DNA of 64,000 bases from positions 96,001 through 160,000 of the forward strand of contig JAXHVD010000002.1 of assembly GCA_034189385.1 (NCBI GenBank), given 5' to 3'. Numbering within the stretch: position 1 is the first letter of the stretch; the number at the start of each line of letters is the position of its first letter. This DNA comes from Thermodesulfobacteriota bacterium (lineage in GTDB: Bacteria > Desulfobacterota > Desulfobacteria > Desulfobacterales > C00003060). The translations under genes were made by a program, and so were the position numbers. Shown here one piece after another: positions 1-64,000 of this stretch. Below the pieces are notes generated by a model. It was not told the origin of the DNA. It made no database searches and worked only from the letters and a program-made list of their open reading frames with translations.

Positions 1-1
1 A

Positions 2-289
2 ATGAAAGGTGTGGAGATAAAGTGGAAGGACTTCTGGCCTGTCAGTCTTGAGAATGCGGATGTGGTGTTCTGCTATTTGTTTCCCGACGTCATGAAGCGC
101 TTGGCCGCCAAACTTGAGGTAGAGCTTTGCCACGGGGCCCGCGTGGTGTCGTGTAACTTTTCTATTCCGGGGTGGAGGCCCATGGCAACCATTTGTCCAG
201 AGTCTGCCCGCTATAGCGACCCCATCTATGTTTATCGCATCCCGGATTCATGCCCCTGCCGTCGACGTGGGCACATTCAAACCAATTGA
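2..289 (+). CDS. Class I SAM-dependent methyltransferase, C-terminal part (5' truncated by window edge)
   Basis: ADVVFCYLFPDVM...L..EL..GARVVSCNF..PGW is typical of small methyltransferases. Confidence 0.7.
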   Translation: MKGVEIKWKDFWPVSLENADVVFCYLFPDVMKRLAAKLEVELCHGARVVSCNFSIPGWRPMATICPESARYSDPIYVYRIPDSCPCRRRGHIQTN

Positions 290-744
290 GGCCTTCTATT
301 GAGTCATGGGGACCTCCCTGAGTCTCACATGGGATCTCTTGAAAAATGGATCAACTGCCTTATGTTGGAGGTTAGGAATCAGCTTCAAAAAAATCCGTTG
401 AAAGAATTGCCATTAGTGGTACAAGAACTACCCGAAAAACGTGCTTTGGGGGGCACGTGCACTGTTTGGAAATGAAGTGGCAGCGGGTCATATGTCCTTG
501 TGTTTGCGATGAAATCCCGTTTCTTAGTCCCAGAACTTGTTTTAGGTGCTCCCGCTACTGACGGAGGTTCATGTCCCGTTGAAGGCGGTATCACGTATCT
601 GAAAACGGTTCCCGTCCATGGGTTAAACCGCAGTCCAGCCTGCTGGTGCGTTCTCAAGAAATCAGAACTCAAGACACTCACTTAGCTCTTCATGGCTTCC
701 ATCCGGGTGAAAGAGCCGCTCAAAGATTCAGGAATTGGGATGAC

Positions 745-1836
745 ATGAAAGCAATATTGGCCTTAGAAGACGGCACCGTGTATCATGGCAACGCCTTTGC
801 GGGGCAGGGGGGGGTGTCTGGCGAGGTTGTTTTCAACACGAGCATGACGGGTTACCAGGAAGTTCTAACGGACCCTTCGTACAAGGGGCAGATCGTCACT
901 TTGACGTATCCCCTCATCGGCAATTACGGCGTCAACGATGAAGACGTGGAGTCTGACAGGATTCAGGTTGAGGGGTTTGTCGTTCGGGAGTATGAGCCCC
1001 TGCCTAGCAATTGGCGATCTCAAAAGGCCCTGGCCGATTATCTGAACGAGCAAGGGGTAATGGCCATTGAGGGCATAGATACGCGGGCTCTGACGCGACA
1101 CATTCGGTTGGCAGGAGCCATGAAGGGGGTCATTTCGACCAGCGACCTTGACCCTGCTTCTCTAGTCAAAAAGGCGAAGACTTCCCAAGGGCTGGTGGGG
1201 CAAGATTTGGTAAAAGAGGTCACCTGCCGAGAGGCGTACAGATGGCCACTGCCAAATGGAACTCGTTTTCAAGTGGTTACATTGGACTGCGGCATGAAGT
1301 TCAATATCCCTCGGAGTCTGGCCCGACGAGGATGTCGTGTGACCGTTGTGCCAGCCTATACCAGTGCTGAGGATATCAGGGCGATGAACCCCGACGGCAT
1401 TGTGCTTTCCAACGGTCCTGGTGATCCGGAGCCACTCACCTATGTTGTTGACACGATTAAGGATCTCATTTCAGACTATCCAATCTTTGGTATCTGCCTT
1501 GGCCACCAACTCCTGGGTCTGGCCTTTGGTGGCAAGACCTACAAACTAAAATTTGGGCATCGCGGGTCCAACCACCCTGTTAGGAATCTGCTCACTGGCA
1601 AGGTGGAGATTACGGCCCAGAACCACGGTTTCTGTGTGGATATGGACTCCATCAAAGACCCGGACATTGAAATAACCCACATCAACCTGAACGACCAGAC
1701 CCTTGAGGGGATGAGGCATCGAAAGCTTCCCATCTTCTCGGTGCAATACCATCCTGAGGCCTCTCCCGGCCCCCACGATTCCGACTATCTGTTTGATGCA
1801 TTCATAGGCCTCTTGGAAAAGGGGAACGGCAAGTGA
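745..1836 (+). CDS. carA: Carbamoyl-phosphate synthase small subunit
   Basis: MKAILALEDG start, GEVVFNTSMTGYQE, SNGPGDP, FGICLGHQ, QYHPEASPGP; ATG at 745. Confidence 0.98.
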   Translation: MKAILALEDGTVYHGNAFAGQGGVSGEVVFNTSMTGYQEVLTDPSYKGQIVTLTYPLIGNYGVNDEDVESDRIQVEGFVVREYEPLPSNWRSQKALADYLNEQGVMAIEGIDTRALTRHIRLAGAMKGVISTSDLDPASLVKKAKTSQGLVGQDLVKEVTCREAYRWPLPNGTRFQVVTLDCGMKFNIPRSLARRGCRVTVVPAYTSAEDIRAMNPDGIVLSNGPGDPEPLTYVVDTIKDLISDYPIFGICLGHQLLGLAFGGKTYKLKFGHRGSNHPVRNLLTGKVEITAQNHGFCVDMDSIKDPDIEITHINLNDQTLEGMRHRKLPIFSVQYHPEASPGPHDSDYLFDAFIGLLEKGNGK

Positions 1837-3362
1837 TCCTCATCATTGATTTCGGCTCCCAGTACAACCAACTTATTGCAAGACGGGTCCGTGAGGAGCA
1901 TGTCTACTGCCAGATCGAACCTCCCTGGATCAGCATCGACCAGATAAAGGCCCTGGCCCCGAAAGGGATTATTCTGTCTGGCGGTCCGGCAAGCATCTAT
2001 GAAGAGAATAGTCCCAAGGCGGACCGCGCCATCTTTGACCTTGGTGTCCCCATCCTTGGCATCTGCTATGGGATGCAATACATGGTGGATGTCTTGGGGG
2101 GCAAAGTGAAGAGGGCCCAGCAAAGAGAATATGGGTTTGCCAAACTCCAGATAAAGGATAGCACCGGCATTTTCCAAGGCGTGTCAAAGGAGACAAAGTG
2201 CTGGATGAGCCATGGAGACACCATCGCAAAGGTGCCCAAAGGCTTCAGGATCATTGCATCAACACCAAGCACCAGGGTGGCGGCCACGAACCATCGGGCA
2301 AGGGACCTCTATGGACTCCAGTTTCATCCGGAAGTGGCCCATACGCCCATGGGGAAAAGGATGCTCAAGAATTTCCTACTTCAGATCTGTGGCTGCAAGA
2401 AGACCTGGACCATGAAATCTTTTGTGAAGGAATCGGTCCGCGAGATAAGGTCTGTAGTCGGAGATAAGAAGGTGATTCTGGGGCTCAGTGGAGGGGTGGA
2501 TTCCTCGGTTACTGCCTTGCTTCTTCATCAGGCCGTTGGTGGCCAACTGACGTGTATATTTGTGGATAACGGCCTCTTGAGATATGGTGAGGCAGCCCAG
2601 GTGAAGGGGCTTTTCAAGAAACACTTTAGCGTGAACTTAAGATATGTCAGCGCTAAGAGGAAGTTTCTACAAGGCCTGAAAGGAATTGTGGACCCCGAAA
2701 GGAAACGGAAGATTATTGGGCGCATTTTTGTCGAGGCCTTCGAAAGGGAGGCACGGAGACTCAAGGGGGTAGATTTCCTCGCCCAGGGGACCTTGTATCC
2801 GGACATCATCGAATCTAGGTCGGCCTTTGGAGGGCCCAGTGCTGTGATAAAATCCCATCACAACGTGGGGGGCTTGCCCAAGCGGATGAAACTCAAACTC
2901 ATCGAACCCCTCAGGCACCTTTTCAAAGATGAGGTCCGTGTTTTGGGCAAAGAGTTGGGTCTTCCTGAGAGCCTTGTCTGGAGGCAGCCCTTTCCGGGGC
3001 CTGGTCTGGCCATTCGCATCATAGGTGAGGTGACACAGGCGAGACTATCCATTTTGAGAAAGGTGGATATGATTTTGCTTGATGAGATAAGATCAGAAGG
3101 CCTGTACAAGAAGCTATGGCAGTCCTTTGCAGTGCTTTTACCCTTAAAAAGTGTGGGTATCATGGGAGACCAGAGGACCTATGAGAACATGGTGGCCATT
3201 CGGGCAGTGACGAGCCTGGATGCCATGACCGCTGATTGGGCGAGGCTCCCGCACACCCTTCTGGGACGGATATCCAACCGTATCATTAATGAAGTCAAGG
3301 GCGTCAATCGCGTCGTCTATGACATCAGTTCCAAGCCGCCGAGCACTATTGAATGGGAATGA
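1833..3362 (+). CDS. guaA: GMP synthase (glutamine-hydrolysing)
   Basis: DFGSQY, GICYGMQ, SGGVDS, KSHHNVGG, SKPPSTIEWE terminus; GTG overlaps the carA stop. Confidence 0.98.
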   Translation: MILIIDFGSQYNQLIARRVREEHVYCQIEPPWISIDQIKALAPKGIILSGGPASIYEENSPKADRAIFDLGVPILGICYGMQYMVDVLGGKVKRAQQREYGFAKLQIKDSTGIFQGVSKETKCWMSHGDTIAKVPKGFRIIASTPSTRVAATNHRARDLYGLQFHPEVAHTPMGKRMLKNFLLQICGCKKTWTMKSFVKESVREIRSVVGDKKVILGLSGGVDSSVTALLLHQAVGGQLTCIFVDNGLLRYGEAAQVKGLFKKHFSVNLRYVSAKRKFLQGLKGIVDPERKRKIIGRIFVEAFEREARRLKGVDFLAQGTLYPDIIESRSAFGGPSAVIKSHHNVGGLPKRMKLKLIEPLRHLFKDEVRVLGKELGLPESLVWRQPFPGPGLAIRIIGEVTQARLSILRKVDMILLDEIRSEGLYKKLWQSFAVLLPLKSVGIMGDQRTYENMVAIRAVTSLDAMTADWARLPHTLLGRISNRIINEVKGVNRVVYDISSKPPSTIEWE

Positions 3363-3432
3363 TGGCACCTGCCTGCAGCCCCGGCGTTTTGAGGTAGTAT
3401 GTTTCCTGGAAAGGGCCTGTCGGATTTCGGAG

Positions 3433-3499
3433 AAGGCACAAGGCTTAAGGCATAAGGTGCAAGGAAGAAAACCCCTAAGCCTTACGCCCTTCGCCCTTT
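3433..3499. repeat. Heptamer tandem array (AAGGCNN) with inverted counterpart
   Basis: aaggcac-aaggctt-aaggcat-aaggtgc-aagg followed by cctaag-ccttacg-cccttcg-cccttt. Confidence 0.7.
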
Positions 3500-3569
3500 A
3501 AACATTGGCGGGGCTTTCCGAGTGGGACCAATGCCTGCCATGAAGGATTTGTAAGGACCTAAAGAACCT

Positions 3570-6500
3570 ATGCCCAAAAGGACTGACATATCAAAGATCA
3601 TGATCATTGGCTCCGGGCCGATCATTATCAGCCAGGCCTGTGAATTTGACTACTCAGGCACCCAGGCCTGCAAGGCCTTGAAAGAAGAAGGCTATGAGGT
3701 AGTGCTTGTAAACAGCAACCCGGCTACGATCATGACTGATCCTGAGACGGCCGATCATACCTACATTGAACCCATCACACCTGAGATAGTCACCATGATC
3801 TTGGAAAAGGAGCGGCCGGACGTTCTCCTTCCCACTCTCGGCGGGCAAACGGCACTGAATACGGCTGTGCAGGTGGCTGATATGGGGGCCCTGGACGCCT
3901 ACAATGTAGAGATGATTGCCGCCTCTGCCGACGTGATCAAAAAGGCTGAAGACCGTGACTTGTTTCGGGCTGCCATGAAGGCTATCAGACTGCGTGTGCC
4001 GAAAAGCGGCATTGCACAGGACATGGACCGTGCCCGAGAGATGGCAGGTGAAATAGGGTATCCGCTCATTGTTCGACCCAGTTTTACCCTGGGTGGAACT
4101 GGTGGCGGTGTTGCCTACAATCCTGAAGACCTTGAGAAATTGGTGGCCTGGGGTTTGGATGCCAGCTTGATTCATCAAGTCATGCTCGAAGAGTCGGTCA
4201 TCGGGTGGAAAGAATTCGAACTCGAGGTTATGCGAGATCAAAAGGACAATGTGGTCATCGTTTGCTCCATTGAAAATGTGGATCCTATGGGTATCCACAC
4301 GGGCGATAGCATTACGGTAGCACCGGCCCAGACCTTGAGCGACAAAGAATATCAGACGATGCGGGACGCTGCCATTTCCATCATCCGTGAAATCGGCGTG
4401 GACACAGGAGGATCTAACATTCAATTTGCCGTCAATCCGAAAGATGGAGAGATGGTGGTCATAGAAATGAACCCAAGGGTCTCAAGGAGTTCAGCCCTGG
4501 CCTCCAAGGCCACAGGGTTTCCCATTGCCAAGATAGCGGCCAAGTTGGCAGTTGGCTATACCTTGGATGAGCTGCCCAATGACATCACTGGGGAGACGCT
4601 GGCCTCCTTTGAGCCGACCATCGACTACTGCGTGGTCAAGATTCCCCGGTGGACCTTTGAAAAGTTTCCGGAATCTGAAGACTACTTGACGACAGCCATG
4701 AAATCAGTGGGAGAGACCATGGCCATTGGGCGCACGTTCAAAGAGGCCCTCCAGAAAGGCCTGCGTTCTCTGGAGATCGGTCGGTTTGGTCTAGGGGCCG
4801 ACGGTAAGGGGCGGTTGGAACAAGACGGAAGGCTCCCTTCTGAGGCTGAGATCAAAGGGAAGCTTCTGAATCCCAATTCCCAGCGGTTGTTCTACATTAG
4901 GTACGCCATAAAGGCGGGGATGGATTTGAAAGCCATCTACAGGTGGACAGGCATAGACCCTTGGTTTCTTCACCAAATAGGCCAGATTGTCCGTGGCGAA
5001 GAGGAGATAGCGGCGGCTCGTCATCCTTTGCCCTCTTCCCTCATGCGGAAGGGGAAGGTCTTTGGATTCTCCGATGTCCAATTGGCCCACCTTCTTAAGA
5101 CAGAGGAGGACGAGCTCAGGGCTCTGAGGAGGCAGCTTGAGGTGGGACCGGTCTACAAGTTGGTGGACACGTGTGCTGCTGAGTTTGAGGCCTCTACCCC
5201 CTACTATTATTCCACCTATGAGCAGGAAACCGAGGTCCGCAGTTCCCAAAGATCCAAGGTCATGATCCTTGGGGGAGGGCCGAACCGGATTGGCCAGGGG
5301 ATTGAGTTTGATTATTGTTGTGTTCAGGCCTCCTTTGCCTTGAGGGAAGAAGGCGTTGAGAGCATTATGGTCAACAGCAATCCTGAGACGGTGAGTACCG
5401 ATTATGATACGTCTGACAAACTCTATTTTGAGCCCCTCACCAGAGAAGACGTCTTGAATATTGTGGAAGCAGAAGACCCATTGGGGGTCATCGTCCAGTT
5501 CGGCGGGCAGACCCCGCTCAACCTTTCCATGGCCCTAGCCGAAGCCGGGGTCCCTATTATGGGCACTTCATCTCAGAGCATTGCCTTGGCAGAGGACCGG
5601 GAGCTTTTCAAAGAGGTCCTGAAAAAGCTCGGATTGAGGCAACCTGACAATGGGACAGCCATGGGTGTGAGGAGGGCCGCAGATGTAGCGGCGACGATTG
5701 GATACCCTGTGATGGTGCGGCCCTCCTACGTCCTTGGCGGGCGGGCCATGCAGGTGGTATATGACCGCCTCTCTCTAGAGTCGTTTATTCGCAAGGCCCA
5801 ACTGGCTTCTCCAGATCATCCGATCCTCATTGACAAGTTCCTGGAGGGTGCCATTGAGATTGATGTAGACGCCATTTCAGACGGTCAGACGACGATTGTG
5901 GGTGGCATCATGGAACACATAGAGGAGGCCGGTATCCATTCTGGCGATAGTGCCTGCGTACTCCCCCCGCAGGGCCTGCCGACGTCTCTTCTGGAACAGA
6001 TCAAGGCGGATACCCGTGCCCTTACGAGGGAACTGGGTGTGGTGGGCCTGATAAACATCCAGTTTGCCATCAAGGACGAAGAGATCTTTGTGCTGGAAGT
6101 CAATCCCAGGGCTTCCCGGACCGTTCCTTTTGTCAGTAAGGCCACTGGTGTCCCCCTGGCCAAGCTGGCGACAAAGGTCATGCTGGGAAAGACCTTAAAC
6201 GATTTGGGACTCACTCGAGAGGTGGTGCCCACCCATATTTCAGTCAAGGAATCGGTCTTTCCTTTCAATCGTTTTGCCGGTGTGGATATCCTTCTTGGCC
6301 CAGAGATGAAATCTACAGGTGAGGTTATGGGAATAGACGGAGACTTCGGCAGGGCCTTTGCCAAGTCCCAGCTGGCGGCAGGGCAGAACCTGCCAACAGA
6401 AGGGGCGGTCTTTGTCAGTGTCAAAGATGGGGATAAGGATGGGGTTTATCCTGTGGTTCGTCAACTGTATGACCTGGGCTTTGACTTCTTGGCTACTAGG

Positions 6501-6806
6501 GGAACCTCCCGTTACCTGAAAGATGCTGGCATCCCTAGCAGGATGGTGAAGAAGATTGCCGAGGGCCGTCCCAATGTGACAGATCACATCAAGAATGGGG
6601 AAGTACAGTTGGTGATTAATACGCCGTCAGGGAAGGAGGGGGCGGGCGGGGCGCGCACGATCCGTCAGGCCGTCCTAGGCTATGGTCTTCCCTATGCCAC
6701 AACTCTGGCCGGGGCCTGCGCCATGGCCTCGGGCATTGAGGCGATGAAGACGAAGGGGCTCAGCGTGCAGTCCCTTCAGGGTTATCACAGGCAGAGCAGT
6801 CAGTGA
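3570..6806 (+). CDS. carB: Carbamoyl-phosphate synthase large subunit
   Basis: [16 protein letters not shown], duplicated ATP-grasp domains, MGS domain; 1078 aa. Confidence 0.99.
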
Positions 6807-7011
6807 TGATGCCTGGTTGGTTGCAAGGGGGTAGACGTGAGTCGTCGTCGGCCACTCATAGGGCACACCTGGCGTTTCCCCTTTGGCACAGAAAAAAGAG
6901 ATGATGAGCTTTTTAAGTTGTTACGGGCTGGCGAGCGACGTGAGAAGCAATGAGCAATGAGTGAGGAGTGACAGATGACGGGATCGCCGGTGAGAGGGGA
7001 CGGAAGTTCAT

Positions 7012-8472
7012 ATGGAGGCTAGAGACTGCAGCATGTTGTCCCGGTGTGGTGGACCAAGAGAGGCATGTGGTGTCTTTGGGGTATTTGGGCATCACGATGC
7101 CGCCAAGCTGGCATATTTTGGGCTCTATGCCCTGCAGCACAGAGGGCAAGAGAGCGCTGGTATCGTCACCTCAACGGGGACGTCAATCCACGAACACAAG
7201 GGAATGGGGCTTGTACCTGAGGTCTTTAACGAACCAATCCTCAACAGCCTTCGCGGTGACATGGCCGTCGGGCACGTCAGGTATTCCACGACAGGGTCTT
7301 CTGTTTCAAAGAATGCGCAACCCTTTGTGGTCTCCCATGGTGGCATGACGTTAGCCATTGCCCACAACGGAAACCTGACCAATGCCAGAACAGTCAGAGA
7401 CGATCTGGAGAAAAGGGGGTCTATTTTTCAGACCACCATGGACAGCGAGATCATCGTCCACCTCCTGGCCCGAAACTTGCGGCATGGTCTAGAAGAGGCC
7501 TTGGTTGAGGCGGTTTCCCAAATTGAGGGGGCCTATTCATGCGTCTTGATGACGGAAGATAAGCTCATTGCCTTTAGGGACCCCAATGGCTTTCGGCCTC
7601 TCTGTCTCGGGAAACTCAACGGGGGGTATGTTGTAGCCTCTGAGACCTGTGCCCTCGACTTGATAGACGGCCGGTATCTGAGGGATATCGAGCCTGGTGA
7701 GATACTCGTCATTGACAAGGACGGCCTGAAGTCGATCAAGCCCTTCTCTCCACGTGAACCTACTTTTTGTATCTTCGAATTCATCTATTTTGCCAGACCT
7801 GACAGCAACATCTTTGGCCAGAATGTGTATACTGTAAGAAAGAGGTTGGGAGAGAAGCTGGCCCAAGAGTTTCCTGTTGAGGCTGATTTTGCCATGCCCT
7901 TCCCGGACTCTGGAAACTATGCCTCTATTGGCTTTTGTCATGGGTCGGGCATTCCCCTTGAGATGGGAGTCATTCGCAACCACTACGTAGGAAGGACCTT
8001 TATCGAGCCTGCCCAGTCCATGCGGGATTTTGGGGTCAAGGTGAAACTGAACCCCGTTCGAGAGATCCTCAAAGACAAACGTGTGGTGATTGTAGAGGAC
8101 TCCATTATACGGGGTACCACGAGCAAGATGCGGATCAAGACCCTGCGTGAAGCAGGGGCCAGGGAGGTTCATATGGTAGTGAGTTGTCCGCCCCACCGCT
8201 ATCCTTGTTATTATGGCATTGACTTCTCAACGAGGGGGGAACTGATTGCCGGCCAGCACGGGCTGGAAGAGGTGAAGAACTTCATCGGCCTGGACAGTCT
8301 ATGCTACTTGAGCCTGCCAGGAATGGTCGAGGCCACAGGACTTGAAAGAAACGGTTTTTGTTTGGCCTGCTTCGATGGCAAATATCCCATTCAGCCTGAA
8401 GAAGACATTTCAAAGCTGTGTCTGGAATGCCGCCAGTCTCAGGATGGTCGCCAACGGCTCGGCGTCTCATGA
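7012..8472 (+). CDS. purF: Amidophosphoribosyltransferase (propeptide, Fe-S type)
   Basis: PREA/CGVFG, LQHRGQESAG, GHVRYST, VEDSIIRGTT, FCLACF; exact start uncertain. Confidence 0.97.
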   Translation: MEARDCSMLSRCGGPREACGVFGVFGHHDAAKLAYFGLYALQHRGQESAGIVTSTGTSIHEHKGMGLVPEVFNEPILNSLRGDMAVGHVRYSTTGSSVSKNAQPFVVSHGGMTLAIAHNGNLTNARTVRDDLEKRGSIFQTTMDSEIIVHLLARNLRHGLEEALVEAVSQIEGAYSCVLMTEDKLIAFRDPNGFRPLCLGKLNGGYVVASETCALDLIDGRYLRDIEPGEILVIDKDGLKSIKPFSPREPTFCIFEFIYFARPDSNIFGQNVYTVRKRLGEKLAQEFPVEADFAMPFPDSGNYASIGFCHGSGIPLEMGVIRNHYVGRTFIEPAQSMRDFGVKVKLNPVREILKDKRVVIVEDSIIRGTTSKMRIKTLREAGAREVHMVVSCPPHRYPCYYGIDFSTRGELIAGQHGLEEVKNFIGLDSLCYLSLPGMVEATGLERNGFCLACFDGKYPIQPEEDISKLCLECRQSQDGRQRLGVS

Positions 8473-9212
8473 AAATAGTAGCCATTATACCCTGCAGGTA
8501 CGACTCAAAACGGTTTCAGGGCAAGCCATTGATGGCCATCCTTGGCAAACCGATGGTCCAGTGGGTATATGAGAGGGCTGAAAAGGCAGACATTATCACA
8601 GATGTGTTCGTCGCGACAGATGACGAGAGGATTTGTAGTTCCGTTCAGGGTTTTGGCGGACAGGTGTTGATGACTGCACCAGGTCACCGGTCTGGGTCCG
8701 ATCGAGTGGCGGAAGCGGCCGGCAGGCTTCACCTCAAGAAGGAGGATGTGGTCATCAATATCCAGGGCGATCAGCCGGCCTTCGACCCACAGTGCCTTTT
8801 GGAGATCGTCTCTCCCCTGAAAGAGAACCCTGGCCTTGACATGAGCACCTTGATTTGCAGGATAAAGGATGCCGATGAGGTCCAAGATCCCAATTGTGTC
8901 AAATGCGTGTTTGACAGCGAGGGATTTGCCCTCTATTTTTCCCGTTCTCCCATTCCCTTAAATAGGGATGAGTCAGCGCCCTGTGACGTCTATAAGCACT
9001 TGGGGATATATGCCTTTAGAAAACGTTTTCTGGACCGCTTTGCGATGCTTCCAAAAGGGGAGCTGGAGGAGATCGAAAAGCTCGAACAGCTTCGCGTGTT
9101 GGAACACGGCTATCGGATCAAGGTGGTGGAGACTGTTCATGATTCCAAGGCCGTTGACACGCCAGATGACATGAAAAAGCTGGAGGCGATTCTTGGGACA
9201 AAGGATGATTAG
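8469..9212 (+). CDS. kdsB: 3-deoxy-manno-octulosonate cytidylyltransferase
   Basis: IIPCRYDSKRFQGKPL, SGSDRVAE, NIQGDQP, HLGIYAF, EKLEQLR. Confidence 0.96.
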   Translation: MKIVAIIPCRYDSKRFQGKPLMAILGKPMVQWVYERAEKADIITDVFVATDDERICSSVQGFGGQVLMTAPGHRSGSDRVAEAAGRLHLKKEDVVINIQGDQPAFDPQCLLEIVSPLKENPGLDMSTLICRIKDADEVQDPNCVKCVFDSEGFALYFSRSPIPLNRDESAPCDVYKHLGIYAFRKRFLDRFAMLPKGELEEIEKLEQLRVLEHGYRIKVVETVHDSKAVDTPDDMKKLEAILGTKDD

Positions 9213-9265
9213 GCGGCTGGCCAGTCTTGCTGCCACTTGGCTGCAGAGGCTGACCAGGAGATAAC

Positions 9266-12200
9266 ATGGGCCTTAAAAGAATCAAAAGGTTCCTAGCGAG
9301 AAGAGGAATAACGGGCCTTTACTTTGGAAAGAGTCTGAAGACAGTCCCAGAAGGCTCGCTGGTTCTTTTTCCCTATGAGCCCGACGTGTTGAGCTGCGGG
9401 ATAACCGGTGTCCTGTCCTTTAAGGGAAGGCCTGCCGGAGCCCATGGGCTTCCCATTCAGGATCTCGAGGATAAGATAGAGGCCCTGTCCAAGGTTGCAG
9501 GGCAGAGGCTTGAAGAAAAAGGGCCCCTGCAAGAGAAAGATGATCTTGGCACAACAGAGCTCATAGGTGAGACAAAACACCTCTGCCAGAAGCTTAGGGA
9601 GCATCGGGTTTTCTACGAAGTCTTCTCCCGTCGAGCCTATCAAAAACGACTGACCGACCTCTGTGAGAAGCTTGAGGCGGTCGTGGAGTCTGAAGACATG
9701 GAACGGGCTCGGAGGATAGGACGCCTGGCCGCGGAAGAATGTGAGGCCCTCGCGCAACGAATAACGGAATTGCGGGACATTCTGTGGTCTTTACGGCACG
9801 AGATCATTGAGAACATTGAAAAGATAACTGCCCTTGGACGATTTGACCAGTATGACTGTGACCCCCTCTGTGTAGGGCTCCTGAAGGAGGTCAACATTAT
9901 ATTTAACAACCTTGATCGACTTGAAGTCAGAGGCAGGGATTCTGCCGGGCTCTCTCTCCTTTTCGTCATGGACGAGGCCGCGTTCACTGGGTTTCGACAA
10001 GCATTAAAAGAGGCATCACTGCTTGGTGAGTTTGAGGAAAGACAAGGGAACCCGGTCTTGTTGAATCGCAGCATCGTAACGAATAAGCAGGACACTGGTG
10101 TCTCTGTGATCTTTACCTACAAGGTTGCTGCCGAGGTAGGAAACCTGGGGGATAATGTCCGGTACTTGAGAAATCAGGTGAGAGATGATCTGGTGCTTCA
10201 GCACTGCATGCGGTGCAGTCATGTGTATCACAGTGCCGTGGCCCACACCCGTTGGGCCTCAGTCGGTGAAATCAGCGAGGCCAATTGCCATCCCGTTGAC
10301 AGCTGTCCCAGCGATTCGCCTAGGACCATTCACGTTTGCCTTAATGGAGATATTGATAACTACCAGAGTCTTCGGCAAGATCTTGAAAGAGAAACGGGCA
10401 AGTCTATTCCAGAAGAGATCACCACGGACACGAAGATTATCCCCCTTCAGATAGAGAAGTATCTCAACAAAGGGGAGACCCTTGAGGGATCTTTTCGCCT
10501 TGCTGTCAGCGATTTTGAGGGTTCCCATGCCATTGCGATGCATAGCGATCTGGCTCCGGGCCAGGTTTTTCTGGCGCAAAGAGGAAGCGGGCAGGCTATA
10601 TTTGTGGGTTTGGCGGAAGGTCATTATGTGCCTGCTTCTGAAATATATGGGTTGGTTGAAGAGACCTCTTGTTATGTGAAGATGGATGGCGAGAAAGTGG
10701 TGGAAGGGATATCTGGCAAGACCCAGGGTCAGATATTTGTCCTGGATGGGAATTCTGAAGGGGGGCTCAGTGGCCTGAGGGCCATGTATTATGACGGAAC
10801 GCCTGTTGAGCTTTCTGGGGATGACGTCAAAGAGACGGAAATCACGCCCAGAGATATTGATCGTCAGCATTATCCCCACTATTTCTTGAAGGAGGTCTCA
10901 GAATCCCCCCGGTCGGTGGAGCAGACCATTGAAGGGCGTGTGGCCATCTTAGAAGAAGGTGGGAGGCAACATCCCCAGATATTGCTGGACACCACAGTCA
11001 TTCCTGCTCATCTGGAAGCGGATTTCAGGGAACATAAGATCCGCAGGGTGTTTTTTATGGGCCAGGGCACAGCAGGGGTGGCCGCTTCGGCCTGTGCAGT
11101 GTTTTTGAGAGAGTACTTGAGCCGAACGGAGATTCGGGTGGCCTCCTTTAAGGCCTCTGAATTCAGTGCCTTTGTCTTGGAAGGTCGTCTTGATGACGCT
11201 CTGGTGGTGGCCATCACACAGTCGGGAACAACCACCGATACCAATCGGGCCATTGACATGGCCAGAGAACGGGGGGCCTGCACGTTGGCTATCGTGAACA
11301 GGCGAGATTCTGACATCACCTTTAAGGTGGATGGGGTGCTTTATACAAGTAGTGGGAGAGACATTGAAATGTCTGTAGCTTCCACCAAGGCTTACTATTC
11401 TCAGATTGTGGCGGGCAGCATCTTAGGTCTGAAACTAGGCCAATTGGCGGGGAGTTTGACGGAAGAGTTCATCCTGGCAGAGATAGAGCACCTTTGGAAG
11501 TTGCCTTCGTCTATGAGGAAAGTACTGGAAAGACATACGGACATCGGCGAGTCAGCCGAGAGATTTGCCGTTACAAAGACATATTGGGCTATTGTGGGTA
11601 GCGGTCCCAACAAGGTCTCTGCAGATGAGATCAGGATAAAGCTGAGTGAGCTTTGTTACAAGACCATTTCTTCAGACGTGGTTGAAGACAAGAAACACAT
11701 TGACCTGTCTTCCGAACCCCTGATTTTTGTCTGTGCAGCCGGCAACCGCGAGGATGTAGTCAGTGATATCGTCAAGGACACCGCGATCTTTAAGGCCCAC
11801 CAAGCAGTGCCCATAGTGGTGGCCACAGAAGGTGAACACCGATTTGATCCTTACGCCGATGCGGTAATCTCCGTGCCTGACACAGAGAGCCGGTTCGCGC
11901 CCATCATAAACACCTTGGCCGGTCACCTCTGGGGATACTATGCGGCCCTGGCGATTAACAAAGAATCTCGATATCTGGTGCATTTCCGTGAAGAGATTCG
12001 TGAACATATTCAGGCCTCTACGGGAAAGGGCCTGGATGTATACGAGATCGTGCTGGATGAAGGTTTCAGAGAGAAAGCGGCCGAGTTTTACGGGGTGTTC
12101 AAGGAGCGGATAAGGGAGAATCGTTACGCCACGGCCATGGCCATACGCACGGCATCGGACCTGACGCTGTTGCTGAAGTACCTGGCCGGAAGACTCCCTA

Positions 12201-12955
12201 TCTCAGATTTTGAGTTTGACTTTGGAACCAAAGGGACAGCACCGAATATGTTGAGGACCTTTTTTGAATGCATAGGAAAGATCGTCAACGAATTGGTGCG
12301 ACCTATTGATGCTATTAAGCACCAGGCCAAGACGGTCACCGTGGGAACAAGCCGGATCTCAGAGAAGGTAGAGGGCCTTCTTTTTAAAGCCCTTGAAAAT
12401 CAAGGGTTCAGCAAGAACCAAATTACAACAAGTAATGTCTTGGTCTTAAAGCGTCTACAGGAGGTTCTGAGCGAAATAGCAGGGACGACCCTCTACAAGG
12501 TAGCAGGGCTTAATATTTTGGGAGAGCCCGTTGCAGATTCGACCATACACCTGTTAAAGAAAGAGGGAAGTGCTGAGGCCCTTGTTTCCAGAGTTGAGAC
12601 CGACAACAGACTGCGGGGTACCAAACGGATCATCGTCAAGAACGGAAACATCTTTATTGGCAAGGGAAGAATGGACAACCGGAGTATTCTTGCCGTCCCA
12701 ATTATGTCAACGGGTACCAAGGTCGATCACCTCTTGTTGTTCAATGTAGCATTTAAGGCACAGGTTGAGCTTCAGAAGAAGGTAGATGCCTTAGGGGGCA
12801 AATATCACCACATACGAAACATTGTGGAGGAAACAAGTCTTGCCTGGAAGGATCAGTTTTTGGAATTACTTGATGTGGAGCAACTTTTTGGGATGTCTGC
12901 TGAGAAGATCTCAGAGGCGATTGTTTCCAGTTTGAATAACAGACAAGTATCGTAG
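9266..12955 (+). CDS. Large GlmS-like protein (class II glutamine amidotransferase plus two SIS domains, with insertions and extensions)
   Basis: CGITG, LEVRGRDSAG, AHTRWA, NCHP, NGDIDNY, SQ-like TQSGTTTDT, SVASTKAY, AKTVTVG; 1229 aa. Confidence 0.85.
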   Translation: MGLKRIKRFLARRGITGLYFGKSLKTVPEGSLVLFPYEPDVLSCGITGVLSFKGRPAGAHGLPIQDLEDKIEALSKVAGQRLEEKGPLQEKDDLGTTELIGETKHLCQKLREHRVFYEVFSRRAYQKRLTDLCEKLEAVVESEDMERARRIGRLAAEECEALAQRITELRDILWSLRHEIIENIEKITALGRFDQYDCDPLCVGLLKEVNIIFNNLDRLEVRGRDSAGLSLLFVMDEAAFTGFRQALKEASLLGEFEERQGNPVLLNRSIVTNKQDTGVSVIFTYKVAAEVGNLGDNVRYLRNQVRDDLVLQHCMRCSHVYHSAVAHTRWASVGEISEANCHPVDSCPSDSPRTIHVCLNGDIDNYQSLRQDLERETGKSIPEEITTDTKIIPLQIEKYLNKGETLEGSFRLAVSDFEGSHAIAMHSDLAPGQVFLAQRGSGQAIFVGLAEGHYVPASEIYGLVEETSCYVKMDGEKVVEGISGKTQGQIFVLDGNSEGGLSGLRAMYYDGTPVELSGDDVKETEITPRDIDRQHYPHYFLKEVSESPRSVEQTIEGRVAILEEGGRQHPQILLDTTVIPAHLEADFREHKIRRVFFMGQGTAGVAASACAVFLREYLSRTEIRVASFKASEFSAFVLEGRLDDALVVAITQSGTTTDTNRAIDMARERGACTLAIVNRRDSDITFKVDGVLYTSSGRDIEMSVASTKAYYSQIVAGSILGLKLGQLAGSLTEEFILAEIEHLWKLPSSMRKVLERHTDIGESAERFAVTKTYWAIVGSGPNKVSADEIRIKLSELCYKTISSDVVEDKKHIDLSSEPLIFVCAAGNREDVVSDIVKDTAIFKAHQAVPIVVATEGEHRFDPYADAVISVPDTESRFAPIINTLAGHLWGYYAALAINKESRYLVHFREEIREHIQASTGKGLDVYEIVLDEGFREKAAEFYGVFKERIRENRYATAMAIRTASDLTLLLKYLAGRLPISDFEFDFGTKGTAPNMLRTFFECIGKIVNELVRPIDAIKHQAKTVTVGTSRISEKVEGLLFKALENQGFSKNQITTSNVLVLKRLQEVLSEIAGTTLYKVAGLNILGEPVADSTIHLLKKEGSAEALVSRVETDNRLRGTKRIIVKNGNIFIGKGRMDNRSILAVPIMSTGTKVDHLLLFNVAFKAQVELQKKVDALGGKYHHIRNIVEETSLAWKDQFLELLDVEQLFGMSAEKISEAIVSSLNNRQVS

Positions 12956-13068
12956 CCGGGTTCCACCTATTGCAGGCCCATGTGTCAGAGCTGGGACAGT
13001 TGTCCTGTCCAGAGCGGACAATCGAAAGGAGTCTCTTGTGAACCCGTGAGCATTACTTCATTCAATAG

Positions 13069-14766
<1,698 letters not shown>

Positions 14767-14790
14767 GCGGGTCGTCTTAGATGGTTCAGG

Positions 14791-14832
14791 TGTTGACGGG
14801 CTGTTGCCCAATTTGAGCAACAGCCCGTTGAC
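14791..14832. terminator. Stem-loop between convergent pyrG and the Thr-Cys repeat gene (likely terminator)
   Basis: TGTTGACGGGCTGTTGC ... GCAACAGCCCGTTGACA inverted repeat. Confidence 0.6.
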
Positions 14833-14960
14833 AGAGGGGACGGAAGCTTGTGTTTTCAGGGTTGACGTCCCCAGAAGACAAAAGTGCCCTTGATAACGCA
14901 GCCAGATGAACCTAGCTCACCGCGGCTACGCAGGGCACAGCCTTGTTCTTTTTTGTTTTT

Positions 14961-15467
14961 TTACCTGTACGGGCTCATTTCTCTACAGATGCGGCCGCGA
15001 CAGGTGTGTTCCCCACAGGTCACGGTGCCTCCACAGGTAGCTCCTCCGCTGCCCGCACAGGTGGCCCCGCAGGTAATGTTACCAAAACAGGTTTCGCTCC
15101 CGGCGCAAGTGGTCGTGCCGCGACAGGTAGCTCCTCCGCTGCCCGCACAGGTCACGGCTGTCGTGGCGAACTGTTCCCAGCCGTGATGAACCTCCGCGTC
15201 GGCGAGCTCTATGACTCTTTTGGGCCCGGCGGTGCTGAGGACATTTTCGTTGATATAGGCACCCCGCGGGTCGTAAACCTCCCCATCTAGGGCGATTCTT
15301 GAGCTGCTTAAATCGGACAGGCTCTTGTCCAGCGATGCAAGAAAAAGAGGTGATGAAGAATCCGCATCGCTTGCCGCCCCCGCTCCAATAGACAGAACAG
15401 GAAAAACAAAGAGGCCCGCGACTGCCAGGAGCCAGACGACAAGAAACGATCTCAAGCCCTTTTTCAT
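14961..15467 (-). CDS. Secreted 168-aa protein with C-terminal Thr-Cys repeat core (precursor-peptide-like)
   Basis: GAGGAG RBS before ATG 15467; MKKGLR plus hydrophobic stretch plus AGAA signal peptide; C-terminal 9x TC plus 1 IC. Confidence 0.85.
   Translation of the reverse strand: MKKGLRSFLVVWLLAVAGLFVFPVLSIGAGAASDADSSSPLFLASLDKSLSDLSSSRIALDGEVYDPRGAYINENVLSTAGPKRVIELADAEVHHGWEQFATTAVTCAGSGGATCRGTTTCAGSETCFGNITCGATCAGSGGATCGGTVTCGEHTCRGRICREMSPYR
15033..15152. repeat. Exact 30-bp direct repeat (15033-15062 and 15123-15152), 90-bp period
   Basis: acaggtagctcctccgctgcccgcacaggt occurs twice and encodes TCAGSGGATC on the minus strand. Confidence 0.95.
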
Positions 15468-15537
15468 TTTCTCTTCCTCCTCGGTTGTGGTGCTTGCCCA
15501 AGACAACAATCTTGAAATCACCTTAGAAAATAACATA

Positions 15538-15587
15538 AAAGTAAATATAATTATATTTACTTTAATATAGTTGAGTCCCTATGTCAA
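15538..15587 (-). promoter_or_regulatory. Sigma70-type promoter with overlapping 26-bp perfect palindromic operator
   Basis: Minus strand TTGACA(15587-15582)-17 bp-TAAAGT(15564-15559); palindrome AAAGTAAATATAATTATATTTACTTT at 15538-15563. Confidence 0.8.
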
Positions 15588-15874
15588 GTTTTTTTGAGAA
15601 ATTGTTGGAAGGGTGGAAAGATTTGAAGGCCGTTGATCCGGCAGCCAGCGAAATTCTCTGGGGTTGGCTCCAGCGAAATAGCCAAAAAATAGTTTAATAT
15701 CAACAGATTATATGATATCCCTGGGCTTCTGACAAGAGATTTGACTGAGCCCTCATGGTGGCACCTTGACTCTCAATGAGCCGGGGGGCATCTGGTTTTC
15801 AAGTTCTTGAGGGACCTATTTTGTCCGCCGCGCAAAGGGGATTCGGGGTTCTGCAGGCGTCATCCCGTACAGAT

Positions 15875-18502
15875 TCAGTCACCCACAAGATCGTTCAGGA
15901 TCTTGAAAACGACCCTATATCTGTTCTGCTGGTGCCTGTTCGGGATGGAGCTGGCGTTTCCCAGGCCAACCCCCGAAAATGCCTTAGACATGGTGCAAAC
16001 CCATACCTTTCCTGTGCCAAAGGAGACTTCGGTGAGGCACGGAGCCCAGTGTCTCTCATGGTCCCCCCCATGGTCTTGTGCTGGCGCATACCATAAGCGG
16101 GGCTGTCCGCCCTTTACCTGGCAGATGCCATGGGCGGGGAAGGCAACACTCCGTTCGCTATTTGTCTCTTCAGAGAAGATATATGTGGCATCATCTGCGT
16201 CGCTATTGCCCTCTGAGGTGGTGTAGAGGATTTCTACGGAGAAAGGTTCTAGAAGCTGCCAGGCAAATGAGTCTTCAGCCCTGTCCGACGAATCCAGGAT
16301 TAAGGCCTTGCCACCCTGTGAAATATAGTCTTGAAAAATGGCCAGCTCCTTCTCGGAGAATTTTTTGTGGGGATTGATGATGATGATAGGATCTCTGTCC
16401 TTTTCAAGAGTGCGAACAAAGGAGGGTCTTACTTGCGGCACGATTCCGAGTCTCTGGGCAGAGACGAAAAAGGCACCGTAGTGGAGGGTATGGGTATTAC
16501 TCTTTTCCGGGAACCAGAAACGGTTTGCCAGAAAGATATCGGAGTGCTCACAGTCAAAGGTAATCTTCTGGAAATCTCTGAGCGCCGCAGGTTGTTTGTA
16601 GGACCATCGATGGATCAGGTCCACGTAGTAAGATGAGATGATCACTGTCATCATGAGGCATACAACAATGCTGCTATGATGCCTTCTCAACTCTTCAGAA
16701 GAAGGACTCAGAAACACCGCTAAAATGGCAAGGATACCAGATAGGAGTAACCCATACGGTTTCACATGGGCCCACCATGTGTTGGAGCGATTTAGCCACA
16801 TCAGGCTGTCCAGAAGCAGTTCAGGCTTGCCCTGATAAAACATGCTAAAATTGGACCACACTGTGCTGTCAGTGAAACAAAGGACCCGGCCCTTGCCTTC
16901 AAATGCTCCGGCCAACTGAAGAAAAAGACCAAACTCTCGGTCCTCGTAATGGGCCTCGTCAGGAAAAAAATGCTTGTTCTTATAGTCTGCTAGTCGAGTC
17001 ATCATGCCATAACCTATAATAGGTTTTTCATGCCAGACACGGGCGCTGAGCGTGCATCCAGTGGCGAACAAAATTTCTGGGGTGTGTTTTCCCACGGGAT
17101 GGCCCAGGGTTTTGGGCTGCCTGTAAACCGAAAACTGGCCGTAAATATCCCACTGGCCATTCTTGTCAAAGGACAGACCAAAGCGTTGAGCAAGATCGTT
17201 GAGGTGGGTCGACGTTCCAAAGACATCTGTGTGATCCCCAACGAGAAATAGTCCTCCACCATCATGTACAAAGGCCTCTAATGTTTCTAACTCTTCTCTT
17301 TCATACCTCCGGGTAGGGCACTTGAGGATGATGACATCCTGGTCTGCCAATAGGGCTGATCTTATCTCTTCTGTGTTCACTTTCACCTGATAGTAGTGCT
17401 CAAGAAATGTTCGTAAGCAGTAGTAGTTGTAGGTGGAAGCCATGCCATACCAGTTGGTATCAAAGGGCCGCATGGTCTTTTCCCACTGGCTGTGACTCTC
17501 GTCAATAAGCACCCTCCCGGCGTTCTTCGTTCCGGGATCGGTGAGTGATGATCCCATGATCCCCGCCATGATGGCCATGCAGACCAAGCCGGTCCAGCCA
17601 AGTACCCGTTTCGAAAGGCCCGCCCAGCCCAGACGTACGCGTCCAGTCCAGTTGACCTTCTTTGTCGACAAGGCCAGTCCGACTGCCAAAGGGACGAAAC
17701 TCAGTAGGCCATACACCGCATTCCACATCATGGTGATAGTGGCCTTGTCTGCCCAACCAAGAAAAATCCATAGGGACACAAGATATCGTGCCAACAGATA
17801 AGAGGCCCACAAAAAGAGAATCCTCAGCCAGCCTTTCCACGGCTTGTGTTGCACCATCAGCAACGAGCATAGACTGACACCGATGAGAATGAAAAGCCCC
17901 GGCAAGAGTCCTAAGGCATCTGCTGTGACCTGTATGATTCTGTAATCACCGTTGTAGTTGGCAACAAGGGTATGACCGTTAACAGAACAGGTTGTGCCCA
18001 GGAAGGTGAAAACCGTGGCAGCCAATGAAGCAAGCCAAGAGAGGCCTCGGTCATGACAGCCCAAGTAATACCAAAGGGGGACCAGGAGGCTTTCCACGGT
18101 GAGCAAAAGACCAGAGACCAGAAGCCCTGGGACTAGGGACCGGATAAAGACGCTGTTCCGGCCGCAGCAGAAAAGGGCCAACCCAGAGACAAGAATCCAG
18201 GGGCCAAGGGAGTGCGGATAGGGCATAAGCAGGCCATAAAGGATAAATGGCACAAGGATCCAGAGATAGTCCCATGATATGTCGAGCTGAATATGGCGCA
18301 GGGATATTATGAAAAGCGTCGCACCGCTGACAGCCAAGACATAGCCGAACCATGCTTCATACGTTGCCAGCTTGTAAGTGCTCACATAAACACCAGACCA
18401 ACAGGTCCAGGCGAAGCCCACACAGACGACTCCAAGCCAAAAGAGGACCTTTTTCAACATGTCTTCTCTACTGGTCTGTTTCATAGATTCGCTAATCTTC
18501 AT
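15875..18502 (-). CDS. Polytopic membrane protein: exosortase-like TM domain plus two GATase1/DUF4350-like domains (paralogue B)
   Basis: Many hydrophobic helices in the first ~320 aa; RVLIDESH, FVHDGGGLFLVGDHTD, GKGRVLCFTDSTVWSN; 2 TMs; second domain ITFDCEH...YISQGGKALIL. Confidence 0.8.
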   Translation of the reverse strand: MKISESMKQTSREDMLKKVLFWLGVVCVGFAWTCWSGVYVSTYKLATYEAWFGYVLAVSGATLFIISLRHIQLDISWDYLWILVPFILYGLLMPYPHSLGPWILVSGLALFCCGRNSVFIRSLVPGLLVSGLLLTVESLLVPLWYYLGCHDRGLSWLASLAATVFTFLGTTCSVNGHTLVANYNGDYRIIQVTADALGLLPGLFILIGVSLCSLLMVQHKPWKGWLRILFLWASYLLARYLVSLWIFLGWADKATITMMWNAVYGLLSFVPLAVGLALSTKKVNWTGRVRLGWAGLSKRVLGWTGLVCMAIMAGIMGSSLTDPGTKNAGRVLIDESHSQWEKTMRPFDTNWYGMASTYNYYCLRTFLEHYYQVKVNTEEIRSALLADQDVIILKCPTRRYEREELETLEAFVHDGGGLFLVGDHTDVFGTSTHLNDLAQRFGLSFDKNGQWDIYGQFSVYRQPKTLGHPVGKHTPEILFATGCTLSARVWHEKPIIGYGMMTRLADYKNKHFFPDEAHYEDREFGLFLQLAGAFEGKGRVLCFTDSTVWSNFSMFYQGKPELLLDSLMWLNRSNTWWAHVKPYGLLLSGILAILAVFLSPSSEELRRHHSSIVVCLMMTVIISSYYVDLIHRWSYKQPAALRDFQKITFDCEHSDIFLANRFWFPEKSNTHTLHYGAFFVSAQRLGIVPQVRPSFVRTLEKDRDPIIIINPHKKFSEKELAIFQDYISQGGKALILDSSDRAEDSFAWQLLEPFSVEILYTTSEGNSDADDATYIFSEETNSERSVAFPAHGICQVKGGQPRLWYAPAQDHGGDHERHWAPCLTEVSFGTGKVWVCTMSKAFSGVGLGNASSIPNRHQQNRYRVVFKILNDLVGD

Positions 18503-20954
18503 CTATTGTTCCAACAAGTTTTCTTAGAAAGTAGATGTTTGCCGAGCTTGCCCAATCCAGTTTTTCCAATCGGCCATTGAAGAAGAGGCCGTAGTCTGAA
18601 ATTGCCGTCAATGTGCCTTTTCCAACCTTGCGCTCCACGACAACAGGGTATTTCTCCTTAAATGCCGTACAAAGGATCTCTTCCTCTTTTAGCCCATCCA
18701 CTGCCATTGGATTGGCATTGTACATGAGGATCCCTTCACTGTTGTTTTCAGGGGCAACGGCCCCCAGTGGCGTTGATAGTATTTCCAGTCCATATGATTT
18801 GAGAAAATCCTTTGTCCCATGAGCACAGCGGTCCCCTGACAGCATGACAAGTTGTGCCCCCCTTTTCATGAATTCATCAAGCATACGGCATTCATCCTTG
18901 GAGTATGGTTTTGTCGTGGCCATGCTCATCATTAAGAGGGATTTTTCCAGAGCTCTCTCGTTGAATTGCTTCCAAGCCATGGGGATAAAGCCATTGCGTA
19001 CGAGGCTGTCTACCAAATATGTGTCTCCATCATCCTTGGCATAGCCTTCATGATCGCAAAGGGACATATGGGCATGATCGAGGTATGCAATAGGCCCGGT
19101 GTAGTCATGGTCTTTGTAGCATAAGTGCAACGCCCATTCTCCCATGATAATAGCTGCACTAACGGACAGGATCACCACAGTGACTATGGCAATAGACTGT
19201 TTTTTCCATGGTCCCACCCACAGCGCAAGACCCAGAACCAAGACGAGCACCAAGCCCCAGGGAAGGCCAACGGATTTTCCGTGAACCGCCCACCTGAAAA
19301 GATCAGAGACGTAGCGGTGGCAATAGGGTAGGGAGCCCATCTGTAGCAAGGCTGTGTCTCCAAAGACAATGACTTTGCCGTCTTCCAGTTTAGACTCTGC
19401 TGCCAAAACAATATCGCCAAGGGGTTCGTCTAGGTCGTATATTCGATCGCCGAGGTAGTTCTCTGATAAGGCGTTGGCCCTATCCCCGTCGTCTGAGAAG
19501 CCGTATCTGGCAATAAGAAAAGGGGTCGCTCTATGATTTAAGAGGCGCAATGAGGCGCCCACTGATACTCCCATGCCATCTTTGTCCCAGTCTTTTCTGT
19601 TTATGGGGTGTGGGCGCGTCAAGAAGGCATCGTTCCAGTAGTTGTTTAGAAAATGAGCAGAATCGAAGTTAATGCGGATGGGAACCTCTGACAGTAACTC
19701 ATTAGATCCTTTCATCAAGCCAGACATATCTGTATGATCGGCGAACACCATCAGTGTGCCGCCTTGTCTGACATAGTCATTTAGAATGGAATAGTCTTCT
19801 TCTTTCCATTTCTCGTTGAAGTTCATGACCACAAAGACATCTGCATTTGTTAACATTGCCTTTGATACTTGCCTTGTCAGTTTGACACGAAATCCGAAGC
19901 TTTCAAGGAAATCGGGAAGGACGCAGAAAAGCCCCGGTCTGTTGGTGGTACCAAGCTGTTCAAAGTTTGGTTTGTTCCAGGTCGTGATGCCTCCTTGATA
20001 GAGGACTAGACGACCACTATAGTCTCCTGCCGGCCACTGAGATGTCACATAGGAAACGGTAACCAACAACAACCAGAGGGCTGCAGTTCCAAGGATCATC
20101 TTTTTGCTCGCTCTGTGGGATTTCACTGCCTGCCCTGCGTCAGGTCTTGACGTGCCATGAAGAAAAAAATGGATGATCAAACACTCCATGACAAAGAGTA
20201 TGGGTGTAAAATCCAGGGCGGTGAACCCCTGTTCGGCCATGACGTCCCACGACATGGCTGCTGATCTTCGTTGCGTCATAACATAGGCCAACCATGCCAG
20301 GGATAGAGCCCCAAAATGGTTTACAGACAGCAGCACCACACTGACAACGACACCCCTTTTCCATAATTGGCGGAGCCAAGGGGAAATGCGAATCCACGTA
20401 TAGATGGTGCAGATCGCTAATCCCCACATGCCCATGGCAGTGGGGCCCAATTTCAGAGAAAGGCCAAAGATCCTACCCAGAAGATAGGACGCCTTCCTTG
20501 CGTATCCCTCTATGAAGAACCAGGCCGTTGGAGACAATTCTGCGGCAAGGCTCAATACAAAGTAGGTAAACAGCGTCCACATGATGGCTAGGCGAGCACC
20601 TCTGTGTCTGGGGGCAGCCCTTGGAATTGAAAGGATTAAGGTAAGTAGTGCCAGAAGATATGCCTGGGCCACAATAGGCTTGGTTTGTGGTTCAAGCCGA
20701 GACAAGACGAACAAGAAAGACAAGACAATGAATAGCCAGGACAGTCTTTGGTATGGGGCCTCTTTATCCATCTGACTGGCAGTGACCATTGCCACTGCCA
20801 GGAGAGAGAACAAGACAAGAAGTGCATTTGCCAGGGGCGAAACTCTGAGAATGCTTCCGGATGTGAGCAACACAGCAAAGGAGCTTAACCCAAATAGGAG
20901 TGTATTCGTCACTGCACGTCTCCAGAAGTCACATTGATCAGAAGAGGTCTGCAT
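18492..20954 (-). CDS. Polytopic membrane protein with two GATase1/DUF4350-like domains (paralogue A)
   Basis: N-terminal multi-TM region; YVRQGGTLMVFADHTD, DGKVIVFGDT; 2 TMs; IAYLDHAH...FMKRGAQLV...VGKGTLTAISD; stop overlaps the start of the next gene. Confidence 0.8.
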   Translation of the reverse strand: MQTSSDQCDFWRRAVTNTLLFGLSSFAVLLTSGSILRVSPLANALLVLFSLLAVAMVTASQMDKEAPYQRLSWLFIVLSFLFVLSRLEPQTKPIVAQAYLLALLTLILSIPRAAPRHRGARLAIMWTLFTYFVLSLAAELSPTAWFFIEGYARKASYLLGRIFGLSLKLGPTAMGMWGLAICTIYTWIRISPWLRQLWKRGVVVSVVLLSVNHFGALSLAWLAYVMTQRRSAAMSWDVMAEQGFTALDFTPILFVMECLIIHFFLHGTSRPDAGQAVKSHRASKKMILGTAALWLLLVTVSYVTSQWPAGDYSGRLVLYQGGITTWNKPNFEQLGTTNRPGLFCVLPDFLESFGFRVKLTRQVSKAMLTNADVFVVMNFNEKWKEEDYSILNDYVRQGGTLMVFADHTDMSGLMKGSNELLSEVPIRINFDSAHFLNNYWNDAFLTRPHPINRKDWDKDGMGVSVGASLRLLNHRATPFLIARYGFSDDGDRANALSENYLGDRIYDLDEPLGDIVLAAESKLEDGKVIVFGDTALLQMGSLPYCHRYVSDLFRWAVHGKSVGLPWGLVLVLVLGLALWVGPWKKQSIAIVTVVILSVSAAIIMGEWALHLCYKDHDYTGPIAYLDHAHMSLCDHEGYAKDDGDTYLVDSLVRNGFIPMAWKQFNERALEKSLLMMSMATTKPYSKDECRMLDEFMKRGAQLVMLSGDRCAHGTKDFLKSYGLEILSTPLGAVAPENNSEGILMYNANPMAVDGLKEEEILCTAFKEKYPVVVERKVGKGTLTAISDYGLFFNGRLEKLDWASSANIYFLRKLVGTIDED

Positions 20955-21127
20955 GAGCTGACCGTGGATTTCTGTTCTCTGCTATCATAAATGGTGGCAT
21001 GTTGCCAACACAGGGATTTCAAGGGGCCTTTAAACATGTTATGATACTGCGTCGCAAACAGGGCCTGAAAAGTGATTTGCTCCGGTGCCCATGTTCAAAT
21101 CAGTGCAAAAGGAGGACACCCCTGGCC

Positions 21128-21466
21128 ATGCAGGCACAAGAAATCAAAGCCATATCCAGCGAAAAGTACCTGGGTGAGATCATAGACTCGGGCTGGTCCA
21201 TGGTTGGTCCTAGAAAGGATCCAGACAAGAATTTGCGTTCAGCGAAGAACTTCTTTAAACGGGACATTGCCTTCGTCCCAGAACATGTCTTGAAGGCCGA
21301 CGGTTTCAAGATCGTTCCGCCCAGCAGTTTCACGCGGGGCCATCAGCTCATGTACAAGGACGACGGGAAACTGATCCGCTACACCAAGAGCCAGTACACG
21401 CTTACTTCTGGGGAATCTGAGGTCCCTCTCTATGTTTTTTTAAGGGAGGATGAAACGGACCTGTAG
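21128..21466 (+). CDS. Hypothetical protein (112 aa)
   Basis: AGGAGG upstream of ATG 21128; coherent ORF with no recognised motif. Confidence 0.65.
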   Translation: MQAQEIKAISSEKYLGEIIDSGWSMVGPRKDPDKNLRSAKNFFKRDIAFVPEHVLKADGFKIVPPSSFTRGHQLMYKDDGKLIRYTKSQYTLTSGESEVPLYVFLREDETDL

Positions 21467-21558
21467 GGCGAGATCGTTGTAAGAACTCCTAGATTCTCTA
21501 AGGCGTTTGTCTGCCCTGCCAACAACCATATAGCCGATAAGACAACCTGGTTTTACCC

Positions 21559-22443
21559 ATGCCGCTAGACATAAGAGACGCCCCATACCTGAATCACGAT
21601 GATATATTGGACCTGAATTTCATCAAGGACCCAGGAGTGTATGTTTTCAGGAGGCATTATCGCCAAGGATTGCGCTCCCATATCATGGAGATATTGAGCC
21701 CCCAGGCAGTGGCAAACGAAACACGGGGGGTCTATTTAGAGGGATCGATGCGATATCCAAAGGCTGAGCCCTCTAAGATGTTAAGGTTGTTTAGAGCCAG
21801 ATTCAACAGCCTCAAAGAGGCTAAAGAAGAGTTGACAAGGGTTAAACTCATAATGGCCTACCTTGCTCCTGATCATCTGGGAAGGCCTGAAGAATTCCTC
21901 GTCGATTATTCGCTATCTGGCCAAGGGGAGATCCTTCTTTGCGGTCTCCAGGAATATGTGCACGGTGAGGTCCTGGATCCTTGGAGTCTCCTGAATAGGA
22001 ACCATCTGGTGTCCATGCTAAACGACATGGGCTGTGATGGGGCCGGCGAGGCAGGCAGAGAAGGCGACCAATGGGCCCATTGCGTGCGGGAAAAGGCGGC
22101 CAGCCTTGTACAAAAGCTCAAAGAGATGATCATGGAGGCCCATCACGTACCGGATCTTGCGGGCATAGGAAATCTGATACTTACCCGGAACGGAGACATC
22201 AAACTTGTGGACATCAACAACATCTCCAGGGTTTTTTTTGACACGACTATCAGTCTCGATGACAGGGGGTATCCGGTCTGCGACAAATCGATTCAGGCCC
22301 TCTCCCTTCTTGAGAAGAAACTCCTTGGGAGGTCTTTAGGTAAAGATCACCCTATCTATGGGGTATTCCTTGATCCTGAAAGGATGAAAAACGTTGACGC
22401 GGCAGAAAATGCCTTCTACCTTTCTATGGAGACAAAGAAGTAA
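21559..22443 (+). CDS. Hypothetical protein with protein-kinase-like catalytic-loop motif
   Basis: HHVPDLAGIGNLILTRNGDIKLVDINN resembles HxDLxxxN...IKLxD. Confidence 0.6.
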   Translation: MPLDIRDAPYLNHDDILDLNFIKDPGVYVFRRHYRQGLRSHIMEILSPQAVANETRGVYLEGSMRYPKAEPSKMLRLFRARFNSLKEAKEELTRVKLIMAYLAPDHLGRPEEFLVDYSLSGQGEILLCGLQEYVHGEVLDPWSLLNRNHLVSMLNDMGCDGAGEAGREGDQWAHCVREKAASLVQKLKEMIMEAHHVPDLAGIGNLILTRNGDIKLVDINNISRVFFDTTISLDDRGYPVCDKSIQALSLLEKKLLGRSLGKDHPIYGVFLDPERMKNVDAAENAFYLSMETKK

Positions 22444-22594
22444 GACTCTGGACAATCCGTAGCTGCAGCCCTTTTCTCAGCCGGAAAATGGATAAACACC
22501 TTGCACTATCAACTCGTGGTGACAGGGATTCCGTTTTTGATGCCAGCCACAACCGGTCTCATGCCACATTCTGATTGATCCATCATGAGTCAGC

Positions 22595-25246
22595 CTAGAG
22601 AAGGGCGTGTAACTTCCGCAATACCCCTTCGTATTCGTCTCTGCGGAAGCAGAAGTGCAGTTCCGAGAACCTTTCCCGCAAGGCCTTGACCTGATCGGTG
22701 ACATGGGCATTGTTCATGACCACGTCATGAATCAGGCCTGCCAGGGTCTGAAAATCTTCTTCCCGCATACCGAAGCGTGTCATTTCCGAAACGCCCATCC
22801 TGAGCGCCCCTGATGCAGTAAACCCCTCTTCATCTGTGTTCGCCTGGTAGTTGCAGATGATGTTGTTCGCTTCCAGGCGCCTTGCCATTTCAGGGCCGTG
22901 ACTGTAACCTACATCTATGACTACCTGGTGGGTCTCCGTAAAGTCTATGGCCGGATCACCTGCCACATCCAGCCCTGCATCCCTTAGGGCCCGGGCAAAG
23001 GCCTTGGCATTTGAAATGACCTGGGGTTGGTATTGGCCCTTAAAGTAATTCATCTCATACGTGGCCATGAGAAGCCCTACTACAGTGCCGAGGTGGTGGT
23101 TGGAGACAGATCCAGGAAAGGCACGGCGAAGGAGGGACTCCCACAGTTCATATTCCTCTTCGTTTTCTTTAAATCGACTACCCACAACACCACGTTGGGT
23201 CCCGAAAAAAGTTTTGTGGGTCGACCCAGTGACCAGATCAGCACCTTCCACAAAGGGTTCCTGAAAGTGAGGACCAAGGAGCCCCAGTACATGGGCCATG
23301 TCGTACATGACCATGGCACGGATGCCTTGCCTGTCCAGGAACTGGCGAATCTCCGCCACCGGCTCCTTGTGAAGGACCATGCTCTTTCCAAATATGATCA
23401 ATTCAGGTCGGTACTCCTCTATCAATTCCAGTGTGGCTGGGACATCGGTTTTAAAAGGGTTGTCAGGCAATACAGGGAACTTCACAACGGCCGGACGCTC
23501 TGTGCGGGGATTGCGGGCCACGAAGTCCTTAAGAGCTCCCATGGGCTGAGCACTCAGGTGCCCCCCCTTGCCGATGTGACTATTCATGACGTGGTGAATA
23601 CGCCGCGGCTCCACCTTTCGGTCCGTACGATTGATATAATCCACCATGGCGCTGAAGACGGCCGTGTTGGCCATCTGCCCGCTTACTAGGCGCAATTCCA
23701 CATTTTCGCAGCCCAGGTATGCCAGCATTTCCTGTTCCAACATCCGCTCGACCTCGTCGATGAAACCGGTCCCCTGGTAATAGAAGATCTCGGCATCATA
23801 GAAGGCCTTGGCCTTTTTGTGCTCGGCATAACGAAAGGCCGGGTCCATGACCGAGACCAACCGCGCCATAGGAGAAGGCGTCATCTCAGAGGGGATGAGA
23901 TTGATACACTCCCGTTGTCTCCAGAGGGTGTTTTCCAAGGTTTTTCCCAGCAGCCTTTCCACTTTGGCAGATGTATCCCCTGTGGGAAGCTCCTTGGCAG
24001 GCAGCTCGAAGTCGAAGAGGATGGGACGGACATAGGGCGGCGCATCTCCACGCATGTGAAAGGGCACCACCACGGCGTCTACCAACTTGCCCCTGATTTC
24101 TATGGTCAGCTTATCCTCTTCGATGATGTCACTGTCTAAGTATCCCAGACAGATGGAGCGGAGCTGACGTTGGTCTGTCTGCGCAGATTCAAGTCCCTCG
24201 CCCTCCACAGTCCACATGGGAACCATGGTACCGCTGGTGACGTAACCGACGTGCTTGTCCTGTTTAAAGACCTTGGCGCCTTCACGGGCGATCCCTCGGC
24301 CTGACACGGCGATGGGCTGGCTGATACGGGGAAGATCTTGGTTAAGGGAATAGTCGCGCCTCATGATTCTCTTAAAGGCCTCGTGCTGCCTGGTGAGTTC
24401 CTTGCGACCTAAGAACTCCCCCTTAAGGGGGGAGAGACTTACAGCAAACTTGGCAAGAGGACAGGCAAATATGGGGATTTCTTTGCCCTCCGGGTCTTCA
24501 CCCAATTCATGTCCGTAAAGCGGAAGGGCCGCCTCTAGCCTGAGCGTATCCCTGGCGCCCAGTCCGATGGGAGTCGCCCCTTTTGACAGGATCAGGTCCC
24601 ACAGCATGGGACCGTCTGCTCGGTCGGCGAAGAGCTCAAAGCAGATCGGCTCCCCTGTATAGCCGGTGCGGGAGACCTTGACCGTGGCACCTGCGATGGT
24701 CACCATGCCTACAGTGTTTCGCATGGGTTCCGGCAGTTGGCCGGACTCCACGATCTCTTGCATCACGTGACGGGACATGGGCCCCTGGAAGGCCAGCATG
24801 GCGATTTCCTTGGTGCGATCAATCAGTTCAACGTCGTCGAACTCCTTTAAGAGCGGCTGGAAGTGGTTCCAGGCCTTCTCACGGTTGGAGCCGTTTACCA
24901 CCAGAAGATATTCGTCCTCCACAAAGCGATAGAGGTAGGCGTCGTCCACAGCGCCGCCCGTTTCGTTGGGAATCATGGTATACTGAGCGCCCGTCTCCCT
25001 GATGTCCAGGGCTTCGGCGTTATTGGTCAAGACATGTTGAAGAAACCTCAATGCCCCATCCCCGCGGACGATGAATCGGCCCATGTGGGAAACGTCAAAA
25101 AGCCCTCCGCTCTTGCGCGTGGCAAGATGCTCCTCCACGATACCGCTAGGATAGAAAATGGGCATTTCCCAGCCCACAAATTCTACTATCTTGGCGCCCA
25201 AGGCCACGTGTTGGTCATAGAAAACGGTTCTTAGAAGTTCGCTCAT
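22595..25246 (-). CDS. gcvT-glyA: Fusion of glycine cleavage T-protein (aminomethyltransferase) and serine hydroxymethyltransferase
   Basis: N-half FDVSHMG, SRTGYTGE, GLGARDTLRLEA; C-half INLIPSE, GGHLS, YDMAHVLG, GSTHKTFFG, SNHH, LRMG. Confidence 0.92.
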   Translation of the reverse strand: MSELLRTVFYDQHVALGAKIVEFVGWEMPIFYPSGIVEEHLATRKSGGLFDVSHMGRFIVRGDGALRFLQHVLTNNAEALDIRETGAQYTMIPNETGGAVDDAYLYRFVEDEYLLVVNGSNREKAWNHFQPLLKEFDDVELIDRTKEIAMLAFQGPMSRHVMQEIVESGQLPEPMRNTVGMVTIAGATVKVSRTGYTGEPICFELFADRADGPMLWDLILSKGATPIGLGARDTLRLEAALPLYGHELGEDPEGKEIPIFACPLAKFAVSLSPLKGEFLGRKELTRQHEAFKRIMRRDYSLNQDLPRISQPIAVSGRGIAREGAKVFKQDKHVGYVTSGTMVPMWTVEGEGLESAQTDQRQLRSICLGYLDSDIIEEDKLTIEIRGKLVDAVVVPFHMRGDAPPYVRPILFDFELPAKELPTGDTSAKVERLLGKTLENTLWRQRECINLIPSEMTPSPMARLVSVMDPAFRYAEHKKAKAFYDAEIFYYQGTGFIDEVERMLEQEMLAYLGCENVELRLVSGQMANTAVFSAMVDYINRTDRKVEPRRIHHVMNSHIGKGGHLSAQPMGALKDFVARNPRTERPAVVKFPVLPDNPFKTDVPATLELIEEYRPELIIFGKSMVLHKEPVAEIRQFLDRQGIRAMVMYDMAHVLGLLGPHFQEPFVEGADLVTGSTHKTFFGTQRGVVGSRFKENEEEYELWESLLRRAFPGSVSNHHLGTVVGLLMATYEMNYFKGQYQPQVISNAKAFARALRDAGLDVAGDPAIDFTETHQVVIDVGYSHGPEMARRLEANNIICNYQANTDEEGFTASGALRMGVSEMTRFGMREEDFQTLAGLIHDVVMNNAHVTDQVKALRERFSELHFCFRRDEYEGVLRKLHALL

Positions 25247-25739
25247 GAATGGTCTCCTTTCCCTGTGAAAGGGCCGGATGGTATCAGGCTAGAAGGATTT
25301 CGTCAACTGAAGCCGGCCCTGCCAAGCAAGTGGATGTCTGGGATGAATCCACAATGAACAACCATGTCGCAATTGCATTCAGTGGTGTGATATGATAATC
25401 GCTAAACCCTTAGCCTTTGTGTGCCTTCCTGCATGGATCGGAGAATTCTAGCTCTCTTAAAGTGTGCCCTGTTCAGATGGTCGTTTCTGGATACTTGATG
25501 CCGGGTAAGCCTCGTCATTCGATCCAGACGTGTCCAGCGTCCACTTGATGGAAGGGCCGTGATCTCAGAGGGGATTCGGAAGCATCGAGTCAGGAGACGT
25601 TTCACTTAAAAAAACGTATCATTTTGGTGCTTTCAAAAGCTGTTTTACGAGGGAGATGGAGTCCGCCACGGCGGAGAAAAGGTTTTTTCAAAATGCTGAA
25701 CTCGTAAGAGAAAACAATATTGAAAGGGGAGGGATAGTC

Positions 25740-26144
25740 ATGAAAGAAATCAGTGAATTGAACCTACCGGATGATCTTCGCTATGCGCAAGATCACGAAT
25801 GGGCCAGGCTTGACGGCGACAAGGTTCGGGTCGGTCTTGACGACTATGCCCAGGATCAGTTGGGGGACATTGTATTTGTAGAGCTCCCCCAGGTAGGTGA
25901 CAGGTTCAAGAAGGGTGACGAGTTTGCCACGGTGGAATCTGTCAAGGCTGTGTGCGAGTGTTACTTGCCTGTGAGCGGGGAGATCATGGCGGTGAACACG
26001 GCTCTTGAAGAGGCGCCTGAACTGGTGAACAAAGACCCCTATGGTGAGGGATGGTTTGTGGAGGTGAAGCCTGACGATACCTCTGAGATGGACAGCCTTA
26101 TGTCCAATGTGGACTGCCTTGAGAAGCTGAAAGGAGCGGAGTAG
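25740..26144 (+). CDS. gcvH: Glycine cleavage system H protein
   Basis: DHEWA, AQDQLGDIVFVELP, VESVKA lipoyl-Lys, DPYGEGW. Confidence 0.97.
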   Translation: MKEISELNLPDDLRYAQDHEWARLDGDKVRVGLDDYAQDQLGDIVFVELPQVGDRFKKGDEFATVESVKAVCECYLPVSGEIMAVNTALEEAPELVNKDPYGEGWFVEVKPDDTSEMDSLMSNVDCLEKLKGAE

Positions 26145-27476
26145 ATGCGTTACTTGCCCCATACGACGGAAGACGTAGCTGCAATGCTTGATGTTGTGGG
26201 CGCTGACGATCTTGACGACCTCTTTTCCACGATCCCAGAGGATTGCGGTTTTAAAGGGCATCTCGATCTGCCCGAGGCATTGACAGAGTGGGAGCTAAAC
26301 GACCACATGAAAGGCCTTTCCGGGAACATGGCTGTCTCTCCGGCTTACAAGGTGTTTATGGGGGCGGGGAGTTACGAACACTTCATCCCTGCCTCCGTGT
26401 CCTATCTCTTGGGCCGATCAGAGTTTGTCACGTCCTATACCCCCTACCAGCCGGAAATGAGCCAGGGGACCCTCCAGGCGATCTATGAGTATCAGAGTCT
26501 TGCCGCCCGGCTTCTGGGCATGGAGGTGGCAACAGCGTCCCATTATGATGGGGCCGCGGCCTTGGCCGAGGCACTCTTGATGGCCGTCCGTGTGACCAAG
26601 AAGAAAAGGGTGGCGTTGTCCAGTCTCATTCATCCCCTTTACCGCCGCGTGGTTCGAACCTATTTTGAGCCCACCGGTTACGAAGTCACGGAACTGGGCT
26701 ATCTCCCAAACGGAACGACCGATCTGTCTGACTTGGACAGCATGGATGACCTTGCCGCCGTGGCCGTCCAGTCTCCTAATTTTTTGGGGTGCATTGAAGA
26801 CCTTGAGCCCATTGGTGAAAAGGCCCATGAAAAGAAAGCCCTCTTTATCGCCTCCTTTACAGAGGCCCTTGCCTATGGACTCTTAAAAAGCCCGGGGAGC
26901 CAAGGCGCAGACATCGTGGCAGGAGAAGGGCAGAGCCTGGGGATTCCCCGTTCCTTTGGCGGCCCGGCATTGGGCATGCTTGCCAGCAGCAAGAAGTACA
27001 TGCGTAGCCTGCCCGGTCGTCTCGTGGGCCTGACCAAGGACCTGGACGGAAAGAGGGGCTTTGTGCTGACCCTGGCAACGAGAGAGCAGCACATCCGACG
27101 GGAAAAGGCGACGTCAAACATCTGCACCAACAACAGCCTCTGTGCCCTGGCGGCTGCCATGTACATGGCCTCTGTGGGCGGGACAGGGATCCGGGAGCTT
27201 GCCCGGCTCAACCACGACAAGGCAGAGTATCTTAAAAGGGAGCTCAAGAAAAAGGGGTGTAACATTCCCTTTGAGAGTGCCACCTTTAACGAATTCGTTG
27301 TTAAATTTCCTGGAGACTTGGAGGGTGTGTATGATCGCCTTCTGGAGAAGAAGATAGTGGCAGGCCTTCCTCTAGGCCCTTACTATCCTGAACTTGCCAA
27401 CCACTTGCTTTTGTGCGTGACGGAAACCAGGACCAGGGAGGAGATGGACGCCCTGGTCCGGGAGGTGCAACAATGA
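26145..27476 (+). CDS. gcvPA: Glycine dehydrogenase subunit 1
   Basis: MRYLPHT, GAGSY, SYTPYQPEMSQG, TREQHIRREKATSNICTN. Confidence 0.98.
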   Translation: MRYLPHTTEDVAAMLDVVGADDLDDLFSTIPEDCGFKGHLDLPEALTEWELNDHMKGLSGNMAVSPAYKVFMGAGSYEHFIPASVSYLLGRSEFVTSYTPYQPEMSQGTLQAIYEYQSLAARLLGMEVATASHYDGAAALAEALLMAVRVTKKKRVALSSLIHPLYRRVVRTYFEPTGYEVTELGYLPNGTTDLSDLDSMDDLAAVAVQSPNFLGCIEDLEPIGEKAHEKKALFIASFTEALAYGLLKSPGSQGADIVAGEGQSLGIPRSFGGPALGMLASSKKYMRSLPGRLVGLTKDLDGKRGFVLTLATREQHIRREKATSNICTNNSLCALAAAMYMASVGGTGIRELARLNHDKAEYLKRELKKKGCNIPFESATFNEFVVKFPGDLEGVYDRLLEKKIVAGLPLGPYYPELANHLLLCVTETRTREEMDALVREVQQ

Positions 27477-28930
27477 AGGAGTCCTTGGGTGGAACAGGTT
27501 TGATACTCAATGAGCCCCTCTTGTGGGAAAAGGGAAAGAAGGGAAGATCGGGTTTTTCTCTTCCAAGGCGGGACGTTGATTCCTTCCCTCTAGACGAGAA
27601 GCTCACAGGCGAAGGGCCTGACTTCCCCGATCTGAGCGAAGTGGACGTGGTGCGCCACTACACCAGGCTGGCCCAGTGGAATTTCGGGGTCGATACCGGC
27701 ATGTACCCTCTGGGGTCGTGCACCATGAAGTACAGTCCCAAGACAAACGAAAGACAGGCAAGCCTGCCAGGCCTTGCCGGAGCCCATCCCCTCATGCCGG
27801 CAAGCCTCTCTCAGGGGGCCCTTCAGATGATGTTTGCACTTGGGCAGTATCTTTCCGAAATCACCGGCATGGATGCCACTACCCTGCAACCTGCGGCCGG
27901 GGCCCACGGAGAGCTTACGGGCATGCTGCTCATTCACGCCTTTCACGAAAAGGGGGGCGGTGCCCGCTCTAAGATCATCGTGCCGGACACGGCCCACGGC
28001 ACAAATCCCGCCTCTGCCGCCCTTTGCGGTTATCGCCCTGTGCCCGTCGCATCAAATGACCAGGGGATCCTCTCCCTGGAAGCCATTTCCGAGGTCATGG
28101 ACGAAGAGACCGCCGGCATCATGGTGACCAACCCCAATACCCTGGGCCTTTTTGAAGAAAACATCCGACAGATAGCAGAGATCGTCCACGGCAAAGGCGG
28201 TCAGGTCTATTGTGACGGGGCAAACCTAAATGCCGTCATGGGGATCGTAAAGATGGGAGAGATCGGCGTAGACGTGATGCAGCTGAATCTGCATAAGACC
28301 TTTTCAACGCCCCACGGGGGGGGAGGGCCAGGTTCTGGTCCGGTGTGCGTGAAGAAGCACCTGGAGCCCTTTCTACCTGTTCCTCGGGTGACAAAGGAAC
28401 AGGGGGCCTACATCTTTTCCGAAGACTATCCTGATTCCATAGGCAAGGTGCAGGCCTTTTATGGCGCCTTTGGCGTCATGGTAAAGGCCTATAGCTATAT
28501 CCGCGCCATGGGTCCGGAGAACCTGAAAAAGGCGAGCCAGCTTGCAGTGTTGAACGCTAACTACGTTAAAGAGAGGCTGAAAGGGACCTTGCATCTTCCT
28601 TATGACAGACCCTGCATGCACGAATGCGTCTTCTCCGACAAGAACCAAGAGGCCCAGAAAATTGCTACTCTGGATATGGCCAAACGCCTTATGGACTACG
28701 GCTTTCATCCTCCCACTGTTTACTTCCCCCTGGTCGTACACGGTGCGATCATGGTGGAACCGACTGAGACGGAGTGCAAAGAGGACCTGGATCAGTTCAT
28801 TGAGGCCTTCAAGGCCATTGCCGAGGAGGCCAGAGAGAATCCGGACGTTCTCCACAAGGCCCCGAAAACCTGCAAGGTGAGAAGGCTGGATGAGGTAACG
28901 GCGGCCAGAAAGCCATGTCTTGCAGGGTGA
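27473..28930 (+). CDS. gcvPB: Glycine dehydrogenase subunit 2
   Basis: YPLGSCTMKY, QPAAGAHGE, NLHKTFSTPHGGGGPG, GFHPPT, EPTETE. Confidence 0.98.
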   Translation: MKESLGGTGLILNEPLLWEKGKKGRSGFSLPRRDVDSFPLDEKLTGEGPDFPDLSEVDVVRHYTRLAQWNFGVDTGMYPLGSCTMKYSPKTNERQASLPGLAGAHPLMPASLSQGALQMMFALGQYLSEITGMDATTLQPAAGAHGELTGMLLIHAFHEKGGGARSKIIVPDTAHGTNPASAALCGYRPVPVASNDQGILSLEAISEVMDEETAGIMVTNPNTLGLFEENIRQIAEIVHGKGGQVYCDGANLNAVMGIVKMGEIGVDVMQLNLHKTFSTPHGGGGPGSGPVCVKKHLEPFLPVPRVTKEQGAYIFSEDYPDSIGKVQAFYGAFGVMVKAYSYIRAMGPENLKKASQLAVLNANYVKERLKGTLHLPYDRPCMHECVFSDKNQEAQKIATLDMAKRLMDYGFHPPTVYFPLVVHGAIMVEPTETECKEDLDQFIEAFKAIAEEARENPDVLHKAPKTCKVRRLDEVTAARKPCLAG

Positions 28931-28934
28931 GTCT

Positions 28935-29735
28935 ATGCCCTTTTTCAAAACCACTGATGCCTGCCGTCTCTACTACGAAACTCAAGGACTCGACTCAGAT
29001 AGACCGGTTGTTGTCTTTCTAAACGGCACCATGCAGAGCACGGTGAACTGGAAGGCCCATGTTGCAGCCCTGAGAGACCAGTTCCAGGTCCTTACGTACG
29101 ATGCCAGGGGCCAGGGACAAAGCGACTTGGGCAAGCAGAAGCTATCTCTGGAGGGCCATGCCGCAGACCTTGGTGCCTTGCTTGACCATCTGGAGATCAA
29201 AAAGGCCAACCTCGTGGGGCTGAGCCATGGGGCAAAGGTGGCCCTAGCCTACGCCGCCCATGCACCTGAGCGGGTCAACGGCCTTGTACTGTGCTGTGTC
29301 ACTGCTACGCTCACCCATCGTTCCAGGCTTTTTGTGCGGTCATGGTTGGAGACACTGAAAGAGGCCGGCCTTGAGGCCATGATATGGGCCTCTCTCCCCG
29401 TTGTCTTTGGAGAGGAATTCCTAAAGGCCAAAGAGAGGATTCTAAACGGATTAGTAAAGGCCACAGCAAGGAGAAACAGCAAACAGGCACTTACGGCCTT
29501 TCTTGAAGCCATCATTTCCTATCCTCCCTTGTCTCAGATAACCGGTGCTATCTCGATCCCTTCCCTTGTTATTTCGGCATCAGAAGATCCCATGATCACA
29601 GAAGAGGGGGCGAGAGAGCTTGCGAAGATTTGTGGCGGCAGGCATAAACAGGTGCCTGGGATAGGCCATTCTATTCCCAGCGAAGCGCCGGAGTTATTCA
29701 ACAAGACCGTACTGGAGTTTCTGTCAAAAACCTAA
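28935..29735 (+). CDS. Alpha/beta fold hydrolase (PcaD-like)
   Basis: YDARGQGQS, GLSHG nucleophile elbow, EDP, GH. Confidence 0.85.
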   Translation: MPFFKTTDACRLYYETQGLDSDRPVVVFLNGTMQSTVNWKAHVAALRDQFQVLTYDARGQGQSDLGKQKLSLEGHAADLGALLDHLEIKKANLVGLSHGAKVALAYAAHAPERVNGLVLCCVTATLTHRSRLFVRSWLETLKEAGLEAMIWASLPVVFGEEFLKAKERILNGLVKATARRNSKQALTAFLEAIISYPPLSQITGAISIPSLVISASEDPMITEEGARELAKICGGRHKQVPGIGHSIPSEAPELFNKTVLEFLSKT

Positions 29736-30554
29736 GTGCTTATCGAGACTGTTTCCCATATGCTTGACCGGGTAGAGAAAAGCTGGATATGCGTTGAGCT
29801 CCCTGCCATGGATTACCGGGAAGTCTGGGATCTCCAAAGCCACCTTGTGGCGGCCAGAAAAGAGAGAGTCATTGACCGGGATCTTGTCTTGTTCGTGGAA
29901 CACCCTCCTGTCTTCACCCTTGGCAGCCACTGCGGGCTGAACAACCTGACGGTACCGCAGGGTTACTTGAAAAAGTCAGGAATTTCCGTGATCCGTGTGG
30001 AGCGGGGAGGAGACATTACCTTTCACGGGCCGGGCCAGCTTGTGGTGTATCCGATCATTGATCTGCGTGCCGCCCGGCTGCCGGTGACAGGACATATTGA
30101 GATGCTGGAAGAAGCCATGATTCAAACGGCCGAAGCGTGGGGTGTGCAGGCTGAAAGGAATCGAAGAAACAGAGGGGTTTGGGTAGGAGCGAACAAGCTG
30201 GGAAGCGTTGGCATCGCCGTCCGCCATGGGATTTGTTTTCACGGCATGGCCTTTAACGTCAATGTCTCACTGGAGCCCTTTGGATGGATGAACCCCTGCG
30301 GTCTAAAGGGTGTGGGGATCACATCCATGGAGCGGGAGCTTTCCAGGAAGATCTCCATGCATCGGGTCCGCGAGACCATGAAGCGTTCTATAGAAAGTGC
30401 TTACGGCGTTGAGCTTGTCATGACAAGCCTTGCGGCTCTGCCTGAGAGTGTTCGCCACAGACCCACACGGACGGGCGCAGACGGTTCTGCCGAAGGGCGG
30501 CAAAACAATAGGGCAAACACACACAGCAGCGGTGGTGACGCTTATGCTCCCTAA
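29736..30554 (+). CDS. lipB: Lipoyl(octanoyl) transferase; C-terminal tail read through a repeat element
   Basis: EHPPVFTLG, RGGDITFHGPGQLVVYPI, KLGSVG, HGMAFN, NPCG. Confidence 0.95.
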   Translation: MLIETVSHMLDRVEKSWICVELPAMDYREVWDLQSHLVAARKERVIDRDLVLFVEHPPVFTLGSHCGLNNLTVPQGYLKKSGISVIRVERGGDITFHGPGQLVVYPIIDLRAARLPVTGHIEMLEEAMIQTAEAWGVQAERNRRNRGVWVGANKLGSVGIAVRHGICFHGMAFNVNVSLEPFGWMNPCGLKGVGITSMERELSRKISMHRVRETMKRSIESAYGVELVMTSLAALPESVRHRPTRTGADGSAEGRQNNRANTHSSGGDAYAP

Positions 30555-31054
30555 GCGAAAGCCGCAAGGGGCAGCCCCCGTTAGGTCGGTGTGGGTCTGT
30601 GGCCATTAAGCAAAATGGACATCAACCAAATTACCTACCAGATCAATGGAGCCATCTTCGAAGTGAACCGGGAACTCGGACCCGGATTTTTGGAAAAGGT
30701 CTATGAAAATGCTTTGTTGATCGAGCTAATGGACAGGGGGCTCGAGGCTGAGAATCAAGTCCCGATTAAGGTTACATACAAGGGCGAGGAAGTCGGGGAG
30801 TACTACTCAGATATCGTCGTTGAGAACCAGGTTATTATAGAGATCAAGGCCGTTGAGTGCCTACAGAAAGTTCATGAGGCCCAATTACTGAACTACCTTA
30901 AAGCATCAGGGTACAAGACCGGTCTTCTAGTCAATTTCACGTACCCTAAAGCAGAAATAAGGCGATTCATTCTATAACTATTGACAAGATGTCCGTTTTT
31001 TCTGCCGAAGGTGGCAGAGAAAACTGTCTGTGTCCGTCGGTGTGGGTCTGTGGC
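30454..31054. repeat. REP-like inverted/direct repeats around the GxxExxY gene
   Basis: gccacagacccacac.. at 30454; its reverse complement gtcggtgtgggtctgtggc at 30585-30603 and 31036-31054. Confidence 0.85.
30615..30977 (+). CDS. GxxExxY protein (PD-(D/E)XK nuclease-like)
   Basis: LGPGFLEKVYENAL, DIVVENQVIIEIKAV, HEAQLLNYLKA, GLLVNF. Confidence 0.95.
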   Translation: MDINQITYQINGAIFEVNRELGPGFLEKVYENALLIELMDRGLEAENQVPIKVTYKGEEVGEYYSDIVVENQVIIEIKAVECLQKVHEAQLLNYLKASGYKTGLLVNFTYPKAEIRRFIL

Positions 31055-31070
31055 TAACTATAAATCAAAA

Positions 31071-31931
31071 ATGCACACACGAAAACCTCCCTGGTTGAAG
31101 GTAACTCTTCCCACAGGGCCAACATATGAAAACGTCAGGCGTCTTCTGAAGAAGAGCCGGCTTCATACGGTATGTCAGGAGGCCAAATGTCCGAACCTGT
31201 GGGAGTGCTTCTCACAAAAGACGGCAACGTTCCTAATCATGGGTCCCAATTGCACGCGCAATTGCCGGTTCTGTGCCGTGGGCCATGGCCCGTCAGGACC
31301 GCCTGACCCTAAAGAACCGGCCCGGGTGGCAGAAGCAGTAGAGGAGATGGGATTGCGCTATGTGGTCATCACCTCTGTCACCCGGGACGATCTTCCAGAC
31401 GGCGGGGCCAGTTTTTTTGCAGAGACCATCCATGAAATCCGCAAAAGGATTCCTCAGGTTCTTATTGAAGTTCTCATACCGGATTTTCAAGGAAATAGGG
31501 ATGCCCTTGAAGAAGTGATGAAGGCTCCCCCCGACGTCCTAAACCACAACATTGAGACCGTTCCCCGTTTATATCCTTTTGTTCGGCCAGAGGCGGTCTA
31601 TGAACGATCCCTTCAAGTGCTGGCCCATGCAAAAGGGTATAACCCTGTTATTCCTACCAAATCAGGCCTCATGCTCGGTCTGGGAGAGACTTCCGAAGAA
31701 GTGGAGAAGACACTCCAAGACCTTCTTGACACGCGTTGCACCATGCTTACCTTTGGACAGTATCTTCAACCCTCAAAGGAACATCTGCCCGTTGAACGGT
31801 TCGTACCTCCTGAGGAGTTTGATCGCTGGAAAGAAATAGCCCTTGAAAAGGGCTTTTCAGAAGTGGCCAGCGGGCCTTTTGTTCGCAGCTCCTATCATGC
31901 GAGAGAGCTGTATGAGGCTGCGAAGGTTTAA
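31071..31931 (+). CDS. lipA: Lipoyl synthase
   Basis: KPPWLK, CQEAKCPNLWEC, CTRNCRFC, NHNIETV, VRSSY. Confidence 0.98.
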   Translation: MHTRKPPWLKVTLPTGPTYENVRRLLKKSRLHTVCQEAKCPNLWECFSQKTATFLIMGPNCTRNCRFCAVGHGPSGPPDPKEPARVAEAVEEMGLRYVVITSVTRDDLPDGGASFFAETIHEIRKRIPQVLIEVLIPDFQGNRDALEEVMKAPPDVLNHNIETVPRLYPFVRPEAVYERSLQVLAHAKGYNPVIPTKSGLMLGLGETSEEVEKTLQDLLDTRCTMLTFGQYLQPSKEHLPVERFVPPEEFDRWKEIALEKGFSEVASGPFVRSSYHARELYEAAKV

Positions 31932-32031
31932 CACGGACGAGAATCCCCCATAATTTTGGGAGGCGCCCTTACTATTTGACTCAAGGGCCAGTTATGGGGA
32001 GTTTTCCAAGTGTAACCTTGATGATTTCGTA

Positions 32032-32135
32032 GAAAGTCTTTTGCAGGCGACATTGAGTATTTTGGGAGAAGAGCACTTGGGATGTTCGGCGTTAAGAAAT
32101 GCGAACTGTTTAATCGGCCGGGGCGGAGAGTTTTT
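32032..32135 (+). repeat. Degenerate partial copy of the ~228-bp MITE-like element
   Basis: gaaagtcttttgcaggcgacattgagtattttggg...gcgttaagaa...aactgttt...ggcggagagttttt matches the left half of the other copies. Confidence 0.6.
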
Positions 32136-32297
32136 GCTATTTATTGAGCAAAGTCCCGACGCTGTAGGGATCAAAAAGCTCACACCAATCAAGTGAGAAG
32201 GGGTTCTGCAAAGGTTTCGTAGTCGCCTCCACAGCAGGTAAACCTGGATACGAAGTGAAGTGATCGGCAAAAACGCTGTGTTGAGTAAGGATTTCTT

Positions 32298-33251
32298 ATG
32301 ACTAAAAAATGGCCTATCTTGGTGCCGCGCCTTCTGGCCGCGGTACTCGGTTTGTTCTTTGTTGCCGCCAGTCTGTCCAAGGCGGTGGATGTGGAACTGT
32401 TCGTGCGGCAGATCAAGGCCTACGGTATTATATCTGATACCGTTCTTGTCGCCTTAGCAGCCTGGGGGCTCATTGCCGTTGAATGTGTCCTTGGTGTGGG
32501 GCTTATCGTGTTCTATCGCCCCAAATTGTTTCTCGGAATAGCAGCCGGGCTACTGCTCTTCTTTTGGGCTGTCACAAGTTGGGCGTGGTGGACAGGTTCA
32601 ACTGAAAACTGTGGCTGTTTTGGCGGCTGGCTGGATCGGACGCCAGGAGAGGAAGCTATTGAAAATGTGGTGCTCCTGTTAGTGACGTTTTTTGCCGCAA
32701 GACGGCCTGCGCACCTGAAGTGGCACCCGAGTCGGGCACGGGCGTGGGCTGTCCTGGCTGCTGGCCTTGTAGGATTGGTCTTGCCAGTGGTCTCAGACCT
32801 TCCGACCCCAAAGGCAAAGCCATTTGACTCAGAAGTGAAAACCGCAGTCAGCCAATTGGAGCTTCACGGGCCGCAAGTAGTTGACTTGACCCAAGGTACA
32901 CACCTTGTTGTTCTCATGAGCACCGATTGTCTCCCCTGCCGGGAGGCCGTCTTCGACCTCAATGAACTGGGATTGATTCCGGACCTCCCCCCCATTGTGG
33001 CTTTGTGTACGAACGCCGAATGCGAATGTGAGATGTTCGTGGAGGAGTTTCAACCCGATTTCCCTATCGGATGTGTGACGGACAAGCTCTTCTTTGAGTT
33101 GCTTGGTGATGGAGACACCCCTCGTATACTCCTCCTCAGCGAAGGACGGGTGGTCCATACTTGGGATCAGGTCGTTCCGGAAGAGGGCATGATAAGGGCC
33201 CGCCTGCCACTTCTGGACGGGGAGGACCACCTGCAGGCGGACTTCTATTAA
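32298..33251 (+). CDS. MauE/DoxX-family membrane protein with thioredoxin-like C-terminal domain
   Basis: RLLAAVLGLFFVAASLSK, CGCFG motif, CLPC, TPRILLL. Confidence 0.8.
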   Translation: MTKKWPILVPRLLAAVLGLFFVAASLSKAVDVELFVRQIKAYGIISDTVLVALAAWGLIAVECVLGVGLIVFYRPKLFLGIAAGLLLFFWAVTSWAWWTGSTENCGCFGGWLDRTPGEEAIENVVLLLVTFFAARRPAHLKWHPSRARAWAVLAAGLVGLVLPVVSDLPTPKAKPFDSEVKTAVSQLELHGPQVVDLTQGTHLVVLMSTDCLPCREAVFDLNELGLIPDLPPIVALCTNAECECEMFVEEFQPDFPIGCVTDKLFFELLGDGDTPRILLLSEGRVVHTWDQVVPEEGMIRARLPLLDGEDHLQADFY

Positions 33252-33379
33252 GTTGCTTTTTCGTCTTTTTGTAAGGCCTTCATCAATCTTCCATGCATGA
33301 TAGGATTTCCTTTGCCCCGGGTAGCCGCTTGCCTTTTGAATTGTCGGCCAGGTGATTGTCTTTTGCCTGCTCTTTGGCC

Positions 33380-33407
33380 TTGACTTGAGACATATCGTTG
33401 TTATTAT
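33380..33407 (+). promoter_or_regulatory. Sigma70-type promoter of the tRNA locus
   Basis: TTGACT-16 bp-TATTAT with TG extension, just upstream of the tRNA half-copy. Confidence 0.55.
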
Positions 33408-33420
33408 ACGTCGTCACTGA

Positions 33421-33466
33421 TCCCCAGTAGCTCAGTTGTCAGAGTCCGCCGTAGGCGGATTAACCA
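33421..33466 (+). pseudogene. Partial tRNA-Asn copy interrupted by a hairpin
   Basis: tccccagtagctcagttgtcagag (23/24 identical to the tRNA 5' end), then tccgccgtaggcgga, then ttaacca. Confidence 0.75.
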
Positions 33467-33513
33467 AGGGGTTTTAGAGGGTTGAAGGTTAGAGTTTCTT
33501 TTTAGGCAAGTGA

Positions 33514-33589
33514 TCCCCAGTAGCTCAGTTGGCAGAGCAGATGGCTGTTAACCATCGGGTCCGCGGTTCGAGTCCGTGCTGGGGAGCCA
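33514..33589 (+). tRNA. tRNA-Asn (GTT)
   Basis: Cloverleaf TCCCCAG/CTGGGGA acceptor, GATGG-CTGTTAA-CCATC anticodon arm, GTTCGAGT T-loop, encoded CCA; 76 nt. Confidence 0.98.
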
Positions 33590-33597
33590 AACAACAC

Positions 33598-33621
33598 AGG
33601 GCAGTCCTAAGACTGCCCTTT
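33598..33621 (+). terminator. Intrinsic terminator after tRNA-Asn
   Basis: agggcagtc-ctaa-gactgccct followed by T residues. Confidence 0.75.
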
Positions 33622-33622
33622 C

Positions 33623-33817
33623 TTGTTTGCCGTGAATTACACCTATATTCTTCGATCCGAGACGACCGGTCGTTTCTACATTGGTATAACTGACGATTTA
33701 GAACGCCGCGTCGCTCAACACAACGACCCGAAATACACAGGATCCAAGACGACCAAGCGATTTTCAGGCCCTTGGAAGCTTGTGTACTTCGAGCCCTTCA
33801 CCTCAAAACAGCTTTGA
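33623..33817 (+). pseudogene. Truncated GIY-YIG nuclease
   Basis: YTYILRS...FYIGITDDLERRVAQHN...GPWKLVY, stopping before the helix that normally carries the catalytic Glu. Confidence 0.8.
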
Positions 33818-33922
33818 GCTGAAATGGGTGATATTCCCCTAGCCTTCTTTGATGGTTGTTTGATGGCAACCTGACCAGCCTCGGGTTGCCAGGCCTACCG
33901 GTCCGTTGGTTTTTTCCCCGTG

Positions 33923-34765
33923 CTAAGATCCTTTCAAGAACGAGGCAATGGACCTGACCGCCTCCCCTCGGGCCGAGGGCGGGGAAAGGAAGTGGTCGGC
34001 CTCCAAGGGGTGGAAGGCGGCCTGTGGGCATAGCCGCCTGATATCATTTCTGTAATTTTGGGCCACGTGGAGGTCGTAGATCTTCAGAATCGAATCTTCC
34101 CGGGCGTGAAGACATAATACAGGCGTCTGGCTCAGGCACACCCCTTCCAGTGGGTTGAGTATGAAAAACTCGGAAAGCGTCTTGAGCAGCCTGGCCCTGC
34201 CCCGTTCCAACAAGCCGAAGTGGTCCCTTCCTTTCATGACCCCTGGGAAAAGGGACTCTGCATAAAGCCTCACTGCTGCCTGCACACCCAAAAGCCCCTT
34301 CTTCGCCAAGAGATTCCGGATGTAGTGGGCCAGGAAAGAACGCATGACGGCCTGGGGGCCGAGCCTGGAAATGGCGTTGATAAGAACCAGCTTTTCCACC
34401 GGTTCTTGGAGGCGGTGAACGGCCTTCAACAGGGGGATGGCCGAATAGCATGAGGCGATGCCGAGAAGTGGCAACTGCTCTTTTTCGCTCAGACGTGAGG
34501 CATGGGCAAGCATGTGGAACGTATCCGTCAGGGTGGCCCCAAGGGAAAAGGTGCCTGATGAGTGTCCATGGCCGGAATAGCTGAAGGAGAGAAGATCATA
34601 CTTCCTTGTTAGCCAACGAAAGGTATGGACCTGTTGGGACAACGCTCCGCCGATGAGGGGTGGGACAAACACAAGGCCTTTTGGGTGGCCGTTTCTTACG
34701 CGAATCCAATCCAGTGTGTTTCCTTTGCCAAGGCCATGGCGTCTTCGTTCAAAAAAGGGGCTCAT
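33923..34765 (-). CDS. Alpha/beta hydrolase-fold protein
   Basis: FSYSGHGHSSG, PVLCLHAREDS, ADHF; atypical elbow GIASCYSA. Confidence 0.7.
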   Translation of the reverse strand: MSPFFERRRHGLGKGNTLDWIRVRNGHPKGLVFVPPLIGGALSQQVHTFRWLTRKYDLLSFSYSGHGHSSGTFSLGATLTDTFHMLAHASRLSEKEQLPLLGIASCYSAIPLLKAVHRLQEPVEKLVLINAISRLGPQAVMRSFLAHYIRNLLAKKGLLGVQAAVRLYAESLFPGVMKGRDHFGLLERGRARLLKTLSEFFILNPLEGVCLSQTPVLCLHAREDSILKIYDLHVAQNYRNDIRRLCPQAAFHPLEADHFLSPPSARGEAVRSIASFLKGS

Positions 34766-34861
34766 CTCGTCCTTGAAAAAAGGGTAAGGTTGTGCAAAGG
34801 TGCCGCCGCGAAGTCTGGCATCTTACATTTTTTCTGGACACCTGTCCATAGAGAGGTGGAA

Positions 34862-37129
34862 ATGAACGAGGCATATGTTCCCAAAATTGCTGATGAACTC
34901 AGCCTTGGCCCGAACCAGGTGCTGGCCACGATCCAATTGCTGGAAGAAGGGGCCACCGTTCCCTTTATTGCCCGGTACAGAAAAGAGGCCACAGGCTCTT
35001 TGGATGAAGTGGCCATCACAAATATCCGGGACCGGTTTTCACAATTGCAGGAATTGAACAAACGTCGCGATAGCATTCTGAAGTCCCTCCAAGAAAGGGA
35101 GCTGCTCACGGACGAGCTGGAGGAAAAGATTCTCGCCGCCGAGACCCTGACGGGCCTGGAGGACATCTACTTGCCCTATCGGCCCAAGCGCCGCACAAGG
35201 GCCACCATGGCAAAGGAAAAGGGGCTTGAGCCCTTGGCCGAAGCACTTTTTGACCAGGGAGATGGCACTGATCCCATCACCGAGGCCGAGGCATTTGTGG
35301 ACCTGGAGAAGGGGGTTGAATCTGCCGAAGACGCCCTTGCCGGAGCCCGGGACATCATGGCGGAATGGATCAACGAAGATCAGGAGGCCCGGAACAAGAT
35401 GCGGGCTCTCTATACTGAAAAGGGAGTCTTCCGGACAAGGGTGATCCCGGGCAGGGAGCAAGAAGGGGCCAAATACCGGGACTATTTTGAGTGGGAAGAG
35501 CGGGTGGCCACTGCACCGTCTCACCGCATCCTAGCCATGCGCCGTGGCGAAAATGAGGTCTTCTTGAACCTGGAGGTGGCTCCTCCTGAAGACGAGGCCT
35601 TGATCTTACTGGAGGCCCTCTTCGTCAGGGCAGACAACGCGGCCGCTCTCCAGGTCAAGGAAGCGGTTCATGATGCCTACAAGCGTCTTCTGTCGCAGGC
35701 CATGACAACAGAGATTCGTCTTTGCACCAAAGACCGTGCCGACAAAGAGGCGATCAAGGTCTTTGCCGACAACCTCCGCGAACTGCTCCTTGCCCCGCCC
35801 CTTGGTCAAAAGAAGGTCCTTGCCATAGATCCCGGTATCCGCACGGGCTGCAAAGTGGTGTGTCTGGACCGCCAAGGAAAACTGCTTCATGAAGAGACTA
35901 TCTATCCCTTTAGATCGGAAAATGAGAAGGTCCGTGCAGCAGAAACGGTAGCGGCTTTGTGCAGCGCCTATGAGATAGAGGCCATCGCAGTGGGAAACGG
36001 CACAGCAGGCAGGGAAACAGAGGCCATGGTGAAGGACCTAAGAGGCCCATCACTGCCAGACCACATTCCTGTGGTGATGGTGAACGAGAGCGGGGCGTCG
36101 GTCTATTCTGCCTCGCAAGTGGCCAGGGACGAGTTTCCCGATCTGGATGTGACCTATCGCGGGGCCGTGTCTATCGGAAGGCGCCTCGTAGATCCCCTCG
36201 CCGAGCTGGTGAAGATCGACCCCAAATCCATTGGCGTTGGGCAATATCAGCATGACGTAAACCAGCAGGCCCTGAAGACGAGCCTGGATGACGTGGTCAT
36301 GAGCTGTGTCAATGCTGTGGGCGTGGAGGTCAACACGGCCAGTGAGCAGCTCCTGAGCTATGTTTCAGGCTTTGGCCCCCAGCTTGCCAAGAACACGGTG
36401 TCTTATAGAAATGAGAACGGCCCCTTTCTTTCCAGAAAGGGGTTGAAGAAGGTCTCACGACTTGGTCCAAAGGCCTTTGAGCAGGCGGCTGGCTTCCTGC
36501 GGATCAGAGGGGGGGAGGACCCCCTTGACGCCAGCGCCGTGCACCCCGAGTCTTATTCCATTGTCGAGAAAATGGCCAAGGATGCAGGCTGTTCTGTGAA
36601 GGACTTGATGGATGACGAGGGCCTGCGCAAACAGATTGATCTGTCCAACTATGTGACGGACAAGGTGGGAATGCCCACTCTTACCGACATCCTGGCCGAA
36701 TTGGCCAAGCCTGGCCGTGATCCTCGCAAGGAGTTTGAGGGCTTTGCCTTTGCCGACGGGGTGGAGACCATGGAGGACCTGCGTCCAGGCATGAAGCTTC
36801 CTGGGGTCATTACCAATGTTACGGCATTTGGGGCCTTTGTGGACATAGGGGTCCATCAGGACGGTCTGGTGCACATTAGCCAGATGGCAGACCACTTTGT
36901 CAAGGACCCTCACCAGGAGGTCCGGGTCCAACAAAAGGTGAGCGTAACGGTCTTGGACGTTGATTTGGATAGAAACCGCATCGCTCTTTCCCTAAAGGGC
37001 GAAAGTACACCCAAGAAAAAAGGAACAACAAGGAAGGCAAGTCGAAAAAGCAAAGAAGGGAAAACACAAGGAAGGCGAAAGACGGCGGCTCTCAATAACC
37101 CCTTTGTGGAAGCCTTTGGGAAACGCTAG
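34862..37129 (+). CDS. tex: Tex-family RNA-binding transcriptional accessory protein
   Basis: GATVPFIARYRKEATG, LEDIYLPY, IDPGIRTGCK, NESGASVYSAS, C-terminal S1 domain; GAGGTG RBS before 34862. Confidence 0.96.
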   Translation: MNEAYVPKIADELSLGPNQVLATIQLLEEGATVPFIARYRKEATGSLDEVAITNIRDRFSQLQELNKRRDSILKSLQERELLTDELEEKILAAETLTGLEDIYLPYRPKRRTRATMAKEKGLEPLAEALFDQGDGTDPITEAEAFVDLEKGVESAEDALAGARDIMAEWINEDQEARNKMRALYTEKGVFRTRVIPGREQEGAKYRDYFEWEERVATAPSHRILAMRRGENEVFLNLEVAPPEDEALILLEALFVRADNAAALQVKEAVHDAYKRLLSQAMTTEIRLCTKDRADKEAIKVFADNLRELLLAPPLGQKKVLAIDPGIRTGCKVVCLDRQGKLLHEETIYPFRSENEKVRAAETVAALCSAYEIEAIAVGNGTAGRETEAMVKDLRGPSLPDHIPVVMVNESGASVYSASQVARDEFPDLDVTYRGAVSIGRRLVDPLAELVKIDPKSIGVGQYQHDVNQQALKTSLDDVVMSCVNAVGVEVNTASEQLLSYVSGFGPQLAKNTVSYRNENGPFLSRKGLKKVSRLGPKAFEQAAGFLRIRGGEDPLDASAVHPESYSIVEKMAKDAGCSVKDLMDDEGLRKQIDLSNYVTDKVGMPTLTDILAELAKPGRDPRKEFEGFAFADGVETMEDLRPGMKLPGVITNVTAFGAFVDIGVHQDGLVHISQMADHFVKDPHQEVRVQQKVSVTVLDVDLDRNRIALSLKGESTPKKKGTTRKASRKSKEGKTQGRRKTAALNNPFVEAFGKR

Positions 37130-37336
37130 GCCGTGTCTCGGCAGTTCCTCTGGGAAATAGGGTGTCGCCATCAAGCCATATTCCGGGCTCCGTGAGCTTT
37201 TCCGGGACGTCAGCTTCGCTGCGCTGAATCATGAAAACTCTCCGCCGCAGCGGATCAGACAGTTCATGATTCTTAACGCTTTACTCAGCTTCCGTCTTGT
37301 TCCGAAAATGCTCAATGTCGCGCGGAAAAGGCTTTT
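37130..37336 (-). mobile_element. MITE-like repeat copy abutting the tex stop codon (CTAG)
   Basis: Reverse complement matches 62916-63143; its right end sits at CTAG 37126-37129. Confidence 0.85.
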
Positions 37337-37496
37337 GGCTCCTTCATTGTTCGGGCTTTGGGACTGCCTCTTGTGCAGGCTTTTTGACCTTGAAATGGTT
37401 ATCCTTTTTATTGTACAAGCAACGAGCCGGGGGGCGGCAAGACTTTTATTGTGCAAATGGAAAGGGTTGACAAGGCATTCGAACTGATGGGGGGCT

Positions 37497-38861
37497 ATGA
37501 AGGTACTCGTTTACGGATCGGGCGGCCGGGACCACTGTCTGGCCGATAAATATGGGGACAGCCAACACGTAGACAAGGTCTATTTCTCGCCGGGAAATCC
37601 GGGTGTGCTCTACACGCCCAAAGGGCGGAGCGACAGGAAACTGATTGAGACTGTTCGCTTGAAGGATTTCGATACATTGGCCGAGTTCTGCCTGGAGAAA
37701 GGCGTGGACTTGGTGGATGTGGGGTCCGAGAATCCTTTGAGCGAAGGGGTGGTCAATGTGCTCAACGCAAAGGGGATCAGAACGGTTGGGCCCAAACAGG
37801 AATACTGCAAGATTGAAAGCGACCGGGCCTTTACCGATGACATGCTGCAAAGGATCGGGGTCCCAAAACCGGAGTATGGGGTATTTGAGGACCCGGACCA
37901 GGCAAAGGCATACGTGAGAAATATCGGTTATCAGGTGGTGGTCAAGGCCAACGGGCTGGCTGCGGGCAAGGGGGCCATTGTCTGCGAGGACGTGCCTGAT
38001 GCCCTGGCGGCAATCGACCTGATCATGGTGGAGAGGGCCTTTGGGGATTCGGGCCAAAAGGTCGTCATAGAAGAGAGAAAATACGGCACGGAGTTGTCTT
38101 TTTATGCCTACTTGGATGGAAAGCACGTGCTTCCCTTGCGGATGCTGGCCCAGGATTACAAACCCGCCTTTGACCCCGATGATATGGACGCCATCGAGCG
38201 GTTCGGAGGAAATCTCAATACGGGCGGCACAGGCTGCTATTGCCCTCACAAGTTGTTGAGCCCCTGGCTGGTGAACCGGATTATTAAAGAGATCGTTAAT
38301 CCCACAGTCAATGACATCTATAACCGTCTTGGGTGGGACTACCGGGGGGTCCTCTACTTCGGACTCAATCTCGATCCCTATGACAATCTGGACGTTTTTG
38401 AGATCAATGTGAGGCATGGCGATCCGGAGTGGCAGGTCCTGGCACGGAAGCTGAGCTCCGATCTCTTTGAAATCGGTATGGCCGTATGGGAAGGCACCCT
38501 GGACCAGCTAGAACAGGTCTGGAACAAACAGTGCTATGTGGACGTCATAGCCATGGAGGGCCGATCAAAGGCATCAAAAGGCTGGAACAAAGGCTATCCT
38601 GGCCGCTACGGCAAAGGTCACAGGATCACGGGCCTGGACGACATAGAAAGGGGTATTGCCATCTACTTTGCCGGTGTGGATGAGAAAGAGGAAAAGGGCC
38701 TCGTGACCTATGGAGGCAGGGTCCTCCATGTGGTGGCAGGAGATGCCACCCTGGAAGGGGCGCGGGAAAAGGCGTACAGAAATGTCCAGAAGCTCACCTT
38801 TGTGGACCACAACAACAAGGGCGAAAACTGTCTAAGATACCGTCAGACCATAGGTCTATAA
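37497..38861 (+). CDS. purD: Phosphoribosylamine-glycine ligase (divergent)
   Basis: MKVLVYGSGGRDH, PGNPG, VKANGLAAGKG, QDYK, NTGG, GDPE, GGRVL. Confidence 0.92.
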   Translation: MKVLVYGSGGRDHCLADKYGDSQHVDKVYFSPGNPGVLYTPKGRSDRKLIETVRLKDFDTLAEFCLEKGVDLVDVGSENPLSEGVVNVLNAKGIRTVGPKQEYCKIESDRAFTDDMLQRIGVPKPEYGVFEDPDQAKAYVRNIGYQVVVKANGLAAGKGAIVCEDVPDALAAIDLIMVERAFGDSGQKVVIEERKYGTELSFYAYLDGKHVLPLRMLAQDYKPAFDPDDMDAIERFGGNLNTGGTGCYCPHKLLSPWLVNRIIKEIVNPTVNDIYNRLGWDYRGVLYFGLNLDPYDNLDVFEINVRHGDPEWQVLARKLSSDLFEIGMAVWEGTLDQLEQVWNKQCYVDVIAMEGRSKASKGWNKGYPGRYGKGHRITGLDDIERGIAIYFAGVDEKEEKGLVTYGGRVLHVVAGDATLEGAREKAYRNVQKLTFVDHNNKGENCLRYRQTIGL

Positions 38862-38875
38862 TAGTGGAGTCGACC

Positions 38876-39397
38876 ATGAGCCAAGGAGAACAAAAGGAAA
38901 GGACCCCAGTTGTTGGGATTTTGATGGGCAGCGATTCAGACTGGGGAACCATGGAAAAGGCAGCTTCCACCTTAAAGGAGCTGGGCATCCCCTTTGAAGC
39001 CACCGTCTCTTCGGCCCACCGGAGCCCGGATATAACGGCCGAATATGCCCGATCGGCCAGAGCCAGGGGGCTCAAGGTCATCATTGCAGGGGCAGGCGCT
39101 GCAGCACATCTGGCCGGATCCATTGCAGCCCATACCACCCTTCCCGTCATTGGCGTGCCCCTTGACGCCACATCTCTTAAGGGCATGGATGCCCTCTTGG
39201 CCACGGTGCAGATGCCCTCTGGTGTGCCTGTGGCCACCATGGCCATAGGGGCGGCTGGGGCAAAGAATGGGGCCATCCTGTCTGCTCAGATTCTGGCCAC
39301 GGCCGACGCAGAGATAGAGGCCAGGCTGGAAGCATTTAAGAAGAAACTGGCCAGCCAGGTGGCAGAAAAGGCAGAAGCTTTGCGCGAACGCCTCTAG
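38876..39397 (+). CDS. purE: N5-CAIR mutase
   Basis: MGSDSD, SAHRSP, AGAAAHL, PVIGVP, QMPSGVPVAT. Confidence 0.98.
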   Translation: MSQGEQKERTPVVGILMGSDSDWGTMEKAASTLKELGIPFEATVSSAHRSPDITAEYARSARARGLKVIIAGAGAAAHLAGSIAAHTTLPVIGVPLDATSLKGMDALLATVQMPSGVPVATMAIGAAGAKNGAILSAQILATADAEIEARLEAFKKKLASQVAEKAEALRERL

Positions 39398-39417
39398 TCA
39401 AAGCGGCCGGGGACAAA

Positions 39418-40071
39418 ATGCCGATTAAAAGTCCTGAAACTCTTGTTGTGGATCCAAGATCTCCCGACCAGGAGATGGTTAGAAGGGCCGCCACATGGAT
39501 CAACAGGGGCGGCCTTGTAGTATTTCCCACCAGCACGTTTTACGGCATCGGCGCCCAGGCCTTGAATGTCCATGCAGTGGATAGGGTCTTTCAGGTCAAA
39601 GAGCGCCACAAGGGCAACCCTCTCCTCGTTCTCATTGCCTCCCTAGATGACCTTTCGCCTCTGGTGCAATCCATCCCAGAGACTGCCGAAGCCCTAATCA
39701 AGGCCTTCTGGCCTGGGGGGATTACCCTGGTATTTGATGCGGCAGACACAGTGCCCGAAAACCTCACGGGCTACACCGGCAAGATTGGAGTCCGCCTTGC
39801 CAGCCATCCCGTGGCCGGTGCCCTCGTCAAAGTGGTATCAGGCCCTATTACAGGGACAAGCGCCAACCTTTCCGGAGAGGGCGGGTGCACCGCCGTGGCC
39901 GACTTGAGCCGCCGGATCAACGATCAGGTGGATCTGGTCTTGGACGCAGGACAACTGGCGGGCGTTAGGGGCTCCACTGTGGTGGATGTGACAACCAAGT
40001 CTCCTCGCATCCTGCGCGAAGGCGTGATCCGTGCCGACACTATCAGGGCGCTATTTGACGACGCACAGTAG
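39418..40071 (+). CDS. tsaC: L-threonylcarbamoyladenylate synthase (YrdC/Sua5)
   Basis: VFPTSTFYG, KER, FWPGGIT, TSANLSG, STVVD, LREG. Confidence 0.93.
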   Translation: MPIKSPETLVVDPRSPDQEMVRRAATWINRGGLVVFPTSTFYGIGAQALNVHAVDRVFQVKERHKGNPLLVLIASLDDLSPLVQSIPETAEALIKAFWPGGITLVFDAADTVPENLTGYTGKIGVRLASHPVAGALVKVVSGPITGTSANLSGEGGCTAVADLSRRINDQVDLVLDAGQLAGVRGSTVVDVTTKSPRILREGVIRADTIRALFDDAQ

Positions 40072-40381
40072 TTCCTGCTCAAGTTTCCCATCCCTCGTTT
40101 CCACTACTAGTAGATCTGTCAGGACTTGTAACCCCCCAAGATTTGGAACAGAGGGAGGGGAAATTCGCTGAAGATCTCTGAAAAGGGGCCTACAGCCATT
40201 GCCACCCACAATCTTCACACAGCTGCTCAAGGCATTGGAGGCCGAAGAGAAGGGGATTTCCCCCTCCCGAGGCCCCGTTGTATCAAAAGAAGCCCAAACC
40301 AGAACCCTGCCGTTTCACAGAACCCTTGGCACGTTCTTGCTTGTCATTTCAAATGGTAGATAACGGCCGGAACTTGAGTTC

Positions 40382-40684
40382 CTATTTTTCCTTTGGCACC
40401 CACATGTCCCGCTCAGGGTCAAAGGTGTGGGTTCTTTGAATTTGCTCTATGCTTTTTGCGTGCATCTCAAGATCGAATAGGAGATCCTGGTAGGGGGCCT
40501 TATACTTATCCATGAAATGATTCTCTCCTTCTTTCAAGAGTGAAAGCACTTCCGCTGCATTTTTGTGAAAGCGGTCCTTGTATTCAGAGAGTTTGTTGTC
40601 CATCTCTTCAATGAGTTTGGCGTCCTCCGTCCCTTCATAGGCATCATAAAGCTCGAAGTACTTTTCCACATCCTGCGCATTCAT
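40382..40684 (-). CDS. Hypothetical protein (100 aa, acidic, helical)
   Basis: AGGAG RBS upstream; clean ORF. Confidence 0.7.
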   Translation of the reverse strand: MNAQDVEKYFELYDAYEGTEDAKLIEEMDNKLSEYKDRFHKNAAEVLSLLKEGENHFMDKYKAPYQDLLFDLEMHAKSIEQIQRTHTFDPERDMWVPKEK

Positions 40685-40753
40685 TTTACACTCCTTTGTA
40701 TGTCATCTCTGCAATCTGTCGCCTTTGGCGGAGATTTCGCTACTATAAATAAT

Positions 40754-41005
40754 TGCCATTGGTCACTGTGCAGCCGAAAGGCTTTTACGTGCGACATTGA
40801 GCATTTTCGGAATTAGAGGTCAGCTGAGTCAAGCGTTAAGAATCATAAACTGTTTGATCCGCCCTGGCGGAGAGTTATAGCGCTGACGCTTCACTTCGTG
40901 CATGATTCAGCGCAGCGAAGCTGACGTCCCGGAAATGCTCACGGAGCCCGGAAAATGGCTTGATGGCGGCACTCAACTTTTCAAAGGGACTTCTGAGACA
41001 TAACA
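40754..41005 (+). mobile_element. MITE-like repeat copy (full length, with an extra central insert)
   Basis: Highly similar to 62916-63143; ends aaca-CTAG (41006-41009). Confidence 0.88.
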
Positions 41006-41027
41006 CTAGTCATGTCTCACGGGCTGC

Positions 41028-41804
41028 CTATCTTTCGCTTTGTTCCAAATCCTTTGACCGGTCGCGGCTGAGATCAATCCGGCTAAAATCGCTTTCCCCT
41101 TCAGGTAGAATCATAAAAAAACGGTTGCAGATGTCTATTTCCGCCGTTCCCTTTTCAAGGGTAAACTCAAGGATGTGGCCGCCTGATTTGGCGTCGCCTG
41201 ATATGAAGTGTAAGTGATAGCCAGGCACTCCGATGCCCTTGACGTAAGGTGGAGATCTGAACCCAACAATGGTGCCGGACACGTTGCAAAGGTCAAATAC
41301 CGGCTGATGCTTTGTCACCTCGGTGAGGGGGGGATAGGGCTTGTCTTGAGGGGGAACGCTTCTGGTTTGTAGGGCCGAAAAGGTGCCAGTGACCTTCACG
41401 GCGCAAAAGGCATTCATATTCGGTGCGGCCTCATTCACCATTGTTTCAAGACCGTGATAGTCTATACGACTTTCAATCTCTTTGGTCACATCCGCATCAA
41501 ATGCTACCACCGAGGCAAAGGGGGTGGTGAGATCAAGAGGGGGAGAGCAAACCGTGCCGTCATATCGGACCTGATAGAAGCTGCCCGTTAAGAGGATCAT
41601 CTCTCCGTCAAGGCGGTCAAAGGTTCCAATGCCAAAATCCCCGTATGAGCGCAATTCCTCGCATGTCATCTGGCCGTCGTAAGCCCCGGCCAAAATGGCG
41701 TCTATCGTCGAGAATTGGGTGATCGTATTTGGTTGGGTGGAACAACAACCTGTAATAAACAAGACGAGGCAGATCAGAAATTGCTTCATCATGGTCCTTG
41801 TCAT
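41028..41804 (-). CDS. budA: Alpha-acetolactate decarboxylase with lipoprotein-like signal
   Basis: GDFGIGTF..LDGEM, TRSVP, GYHLHF, GGHIL; N-terminal ITGC lipobox. Confidence 0.9.
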   Translation of the reverse strand: MTRTMMKQFLICLVLFITGCCSTQPNTITQFSTIDAILAGAYDGQMTCEELRSYGDFGIGTFDRLDGEMILLTGSFYQVRYDGTVCSPPLDLTTPFASVVAFDADVTKEIESRIDYHGLETMVNEAAPNMNAFCAVKVTGTFSALQTRSVPPQDKPYPPLTEVTKHQPVFDLCNVSGTIVGFRSPPYVKGIGVPGYHLHFISGDAKSGGHILEFTLEKGTAEIDICNRFFMILPEGESDFSRIDLSRDRSKDLEQSER

Positions 41805-41862
41805 TGTGTCCTTCCCCTTTCTGCTCCGTTCGGTCTTTGAGACACTCTCTTTTCCTTGGCTT

Positions 41863-42390
41863 TCAATGCCATTGACTGAGTCTTGCGGCCAATGATCTGA
41901 AGAATTCCACGGCTTCTATGTCTGCATGTCTTTGGCTCCAGACATGCTCACCCAGTCCTATCTGAGCCAACACATATCCCCCAATGCCCACTTGTCCGAT
42001 GGCTACATAACCTGTGGCGAGCTGCCCCAGACCAAGAAAAGCGCCAATGGCGACTTGCCCCAAGGCTGCCAGTCCTGTTGACGCCTGACCAACTCCAACC
42101 AGCACCCCAAGCCCCAGTTGGCCAATTGCAATAACCCCAAATGACGCATGGCCGATGGCAAGGATTCCCGTAGCGAGCCTTCCCACAGCCACCACCCCTT
42201 TGGCCACAATTCGCTTGCCTGTTTCTGGACAGATGCCACGGGTGTAGTGCACCAGTGGGAGCCCGAAAAAGTGACGATGGGATTTAAACTCCGCAAAATA
42301 CGCCCCCGTGGGATAGAGATAGCGACGCCACACGCCAAGGCGTGATTTTTCAACCCTGTATTCAATGTCGTCCAGCAGGAGATTTCTCAT
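41863..42390 (-). CDS. Hypothetical Gly-rich membrane-associated protein
   Basis: FFGLPLVH, AKGVVAVG and repeated AIG/GQ units. Confidence 0.7.
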   Translation of the reverse strand: MRNLLLDDIEYRVEKSRLGVWRRYLYPTGAYFAEFKSHRHFFGLPLVHYTRGICPETGKRIVAKGVVAVGRLATGILAIGHASFGVIAIGQLGLGVLVGVGQASTGLAALGQVAIGAFLGLGQLATGYVAIGQVGIGGYVLAQIGLGEHVWSQRHADIEAVEFFRSLAARLSQWH

Positions 42391-42422
42391 TAGTCATGAC
42401 CTGCAGCCCCAATGCCGAGAAT

Positions 42423-43178
42423 CTACTGGTCCGTGCGTAAGGGCTTCGTGTGTTTCCCCTTTTTTCGTCCAAAGGGACAGACTTTGATGCAAATTCCGCA
42501 GATCGGTGTACCTATTTCTGGGAGCTTTGCAAATTCCTCCGTGAGCTTCTCTGCACATCGGGAAAAATACATGGCCTCATCTCTACTGCCGTAATGGTTT
42601 GTCGTGTTGACACCCCTTATGGCCCCAACAGGACAGGCATCGCGGCAGAGCGTACACTCGCCGCATCGGTTTTCTAAAGGTTTGTCAGGGAGCAACGGCG
42701 CTTTTGTAAGGACGGTTGCCAGACGTACTCTGGAACCGTGCTGAGGGGTGATGATGAGGAGGTTTTTGCCTTGCCACCCCAATCCGGCCATTCGTGCCAC
42801 TGCCTTATGAGTAATAGCTCCACGCAGCTCTTTCTTATCTACAATCTGTGACGCTGGAATGGGTAGGCTGTAGAAACCACCATCCTGGAGGAGAAGAGCT
42901 GTCCGGAAGGCTATCTCATCAAGAATGCGGTTAGCTGTTTCGTAGACTGATTTGTAAATAGGCGTTGGCCTGTGGGAAATCATTTCAAATACCGAGACAG
43001 GAAGGGCAACAGCCATGGAAACTGCACTGACAAAGGGATCGAGAAGGTCAGGAGGGTAAGTCCTAAGCTCCTTTAGGGGGGTGATGTCTGCAACCCCGAC
43101 CAGAGTAGCCCCCCATTTAATCGCTTGAGCCTTAATCGTATTGGTGTAAGTATCAGACAACGGCTGTCCTTTTGTCAC
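42423..43178 (-). CDS. Epoxyqueuosine-reductase-like 4Fe-4S protein
   Basis: HKAVARMAGLGWQGKN, GSRVRLATVLT, CGECTLCRDACP, CGICIKVCP. Confidence 0.85.
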   Translation of the reverse strand: MTKGQPLSDTYTNTIKAQAIKWGATLVGVADITPLKELRTYPPDLLDPFVSAVSMAVALPVSVFEMISHRPTPIYKSVYETANRILDEIAFRTALLLQDGGFYSLPIPASQIVDKKELRGAITHKAVARMAGLGWQGKNLLIITPQHGSRVRLATVLTKAPLLPDKPLENRCGECTLCRDACPVGAIRGVNTTNHYGSRDEAMYFSRCAEKLTEEFAKLPEIGTPICGICIKVCPFGRKKGKHTKPLRTDQ

Positions 43179-43816
43179 GCCCGTGCCTTGCCACAGACCT
43201 TGTCCAGGAAATCACCTATTCCAAAGCCCTGCTGATTGAGGGTGTCATAGTCTATGGTCACATCAGCATAGTGCTTGTACAATCGCTCGCGGTTGGCCAG
43301 AAGCCTTGGGTAGCATCGTGCCAAAGCAGCCTTGTTGCTTTCCCCCGGCTCCTTGGCGAACAAATCTCGCCAGAGCACCGGCCGACGGCTGGCCAGATAG
43401 ACCCTCAACATGAGCTCCTGAACTTTGGGGGGCGTGGACAAATGGACGACGGTGGAACATTGCCGGAGCCTGGCCAAGATGTCTTCTCCCGTATAAATGG
43501 CACTACCAGTCGTATCAATGACGATCTTTTCCTCACGACGGTGGTCCAGACTCTCAATGTGTTCAAGGATTTCATTCAGCACTTCTATTTCTGAGGCCAG
43601 ATATATTGATTCACGGGCCCTATATTGAGGTTCGTAAGGAAAGCCCATCCAATAACCCAGTTCCATGACCCTTCCGTCTGGTCTCGTGAGTTCAGGAACC
43701 AGTTTGTGAGAAATCATATCGTCACAACAAAAACGCCTGAAACCTTGCTCGGAAAGCTTTATAGACCAAATGGATTTCCCCGAGCCGGACATCCCAATCA
43801 ATGCAAGACATGTCAT
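43175..43816 (-). CDS. Shikimate-kinase-like P-loop kinase
   Basis: GMSGSGKS, DTTGS, RP, R..LY...AD. Confidence 0.7.
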   Translation of the reverse strand: MTCLALIGMSGSGKSIWSIKLSEQGFRRFCCDDMISHKLVPELTRPDGRVMELGYWMGFPYEPQYRARESIYLASEIEVLNEILEHIESLDHRREEKIVIDTTGSAIYTGEDILARLRQCSTVVHLSTPPKVQELMLRVYLASRRPVLWRDLFAKEPGESNKAALARCYPRLLANRERLYKHYADVTIDYDTLNQQGFGIGDFLDKVCGKARA

Positions 43817-43910
43817 AGAAGACAAATGGCCCTTTTTCTATTTGGATCATCTCCAAAAGAGTTGGAGTGATCCTGATCCCTTTTTCCCAGCTCAACTGGA
43901 AGAGAGTCCC

Positions 43911-44279
43911 TTAGAAAGTAATGAGGTATGTGACCATGCCCACAATGGACACAAAGCCCAGCAATATAAGGGAGATTAAGTACTCGTCACTTTTTCGGCG
44001 GTGTCTTTTAGTATTTATGACAAAGCCTGCAATACTAATGCAAAGTCCAACTATCATGCAGTAAAAGAAGTACTTCATCAACTCCAGGTCCCACGTGGTA
44101 CGGAGGCCTTCAGCCAACTTGGCAATGTTGCCTTTGTGATCGGGCTTGGCCACCGTAGGAATAAAGAGTGCGCCTGTCATGATAAGCCACCCAATGACCG
44201 CAAGCCATCTGATGGACCTAAACCAGAAATCTGGGCCTTTGCGCCTTCTTTGAGGGGGTGTAGGTCTGAATAGTGTCAT
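43911..44279 (-). CDS. Hypothetical 3-TM membrane protein
   Basis: GGAGG RBS; three hydrophobic segments; RRRKGPD and RHRRKSD basic motifs. Confidence 0.7.
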   Translation of the reverse strand: MTLFRPTPPQRRRKGPDFWFRSIRWLAVIGWLIMTGALFIPTVAKPDHKGNIAKLAEGLRTTWDLELMKYFFYCMIVGLCISIAGFVINTKRHRRKSDEYLISLILLGFVSIVGMVTYLITF

Positions 44280-44579
44280 GGGCAATCCTCCCGAGCTATG
44301 GGCCGAGGATAAGCCTCGAAAACCGGTTTTTGAAAAGCGATCAAAGCACGGACTCCCCTTAAGAGCTTTTCCGGAAATCAGGACTCCGCGCCACCTGTTT
44401 TTCGTGTGCCGAATCCATTGCCCTTCATGGGCGCCGTCACGGTTCCAGCGAGATCACAGTAAAAAAGAGCGTACGGTTTAATATCTTAGCATATCAACAG
44501 GTTTTCGCAACTACCAAAAAATTTTCAGATATGCACTGCTCACCTTTTCCGGTGCATACCCATGGTGCACCCCCCTTCA

Positions 44580-45917
44580 TTACTCCTGGGCCTTTTCGCT
44601 GTGACCTACACGGCAAGGGCCCCGTAGCCTCATCATGCACAGGCCCCACAATATGGCTGGGACCAGGCACAGGCATGCCATCCACCACAGCGTTCCGCCA
44701 AGGCCCACTGCCGGGTAGTCTATGGACCATCCGCCCATGGCAGCGCTGATGGCGCCAGCCAAGGTGAAGAGCGCAAATTCCGTTGCAAAGACCCTGCCCT
44801 GAATGTGGTTCGGCACCAGCTCCATGAGCAGCTGCGTTGAGAACACCCAGATGATGCCGCCGCCAACGCCCCGCAAGAGAATGCCAGTTAAGACGGTTCC
44901 AAAATTAAAAAGAGGCGCTGCAATGGCAACCCCCATGGCTGTCATCAGAAAGGAAAGGGCAATGGCGATTCGCAGAAACCGGTCTCGATCACGAGTGTAG
45001 CGGCGGGCAATGATGGGGCCAATGCCAGTACCAAGGCCCACGACGGCAAACATGAGCCCCATGCTGATAGCCCCTCCTTTGCCGATCACAAAAACCCTTT
45101 TGGCCAAGGCCACTTGGGCCACATGCAAGGCACCGGATGTGGTCAGGGCAAGGGCTGTTTTGTGCAGCACGATGGCAAGGACATCCAAACGATGACGCAA
45201 GTAACTGAGCCCTTCCACATACTGTCCCATAGCGTTGCGGATGCTGGTGTCGGTCCTTTCAGTCACACCGGGAGCGTGGTAGGAGATCCGGGCGATGAAG
45301 AGGGCTGAAAGGAAGAAAGACGAGGCGTCAATCAAGAATGCCGTATATACTCCAAAGGCACCGGCCACAAGCCCCCCAAAGCCGGTGCCAAGAGCCAACA
45401 TGACGGACCAGGTGGCTGAACCAAGGGCATTAGCGGCCCCGAGCTCTTTGGGGCTCACGAGGTTGGGCAAGATGGCATTCCTGGCGGGGAAGAAAAAGCC
45501 GCTCATGGCCAGTTGGACCGCCGTAAGGCCGTACAGCAGCCACACGTCTCTTGCGTCTTGTACAAGGAGAAAGCCAAGGACAACGACGCCCCGCCCTAAA
45601 TCCGTCAGAATCAGGAGCTTTCTGCGATCGTAGCGGTCAGCGGCCACGCCGGCCACGGGGCTTATAAGAAAAGGCGCCAGCCAGCGTACCACAAAGAGCG
45701 CCCCCACAGCCATGCCCGATTCCGTAAGGCTTGACACCAGGGTGGCTGAGGCGATGAGGTTCAGCCAGTCTCCCATGAGACTCACTATCTGGCCAAACCA
45801 GAGGCATCGGAACGGAGCGTTGCCGCGCACCAATTCTATATAGCCGGTTCTGTGGGTCTGAACGCTTGCTCGGTCCAAGACGGTTTGTGTCCCGCCCAAG
45901 TGCTTTTTCCCCAACAT
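44580..45917 (-). CDS. MFS transporter (DHA3/macrolide-efflux-like)
   Basis: FRCLWFGQIVSLMGDW, GVAADRYDRRK, GRVF; about 12 TMs. Confidence 0.92.
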   Translation of the reverse strand: MLGKKHLGGTQTVLDRASVQTHRTGYIELVRGNAPFRCLWFGQIVSLMGDWLNLIASATLVSSLTESGMAVGALFVVRWLAPFLISPVAGVAADRYDRRKLLILTDLGRGVVVLGFLLVQDARDVWLLYGLTAVQLAMSGFFFPARNAILPNLVSPKELGAANALGSATWSVMLALGTGFGGLVAGAFGVYTAFLIDASSFFLSALFIARISYHAPGVTERTDTSIRNAMGQYVEGLSYLRHRLDVLAIVLHKTALALTTSGALHVAQVALAKRVFVIGKGGAISMGLMFAVVGLGTGIGPIIARRYTRDRDRFLRIAIALSFLMTAMGVAIAAPLFNFGTVLTGILLRGVGGGIIWVFSTQLLMELVPNHIQGRVFATEFALFTLAGAISAAMGGWSIDYPAVGLGGTLWWMACLCLVPAILWGLCMMRLRGPCRVGHSEKAQE

Positions 45918-46211
45918 GCTCACGGAGAGAGTAAAATGAATGTTTTACGACTCCAACATGATATGCCGCCACCTGTCTGGAAGGGGAGGACTCAAAAGGA
46001 AAAGAGATTTCTTGGCAGATATGTAGTGGATATATGGAAATCTGTCAAAGCCTTGCCAAGAATCTTCACGGACAAAGGCTAGGGTAGGGCCTATGAGAGA
46101 CTCTTTTCTGCCTTTCTCATGAGCCACCACGTTTACATCTCCCTGGGAGAGGTGATATGAAGACAAGGGTGTGCCCACACACGAGCGCATTCTCAAAAGG
46201 AGGTACAGCAT

Positions 46212-46490
46212 ATGGACTTCAGGGCACTGTTCACGACTTTCGGCATGATATTTCTCGCTGAACTGGGAGACAAGACCCAACTGGCCACATTCGCCCTTGC
46301 CTCTGAAAGCAAATCCCGCCTGGCTATCTTCCTTGGCTCTGCTGGTGCCCTGGTGCTCACCTCCTTGCTGGCCGTTGTCTTTGGATCGGCGGTGAGCAGG
46401 CTGGTCCCGGCAAACTATGTCAAGATAGGCGCTGGGGTTCTCTTTATTTTTCTGGGCTTGTGGATGGTGTTTTTCCAAGGAGGAGAATAG
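46212..46490 (+). CDS. UPF0016 (TMEM165/GDT1) family single-domain protein
   Basis: FLAELGDKTQL motif; 3 TMs. Confidence 0.93.
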   Translation: MDFRALFTTFGMIFLAELGDKTQLATFALASESKSRLAIFLGSAGALVLTSLLAVVFGSAVSRLVPANYVKIGAGVLFIFLGLWMVFFQGGE

Positions 46491-46541
46491 ATGACAGGCA
46501 CCAAAACTTTTCCTGCGGGCGACCGTTATCTTGGGGGGAAG

Positions 46542-46970
46542 ATGGGATTAAAAAGAGCAATAGGGTTGACAGGATTGTCTCTGTTGAGCCTTTTTTGGCT
46601 CATGGTGGGGTGCAGTGGGATGGCTTTCAGGGGACCGGCCCTTCATATAGAGCTGAGCGACCTAGAGATAGACGAAAAGGCCGTTGAAAAGGCCATGGCC
46701 CACATCGCCGCCATTGAACCCTCTCTACCAGAGGGCCTTCCTGGGGACGTCAAGATCCTGTTCACATTTCTGGGCCATACCGCGCCAGACACCCTGGTAG
46801 AGACAAAACCCCATGCAAATGCTCACTGGCGCCTGGATCGCATCTATCTGCTTGATGACTGTGTAGCCGTGCAGTTTGCAGAAGGCCATTACATGGAAAC
46901 GGTTTTTTTTGTAAGAACTCTTGCCGGTTGGCGCACGGCAGCGAGGATTCAACCTAAAGACCACTTGTAG
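46542..46970 (+). CDS. Hypothetical lipoprotein
   Basis: Basic N-terminus, hydrophobic stretch and MVGC lipobox. Confidence 0.6.
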   Translation: MGLKRAIGLTGLSLLSLFWLMVGCSGMAFRGPALHIELSDLEIDEKAVEKAMAHIAAIEPSLPEGLPGDVKILFTFLGHTAPDTLVETKPHANAHWRLDRIYLLDDCVAVQFAEGHYMETVFFVRTLAGWRTAARIQPKDHL

Positions 46971-47112
46971 CAGGAGCGAACTCAAGGACGGGGGAGAGGT
47001 TTCTGGTCAGCCAAGGCGACCAGTGGTAACGTCCAAGGGGCCACCACCCCAAAGGCCCTTTGACTTCTGTGAGGTCTAAGACACGGCACCAAGCGTGAAA
47101 GGGCTGTCTCTC

Positions 47113-48447
47113 TTATGGTTCGTAGTAGTAATCCAGCCCCAGGTGGGTGATTTGCTCCTCTCCCATAAGATAACGGAGAGTATTTTTTAGTTTCATGGAT
47201 TGAATAAAGAGATCGTGTTCGGGATAGAGCTCAGGTCCACATTGGGGACTCTTGAAATAGAAAGAGAGCCATTCCTGGATCCCTGTCATGGCCGCCCGCT
47301 GGGCCAGGTCCACAAAAAGTACCAGATCCAGCACGATAGGTGCCGCCAAGATACTGTCTCTACACAGAAAATCGACTTTTATCTGCATAGGATACCCCAG
47401 CCAGCCGAAGATATCGATGCAGTCCCACCCTTCTTTGTTGTCACCCCTGGGAGGATAGTAATTGATGGCTACCTTGTGATAGAAATCCCCGTAAAGGTCC
47501 GGATAGACCTTGGGCTGCAGAATAGTGTCCAGCACGGAGAGTTTACTCTCCTCTTTGGTCTTAAAGGAGTCTTTGTCGTCCAGGACCATGCCATCGCGAT
47601 TTCCCAAGATATTGGTGGAGTACCAACCGCTAAGTCCCAGCATCCTGGCCTTTAGGCCCGGTGCCAGGATGGTCTTCATGAGGGTCTGTCCCGTCTTGAA
47701 ATCCTTGCCTGCAACGGCCACCTCACACTGGTCTGCCAGTTCCACCATGGCAGGGATGTCCACCGTCAGATTGGGTGCCCCGTTGATGTACGGGACCCCG
47801 CTGGTGAGGGCCGCATAGGCATAGAGCATGCTCGGTGAGATCTGGGGGTCATTCTTTTTCAGGCCTTCCTTGAATGCCGACAAGGAGGCGTGCACCGGCC
47901 CGGGTTTCAGATAGGCCTCTGTGCTGGCACACCAGATCATGACGCAACGCGACACCATCTGTTCACGCTTAAAAGCGTCGATATCCGCTCTTAAGGCCTC
48001 AATGAGTTCCAGATGGGAGGCCTGAGGTTTCGCGTGAGTGGCCACGAGGTTTTTCACAAAATGCTGTTTGAAGACACCTGGCCAGGGTTGCAAGGCCTCA
48101 AGAAAGGGACGTACCGGATCGAGGTGTTCGGGTTTAAGGACCCCGGCCTCTTGGGCCGCCTGGTACCCATTAGCCGGTAAGATATCCCATCCGCCAAAGA
48201 CCAGGTCGTCCAGCTTAGCCAGGGGCGCAAAGTCCTTGATGACGGGTGTGCGATATTCAAACCGTTTGCCCAGGCGCACGGTGGCCATCTGGCTCACGGA
48301 CCCGATGGGAAGAGCCAGCCCTTTTCGCAGGGTCTCCACCCCTGCGAGAAAAGTGGTGCTCACCGCCCCTCCTATTCCTGGGATAAGGATGCCCAACTTG
48401 CCTTCTGCCTTTTCAATCTCCTCCTTGCGTTTCAATGCATCTTTCAT
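47113..48447 (-). CDS. ino1: Myo-inositol-1-phosphate synthase
   Basis: FGGWD, WCASTE, GKDFKTGQT, NILGNRDG, GDNKE, CRDSILAAP. Confidence 0.95.
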   Translation of the reverse strand: MKDALKRKEEIEKAEGKLGILIPGIGGAVSTTFLAGVETLRKGLALPIGSVSQMATVRLGKRFEYRTPVIKDFAPLAKLDDLVFGGWDILPANGYQAAQEAGVLKPEHLDPVRPFLEALQPWPGVFKQHFVKNLVATHAKPQASHLELIEALRADIDAFKREQMVSRCVMIWCASTEAYLKPGPVHASLSAFKEGLKKNDPQISPSMLYAYAALTSGVPYINGAPNLTVDIPAMVELADQCEVAVAGKDFKTGQTLMKTILAPGLKARMLGLSGWYSTNILGNRDGMVLDDKDSFKTKEESKLSVLDTILQPKVYPDLYGDFYHKVAINYYPPRGDNKEGWDCIDIFGWLGYPMQIKVDFLCRDSILAAPIVLDLVLFVDLAQRAAMTGIQEWLSFYFKSPQCGPELYPEHDLFIQSMKLKNTLRYLMGEEQITHLGLDYYYEP

Positions 48448-48897
48448 GATGGCCTCACATGACGTTGCGTAAATGCTGCTTTTAAGACTGCCAGGCCTTG
48501 TTGGTCTCGATCCTCTCGGCCCCACCCCTTTTCCTGTCAATGGGCCCGGCAAAAACGGGGTGGCCATTGATCAGTATCTAACATGGGAAATCTTTCGGCA
48601 AATGTCAAGGACCGCATGAAGCCCAGGGCCTCTGTTGGCGAAGGACCATAGAGGCAGCTCCGAAGATCCCTTTAACAGGGGGGCGCAAAGGTCTCAGACA
48701 GTCCCCCGACAAAGGGCCGTGGTCTTACTGGGGGCAATGTCTGCTGTGGCGCAGATAACTTAAAACTACAATATGTTGGAAGGCTTTTGCCTTGACAGGC
48801 TCCCCTGTTTTTCCTATCCTCGGCACCACGCAAACCGTAACGTTGGACAGGCCCGCATCCTGCTGGCACCTTACAGCTCCTCGGAAGAAGGTACACC

Positions 48898-50250
48898 ATG
48901 TCGGACGACCGCAGCAGAATCCTCTTAGAGACGATCAAAAGACTCCTCAGGCGAGATGCCGCGGTCCATCTCCACAAGATCGTCAACAAGACCCATGCGG
49001 CAGACCTGGCTGTCATCTTCCAGTTCACGACCCTCCGGGAGCAGGAAACCCTCTTTGACCTCATAGACAGCACTGAGAAAAAGGCCGTGCTCTTCAGTGA
49101 GTTGGAGCAGGAAACCCTTTTGGGCCTCATCGAAGACATGCCGGCCGAAAAGATCGCAGAGATCCTTGAACAGATGCCGACGGACGACGTGGCTGATCTG
49201 CTCGGGAAACTCTCTGACGAGCGGGCCAAGACCCTCCTTGATCTCATGACCAAAGAGGGCTCTGAAGAGGTGGAAGGGCTGCTCGTCTATGATGCCCAAA
49301 CAGCCGGCGGTATCATGCTTCCGGACTTCATTGCCCTAAAAGAGGATTCCACGGCAAGAGAGGCCATTGAGGCCCTGCAAAAAGAGTATGTGGATGTGGA
49401 GATGCCCTTTTATCTCTACGTCATAGACGACCACGACAATCTGGTAGGCGTCATCTCCTTGAGGCAATTGGTGGTCGTGCCTCCTGAAACCAGGCTCAAG
49501 TCCATCATGACCACGGACGTGGTCAGCGTTCAGACCAATATGGACCAGGAAGAGGTGGCCAGAATTGTTGCCCGCTATAATGTCCTAGCCGTTCCCGTGG
49601 TGGACGAAAACAAAAAGTTGGTAGGAATCGTCACGGTAGACGATGTGATCGACATCATCCGAGCAGAGGCCACAGAGGATATCCTGAAAATGGCAGGAGC
49701 CGGTGGGAACCTGGTGGAATCGCAGTCTCTGTTTCGGAGTGCCAGGATCAGACTCCCGTGGCTTCTGGCCAGTTGGATCGGCGGCATCATTGCCTTTTTG
49801 GTTATCAGCCATTTTCAGACCGCGTTGAGTAAACTCGTCTACCTTGCGGCTTTCATACCGATCATCATGGGCATGGGGGGAAACATCGGGACCCAGTCTT
49901 CTACTATTGTGGTTCGCGGGCTGGCCACGGGCCAGCTGGACATAAAGCAGATATGGCAAGTCGTCCTAAAGGAGCTAGCGGTGGGATTCCTTCTCGGCTT
50001 TGTATATGGGGCCCTCGTGGGACTCATCGCCCACATTCGTTACGACCTCTGGCTCCTGGGGGTAACCGTTGGCCTGGCTGTCATCAGTTCCATGACCATT
50101 GCCGCCATGGTGGGGTCCCTGGTACCCATGGTCTTTGCTCGCATTAATATCGATCCGGCTGTTGCTACCGGACCCTTTGTGACCACGTCTATCGACATCC
50201 TGAGCGTATCCTTCTACTTCTGGATCGCAACCTTGCTTCTCCGTATTTGA
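48898..50250 (+). CDS. mgtE: Magnesium transporter
   Basis: N-domain, CBS pair, RLPWL, MGGNIGTQ, DPAVATGPFVTT. Confidence 0.97.
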   Translation: MSDDRSRILLETIKRLLRRDAAVHLHKIVNKTHAADLAVIFQFTTLREQETLFDLIDSTEKKAVLFSELEQETLLGLIEDMPAEKIAEILEQMPTDDVADLLGKLSDERAKTLLDLMTKEGSEEVEGLLVYDAQTAGGIMLPDFIALKEDSTAREAIEALQKEYVDVEMPFYLYVIDDHDNLVGVISLRQLVVVPPETRLKSIMTTDVVSVQTNMDQEEVARIVARYNVLAVPVVDENKKLVGIVTVDDVIDIIRAEATEDILKMAGAGGNLVESQSLFRSARIRLPWLLASWIGGIIAFLVISHFQTALSKLVYLAAFIPIIMGMGGNIGTQSSTIVVRGLATGQLDIKQIWQVVLKELAVGFLLGFVYGALVGLIAHIRYDLWLLGVTVGLAVISSMTIAAMVGSLVPMVFARINIDPAVATGPFVTTSIDILSVSFYFWIATLLLRI

Positions 50251-50255
50251 ACCTC

Positions 50256-51032
50256 ATGTCGCATCTGTCTTCACCTGCCATCATGCTGCGGGCTATTGAG
50301 CATGGTGACTACGACAAGATCATTACCTTCTTTACCCTCAGCAAAGGCAAAATGGCCCTCTTGGCCAAAGGGGCCAAGAAGAGTGTCCGGCGTTTTGCAG
50401 GAATCCTGGAACTCTTTTCCATCCTGAATGTGGTGTGGACCTATGGCCGTGGCAGAGGGCTGCCGATTTTGCAGGAGGCCTCCATGGTCTCTCCTTTTGA
50501 GGACATTCGAACGGACATCGTTAGGACGGCCTATGCTAGTTGCTGGTGCGAGATGGTCTCCCTGTGGATGGAGCAGGGCCAGAGGCAGGTTGCTGTGTAC
50601 AAGCTCCTGGCATACCTCTTGGATCAGCTCAACGCCGGCCTCCTCTCCCCGGAGCCCCTGCACATTGCCTTTCAGCTGCGCTTCATGGCCATAAACGGCT
50701 TTAGGCCGAGCCTCGAACGCTGCAGCATCTGCGCCTCGGCCCTCAACGATTTTCAGCACCCTGCTATTTCATTCGATGTGAAAAGGGGAGGCGTCCTGTG
50801 CGAAAAATGCGGCGCCGGCAGAGCAAGCCGCCTGCATCTTTCCAAAGGAACCATCAAGCTCCTGTCCTGGGTCTTGAAGGCACCACTGGAAAAACTGAAC
50901 CGGGTGCGGTTCTCCAGGCAGGCCGTTGACGAGACGATGCACATGCTGGAGATCTTTGTCCCCTACCATCTTGGAAAGGAGACCAAGAGCCTGAAGTTCC
51001 TGAAACAGCTGGGTCCTGGCCTGCCCAATTGA
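50256..51032 (+). CDS. recO: DNA repair protein RecO
   Basis: [14 protein letters not shown]...AKGA, Zn finger CSIC...CEKC. Confidence 0.92.
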
Positions 51033-51111
51033 TCCCTTTACAAACCATGGGTTTCAGTGTATCCATGGTGCGAAAGCTGTTGGAATAAATGAACATAAGG
51101 ATAATAAAATC

Positions 51112-51984
51112 ATGATTTTCCAAAAACTGATTCAGACTCTTGAGCGCTTTTGGGCTCGTCACCAATGTATCTTGCAGCAGCCTTATGACCTGGAGGTGGG
51201 GGCTGGTACCTTCCATCCCGACACCCTTTTGAGGGTCCTGGGCCCTGAGCCATGGCGGGTCGCCTATGTGGAACCTTCCCGCCGACCCACGGACGGCCGG
51301 TACGGTGAAAATCCAAACCGGCTTCAACACTACTACCAGTATCAGGTCATCCTCAAGCCGTCGCCCATGAATATCCAAGACATGTACCTGAAGAGTCTCA
51401 GGGCCCTTGGTGTCGACCCCTTGGCCCATGACATCCGCTTTGTGGAAGATGATTGGGAATCGCCGACCCTTGGGGCATCAGGCCTTGGCTGGGAGGTATG
51501 GCTTGACGGCATGGAAATCACTCAGTTTACCTATTTTCAGCAGGCTGCCAGCATTGAACTGGCTCCTGTTTCTGTGGAGATCACCTACGGCCTGGAACGG
51601 ATTGCCATGTATCTTCAGGAGGTGGACAATGTCTACCACTTAAAATGGACCGACTCCATCTCCTACGGGGACCTGCACCACCAGGCAGAGGTGGAGCATT
51701 CTGCCTACAACTTTGAACATGCCGATGTGAACATGCTGCTCCAGCTCTTTGACATGTATGAGGCCGAGTGCCGGCGTGTGGTGGCCCAGTCCCTGATCCT
51801 GCCTGCCTATGAATACTGCCTGAAGTGTTCCCATACCTTCAACCTCCTCGACGCCCGTGGCGCCATCAGCGTCACCGAAAGGACAGGGTATATCGGCCGT
51901 GTCCGAAACCTGGCCCGCGCTTGCGGGGAGGGGTATCTGGAACAGAGAAGGGCCATGGGCTTTCCATTGCTGAACCAGGCATAA
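51112..51984 (+). CDS. glyQ: Glycine-tRNA ligase alpha subunit
   Basis: [37 protein letters not shown]. Confidence 0.99.
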
Positions 51985-52328
51985 GGATCGTGATGGAATA
52001 AAGAGGGCAAAAAGGAATCTGAGGTTGGCAGCAAGGAAAAAGGACGAGTAACGTACAGAAGTTGTGACAGTCTATTTCTGAATAGACATTCCGGATAGGG
52101 CGAATCGCTTCTCTTCGGCCTCCAATGCCTTTAAGTAGCCCCTATTAGCGGTGTGGATGGAAATGGCTGTATGCCTACGTTCAGCGATCCTCCCTATCCT
52201 TTTAGCTGTCTGCTAAGAGGGTTTGCCTCAGCTTTTGAACGTTACCAAAGGATGAAATGGCAAGAAGTCTTTTGTAAATTGGGCTTCTTGCGAAGCCGTC
52301 AACAATACGCACAAAAAGGATACACAGT

Positions 52329-54428
52329 ATGTCCCAAACCCTACTTGTAGAAATTGTGACAGAAGAAATACCTGCCGGATACATTGCACCGGCCCTTCAG
52401 GCCATGTCGGTCCATATGAGCCAGAAACTGTCCCAGGCCCGCATCGATCACGCCGGAGGGACAGAAACCTTCGGTACCCCCAGGCGTCTGGCCGTGATGG
52501 TTCACCAGGTGGCTGAACGGCAGGCCTCGATGACCGAAGAGGTCCTGGGGCCCCCAACGGCCGTTGCCTTTGACGCCAAGGGCCGTCCCACCAAGGCCGC
52601 TGAAGGCTTTGCCAAGAACCAGGGTGTCTCAATAAAGAGCCTGACTGTTAAGACCACAGACAAGGGCGATTACGTCTGTGTCCGCAGGAAAGAGAAAGGG
52701 CAGGCCACCCGACGACTCCTTCAGACCATCATCCCAGAGGTCATCACCGCTATTCCCTTTCCCAAGTCCATGCGGTGGGCAGACCTGGGGCTTGCCTTTG
52801 CCAGACCCATTCACGCCATACTGGCTCTTTTGGGGGGCCAGATCATCCCTTTTGGCCTGGAGAACATCAAGAGCGGCCGACGAACCCTTGGCCATCGTTT
52901 CATGCACCCCAAAACCATGGCTATTCGCCACCCCTCCGTCTATAGGGATGCCCTGAAATCGGCCCACGTCATAGCAGACATTGCAGAACGCAGGCAGATG
53001 ATTCAAGAACGCATCGCCCTGGCCGGCCAGAGGCTGGGCGGAAAAGTGATCTCTGATGATGAGCTCCTGGACACTGTGACCCAGCTGGTGGAGTACTGTG
53101 CCGTGTCTGCCGGGATTTTTGACGGGGCATTTCTGAAACTTCCCCGGGAGGTGCTGATTACTGCCATGCGGGAGCACCAGAAGTACTTTGCCGTGGCCGA
53201 CTCTGACGGCCGGTTGTTGCCCTGTTTTGTTGCAGTGAACAATACCCCTGCAGAAGACATGGCCTTGGTCACGAACGGACATGAGCGGGTATTGAGGGCC
53301 AGATTGGAAGACGCACGCTTTTTCTTTGAAACAGATATGAAGACCCCTTCCCGCGACATGGTGGACAGGCTCAAGGGCGTGCTTTTCCAGGCAAAGCTGG
53401 GCTCCATGTTTGAAAAGACGGGCCGTCTCCAGAAACTTGCCGAGGCACTGGCAGAATGGACGGACCCAGAGATCAAGCCCGTTGCATCGCGGGCGGCTTG
53501 GCTGTGCAAAACAGACCTGACGACCCAGATGGTCAATGAGTTCCCGAAACTCCAGGGGGTCATGGGTCGTGTGTATGCCGGCCTGTCAGGTGAACCGGAA
53601 GCGGCGTCCCGCGCCATTGAGGAACACTACTTGCCGGCCTATGCCGGCGGCCCGCTGCCTGAGACCTCTGCCGGTGCCTTGGTGAGCATCGCAGACAAGA
53701 CAGACACCATTTGCGGCTGTTTTGGAATCGGCCTTGTGCCAAGCGGCACTGCAGATCCCTATGCCCTGAGACGCCAGGCCATGGGCGTTATCCAGATCAT
53801 ATTGGCAAGGGCCCTTCCCCTTTCCTTGAAGGGGCTCATTGAAAAGGGCCTTGCCCTTCTAGGTGACAAGATAGAGGGGGCTCCGGAAGACACGGCCGAC
53901 AAGATTCTGAGCTTTTTTCAGCGTCGCCTGGAATATCTGTTGTCTGAAAAGGGGTACTCCAAGGACGTGATTGCGGCCGTGGTGAGCACCTCCATGGACA
54001 ACCTCCCAGAGGTGTTGCAGCGGACCAAGGCCCTGATGAATCTCAAGGCAAAACCGGATTTCGAGCCCCTGGCCGTTGCCTTCAAGCGCGTGGTGAACAT
54101 TATCAAGAAGGCCAGACAGCAGGGGGCCATGGCCCCAGACCGGCACCAGGCGTGTACGGACCCCAACCTCTTTGAGCAATCTTGCGAGCACGTCCTCTAT
54201 GATGCCTTTCAAAAGGTAAAAGAGGCCCTGTCTAAGGACTTGAAAAGGGGAGACTTTGATCAGGCTTTGCTCACGGTATCCACCTTAAGAGGCCCAGTGG
54301 ATGGCTTTTTTGAGGGGGTCATGGTCTTGACGGAAGACGAGCGGCTGAAGCGAAACCGGTTGGCCCTCCTTGGAGAGATCGCCGATCTTTTCGCCGTCTT
54401 TGCGGATTTTTCAAAGATTTCTACGTGA
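52329..54428 (+). CDS. glyS: Glycine-tRNA ligase beta subunit
   Basis: EIVTEEIP, TPRRL, KSMRW, HQKYF, ARLEDA, DPYALRR, NRLALL. Confidence 0.98.
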   Translation: MSQTLLVEIVTEEIPAGYIAPALQAMSVHMSQKLSQARIDHAGGTETFGTPRRLAVMVHQVAERQASMTEEVLGPPTAVAFDAKGRPTKAAEGFAKNQGVSIKSLTVKTTDKGDYVCVRRKEKGQATRRLLQTIIPEVITAIPFPKSMRWADLGLAFARPIHAILALLGGQIIPFGLENIKSGRRTLGHRFMHPKTMAIRHPSVYRDALKSAHVIADIAERRQMIQERIALAGQRLGGKVISDDELLDTVTQLVEYCAVSAGIFDGAFLKLPREVLITAMREHQKYFAVADSDGRLLPCFVAVNNTPAEDMALVTNGHERVLRARLEDARFFFETDMKTPSRDMVDRLKGVLFQAKLGSMFEKTGRLQKLAEALAEWTDPEIKPVASRAAWLCKTDLTTQMVNEFPKLQGVMGRVYAGLSGEPEAASRAIEEHYLPAYAGGPLPETSAGALVSIADKTDTICGCFGIGLVPSGTADPYALRRQAMGVIQIILARALPLSLKGLIEKGLALLGDKIEGAPEDTADKILSFFQRRLEYLLSEKGYSKDVIAAVVSTSMDNLPEVLQRTKALMNLKAKPDFEPLAVAFKRVVNIIKKARQQGAMAPDRHQACTDPNLFEQSCEHVLYDAFQKVKEALSKDLKRGDFDQALLTVSTLRGPVDGFFEGVMVLTEDERLKRNRLALLGEIADLFAVFADFSKIST

Positions 54429-54568
54429 TTTCTAGCCTTCCCTGAAAGAGGCAAGAGCTTTGTACCACGAGTTTTGCGCCCGTATTTCTCGTAACTCGTC
54501 CCCCTGTGAAGGATTTCATGTCAAGATCTGACCGCACCGAGGGGTAGGAAATTTCGCTGAACGCAGGC

Positions 54569-55105
54569 CTACGGCTGTCTCCCCTTGCTCAAGGCAATCA
54601 AGAGAAGACCGGAGATCGTCTTTGCGTCTTGTATCTTGCCCTCTTTGATCATCTCTATGGCCCTGTCAAAGGATGTGGGCCGGACTTCCAGGACCTCGTC
54701 ATCATCAAGCCTCTGCTCAGCCGGCGTCAACCCCGTGGCCAGATAGATATGGATACACTCGTCCGTGTACCCCGGGGCGGGCAGGATCTGCGCCACCCTC
54801 ACAAGGTCTCTGGCCTCAAAGCCGATCTCTTCCACCAGTTCTCTTCGCGCACAAGCCTCTGGGCTTTCATTCGGCTCCAGTGTCCCGGCGGGGATCTCCC
54901 ACAGAAAATCTCCCACAGCGTGGCGGTATTGCTTGATAAGGGCCACGTTGCCGTCATCAAATAGGGGCACCATGGCCGCAGCGCCAGGATGGCGGACCAC
55001 TTCCCGGTTTTTTACGACCCCGTTTGGCAACGTCATCTCCTCAAGGGCTACGTTGAAGATTCTGCCCTTGTAGATATTTGTTATCTTTTGCACTTTCAAA
55101 GACAT
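54569..55105 (-). CDS. nudF: NUDIX hydrolase, ADP-ribose pyrophosphatase type
   Basis: HPGAA, QYRH, EIPAG...ARRELVEEIG Nudix box, DAKT. Confidence 0.88.
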   Translation of the reverse strand: MSLKVQKITNIYKGRIFNVALEEMTLPNGVVKNREVVRHPGAAAMVPLFDDGNVALIKQYRHAVGDFLWEIPAGTLEPNESPEACARRELVEEIGFEARDLVRVAQILPAPGYTDECIHIYLATGLTPAEQRLDDDEVLEVRPTSFDRAIEMIKEGKIQDAKTISGLLLIALSKGRQP

Positions 55106-55167
55106 GCGTTCCTCCTTTAGTGGTTCAAATAGTTGCTAATGAGATCATTGACATTTAGATATAAAGT

Positions 55168-55488
55168 CACCGCCCGCTCCCCTTCGACATTGCTACATTC
55201 GGCCTGAGCTCATGTCGAAGGCAGAGTCGCTCGAGACGCAAAGGACGCAAAGAACGGCCCTTTTTCGCTTTTCGCTGAGATGCCGAAAAGCAAAAACCAA
55301 CTTGCCCTTCGGGCAGGGCTAATGAACATCAGCGATCTTGCAATCTAACCATCTGCAAATACAACTACAATGTCTTCTCTCGACCCACTTCTGTTCGCCA
55401 TAGGCGATAGCTTTCTTATGTTTTCCGGCGTCTCAGCGGAAAACATAAAGCAAAATAGACTCTGCGCTCTTCGCGTCTTTGCGGTGAA
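55168..55488. repeat. Nested palindromic REP-like intergenic element
   Basis: ccttcgacat..atgtcgaagg hairpin; gacgcaaaggacgcaaag vs ctctgcgctcttcgcgtctttgcg; cgctgagatgccg vs cggcgtctcagcg. Confidence 0.7.
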
Positions 55489-55679
55489 CATTTGTTCCTA
55501 CAACTAAGAGACTATGTCTAAATACTCTTTGCCGCAAACCTAAAACGGGTTATCTCGCCCCCAGAACACTCACATAGTGAGCAAAGGTGCCTTTTTGCGA
55601 TTTCATCAACTTTGCAGTTGCAGGAGACATGTCTGTGGTGTTAACAGGTCCCCATCCACGAAAGCCCAAAGAGACTACC

Positions 55680-56117
55680 ATGAAGATCGTCATGAAGCCC
55701 ATAGGTTTTGTTAAAACAGATGTGGCCAAGGTCCCTCGGCACTGGAGCCTTTCAGATGCAGAAGGAACCTTGGTGATAGATAAAAGATACCTTCAAGGAC
55801 TTGAAGACATCAGAGTCGGGCAGCGGATCGTGGTGATCTTTCATTTCCATCGAAGCCACGGCTTTTCGCCTCAGTTCCTTCGCCAGACGCCTCCCCACCG
55901 TGCAGAGCCATTGGGCGTCTTTAGCATCTGTTCGCCTATCCGACCCAATCCCATCGGGATGTCCGTTTTAAGAGTTCTTGGAATCAAAGAAAATGTTATT
56001 CACATTAAGGGGCTGGACATGATAGATGGGACACCGGTCTTGGATATCAAGCCTTTTGTTGTAGACAAAGAGAGTTGTCCTAGTTTTGAGGGGCAAGGCC
56101 GTCGTCCTACGTCTTGA
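55680..56117 (+). CDS. tsaA: tRNA (N6-threonylcarbamoyladenosine(37)-N6)-methyltransferase TrmO-like
   Basis: PIGFV, GVFSICSPIRPNPIG, GLDMIDGTPVLDIKP. Confidence 0.9.
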   Translation: MKIVMKPIGFVKTDVAKVPRHWSLSDAEGTLVIDKRYLQGLEDIRVGQRIVVIFHFHRSHGFSPQFLRQTPPHRAEPLGVFSICSPIRPNPIGMSVLRVLGIKENVIHIKGLDMIDGTPVLDIKPFVVDKESCPSFEGQGRRPTS

Positions 56118-56163
56118 CCGGCTGTTGCCCAAACGAAGGTTCTTTAGTGTCATGAACCAGAGG

Positions 56164-56283
56164 TGTCATTAGTCACTGTGCAGTCGAAAGCCTTTTACGT
56201 GCGACATTGAACATTTTCGGAATAAGAGGTTAGCTGAGTGAAGCGCTAAGAATCATAAACTGTTTGATCCGCCGCAGCAGAGG
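56164..56283 (+). mobile_element. MITE-like repeat, left half only
   Basis: tgtcattagtcactgtgcagtcgaaagccttttacgtgcgacattga...aatcataaactgtttgatccgcc. Confidence 0.85.
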
Positions 56284-56512
56284 GAATAAGCTCTTATTAA
56301 TGCGGCAAGAGCGCAGAGTCTATTTTTCTTTATGTTTTGAGCTGTTAACGGGCTATTAAGCTAATGAGCTAATAAGCTACTCAGCCTTGCGTAAGTGCCA
56401 ACCCTGTGATAGTTTCTGCTGAAATTCCAGCACGATACATTGGCACATCTGGAGGCGGCAGAGATGGTAGATTCAGGGACCCCCGAAAATAAACCTACAC
56501 TGGAGGCAAGAC

Positions 56513-57022
56513 ATGGAATGGGTAAATGCGGTGGTGATCATAGCGGTGCTTCTGATGGCACTGCATCAGAAAAAGCGGGTAGCGGCCCTGGAGAAGACCC
56601 TTGCCGTGCAGAAGGAGCAGTTGGCTTCCCAGGCAACTATGATGGCTGCGCACAAAGACATGCTGGCATCCCAGAAGGAGGCCTTGGCCACGTACAGAGA
56701 TCTGATGCATGATACAAGGCCTCCGATCGATCGAGACATCCAGGAAGCACCTGCAGATGGGCCCAGAACCACGGGAGAAGAGACCAGGATTAGGAAGCGG
56801 CAGGAGATGGCAGAAGAAAAGTCCAAGTTTGAAAGGGAGGTCCAGGAGAGGACAAAAACCATGGACTGGTATGAAAAGGAGTTCTCTGTCGGGCTGGCTG
56901 CCCTGCTGGAGCTCCTTCTTCACGTCCCCATTGCGGTGCGAGAGTCCATCATCGGCAAAATGCCCAATAGTGTCATCAAAAAGGGCTTTAAGAGGCTATC
57001 GGACACAGAATTTCGGGCATAA
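56513..57022 (+). CDS. Hypothetical membrane-anchored coiled-coil protein
   Basis: GGAGG RBS; N-terminal TM, then LASQ heptad-like repeats. Confidence 0.65.
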   Translation: MEWVNAVVIIAVLLMALHQKKRVAALEKTLAVQKEQLASQATMMAAHKDMLASQKEALATYRDLMHDTRPPIDRDIQEAPADGPRTTGEETRIRKRQEMAEEKSKFEREVQERTKTMDWYEKEFSVGLAALLELLLHVPIAVRESIIGKMPNSVIKKGFKRLSDTEFRA

Positions 57023-57121
57023 GCGCCTTTGACTTCATACCCCCCTTTTAGTTGAGTCGCTTTTGCCGGGCTCACAGGAGCCTCGGAATGGTCAAGAATG
57101 CAAATCTGTCGGAGGGCAACA

Positions 57122-58474
57122 ATGACAAGTAAAGCAAGCATAATCTGGCTGCCCCTAGGGTGGCTATTCCTCTTTGTTGGGGCCGTGATGATGCCAGGTG
57201 CCGCGGCACTGGCCGAGAAGACTCGAGACGACGCATCCATGTTGAGTCTCGAACAAAGCATTGACATCGCCCTGGAGCGCAACCTGGATATCAAGGTGGC
57301 GCTGGAGGAGGTCCTGGCTGCCAAGGAACGAAAAAAGGAGACCACCACCGCCTTTCTGCCGTCACTCAGGGCCGAGTACACCTATCGTCGTCCCAGTGAG
57401 GTCCCCTATATTGTCATTCAGGACAGGAGGATCGATATTGCCGATGAGGATCAGTACGGGTTTACCGGCACCATTGAACAGCCTCTGTTTACGGGCTTTG
57501 CCAATCTTTCCAATTACCAGTTGGCCAAGCTGGGTCTGGATGTGGCAGAGATCCAACTCACCCAAGCCCGCTTTGACCTCATCCTTGATGTAAAGGTGGC
57601 CTACTTTAAGGTCTTAACGGCAGAAAGGATCAAGGAGGTGGCTGAACAGTCGGTGGAGCAGCTGCAGGCAGAGCTGAAGACGGCTCAAAACTTCTACGAT
57701 GTTGGCATGAGCCCCAAGATAGACGTCCTGGACGCCGAGGTCAGGTTGGCCGAGGCAGAACAGCAGCTCATACGGACGGAAAATGCCCTCAGGATTGCTG
57801 AGGCCACCTTCAACACCATCCTGAGGCGGCCGATTGACCAGGAACTGGCCGTGGAGGACATCCTTTCCTACCAGCCCTACGATAGGCCCTACGAGTCTTG
57901 TTTGGGGGTGGCATTGAAGCATCGCCCGGAGCTGATGGAAGCAGAAAAGAACGTAGCCAGTGCCGAGAAGGAGATCACCCTGGCGAAAAGCGCCTATTAT
58001 CCCTACGTGAGTCTTTCGAGCAATTACTATCGGGCAGGCGAGGACCCAAATGTCGATGGCAGCGAGTTCGTGGACCGGGAGAACTGGGATATCATGGCCG
58101 TCGCCAGCATCACCTTTTTTGAGTGGGGGAAAACGCGCTTTGCCGCCAACGAGAAAAGGGCGCGCCTCCGACAGGCCCAAGATGCCCTGGAGCAGATCAA
58201 AGATGCCGTGCGTCTGGATGTGAAGACAAGCTATCTGAATCTTCAGGCCTCAGAGGAGAACATCTCAGTGGCCCAAAAAAGCGTTGGGTCCGCAGAGGAG
58301 AATTTCCGCATTAGCAAAGAGCGTTACCGGGAGCAGGTAGCCACGGCCACAGAGGTCCTGGACGCCCAGACCCGGCTCACGGAGGCCAAGACCAACTACA
58401 CCAGGGCCCTGGCGGAGTTCAACGTGGCCAAGGCACGGCTGATTCGGGCCATGGGTATTGAAGATAGATCGTAA
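57122..58474 (+). CDS. TolC-family outer membrane efflux protein
   Basis: LSLEQSIDIALERN, QPLFTG, RPEL, YYP, two OEP repeats; start uncertain. Confidence 0.92.
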   Translation: MTSKASIIWLPLGWLFLFVGAVMMPGAAALAEKTRDDASMLSLEQSIDIALERNLDIKVALEEVLAAKERKKETTTAFLPSLRAEYTYRRPSEVPYIVIQDRRIDIADEDQYGFTGTIEQPLFTGFANLSNYQLAKLGLDVAEIQLTQARFDLILDVKVAYFKVLTAERIKEVAEQSVEQLQAELKTAQNFYDVGMSPKIDVLDAEVRLAEAEQQLIRTENALRIAEATFNTILRRPIDQELAVEDILSYQPYDRPYESCLGVALKHRPELMEAEKNVASAEKEITLAKSAYYPYVSLSSNYYRAGEDPNVDGSEFVDRENWDIMAVASITFFEWGKTRFAANEKRARLRQAQDALEQIKDAVRLDVKTSYLNLQASEENISVAQKSVGSAEENFRISKERYREQVATATEVLDAQTRLTEAKTNYTRALAEFNVAKARLIRAMGIEDRS

Positions 58475-58983
58475 GGTCTCTTGGTCACGCCTTAAAGGTT
58501 CTTGGCGGAAAAGCGAAGGGACCGTCACACCCTTTAGGGGGCTCCATGATGGCCCCCTTTCCAGAAGCCTGCCTTGCCGGAAAAGTGCCGTACCCGCCCA
58601 GTGCGCGACGCCCCTTGAAAGGAACCGTCCATCCCCTAAAGTTGCAATTGCGAAAGCAAAAACTACCTAGCCCTTGTGCAAAAACTACGCAGTTTTTGCT
58701 CCAAAGAGGCATTCTCCGTCTTCCTGGGCCATTTTAGTTGACATTTTGTTGATTTTGTAGGAAAATCCATGACTTTGAAAAACATTCCGCAATCCCTTGG
58801 CCTCACCAGCGACAGGGGATGAGGCCCGGGATAGCAGGGTCGGGTCCGCCTGCATTCATCATATGCAAACGAGAGTCTAACCAAAACCTAACAAGGGGTC
58901 TCCAAAATAATAGGATTTGCCTTAAGAAAGGATCATTTCCCATTGCTCAAACCCCTTGGATCAACACATGGGGAGAAGAATCC

Positions 58984-59121
58984 ATGAAGAAAATAGCAGC
59001 GTCTTTGGTGTTATTCACCCTGTTGGTCGTGGCCCATACTTCAGCCCTGGCCCAGGCAGAGGTCTATAAGATAGGCCCTGGCAATGTCCTCGAGATTTCT
59101 GTGTGGAAAGATGAGGCCCTG
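58984..59121 (+). pseudogene. N-terminal fragment of a polysaccharide export (Wza/Poly_export) protein
   Basis: Signal peptide plus YKIGPGNVLEISVWKDEAL, after which similarity is lost. Confidence 0.75.
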
Positions 59122-59338
59122 TTTTCTAAGAAGTTTCTCTCGGATTCCCGGAGAGACTGTGATTTCACATTGAAGTGCTTTGCCTTGCCCCACTCCGATA
59201 CCCTCTTGCCGCGCATTTTTTAGTATCTTAGAGTATCTGACAGTATCTGTGAAGATGCCAAACGGTGGCCGAGCACAAAGGATCACGAACGCCGGTATTG
59301 CATCCCTAGCACTTAAAACCTAATACAAGGTGGACAAG

Positions 59339-60430
59339 ATGAAAGTATTCCTTGTAGCTGGAGCCCGGCCCAATTTCATGAAGATCGCTCCCGTGTATCG
59401 GGAAGCCATGAAGCATGATCAGGTGGAGTGCAAGATCGTGCACACGGGCCAGCACTACGATTATGAAATGTCTGAGGCCTTTTTCAAGGACCTTGAGATC
59501 CCTAAACCCGACTTTTTCTTGAACGCCGGCTCGGGCTCCCATGCTGTTCAGACGGCCAAGGTCATGGTAGCTTTCGAAGAGCTCTGCGAGAAAGAAAGGC
59601 CCGATGTGGTCATTGTAGTGGGAGACGTGAACTCTACATTGGCGTGCAGTGTGGTGGCCAAGAAGTCGCTCATTAAAGTGGCTCACGTAGAGGCAGGCTT
59701 AAGAAGCTTTGATCTGACCATGCCGGAAGAGATCAATCGCATGGTGACGGATTGCCTATCGGATTATTTCTTTGTTACCGAAGAGAGCGGGAGAGAGAAT
59801 CTTGTCAAAGAGGGCAAGGAAAAAGAAAGCATCCATTTTGTCGGCCATGTGATGATCGACAATCTACTCTATCAGACCAATCGGCTTGATGAAAAAACCA
59901 TGAAAGGCTTTTCCACGTACAAGCTCAAGAAAGAAAAGGGAGGCTATGCTTTTCTGACCTTGCACCGCCCTTCAAACGTGGACACGAGGGAGGCCTTTTC
60001 CGAGATTGCAGGGGCCTTAAATGCCATCGCTGAAGAAAGACCCATCTTTTTTCCGGTCCATCCAAGGACGGAGAAGATGATGAAGGAATTTGAGCTGAAG
60101 CTTTCGGAAAAGATCGTCCCCCTTTCTCCCCTGGGCTTTAAGGAATCGCTCTTCCTATGGAAAGATGCGGCCGTGGTCCTCACAGACAGCGGCGGACTGC
60201 AGGAGGAAACCACAGCCCTGGGCGTGCCCTGCGTGACGCTCAGGGAGAATACGGAAAGGCCCATTACCATTGAGATGGGCAGTAATGTCTTGGGGGGAAC
60301 AAAGAAGGACACTATTGTCAATGCCTACAGAGAGGCCATGGCAAGGGATAGAAAAACGTATGCTGTGCCGCCCAAGTGGGACGGTCGGGCTTCGGAGCGC
60401 ATATGGAAGGTCTTGTTGGATGGAGATTAG
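59339..60430 (+). CDS. wecB: UDP-N-acetylglucosamine 2-epimerase (non-hydrolysing)
   Basis: GARPNFMK, HTGQHYD, HVEAGLRS, PEEINR, TLHRPSN, TDSGGLQEE, TERP. Confidence 0.97.
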   Translation: MKVFLVAGARPNFMKIAPVYREAMKHDQVECKIVHTGQHYDYEMSEAFFKDLEIPKPDFFLNAGSGSHAVQTAKVMVAFEELCEKERPDVVIVVGDVNSTLACSVVAKKSLIKVAHVEAGLRSFDLTMPEEINRMVTDCLSDYFFVTEESGRENLVKEGKEKESIHFVGHVMIDNLLYQTNRLDEKTMKGFSTYKLKKEKGGYAFLTLHRPSNVDTREAFSEIAGALNAIAEERPIFFPVHPRTEKMMKEFELKLSEKIVPLSPLGFKESLFLWKDAAVVLTDSGGLQEETTALGVPCVTLRENTERPITIEMGSNVLGGTKKDTIVNAYREAMARDRKTYAVPPKWDGRASERIWKVLLDGD

Positions 60431-60547
60431 GATGAACCGCAGACGGCCGCAGACAACCGCAGACCTTTTGTTCGGTCGACATTGCCCGAACAAAACCCGT
60501 CATCGCTTCGCGCATCCAACGAGAGGAAGAAAGGCCCTTGCTTGTCG

Positions 60548-60814
60548 TCAGTCTCTGCCAAGTTGGGCCTTTTCTTGTGAGACTCTCTCGTGCAGCCAGA
60601 CCTTGATCAAGGCCCCGCGGTCAACGCCAATTCTTGTCCTTATGCGGTCAATCTCTTTGACAAGCTCTTCTGCTACGTCAAGGGTAATGCGGACCTTCTT
60701 TCCATGCCGCACGACTTTAGCTTTGGAGAGGTCCATCAGGTCGTGGATGTCCTCGCCATTGTCGAACCGACGATCAAATTCCTGAGTATTCTTAGCTAGT
60801 TCCTTTTTGGCCAT
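60548..60814 (-). CDS. BrnA/CopG-like antitoxin
   Basis: EFDRRFDNGEDI, RITLD, IGVDRGALIKVWL ribbon-helix-helix; overlaps the toxin gene. Confidence 0.85.
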   Translation of the reverse strand: MAKKELAKNTQEFDRRFDNGEDIHDLMDLSKAKVVRHGKKVRITLDVAEELVKEIDRIRTRIGVDRGALIKVWLHERVSQEKAQLGRD

Positions 60815-61064
60815 AGAGCTCCCCTTCACGTTTTCTGGCGCGTCTTACAGATATGATACGGGTAGTTTCTCCGCGCATGGTGAAAATGGCTGTCCACAAC
60901 TTTTTGCCGATTTCTCCTATCATGATCCCCCTGTCTTCAAGGGGATGAGAAGCATGCAGCTCAACCCTGTTGCCGTCGTTCCACAAATCCGTAGCTGTCT
61001 CGAAATCGATTCCATGCTTTCTCTTGTTACGGAGGCTTTTGGTCTCATTCCACTCAAATTTCAT
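60792..61064 (-). CDS. brnT: BrnT family toxin
   Basis: FEWNETKSLRNKRKHGIDF, RIISVRRARKRE. Confidence 0.92.
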   Translation of the reverse strand: MKFEWNETKSLRNKRKHGIDFETATDLWNDGNRVELHASHPLEDRGIMIGEIGKKLWTAIFTMRGETTRIISVRRARKREGELYGQKGTS

Positions 61065-61314
61065 CAATGAATTGTACAGATGTTTTACAAAATTGCAACA
61101 AAAAACAGGGGGAAATTCGCTTCACAGAAAGGTTGTATTCAACCATTTGACCCACATGCTACTTGACCAATGAACCAATCCGTCAATCCCGATTTAACCA
61201 TTTGACGATTCAACCACTTAACCGAAATACCCATGCTCCAATCCCGATCTAACGAATTCACTACTTGACTAAGCGTCAGCGCATGTCTGAGGCCAATCAT
61301 AGGGGAGAAGGATA

Positions 61315-62578
61315 TTGAAGGCATTATCAGCCATAAAGCCTGTCAGTTGGATGAAGGTAGCACTCTACGGGCTTTTGCTTAGGGGTGGTTATCATTCCAC
61401 GCTTACATACCTCATTCGACACTGGTCGAGAGACGATTTTACTTACTGCCCTGGACGGGGCTCTTATGCTTTTCCTTGGGCATTGCCTTTTTCTGGCTGG
61501 GAGAGCTTGGCGGGGAGTATTTAACCCTCTACCTGTCTGTGTGGCTGGTCCTGGTGGGCCTTTGCTGGTTTCACCTGGGGTGGCAGAAGCTTAAAATCAT
61601 TGCCTTTCCTCTGGTCATGGCCTTGGCCATGTTCCCTTTGCCCGGCTTTCTTTACGGGAAGATCTCCGTGCAGTTGAAACTGATCTCCTCACACCTTGGC
61701 GTAGCCATGATGCAGCTGTCCGGCATGTCCGCCTACCGGGAAGGAAATGTCATTGACCTTGGATTTACGCAACTCCAGGTCGTGGATGCCTGTAGCGGGC
61801 TCAGATATCTGATTCCCTTGATCGTCCTTGGCGTCCTTCTGCCTACATGTTCAAGGCGGTCCTCTGAAAAAGGGCGGTGGTGGTCCTTTCCACGGTGCCC
61901 CTTTCCATCATTACGAACAGCCTGCGCATTGCCTTGACGGGCATTCTGTACGAAGTAGCAGGACCAAGGGTGGCGGAGGGCTTCTTCCACGGATTTTCGG
62001 GGTGGTTTATCTTTATGTTTTCTCTGGCAGTACTGCTTGCGGAGATGAAGGTTCTGGGGTTTCAGTTCAAAACAGAGGGCAGAGGGCAGACGGCAGAGGA
62101 CAGTGACGAGGAACAGGAGGCTCAAGGCTCAAGGCAAGAGGAAGCTGAAGGCTCAAAGCTGAAGGCTGAAAGCAATAAACGTGACGGAAACAGTCCGCAG
62201 GGCCGTTCTAGTCCTTTGAGCTTTCAACTTTCAGCTTTCAGCTCCTTTTTTTCTCCTCCTCAGTTCATGGTGGCAGTCATTCTTCTGGGGCTAACCTTTG
62301 GCCTTTCACAAGGCGTGGAATTTCGTGAGAAAATTCCCATCAGCAAGTCATTTGACTACTTTCCAATGGAGGTGGGGGCGTGGTCTGGAAAGGCTCAGAC
62401 CATGGAACAGCGGTTTGTCGATACCCTGGACCTGAGCGACTATGTGCTTATTGACTACAAGGATCGCGGGGGCCGCATTGTGAACTTTTATGTGGCCTAT
62501 TATGAGAGCCAGAGAAAGGGAGAGTCCATCCACTCGCCGGCCACGTGTCTGCCCGGTGGCGGATGGCTGTTCAAAGAG
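61315..62578 (+). pseudogene. Exosortase-EpsI fusion pseudogene
   Basis: REGNVIDLG..QLQVVDACSGLR, NSLRI, FFHGFSG, EpsI IHSPATCLPGGGW; frameshifting deletion near 61449, -1 frameshift near 61841, in-frame TGA at 61865. Confidence 0.88.
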
Positions 62579-63602
62579 GCTGTCTTTGTTATCTATGTGG
62601 TCCAGACTCTATTGGTCACCTCGGCGTTTCTCTTCAGGTTCTATTCGGAATGGTTTCTCTTGATGGCATATGTGTTCTTTTCAGTCACCATCCTTGCAGC
62701 CTTTTTTTGTGCAGAGAAGTCAGGATGGAAACTCCACCGTTACGACTTGCTGGATGTCGTTATCAAAGGAAAGCTGAGGGTCCTCAAGGAGAAGAGGTAT
62801 CTTATTAGAGTTTCCTATAAGATGGTAAAAATAGGGCTGCCTGTACTGCTCCTTTTCTCCTGTTTTCTTCCGGCAACCATGCCTAGAAATGTGGGTTTAT
62901 TGGCACCAGTACTAGTGTCATTACTAACTGTGCAGCGGAAAGCCTTTTACGTGCGACATTGAGTATTTTCGGAATCAGAGGTCAGCTGAGTGAAGCGCTA
63001 AGAATCATAAACTGTTTGAGGACGTTAGCCCGAGTTTTTATGATTCAGCGCAGCGAAGCTGACGTCCCGGAAATGCTCACGGAGCCCGGAAAATGGCTTG
63101 AAGGCGGCACTCTACTTCTTAAAGGGACTTCTGAGACGCGACACTAGGTTTTCTGGGTCTTATCGGCACGGTGTTGCTCGTGAAAAGGGAATGGGCTGGA
63201 GGGGCGTGTCGTCTGAGTGTATATCTCCTGGTCCCGTTTTTGATCTACTTGGACGAACGGTACGCTGCGGCCTGGATGGGTGCCCAGGCAACAATGGCCT
63301 ACAATCTTTCTTTTGGGGCCTTGGTTTTATTCGTGATCGTAACACTGAAGTACACAAGCCGAAAAAAGGGGTTCAAGACCACGCCAATGGACTTCCTGAT
63401 CCTGGCCATCGTGCTCATCGTTCCGAATTTGCCTGATCCTCAGATTCAAGCCTACGGCATGGGCCTGGTGGCCGCCAAGATTGTGGTGATCTTTTTCAGT
63501 TATGAGGTCCTCATGGGCGAGCTTCGGGGAGCATATGGGTCACTTAGCCTGACAACTCTGGCCTTCTTGGGAATAACAGGAGTAAGGGGTCTTATAGGTT
63601 GA
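62579..63602 (+). pseudogene. C-terminal membrane part of a probable WecA/MraY-type glycosyl-1-phosphate transferase, interrupted by the MITE
   Basis: AVFVIYVVQ... TM series continues in frame across the element into FKTTPMDFLIL...KIVVIFFSYE; family assignment inferred. Confidence 0.6.
62916..63143 (+). mobile_element. 228-bp MITE-like element with CTAG target duplication and TGTC/GACA termini
   Basis: CTAG at 62912-62915 and 63144-63147; excision restores the reading frame. Confidence 0.92.
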
Positions 63603-63840
63603 CGGCTCAAATTGGTTCCGCTAAGGTCATGATTTGACGGGCTCTTGGCTCAATGGCTTTTCGCTTATAAGGCGTTTCAGTTTGGCAAAGAGCCCGTTCA
63701 GAGCCTCAAGAGCGTTCCGACAGGGGCCGTCCCACGGTCTCCGTGGGCAAGAGGCGTGATGGGCTGCCCACGATGCCCACAATAAAAGATCAAGGAAGGG
63801 ATGTAAAGATCTCAACATGAGTCAAGAGATAGGGGGAAAA

Positions 63841-64000
63841 ATGAAGCTAGACTTTAAAAGATGTATTCGAATGATCTGTGTGGGGATTACTGCCATGGCC
63901 CTAGTGTCCTGCGGGGGGGCCGAGGAGAAAAGGGCCAAGTTTTACGAGAAAGGAAAGGTCCTGTATGAAAAGGGCGAGTATACCAAGGCGGGCCTTGAGT
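63841..64000 (+). CDS. TPR-repeat lipoprotein (PEP-CTERM-system PrsT-like), 3' truncated by window edge
   Basis: MKLDFKRCIRMICVGITAMALVSC lipobox, then EEKRAKFYEKGKVLYEKGEYTKAGLE. Confidence 0.7.
   Translation, partial: MKLDFKRCIRMICVGITAMALVSCGGAEEKRAKFYEKGKVLYEKGEYTKAGLE

Follow-up and report, generated by a model that had tools for sequence, protein, structure and literature searches.

A Thr/Cys-rich precursor gene and a paralogous pair of GIFT-domain protein genes form a patchily distributed three-gene system

A small gene on the minus strand of a 64,000-nucleotide stretch of a Thermodesulfobacteriota contig (the window, meaning the whole stretch analysed) encodes a protein, P0001, whose cysteines almost all directly follow a threonine, raising the question of what this arrangement is for and which proteins act upon it. 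An initial annotation had read the product as a tripartite precursor consisting of a signal peptide, an acidic leader and a Thr/Cys core, and both its composition and nine homologues support this layout (Table 1). Translation confirmed the ten Cys that had been counted, nine of them preceded by Thr and the last (C161) by Ile, as well as the Cys-free stretch of about 105 amino acids, the first Cys being residue 107. The GAGGAG ribosome binding site was likewise present, as GAGGAGG 8 nt 5′ of the ATG. Residues 1–31 are basic and then hydrophobic, ending in A-G-A with 3 K/R and no D/E, and residues 32–101 are mildly acidic (12 D/E, 5 K/R). Overlooked at that stage were the SPLF-helix motif of the leader, residue Thr102 and two partner genes.

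We identified nine homologues of P0001 among 253 candidates (43–96 % identity). The T-C columns, a leader motif S-P-L-F-x-A-S-L and Thr102 are kept across all nine, so that the TC register is conserved and Thr102 is invariant in the ten-sequence alignment. Synonymous to non-synonymous codon changes within the core, counted against two relatives, were 26:4 and 23:5, a pattern indicating that the core is under purifying selection, and by its sequence the ORF is a real gene. Among 55,847 six-frame segments of the genome it was the sole one exceeding 4 TC per 60 amino acids, with nine against four in the runner-up. Four sigma-70-like sites were found in the region versus 0.6 in shuffles, two of them on the minus strand upstream of P0001. 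A longer start at 15536 (191 amino acids) was dropped, as homology and the ribosome binding site point to 15467. P0001 had no Pfam or NCBIfam match, a search of the ESM Atlas with residues 33–168 returned no usable match, and its AlphaFold model was uninformative (pLDDT 41), with a low-confidence helix at residues 41–55.

Table 1 Positions of the precursor gene, its expression signals and the two partner genes within the window
Feature	Position	Strand	Basis
P0001 precursor gene, 168 aa: signal-like segment, leader, Thr/Cys core	14961..15467	-	translation, homologues, alignment, codon changes
Predicted signal peptide, residues 1-31; putative cleavage after A-G-A; no lipobox Cys	15375..15467	-	hydropathy, composition
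S-P-L-F motif of the leader and the amphipathic helix predicted after it, residues 39-53	15309..15353	-	alignments, profile searches
Thr/Cys core, residues 102-161, from Thr102 through nine T-C units to Cys161, which has no Thr before it	14985..15164	-	alignment, composition
Shine-Dalgarno-like GAGGAGG	15476..15482	-	sequence
Sigma-70-like promoter match, 10/12	15559..15587	-	motif match
Sigma-70-like promoter match, 11/12	15707..15735	-	motif match
Subunit A (P0011, 875 aa): about 9 TM helices, GIFT 1 (invariant His424, GDHT), 2 TM helices, GIFT 2	15875..18502	-	family scan, model, alignment
Subunit B (P0012, 820 aa): paralogue of A, same layout	18492..20954	-	family scan, alignment

Upstream of P0001 and on the same strand lie two overlapping genes encoding proteins termed here subunits A and B, each with DUF4350/GIFT matches. 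The layout of subunit A, running from about nine membrane helices through GIFT 1 and a further two helices to GIFT 2, is taken from a model with a pLDDT of 91, and the GIFT domains of the two subunits are paralogous (hhalign 99.8 % and 99.3 %). The PF14258 (GIFT/DUF4350) profile matched each of the 54 members. Positive charge sits in loops 2, 4, 6, 8 and 10 of these 54 sequences, from which the positive-inside rule predicts an outward orientation for both GIFT domains. In both subunits GIFT 1 carries invariant G-D-H-T and D-S/T motifs and GIFT 2 a conserved His; invariant residues of subunit B include His407, Asp431, Asp488, Glu510, Asp533 and His629. The GIFT part of A shares its fold with IFT52 (Z 22.1), site-1 protease (Z 19.5) and OST48/Wbp1 (Z 18.3; Foldseek, VIA) as well as with GldG, although the GldG model scored 29 bits against a cut-off of 390 bits, and a BFVD search with subunit A returned GIFT-level matches only. 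The pair differs from these proteins in having two GIFT domains per subunit, in its obligate-looking pairing of paralogues and in the invariant GDH(T), D-S/T and D-x-S-H motifs; in IFT52 the corresponding strand of the aligned domain ends without a D-H. By our reading the G-D-H of GIFT 1 presumably falls where class I amidotransferases bear their nucleophile.

The membrane domains show a weak likeness to exosortases (ESM Atlas 0.79, to be taken as a lead only), and one explanation is that they cleave or lipid-anchor the precursor, or cut its repeats into small cyclic (lactone-type) peptides. Compared with 30 exosortases, hhalign gave E-values of 0.01 and 0.006, reversed profiles giving 0.06 and 0.4, with a probability of 4–6 %; the weak profile match to exosortase/archaeosortase (PF09721) is in register with the V..C-S-G segment, and subunit A keeps the exosortase Arg (R239, 98 %), which is absent in B. 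A dedicated pairing with motif-bearing exported targets is a further likeness, and some neighbours of the pair in archaeal-looking loci end in a Cys and a TM helix. However, the catalytic triad of exosortases is Cys-Arg-His (Haft bioRxiv 10.1101/2023.06.07.544157), and the triad Cys is missing from both subunits, its position being occupied by Ala, Lys or other residues in A and by Ala in B; the His position is Trp in A in an alignment read by eye. The target motif here is N-terminal rather than a C-terminal sorting signal, the domain is fused to two GIFT domains, the precursors bear anchors of their own (T9SS, SLH), and units that overlap could not all be cut out and closed into rings. No exosortase family of Pfam or NCBIfam was among the families listed for the 54 members and no PDB entry matched the membrane domain among the whole-model matches listed. 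We regard a sortase-like activity as very unlikely.

Does the pair belong with the precursor? Subunit A has at least 251 relatives, and a metagenome scan in which 471 of 562 candidate stretches were confirmed and 80 kept provided, together with four genome loci, 84 loci for comparison; a scan of genome contigs with one protein as query yielded one locus. B is directly upstream of A in 69 of the 84; a further 14 loci are truncated within 700 nt, which leaves L022 as a true exception. A leader-bearing or partial Thr/Cys protein is encoded in 44 of the 84 and in 15 of the 22 that have at least 1.5 kb on both sides. Except for generic regulators and transporters, no other neighbour recurs across the 84 loci. 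Source names include Desulfobacterota, KSB1, Eisenbacteria, Ignavibacteria, Bacteroidota and Dehalococcoidales, with Clostridia for precursors.

Subunit A was found in 4 of 401 genomes of the phylum and 3 of 61 relatives, with 1 of 36 in the genus apart from the genome studied here, and its distribution is therefore patchy. A precursor was found in all six of the pair-bearing genomes found. The leader profile (E < 0.001) matched exactly those four of the 401 phylum genomes that have A, three of the four leaders having been in the profile, and weaker leader matches (E 0.002–0.04) occurred in 13 genomes, none with a Cys-rich tail. A profile of the TC core, which covers TC-type cores, matched 1 of the 401 and 2 of the 61 genomes; each of these carries the pair, and none of the pair-lacking genomes in the two sets was matched. 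When 1.84 billion representatives were searched with the leader alone, 12 matches came back, comprising five repeat artefacts, four fragments of 48–82 amino acids with the leader and three longer proteins, all three of which carry TC cores. In genome G444 a single precursor adjoins the pair, its leader being missed by the profile because the precursor start falls in an assembly gap. Genome G413 has two precursors, one of them unlinked (G413:C1:3386-4063, L153), and that of G141 (contig C27, L154) was not among the sequences that make up the leader profile, is on another contig from the pair and has a core of the spaced type described below, with a Thr at -8 of every one of its 68 Cys. Precursor genes located so far from the pair imply that a single pair can act on more than one substrate, or on substrates not linked to it.

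P0001 is thus one part of a three-gene system with A and B. The initial annotation had expected a modifier that was non-canonical or encoded elsewhere; the second of these now seems unlikely, and the modifier is probably the adjacent pair (15875-20954), which co-occurs with precursors across phyla. That A and B process these precursors in some way we consider highly probable.

Precursors at the partner loci range from 100 to 1300 amino acids with cores of up to about 120 Cys. Among 20 scanned, seven carry T9SS, SLH, Ig-like or GEVED tails, and the leader and core of these 20 had no Pfam or NCBIfam match. A T-T-W-G-x-x-K tail, likely a C-terminal sorting signal, ends the precursors L030:5835-7443, L041:7087-7923, L075:4726-7127 and L084:6813-7475 and is common to the L030 precursor and a neighbouring non-repeat protein. 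Two copies of the leader motif are found in L038:1777-5709, L081:2127-4970 and P0144. The seven well-flanked loci without a precursor are L042 and six of one clade which, judged from the neighbours, is archaeal-looking; L085 and L086 of this clade have a Cys-rich core. In certain archaeal-looking loci the gene after A (L078:8058-8741, L082:7810-8538, L031:6486-7157, L051:6842-7534) encodes a signal, an SPLF-like motif, and a single Thr/Ser..Gly-Cys unit ahead of a C-terminal TM helix, the unit of L078 and L082 being T-x-N-P-x-G-C-like. These single-unit proteins may represent a substrate in its minimal form, or else a sorting signal.

To describe the pairing of Thr with Cys we utilized one precursor per 55 %-identity cluster of subunit A, using 25 of 43 (17 TC-type, 8 other), together with a held-out set of 12 proteins that came from later, other searches, eight of them being related SLH-type proteins and pair linkage forming no part of their selection. 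In the first set Thr precedes 528 of 577 internal Cys versus 5 of 15 last Cys, and in the held-out set 171 of 206 internal versus 2 of 12 last Cys; the per-protein P values for this end rule (about 2e-6 and 2e-7) are overstated because repeats and kin are not independent. At the other end, 19 of 21 complete cores have a Thr 4–10 residues ahead of their first Cys, the opening Thr often occurring as P-T (13 of 25). First Cys not preceded by Thr (6 of 15, and 10 of 12 held-out) mostly have Ser instead, and those with neither (4 of 15 and 3 of 12) are not significant. After a lone Cys, that is one without Thr or Ser before it, followed by a gap of at least 7, a further Thr follows in 21 of 22 instances, versus 8 of 28 after T/S-C. 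A Thr downstream of the last Cys occurs in 7 of 21 cores of the first set and 8 of 12 held-out proteins. The cores are thus not plain (TC)n arrays, and as read from these patterns a lone Thr opens a block and a lone Cys closes it.

In six of the eight other precursors almost every Cys has a Thr 8 or 9 residues before it, and two short ones have no clear offset. Within this spaced class, Thr at -8/-9 was counted for 30/31, 8/8, 13/14, 73/85, 79/80, 71/73 and 74/90 Cys, with almost no TC, and both types of unit occur within the mixed proteins L030, L041 and L075. Because a class of precursors has almost no TC yet keeps Thr at this distance, the unit is likely a Thr and a Cys 4–9 residues downstream, and not the adjacent T-C dipeptide. 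The earlier suggestion of a repeated modification site is supported, with a thioether as the best fit among the chemistries considered, and the assignment of that site to adjacent Thr-Cys pairs gives way to the spaced pattern. Applied to P0001 the rule gives ten intervals of 5–9 residues, T102-C107 to T155-C161. Matching each Cys to an upstream Thr succeeded for 905 of 919 Cys and was complete in 18 of 25 proteins, compared with 841 of 919 and 6 of 25 in the reverse direction, the latter being nearly as good overall because Thr is so abundant.

A core of this kind could also be an unmodified thiolate cage or a mineral-nucleating surface peptide, metallothionein-like, with the pair loading metal or keeping Cys reduced. 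Dense Cys, sources in anaerobic sediment, sludge and gut, and GIFT His/Asp/Glu residues that are invariant and could bind metal are consistent with this, as is the upregulation on pyrite of the Cys-rich protein CrpA, reported in PMC13692751. It leaves unexplained, however, one upstream Thr per Cys over spacings from 3 to 14, the opening Thr and the closing lone Cys; the core has no CxxCH and no His ligands, and such a cage would be compatible with the thioether reading only if some Cys stay free. We judge it improbable.

The commonest Cys spacings are 6 (230 gaps) and 4 (201 gaps), and in P0001 they are irregular (8,6,6,6,4,8,6,5,5). Beetle antifreeze protein is a disulfide solenoid with Thr arrays, a regular Cys period and an even Cys count, and the core might similarly be a disulfide-laddered beta-solenoid with the pair as a folding or oxidation aid. 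The frequency of the six-residue period and the even count of P0001 (10) fit such a structure, as opposed to its uneven spacing, the odd counts of 16 of 21 and 6 of 12 cores (22 of 33), which show no preference for even numbers, and the replacement of Thr by Ser and not Val: of 56 substitutions 21 were Ser (10 of these from one protein), one Ile and none Val; at -1 of Cys, Ile and Ala each occur 8 times in one held-out protein. A search for DsbB alone found it in 0 of 4 pair-bearing genomes versus 6 of 14 controls. A solenoid seems to us the faintest of the alternatives.

Spacings of 6 and 4 also correspond to C-X4-[S/T]-C and C-X2-[S/T]-C, the consensus of POFUT1/2 (PMC11990869), and the pair could be a protein O-glycosyltransferase, or another transferase using a lipid-linked donor, that decorates the Thr of each unit and leaves Cys disulfide-bonded or free. 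The interchange of Thr and Ser fits such an activity, and the GIFT domains resemble that of OST48/Wbp1 of oligosaccharyltransferase, for which sugar binding has been proposed (PMC7226087). O-fucosylated EGF and TSR repeats thus share the spacing and the secreted setting; the POFUT systems nevertheless depend on a soluble fucosyltransferase and on a disulfide domain that has folded, and their consensus predicts a lone Cys first and a T-C last, the opposite of the block ends observed here. A Thr fixed at -8 of Cys is not needed by glycosylation alone, and no sugar-pathway gene recurs near the pair. GT-C enzymes combine multiple membrane helices with an outer domain, a layout that we count in favour of glycosylation; no GT-C family or chain was among the matches listed for the whole-model searches, which barely probed the membrane domain. 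Glycosylation of the unit Thr is in our estimation unlikely.

A spare Thr at the opening and a spare Cys at the close fit a chain of overlapping rings from each Thr to a downstream Cys, and extracytoplasmic thioether stapling by the pair is the activity we tentatively favour, at slightly short of an even chance. Leader binding, catalysis by the pair and the type of bond are what we infer in the following outline. P0001 is predicted to be exported, and its SPLF-helix leader would dock on a two-subunit membrane complex of A and B, which would join each core Thr (sometimes Ser) to a Cys 4–9 residues downstream, outside the cytoplasmic membrane. The bond would most likely be a methyllanthionine-type thioether ring, and P0001 would acquire ten such overlapping rings, T102-C107 through T155-C161. 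As a guess, the exosortase-like membrane domain could supply a lipid-derived group that activates the Thr hydroxyl without ATP, and elimination followed by Cys addition might take place at the GIFT His/Asp sites. Anaerobes would in this way gain a rigid scaffold, on the surface or secreted, that withstands reduction, with candidate roles as a stalk, a metal binder or, for short members such as P0001, a released peptide. Against thioether formation stand the GIFT domains of solved relatives (IFT52, OST48/Wbp1, site-1 protease), which are non-catalytic or proposed to bind sugar, the equal match of periods 4 and 6 to the eukaryotic O-fucose consensus, the 7 of 22 well-flanked loci without a repeat precursor, the frequent Thr after the last Cys in the held-out set (8/12), the first Cys that often lack a Thr, and the reverse matching of Thr to Cys that succeeds nearly as often. 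A more specific proposal, a heterodimeric membrane enzyme that combines a disarmed exosortase-like domain with catalytic GIFT domains, reads a leader after export and forges from tens to more than 100 Thr-Cys rings in surface and secreted proteins, we regard as possible, with doubt outweighing confidence; the same applies to its forming rings without ATP, tRNA or radical SAM, as an anaerobe's substitute for disulfides.

The closest parallel in layout is with lanthipeptides such as nisin (LanB/LanC, LanM), which similarly have a leader followed by a Ser/Thr- and Cys-rich core with Ser/Thr N-terminal to the partner Cys. Rings D and E of nisin, Thr23-Cys26 and Thr25-Cys28, are interlocked and read as lone Thr, T-C, lone Cys (PMC6964739), the same order in which the putative thioethers would lie here. 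The present system differs in having a signal peptide ahead of the leader, cores of up to about 120 Cys that are often fused to surface anchors, and partner proteins in the membrane with GIFT domains predicted to face outward. To our knowledge (methyl)lanthionine synthetases are all cytoplasmic and use ATP/GTP or glutamyl-tRNA. LanC and LanB (PF05147, PF04738) were found in 0 of 4 pair-bearing genomes, in a search in which no control genome matched either, and no Lan synthetase recurs among the neighbours of the 84 loci. The system would work in a lanthipeptide-like manner if the thioether reading holds; we do not class it as lanthipeptide because no synthetase was found and the bond is deduced from sequence.

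Other modifying families were sought in the same way. No radical SAM family recurs beside the pair in the 84 loci; SPASM genes are present in 4 of 4 pair-bearing genomes, unlinked, three of them in the genome studied here, with the nearest about 15 kb away. This radical SAM/SPASM gene (G000:C12:94517-95866, minus strand) lies just left of the window, with no sign of a link to P0001. YcaO matched 1 of 4 pair-bearing genomes, on other contigs, and 5 of 14 controls, and none was encoded with a precursor. CrpA of Methanococcus voltae, in which the radical SAM enzyme CrpC forms ranthionine crosslinks within a Cys-rich repeat protein, is the nearest protein-scale precedent. CrpA is, like the partner precursors, large, repetitive and Cys-rich with an N-terminal recognition region (PMC13692751), and it is thioether-crosslinked by a neighbouring enzyme, as is proposed for the trio. 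CrpC differs in being a radical SAM/SPASM protein acting on C-X-X-Q/D, with Cys before the acceptor, whereas here Thr comes before Cys.

No family model was found for the system, and a literature search, made mostly outside subscription papers and supplements, found no description of the trio, with which the Cys-rich data set of the CrpA paper could overlap. An outward-facing membrane enzyme that forms Thr-Cys rings would, if confirmed, represent new chemistry and the first catalytic role for GIFT/DUF4350 domains, and could provide a tool for stapling secreted proteins. Even with a different bond, the three genes define a widespread, unannotated system of leader-directed maturation. The P0001 locus is a good test case, having a short substrate with 10 Cys, no anchor domain and three adjacent genes.

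A number of other features were observed within the window. A GlmS-like protein of 1229 amino acids (9266-12955, plus strand) is about twice the usual length, with N- and C-terminal extensions of roughly 300 amino acids outside the glmS match (321-897). An 883-amino-acid ORF (22595-25246, minus strand) appears by eye to be a glycine-cleavage T protein fused to a serine hydroxymethyltransferase-like domain. At about 61446-62053 (plus strand) a match to exosortase (PF09721) is split over two frames, one with a TGA, and a whole copy is located on contig C8.

Follow-up and report, generated by a model that had tools for sequence, protein, structure and literature searches.

A three-gene set on the minus strand of the 64,000-nucleotide stretch of DNA analysed here (the window) is a real, conserved system, in which two related membrane proteins, termed subunits A and B, are accompanied by a protein rich in Thr and Cys, the putative substrate C, and this combination recurs across many bacterial and archaeal lineages. 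The reading that we prefer, with a probability of roughly 55%, is that methyllanthionine-type thioether cross-links are installed in the substrate outside the membrane by enzymes unrelated to the known lanthipeptide synthetases, a cross-link chemistry which we infer from sequence. The broader proposal stands at about even odds: the two GIFT-domain membrane paralogues would constitute a new class of thioether synthetase, which would build poly-methyllanthionine ladders outside the membrane without ATP in many bacterial phyla and Thermoplasmata archaea. No published description or family model of the A/B system was found; the literature search covered mainly the main texts of freely accessible articles.

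The original prediction had described three co-oriented genes, and their strand, the sizes of A and B and the 11-nt overlap between these two ORFs were all reproduced (Table 1). Its account of C required revision in part: the nine Thr-Cys (TC) units are indeed there, while a tenth Cys without a preceding Thr is also present, and both the start of the gene and its spacing to B have changed. Translation from an upstream ATG at 15536 gives 191 aa, and C probably starts at the ATG at 15467 (168 aa), which is preceded by a strong ribosome-binding site. The gap of about 400 nt between B and C contains two sigma-70-like matches, which are a possible promoter of C's own. None of the other 98,912 six-frame ORFs scanned genome-wide matches C in TC content, C itself being included in that number (9 TC in 70 aa; the runner-up has 4); C is predicted to be exported and has no C-terminal TM. 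Its core is ordered as a spare upstream Thr, nine TC units and a final Cys without an adjacent Thr, from which ten overlapping Thr-to-next-Cys pairs are predicted. The conserved "SPLF" leader and the Thr-to-next-Cys register had not been noticed in the original prediction.

Table 1. Features of the three-gene locus (window positions)
Feature	Position	Strand	Remark
Subunit A	18492..20954	minus	ORF, 820 aa
A N-terminal membrane domain	20903-20043	minus	
A GIFT1	20018-19275	minus	
A two TMs	between GIFT1 and GIFT2	minus	
A GIFT2	19097-18510	minus	
Subunit B	15875..18502	minus	ORF, 875 aa
B GIFT1	17524-16778	minus	
B two TMs	between GIFT1 and GIFT2	minus	
B GIFT2	16573-15884	minus	
Two sigma-70-like matches, 5' of C	15559..15735	minus	11/12 and 10/12; consensus pattern only
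Substrate gene C	14961..15467	minus	ORF, 168 aa from likely start
C signal peptide, residues 1-31	15375..15467	minus	predicted; hydrophobic segment 9-27; cleavage site by eye
C SPLF leader, residues 39-55	15303..15353	minus	conserved; predicted amphipathic helix
C Thr/Cys core, residues 102-161	14985..15164	minus	

A and B share one plan of about nine membrane helices, a GIFT domain, two helices and a second GIFT domain, a layout that had been proposed before and that was confirmed by hydropathy (eight N-terminal TM segments in A and nine in B, with two more between the soluble domains) and by AlphaFold models (pLDDT 91.7 for A and 92.2 for B). The suggested paralogy is borne out by BLASTP (21% identity over 469 columns, E 9e-15) and by an HHalign match between the two GIFT1 profiles (probability 99.9), which together mark A and B as paralogues. 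Each subunit holds two DUF4350/IFT52_GIFT stretches, and the GIFT/DUF4350 assignment also held, with the family HMMs PF14258, PF23355 and PF09822 matched by all 56 A/B members and fold Z scores of about 20-22. The top fold matches of A and B are IFT52, OST48 and site-1 protease; IFT52 is matched by B at Z 22.1 (rmsd 2.4, 206 residues) and by A at Z 19.9 (rmsd 2.5, 187 residues). An ESM Atlas search with the membrane part of B and with C gave no usable match.

Residue conservation was counted over 48 B and 34 A representatives. The near-invariant polar residues of A include D/E406-H407-T408, D431, W440, D488, E510, D514, D533, R653 and E797, and GIFT1 of B conserves E341, Y358, K394, D/E423-H424-T425, H468, C483 (44/48, with Asp or Asn in the other four), Y507 and D545, while its membrane domain conserves R239 (48/48), E/D195 (45/48) and W260 (47/48). 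Within GIFT1, the invariant polar residues of A and those of B each have the look of an active site. IFT52, OST48/Wbp1, the fourth domain of site-1 protease and GldG have the fold in common with A and B; the difference is that here it occurs in tandem within each of two polytopic paralogues, whose invariant polar residues are specific to the family and which come with a substrate of their own. An archaeal DUF4350 family is described in an excerpt of PMC5898192 as having a single C-terminal TM. As regards the Cys-His-Glu triad of class I glutamine amidotransferases, the strand-end motif of A and B reads Asp/Glu-His-Thr, without Cys. That the same fold can hold a metal active site is indicated by domain III of dimethylformamidase, which according to an excerpt of PMC7686228 has an Fe site in a ThuA/GATase-like fold, and which B matches at Z 11.8 (rmsd 4.8, 220 residues). 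A residue-level correspondence was rejected, the His-x-Glu of that domain lying on a different strand from the A/B Asp-His-Thr in a one-sequence alignment.

The GIFT domains of A and B are predicted to face outward. GldG-type domains are accessories of ABC transporters, and weak matches to TIGR03521 were seen, which would suit a sensor or transport accessory with C as its ligand or cargo; this is the least probable of the alternatives, as the predicted topology has no cytoplasmic output domain and ABC ATPases (a family named by eye) lie near only 7 of 160 loci.

The anticipated pairing of A with B is upheld as obligate: among 100 loci that offer at least 3.2 kb of sequence upstream of B, 96 contain A, and in all five genomes tested for a distant copy A was located at another site. 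Of 53 loci flanked by 3 kb, 41 encode an exported substrate, in which a signal peptide is followed by an SPLF leader helix and a Thr/Cys core; it is present in 24 of 29 locus clusters at 50% identity and in trans in three of five other genomes tested, so that the exported Cys/Thr-rich partner foreseen earlier is real and A/B pairs without such a neighbour are the minority of loci. B was found in 3 of 121 relatives, and leader matches with Thr/Cys cores occur in two of those three and in none of the others. Among 81 archaeal genomes, all 7 with leader matches fall among the 13 with A (kin, not independent), and 29 leader matches but one A gene are located on one archaeal chromosome. A common leader, variable cores and 29 matches in a single genome make up the pattern known from RiPPs. 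The cores reach 100 or more units and are often carried by large surface proteins with FlgD-Ig/T9SS-like, SLH, CWB2 or OmpL47 domains. Planctomycete-type substrates have no recognisable SPLF leader, and of 121 new leader matches, 12 have fewer than four Cys and 5 have scattered Cys. The thioether-synthetase reading would extend to surface proteins in bacteria and, in Thermoplasmata, to variable peptides that number dozens in each genome; a cultured carrier is Desulfonema magnum (locus L074).

Besides a mixed repeat group, no neighbour family is found in over 6 of the 50 enzyme clusters, and no recurring kinase or other activating enzyme is seen among the neighbours. In a FastTree phylogeny of B, most of the TxC class of cores groups in a single deep clade, and the Thr-x7/8-Cys class turns up at two or more positions, which was not scored as co-evolution because linked genes are co-inherited; an attempt to place the leader site by contrasting SPLF with non-SPLF clades was dropped, ancestry being a confounder.

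The cross-link reading also draws on the register of the cores. An adjacent Thr is found at the last Cys in 3 of 43 cores, versus 1228 of 1358 internal Cys, and the first Cys has a Thr 4-9 residues upstream in 45 of 48 cores; a terminal TC is seen in 3 of 24 enzyme clusters. The TxC class behaves similarly (Thr at 4/15 last and 678/720 internal Cys), and the result was replicated with proteins chosen by leader alone (last Cys 5/55, internal 672/847, first Cys 59/63). A Thr is present in 1950 of 2118 inter-Cys intervals (shuffles 1556 ± 15). Pooling makes P-values look stronger than they are, since the repeats of any one protein do not count as separate observations. One-to-one matching of Cys to a Thr 4-9 residues upstream accommodates 95% of 1824 Cys, and the two other pairings fit more poorly and were rejected, namely adjacent Thr (61%) and downstream Thr (86-87%). 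Since the last Cys is without an adjacent Thr and a spare Thr stands at the core start, each Thr goes with the next Cys, and the unit is best described as a Thr with the next Cys 5-9 residues on, not as a TC dipeptide. In one archaeal genome (G190), with an A gene that is broken in the assembly, an upstream Thr can be assigned to no more than 52 of 91 Cys (null 36.8 ± 4.0, maximum 51). The top substitute for Thr is Ser (44/129, 2.5-fold enriched), and Val and Ile are not enriched, which points to preference for a hydroxyl residue. Asp is also enriched at the Thr site (16/129, 2.0-fold), which counts against the cross-link reading.

Regular spacings of 4, 6 and 7 residues would fit a disulfide-rich or metal-binding solenoid, for which A and B would be a folding or metal-loading machine without Thr chemistry; a scaffold role is common among GIFT domains, and a thioredoxin-fold gene, encoding a leader-bearing DsbA-like protein, is linked at one locus, L074. 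We nevertheless consider this quite unlikely: spacing is mixed inside single proteins, Thr is replaced by Ser rather than Val or Ile, and the polar residues of GIFT1 resemble active sites. Odd and even Cys counts are about equally frequent (even in 33 of 60 cores, and in 31 of 55 in the leader-picked set), so there is no disulfide-pair signal, and disulfide pairing was rejected as the main function. The Thr-Cys-Thr solenoid, which is of the antifreeze type, was set aside on mixed spacing and parity.

The same register and the Thr/Ser preference would be accounted for equally well if A and B placed a lipid-derived group (sugar, phosphoglycerol, phosphoethanolamine or acyl) on the Thr of a Thr-x(4-8)-Cys sequon, with Cys acting as a recognition element or transient relay and not being left cross-linked. 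Oligosaccharyltransferase subunits contain GIFT domains, which match the A/B folds at Z 17-18.6, and the membrane Arg, Glu and His of B could bind a lipid head group. Such an adduct is nonetheless rather unlikely; it leaves unexplained why each Thr has its own Cys, one-to-one up to 100 or more times, no recurring glycosyltransferase or lipid-donor gene lies among the neighbours, and no GT-C or alkaline-phosphatase fold appears among the listed fold matches, which barely cover the membrane part.

An exosortase-like protease or transpeptidase, which would cut downstream of the leader, in many cases ahead of a conserved Pro-Thr, and anchor or release the substrate, is highly improbable. The membrane domain may distantly resemble exosortase (PF09721) in its element order (helix, outer beta-hairpin, three helices) and in the place of an Arg in B, the profiles are in weak register (HHalign probability 0.9 for B and 5.6 for A; reversed controls 0.1 and 0.3), and Pro-Thr begins many cores. 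In a weak alignment, B R239 falls on the exosortase Arg with no equivalent in A, the catalytic-His position is Trp260 in B, and no Cys is among the top residues at the catalytic-Cys position. The exosortase triad is given as Cys-Arg-His in an excerpt of bioRxiv 10.1101/2023.06.07.544157. A and B are not exosortases, because the catalytic Cys is missing; they also lack the His and are fused to two GIFT domains. The exosortase family HMM matched neither window protein, none of the 56 members matched at E ≤ 0.1 in NCBIfam, and the family was not among the Pfam families shown (25 of 26); the exosortase fold is absent from the fold-match lists, which were filled by GIFT matches. C has no C-terminal motif-TM-basic sorting signal, the common signal being N-terminal, and such an activity would explain neither the repeated register nor the absence of Thr at the last Cys. 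The sorting or anchoring role once suggested is not supported, and the RiPP-like modification offered beside it is the option that the data favour. A and B might nevertheless remove the leader as a secondary function.

As in lanthipeptides of the nisin and prochlorosin types, a conserved leader precedes a variable core rich in Thr/Ser and Cys, in which Thr comes before Cys; the many substrates per enzyme in archaea recall the prochlorosin type. In the intertwined rings of nisin, an adjacent Thr-Cys belongs to two different rings. The differences are that the substrate here bears a Sec-type signal peptide, that the enzymes are predicted to face outward, and that the cores, of up to 100 or more units, are often part of large surface proteins. 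No LanB/C/M/KC gene is present in the A/B loci, no LanB/C, M, KC or L dehydratase/cyclase is a recurring neighbour, and a LanC-like gene (PF05147) was found in one of five genomes searched, far from the locus. Radical-SAM maturases of sacti-/ranthipeptides are not among the recurrent neighbours of the 50 enzyme clusters, judged by neighbour families rather than by HMM. The last two nisin rings are described as intertwined in an excerpt of PMC4698656.

In the thioether mechanism that we propose, A and B, perhaps as the heteromeric complex suggested earlier, would act jointly on the outward side of the membrane as a protein-modifying enzyme, which may recognise and bind the SPLF leader of exported proteins and join each Thr (sometimes Ser) to the Cys 5-9 residues downstream, so as to give a chain of overlapping rings. 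The labour may be split over the two GIFT1 sites, one serving activation or loss of the hydroxyl and the other activation of the thiol, possibly via a metal held by His424, His468, Cys483 and Asp545 of B. To our knowledge, every known lanthipeptide dehydration uses ATP or Glu-tRNA in the cytoplasm. As no ATP is expected outside the membrane, Thr would, at a guess, be activated either directly at a metal or via a lipid-borne group that the membrane domain of B (Arg239, Glu195, His152) could bind. It counts against the cross-link reading that extracellular free Cys would need protection from oxidation, a linked thioredoxin-fold gene being seen at L074 only, and that no activating enzyme recurs near the pair; the Asp or Asn at B C483, the low matching in G190, the leader matches with few or scattered Cys and the Planctomycete-type substrates weigh against it as well. 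Bacterial surface proteins would carry the products as rigid stalks, and in archaea these would be diverse small or membrane peptides.

If the thioether reading is true, rings would be formed on the already exported protein by an enzyme family that has no relation to any known lanthipeptide synthetase, which would provide a new route to lantibiotic-type rings and open a new class of RiPP and protein modification over bacteria and archaea. We know of no catalytic role for the GIFT domains of IFT52, OST48 or site-1 protease, and this would be the first for such domains in protein modification. It would also supply a leader-guided tool that accepts rings of 5-9 residues and can place over 100 of them on one fused protein. 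Should the chemistry differ, the system would still provide two defined enzymes, a motif for recognition and a sequon for envelope modification, and this modification would span many uncultured lineages as well as the cultured D. magnum.

As originally noted, three minus-strand genes adjoin pyrG in the window, and the ORF coordinates agree with an 11-nt overlap between A and B; two unannotated ORFs lie on the other side. A and B encode paralogous membrane proteins (about nine helices, GIFT1, two helices, GIFT2), and C encodes the putative substrate, predicted to be exported. Each is single-copy in the 4.13-Mb genome, where C is the richest in TC among 98,912 ORFs; its translation most likely starts at the position tabulated, and promoter-like pattern matches lie upstream. 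Neither unannotated ORF matched Pfam or NCBIfam, and the 294-aa ORF beside A, absent from the recurring neighbour families of the surveyed loci, contains a 'DIKLVDINN' stretch that resembles kinase motifs.

Coordinates of features in the window
Feature	Position	Strand	Remark
GlmS-like gene	9266-12955	plus	1229 aa, about twice the usual length; name from sequence
pyrG	13084-14766		name from sequence; flanks A/B/C
gene C	15467 (likely start)-14961	minus	strong ribosome-binding site before start
gene B	18502-15875	minus	875-aa ORF
gene A	20954-18492	minus	820-aa ORF
two ORFs beside gene A	20999-21466 and 21559-22443	plus	unannotated
exosortase gene	61446-62962	plus	apparently frameshift-split near 61850-61940
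split exosortase ORFs	61476-61937 and 61877-62962	plus	PF09721 pieces

No description of the A/B/C system was found in a literature search that covered few subscription journals. In scans with a B alignment, at least 425 of 599 candidate stretches listed from genome contigs and at least 367 of 591 from metagenomes were confirmed; the best 80 from either set were retrieved. By record title, the carriers belong to Desulfobacterota, Bacteroidota, Chloroflexota, Planctomycetota, Firmicutes, Verrucomicrobia, Latescibacterota, Eisenbacteria, Thermotogae and Thermoplasmatota. Among the fetched loci, A accompanies B in 96 of the 100 with room, and five tested genomes in which A is not adjacent, three of the four exceptions among them, all carry it elsewhere. 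The system is patchy: among 121 relatives of the genome that holds the window, 3 carry B. The expected Thr/Cys-rich exported partner was confirmed in 41 of the 53 loci flanked by 3 kb on each side, counting leader-HMM matches and hand-added Thr/Cys-rich ORFs and leaving out the TC-rich ORF of L071; three of five genomes without such a neighbour have a leader-plus-core gene elsewhere. No other gene family regularly neighbours A/B among the surveyed loci. In one clade (L002, L005, L028, L042, L054), substrate genes are repeated and intermixed with a recurring gene of about 350 aa and with apparent ABC/efflux export genes named by eye. Gene A is in pieces in four assemblies (L006, L031, L034, L059), through real decay or assembly error.

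The substrates are composed of a hydrophobic signal, the leader S-P-L-F-x-x-S-L (S-P-L-F-x-x-R in archaea), a spacer and a Thr/Cys core; no Pfam or NCBIfam model matched leader or core in 22 scanned, several of which end in surface domains. Leader matches (E<=0.01) occur in 8 of the 121 relatives, leader with core only in G000 and G013, which both carry B, while G033 has B and no leader match. Among 81 genomes of one archaeal class, A occurs in 13 and leader matches (E<=1e-4) in 7, all within these 13, which are kin rather than independent. One of the archaea, G190, whose gene A is interrupted in the assembly, has 29 leader matches, whose cores vary and surround a hydrophobic helix. Archaeal substrates (G190 L217-L238; L057, L059, L157), arranged in tandem arrays, combine a long, helical spacer with a hydrophobic helix at the C-terminus that has Thr/Cys units on either side, and resemble variable membrane-active peptides. 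Searching 1.84 billion proteins with the leader alone yielded 132 matches, reduced to 121 after 11 close to earlier ones were dropped: 83 contain Cys cores, 12 contain few Cys, 5 contain scattered Cys, and 21 are short or truncated. In Desulfonema magnum (L074:12998-18765) a DsbA-like thioredoxin (CxxC) carries the leader as a fusion, beside a 1449-aa TxC substrate with only a degenerate leader; the leader may be supplied in trans along with a thiol-redox helper. Five leader proteins that lack a Thr/Cys core and resemble the L074 DsbA fusion at the N-terminus (P0169, P0189, P0196, P0203, P0211) may be accessory proteins that the leader recruits. In Planctomycete-type loci (L051, L069, L150, L151, L158), whose B proteins form a single clade, the protein begins with a large domain, the TxC core comes after it, and SPLF is replaced by a conserved 'IDMAF' motif.

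In 92 distinct substrates, the spacing classes T-C, T-x-C, T-x7-C and T-x8-C were distinguished. Of the 2118 inter-Cys intervals, 1950 contain Thr; 200 shuffles gave 1556+/-15. In T-C cores an adjacent Thr marks the last Cys in 3 of 43 complete cores versus 1228 of 1358 internal Cys, and 45 of 48 have a Thr 4-9 residues upstream of the first Cys, frequently in the form Pro-Thr-x4-Cys; the T-x-C class (4/15 versus 678/720 internal) and the leader-only set (5/55 versus 672/847 internal; first Cys 59/63) agree, so that the Thr beside one Cys goes with the next. Of 1228 such Thr, 529 are at a distance of 7 from the paired Cys and 445 at a distance of 5, and all classes are unified by the putative sequon Thr-x(4-8)-Cys. 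Ser is the foremost Thr substitute (44/129, in 12 proteins), Asp is mildly enriched, and Val and Ile are not. In 25 G190 proteins, 2 already within the first set, the signal is weaker in the same direction, with upstream Thr for 52 of 91 Cys versus 23 downstream (null 36.8+/-4.0). Cys counts are even in 33/60 and 31/55 cores, and a part for A+B in folding or metal loading is considered unlikely.

The predicted GIFT/DUF4350-type domains were borne out: A and B have two DUF4350/IFT52_GIFT stretches each, and IFT52 GIFT, site-1 protease and OST48/Wbp1 head the fold matches of the AlphaFold models (B: pLDDT 92.2, pTM 0.92, 70 aligned sequences; A: 91.7, 0.92, 95), lists that barely probe membrane domains. 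HHalign aligns the GIFT1 profile of A with that of B at probability 99.9. Helix counts from an assumed cytoplasmic N-terminus predict both GIFT domains outside, in agreement with the positive-inside rule for the short loops of B and more weakly for A, two of whose helix limits were hand-set. Counting one representative per 50% cluster, R239, E341, Y358, K394, H424, H468, R539, D545, S546 and T547 of B are kept in 48/48 (C483 in 44/48) and H407, D431, W440, D488, E510, D514 and D533 of A in 34/34; an Asp/Glu-His-Thr motif following a core strand is common to both. We infer two putative active sites from the invariant residues; sensing by A+B is scarcely credible.

Membership of the exosortase family was not supported. 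Compared by HHalign with 14 exosortase segments taken from related genomes, the proteins reached probabilities of 0.9 for B (reversed control 0.1) and 5.6 for A (0.3), and none of 56 A/B members matched an exosortase family model. In this weak register B R239 falls on the exosortase Arg, no Cys occupies the catalytic Cys position, and Trp replaces the catalytic His in B. It is plausible that the membrane domain is of a degenerate exosortase-like type; a sorting role for A+B is quite improbable. A true exosortase gene lies about 40 kb from A/B/C in a polysaccharide-type region, and contig C8 carries an intact copy.

Thioether ring formation would predict just such a directional one-to-one pairing of a hydroxyl residue with a later thiol under a leader common to the substrates, and overlapping rings are known in nisin (PMC4698656). 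No LanC-like gene was found in four of five genomes searched, G190 and G000 among them, so that with the pairing pattern A+B are taken as the putative cross-linking agents. An adjacent Thr-Cys in nisin belongs to two different rings. Activation of the Thr would have to proceed without ATP and might take place at a metal itself or by way of a lipid-borne group. The main rival, lipid-donor modification of Thr, would use the same sequon and is regarded as doubtful. Cross-linking of Thr to a later Cys outside the membrane into thioether rings by A+B is given a probability of roughly 0.55 from the sequence patterns. The A/B/C system is well supported as a unit, of which this putative cross-linking would be the chemistry.
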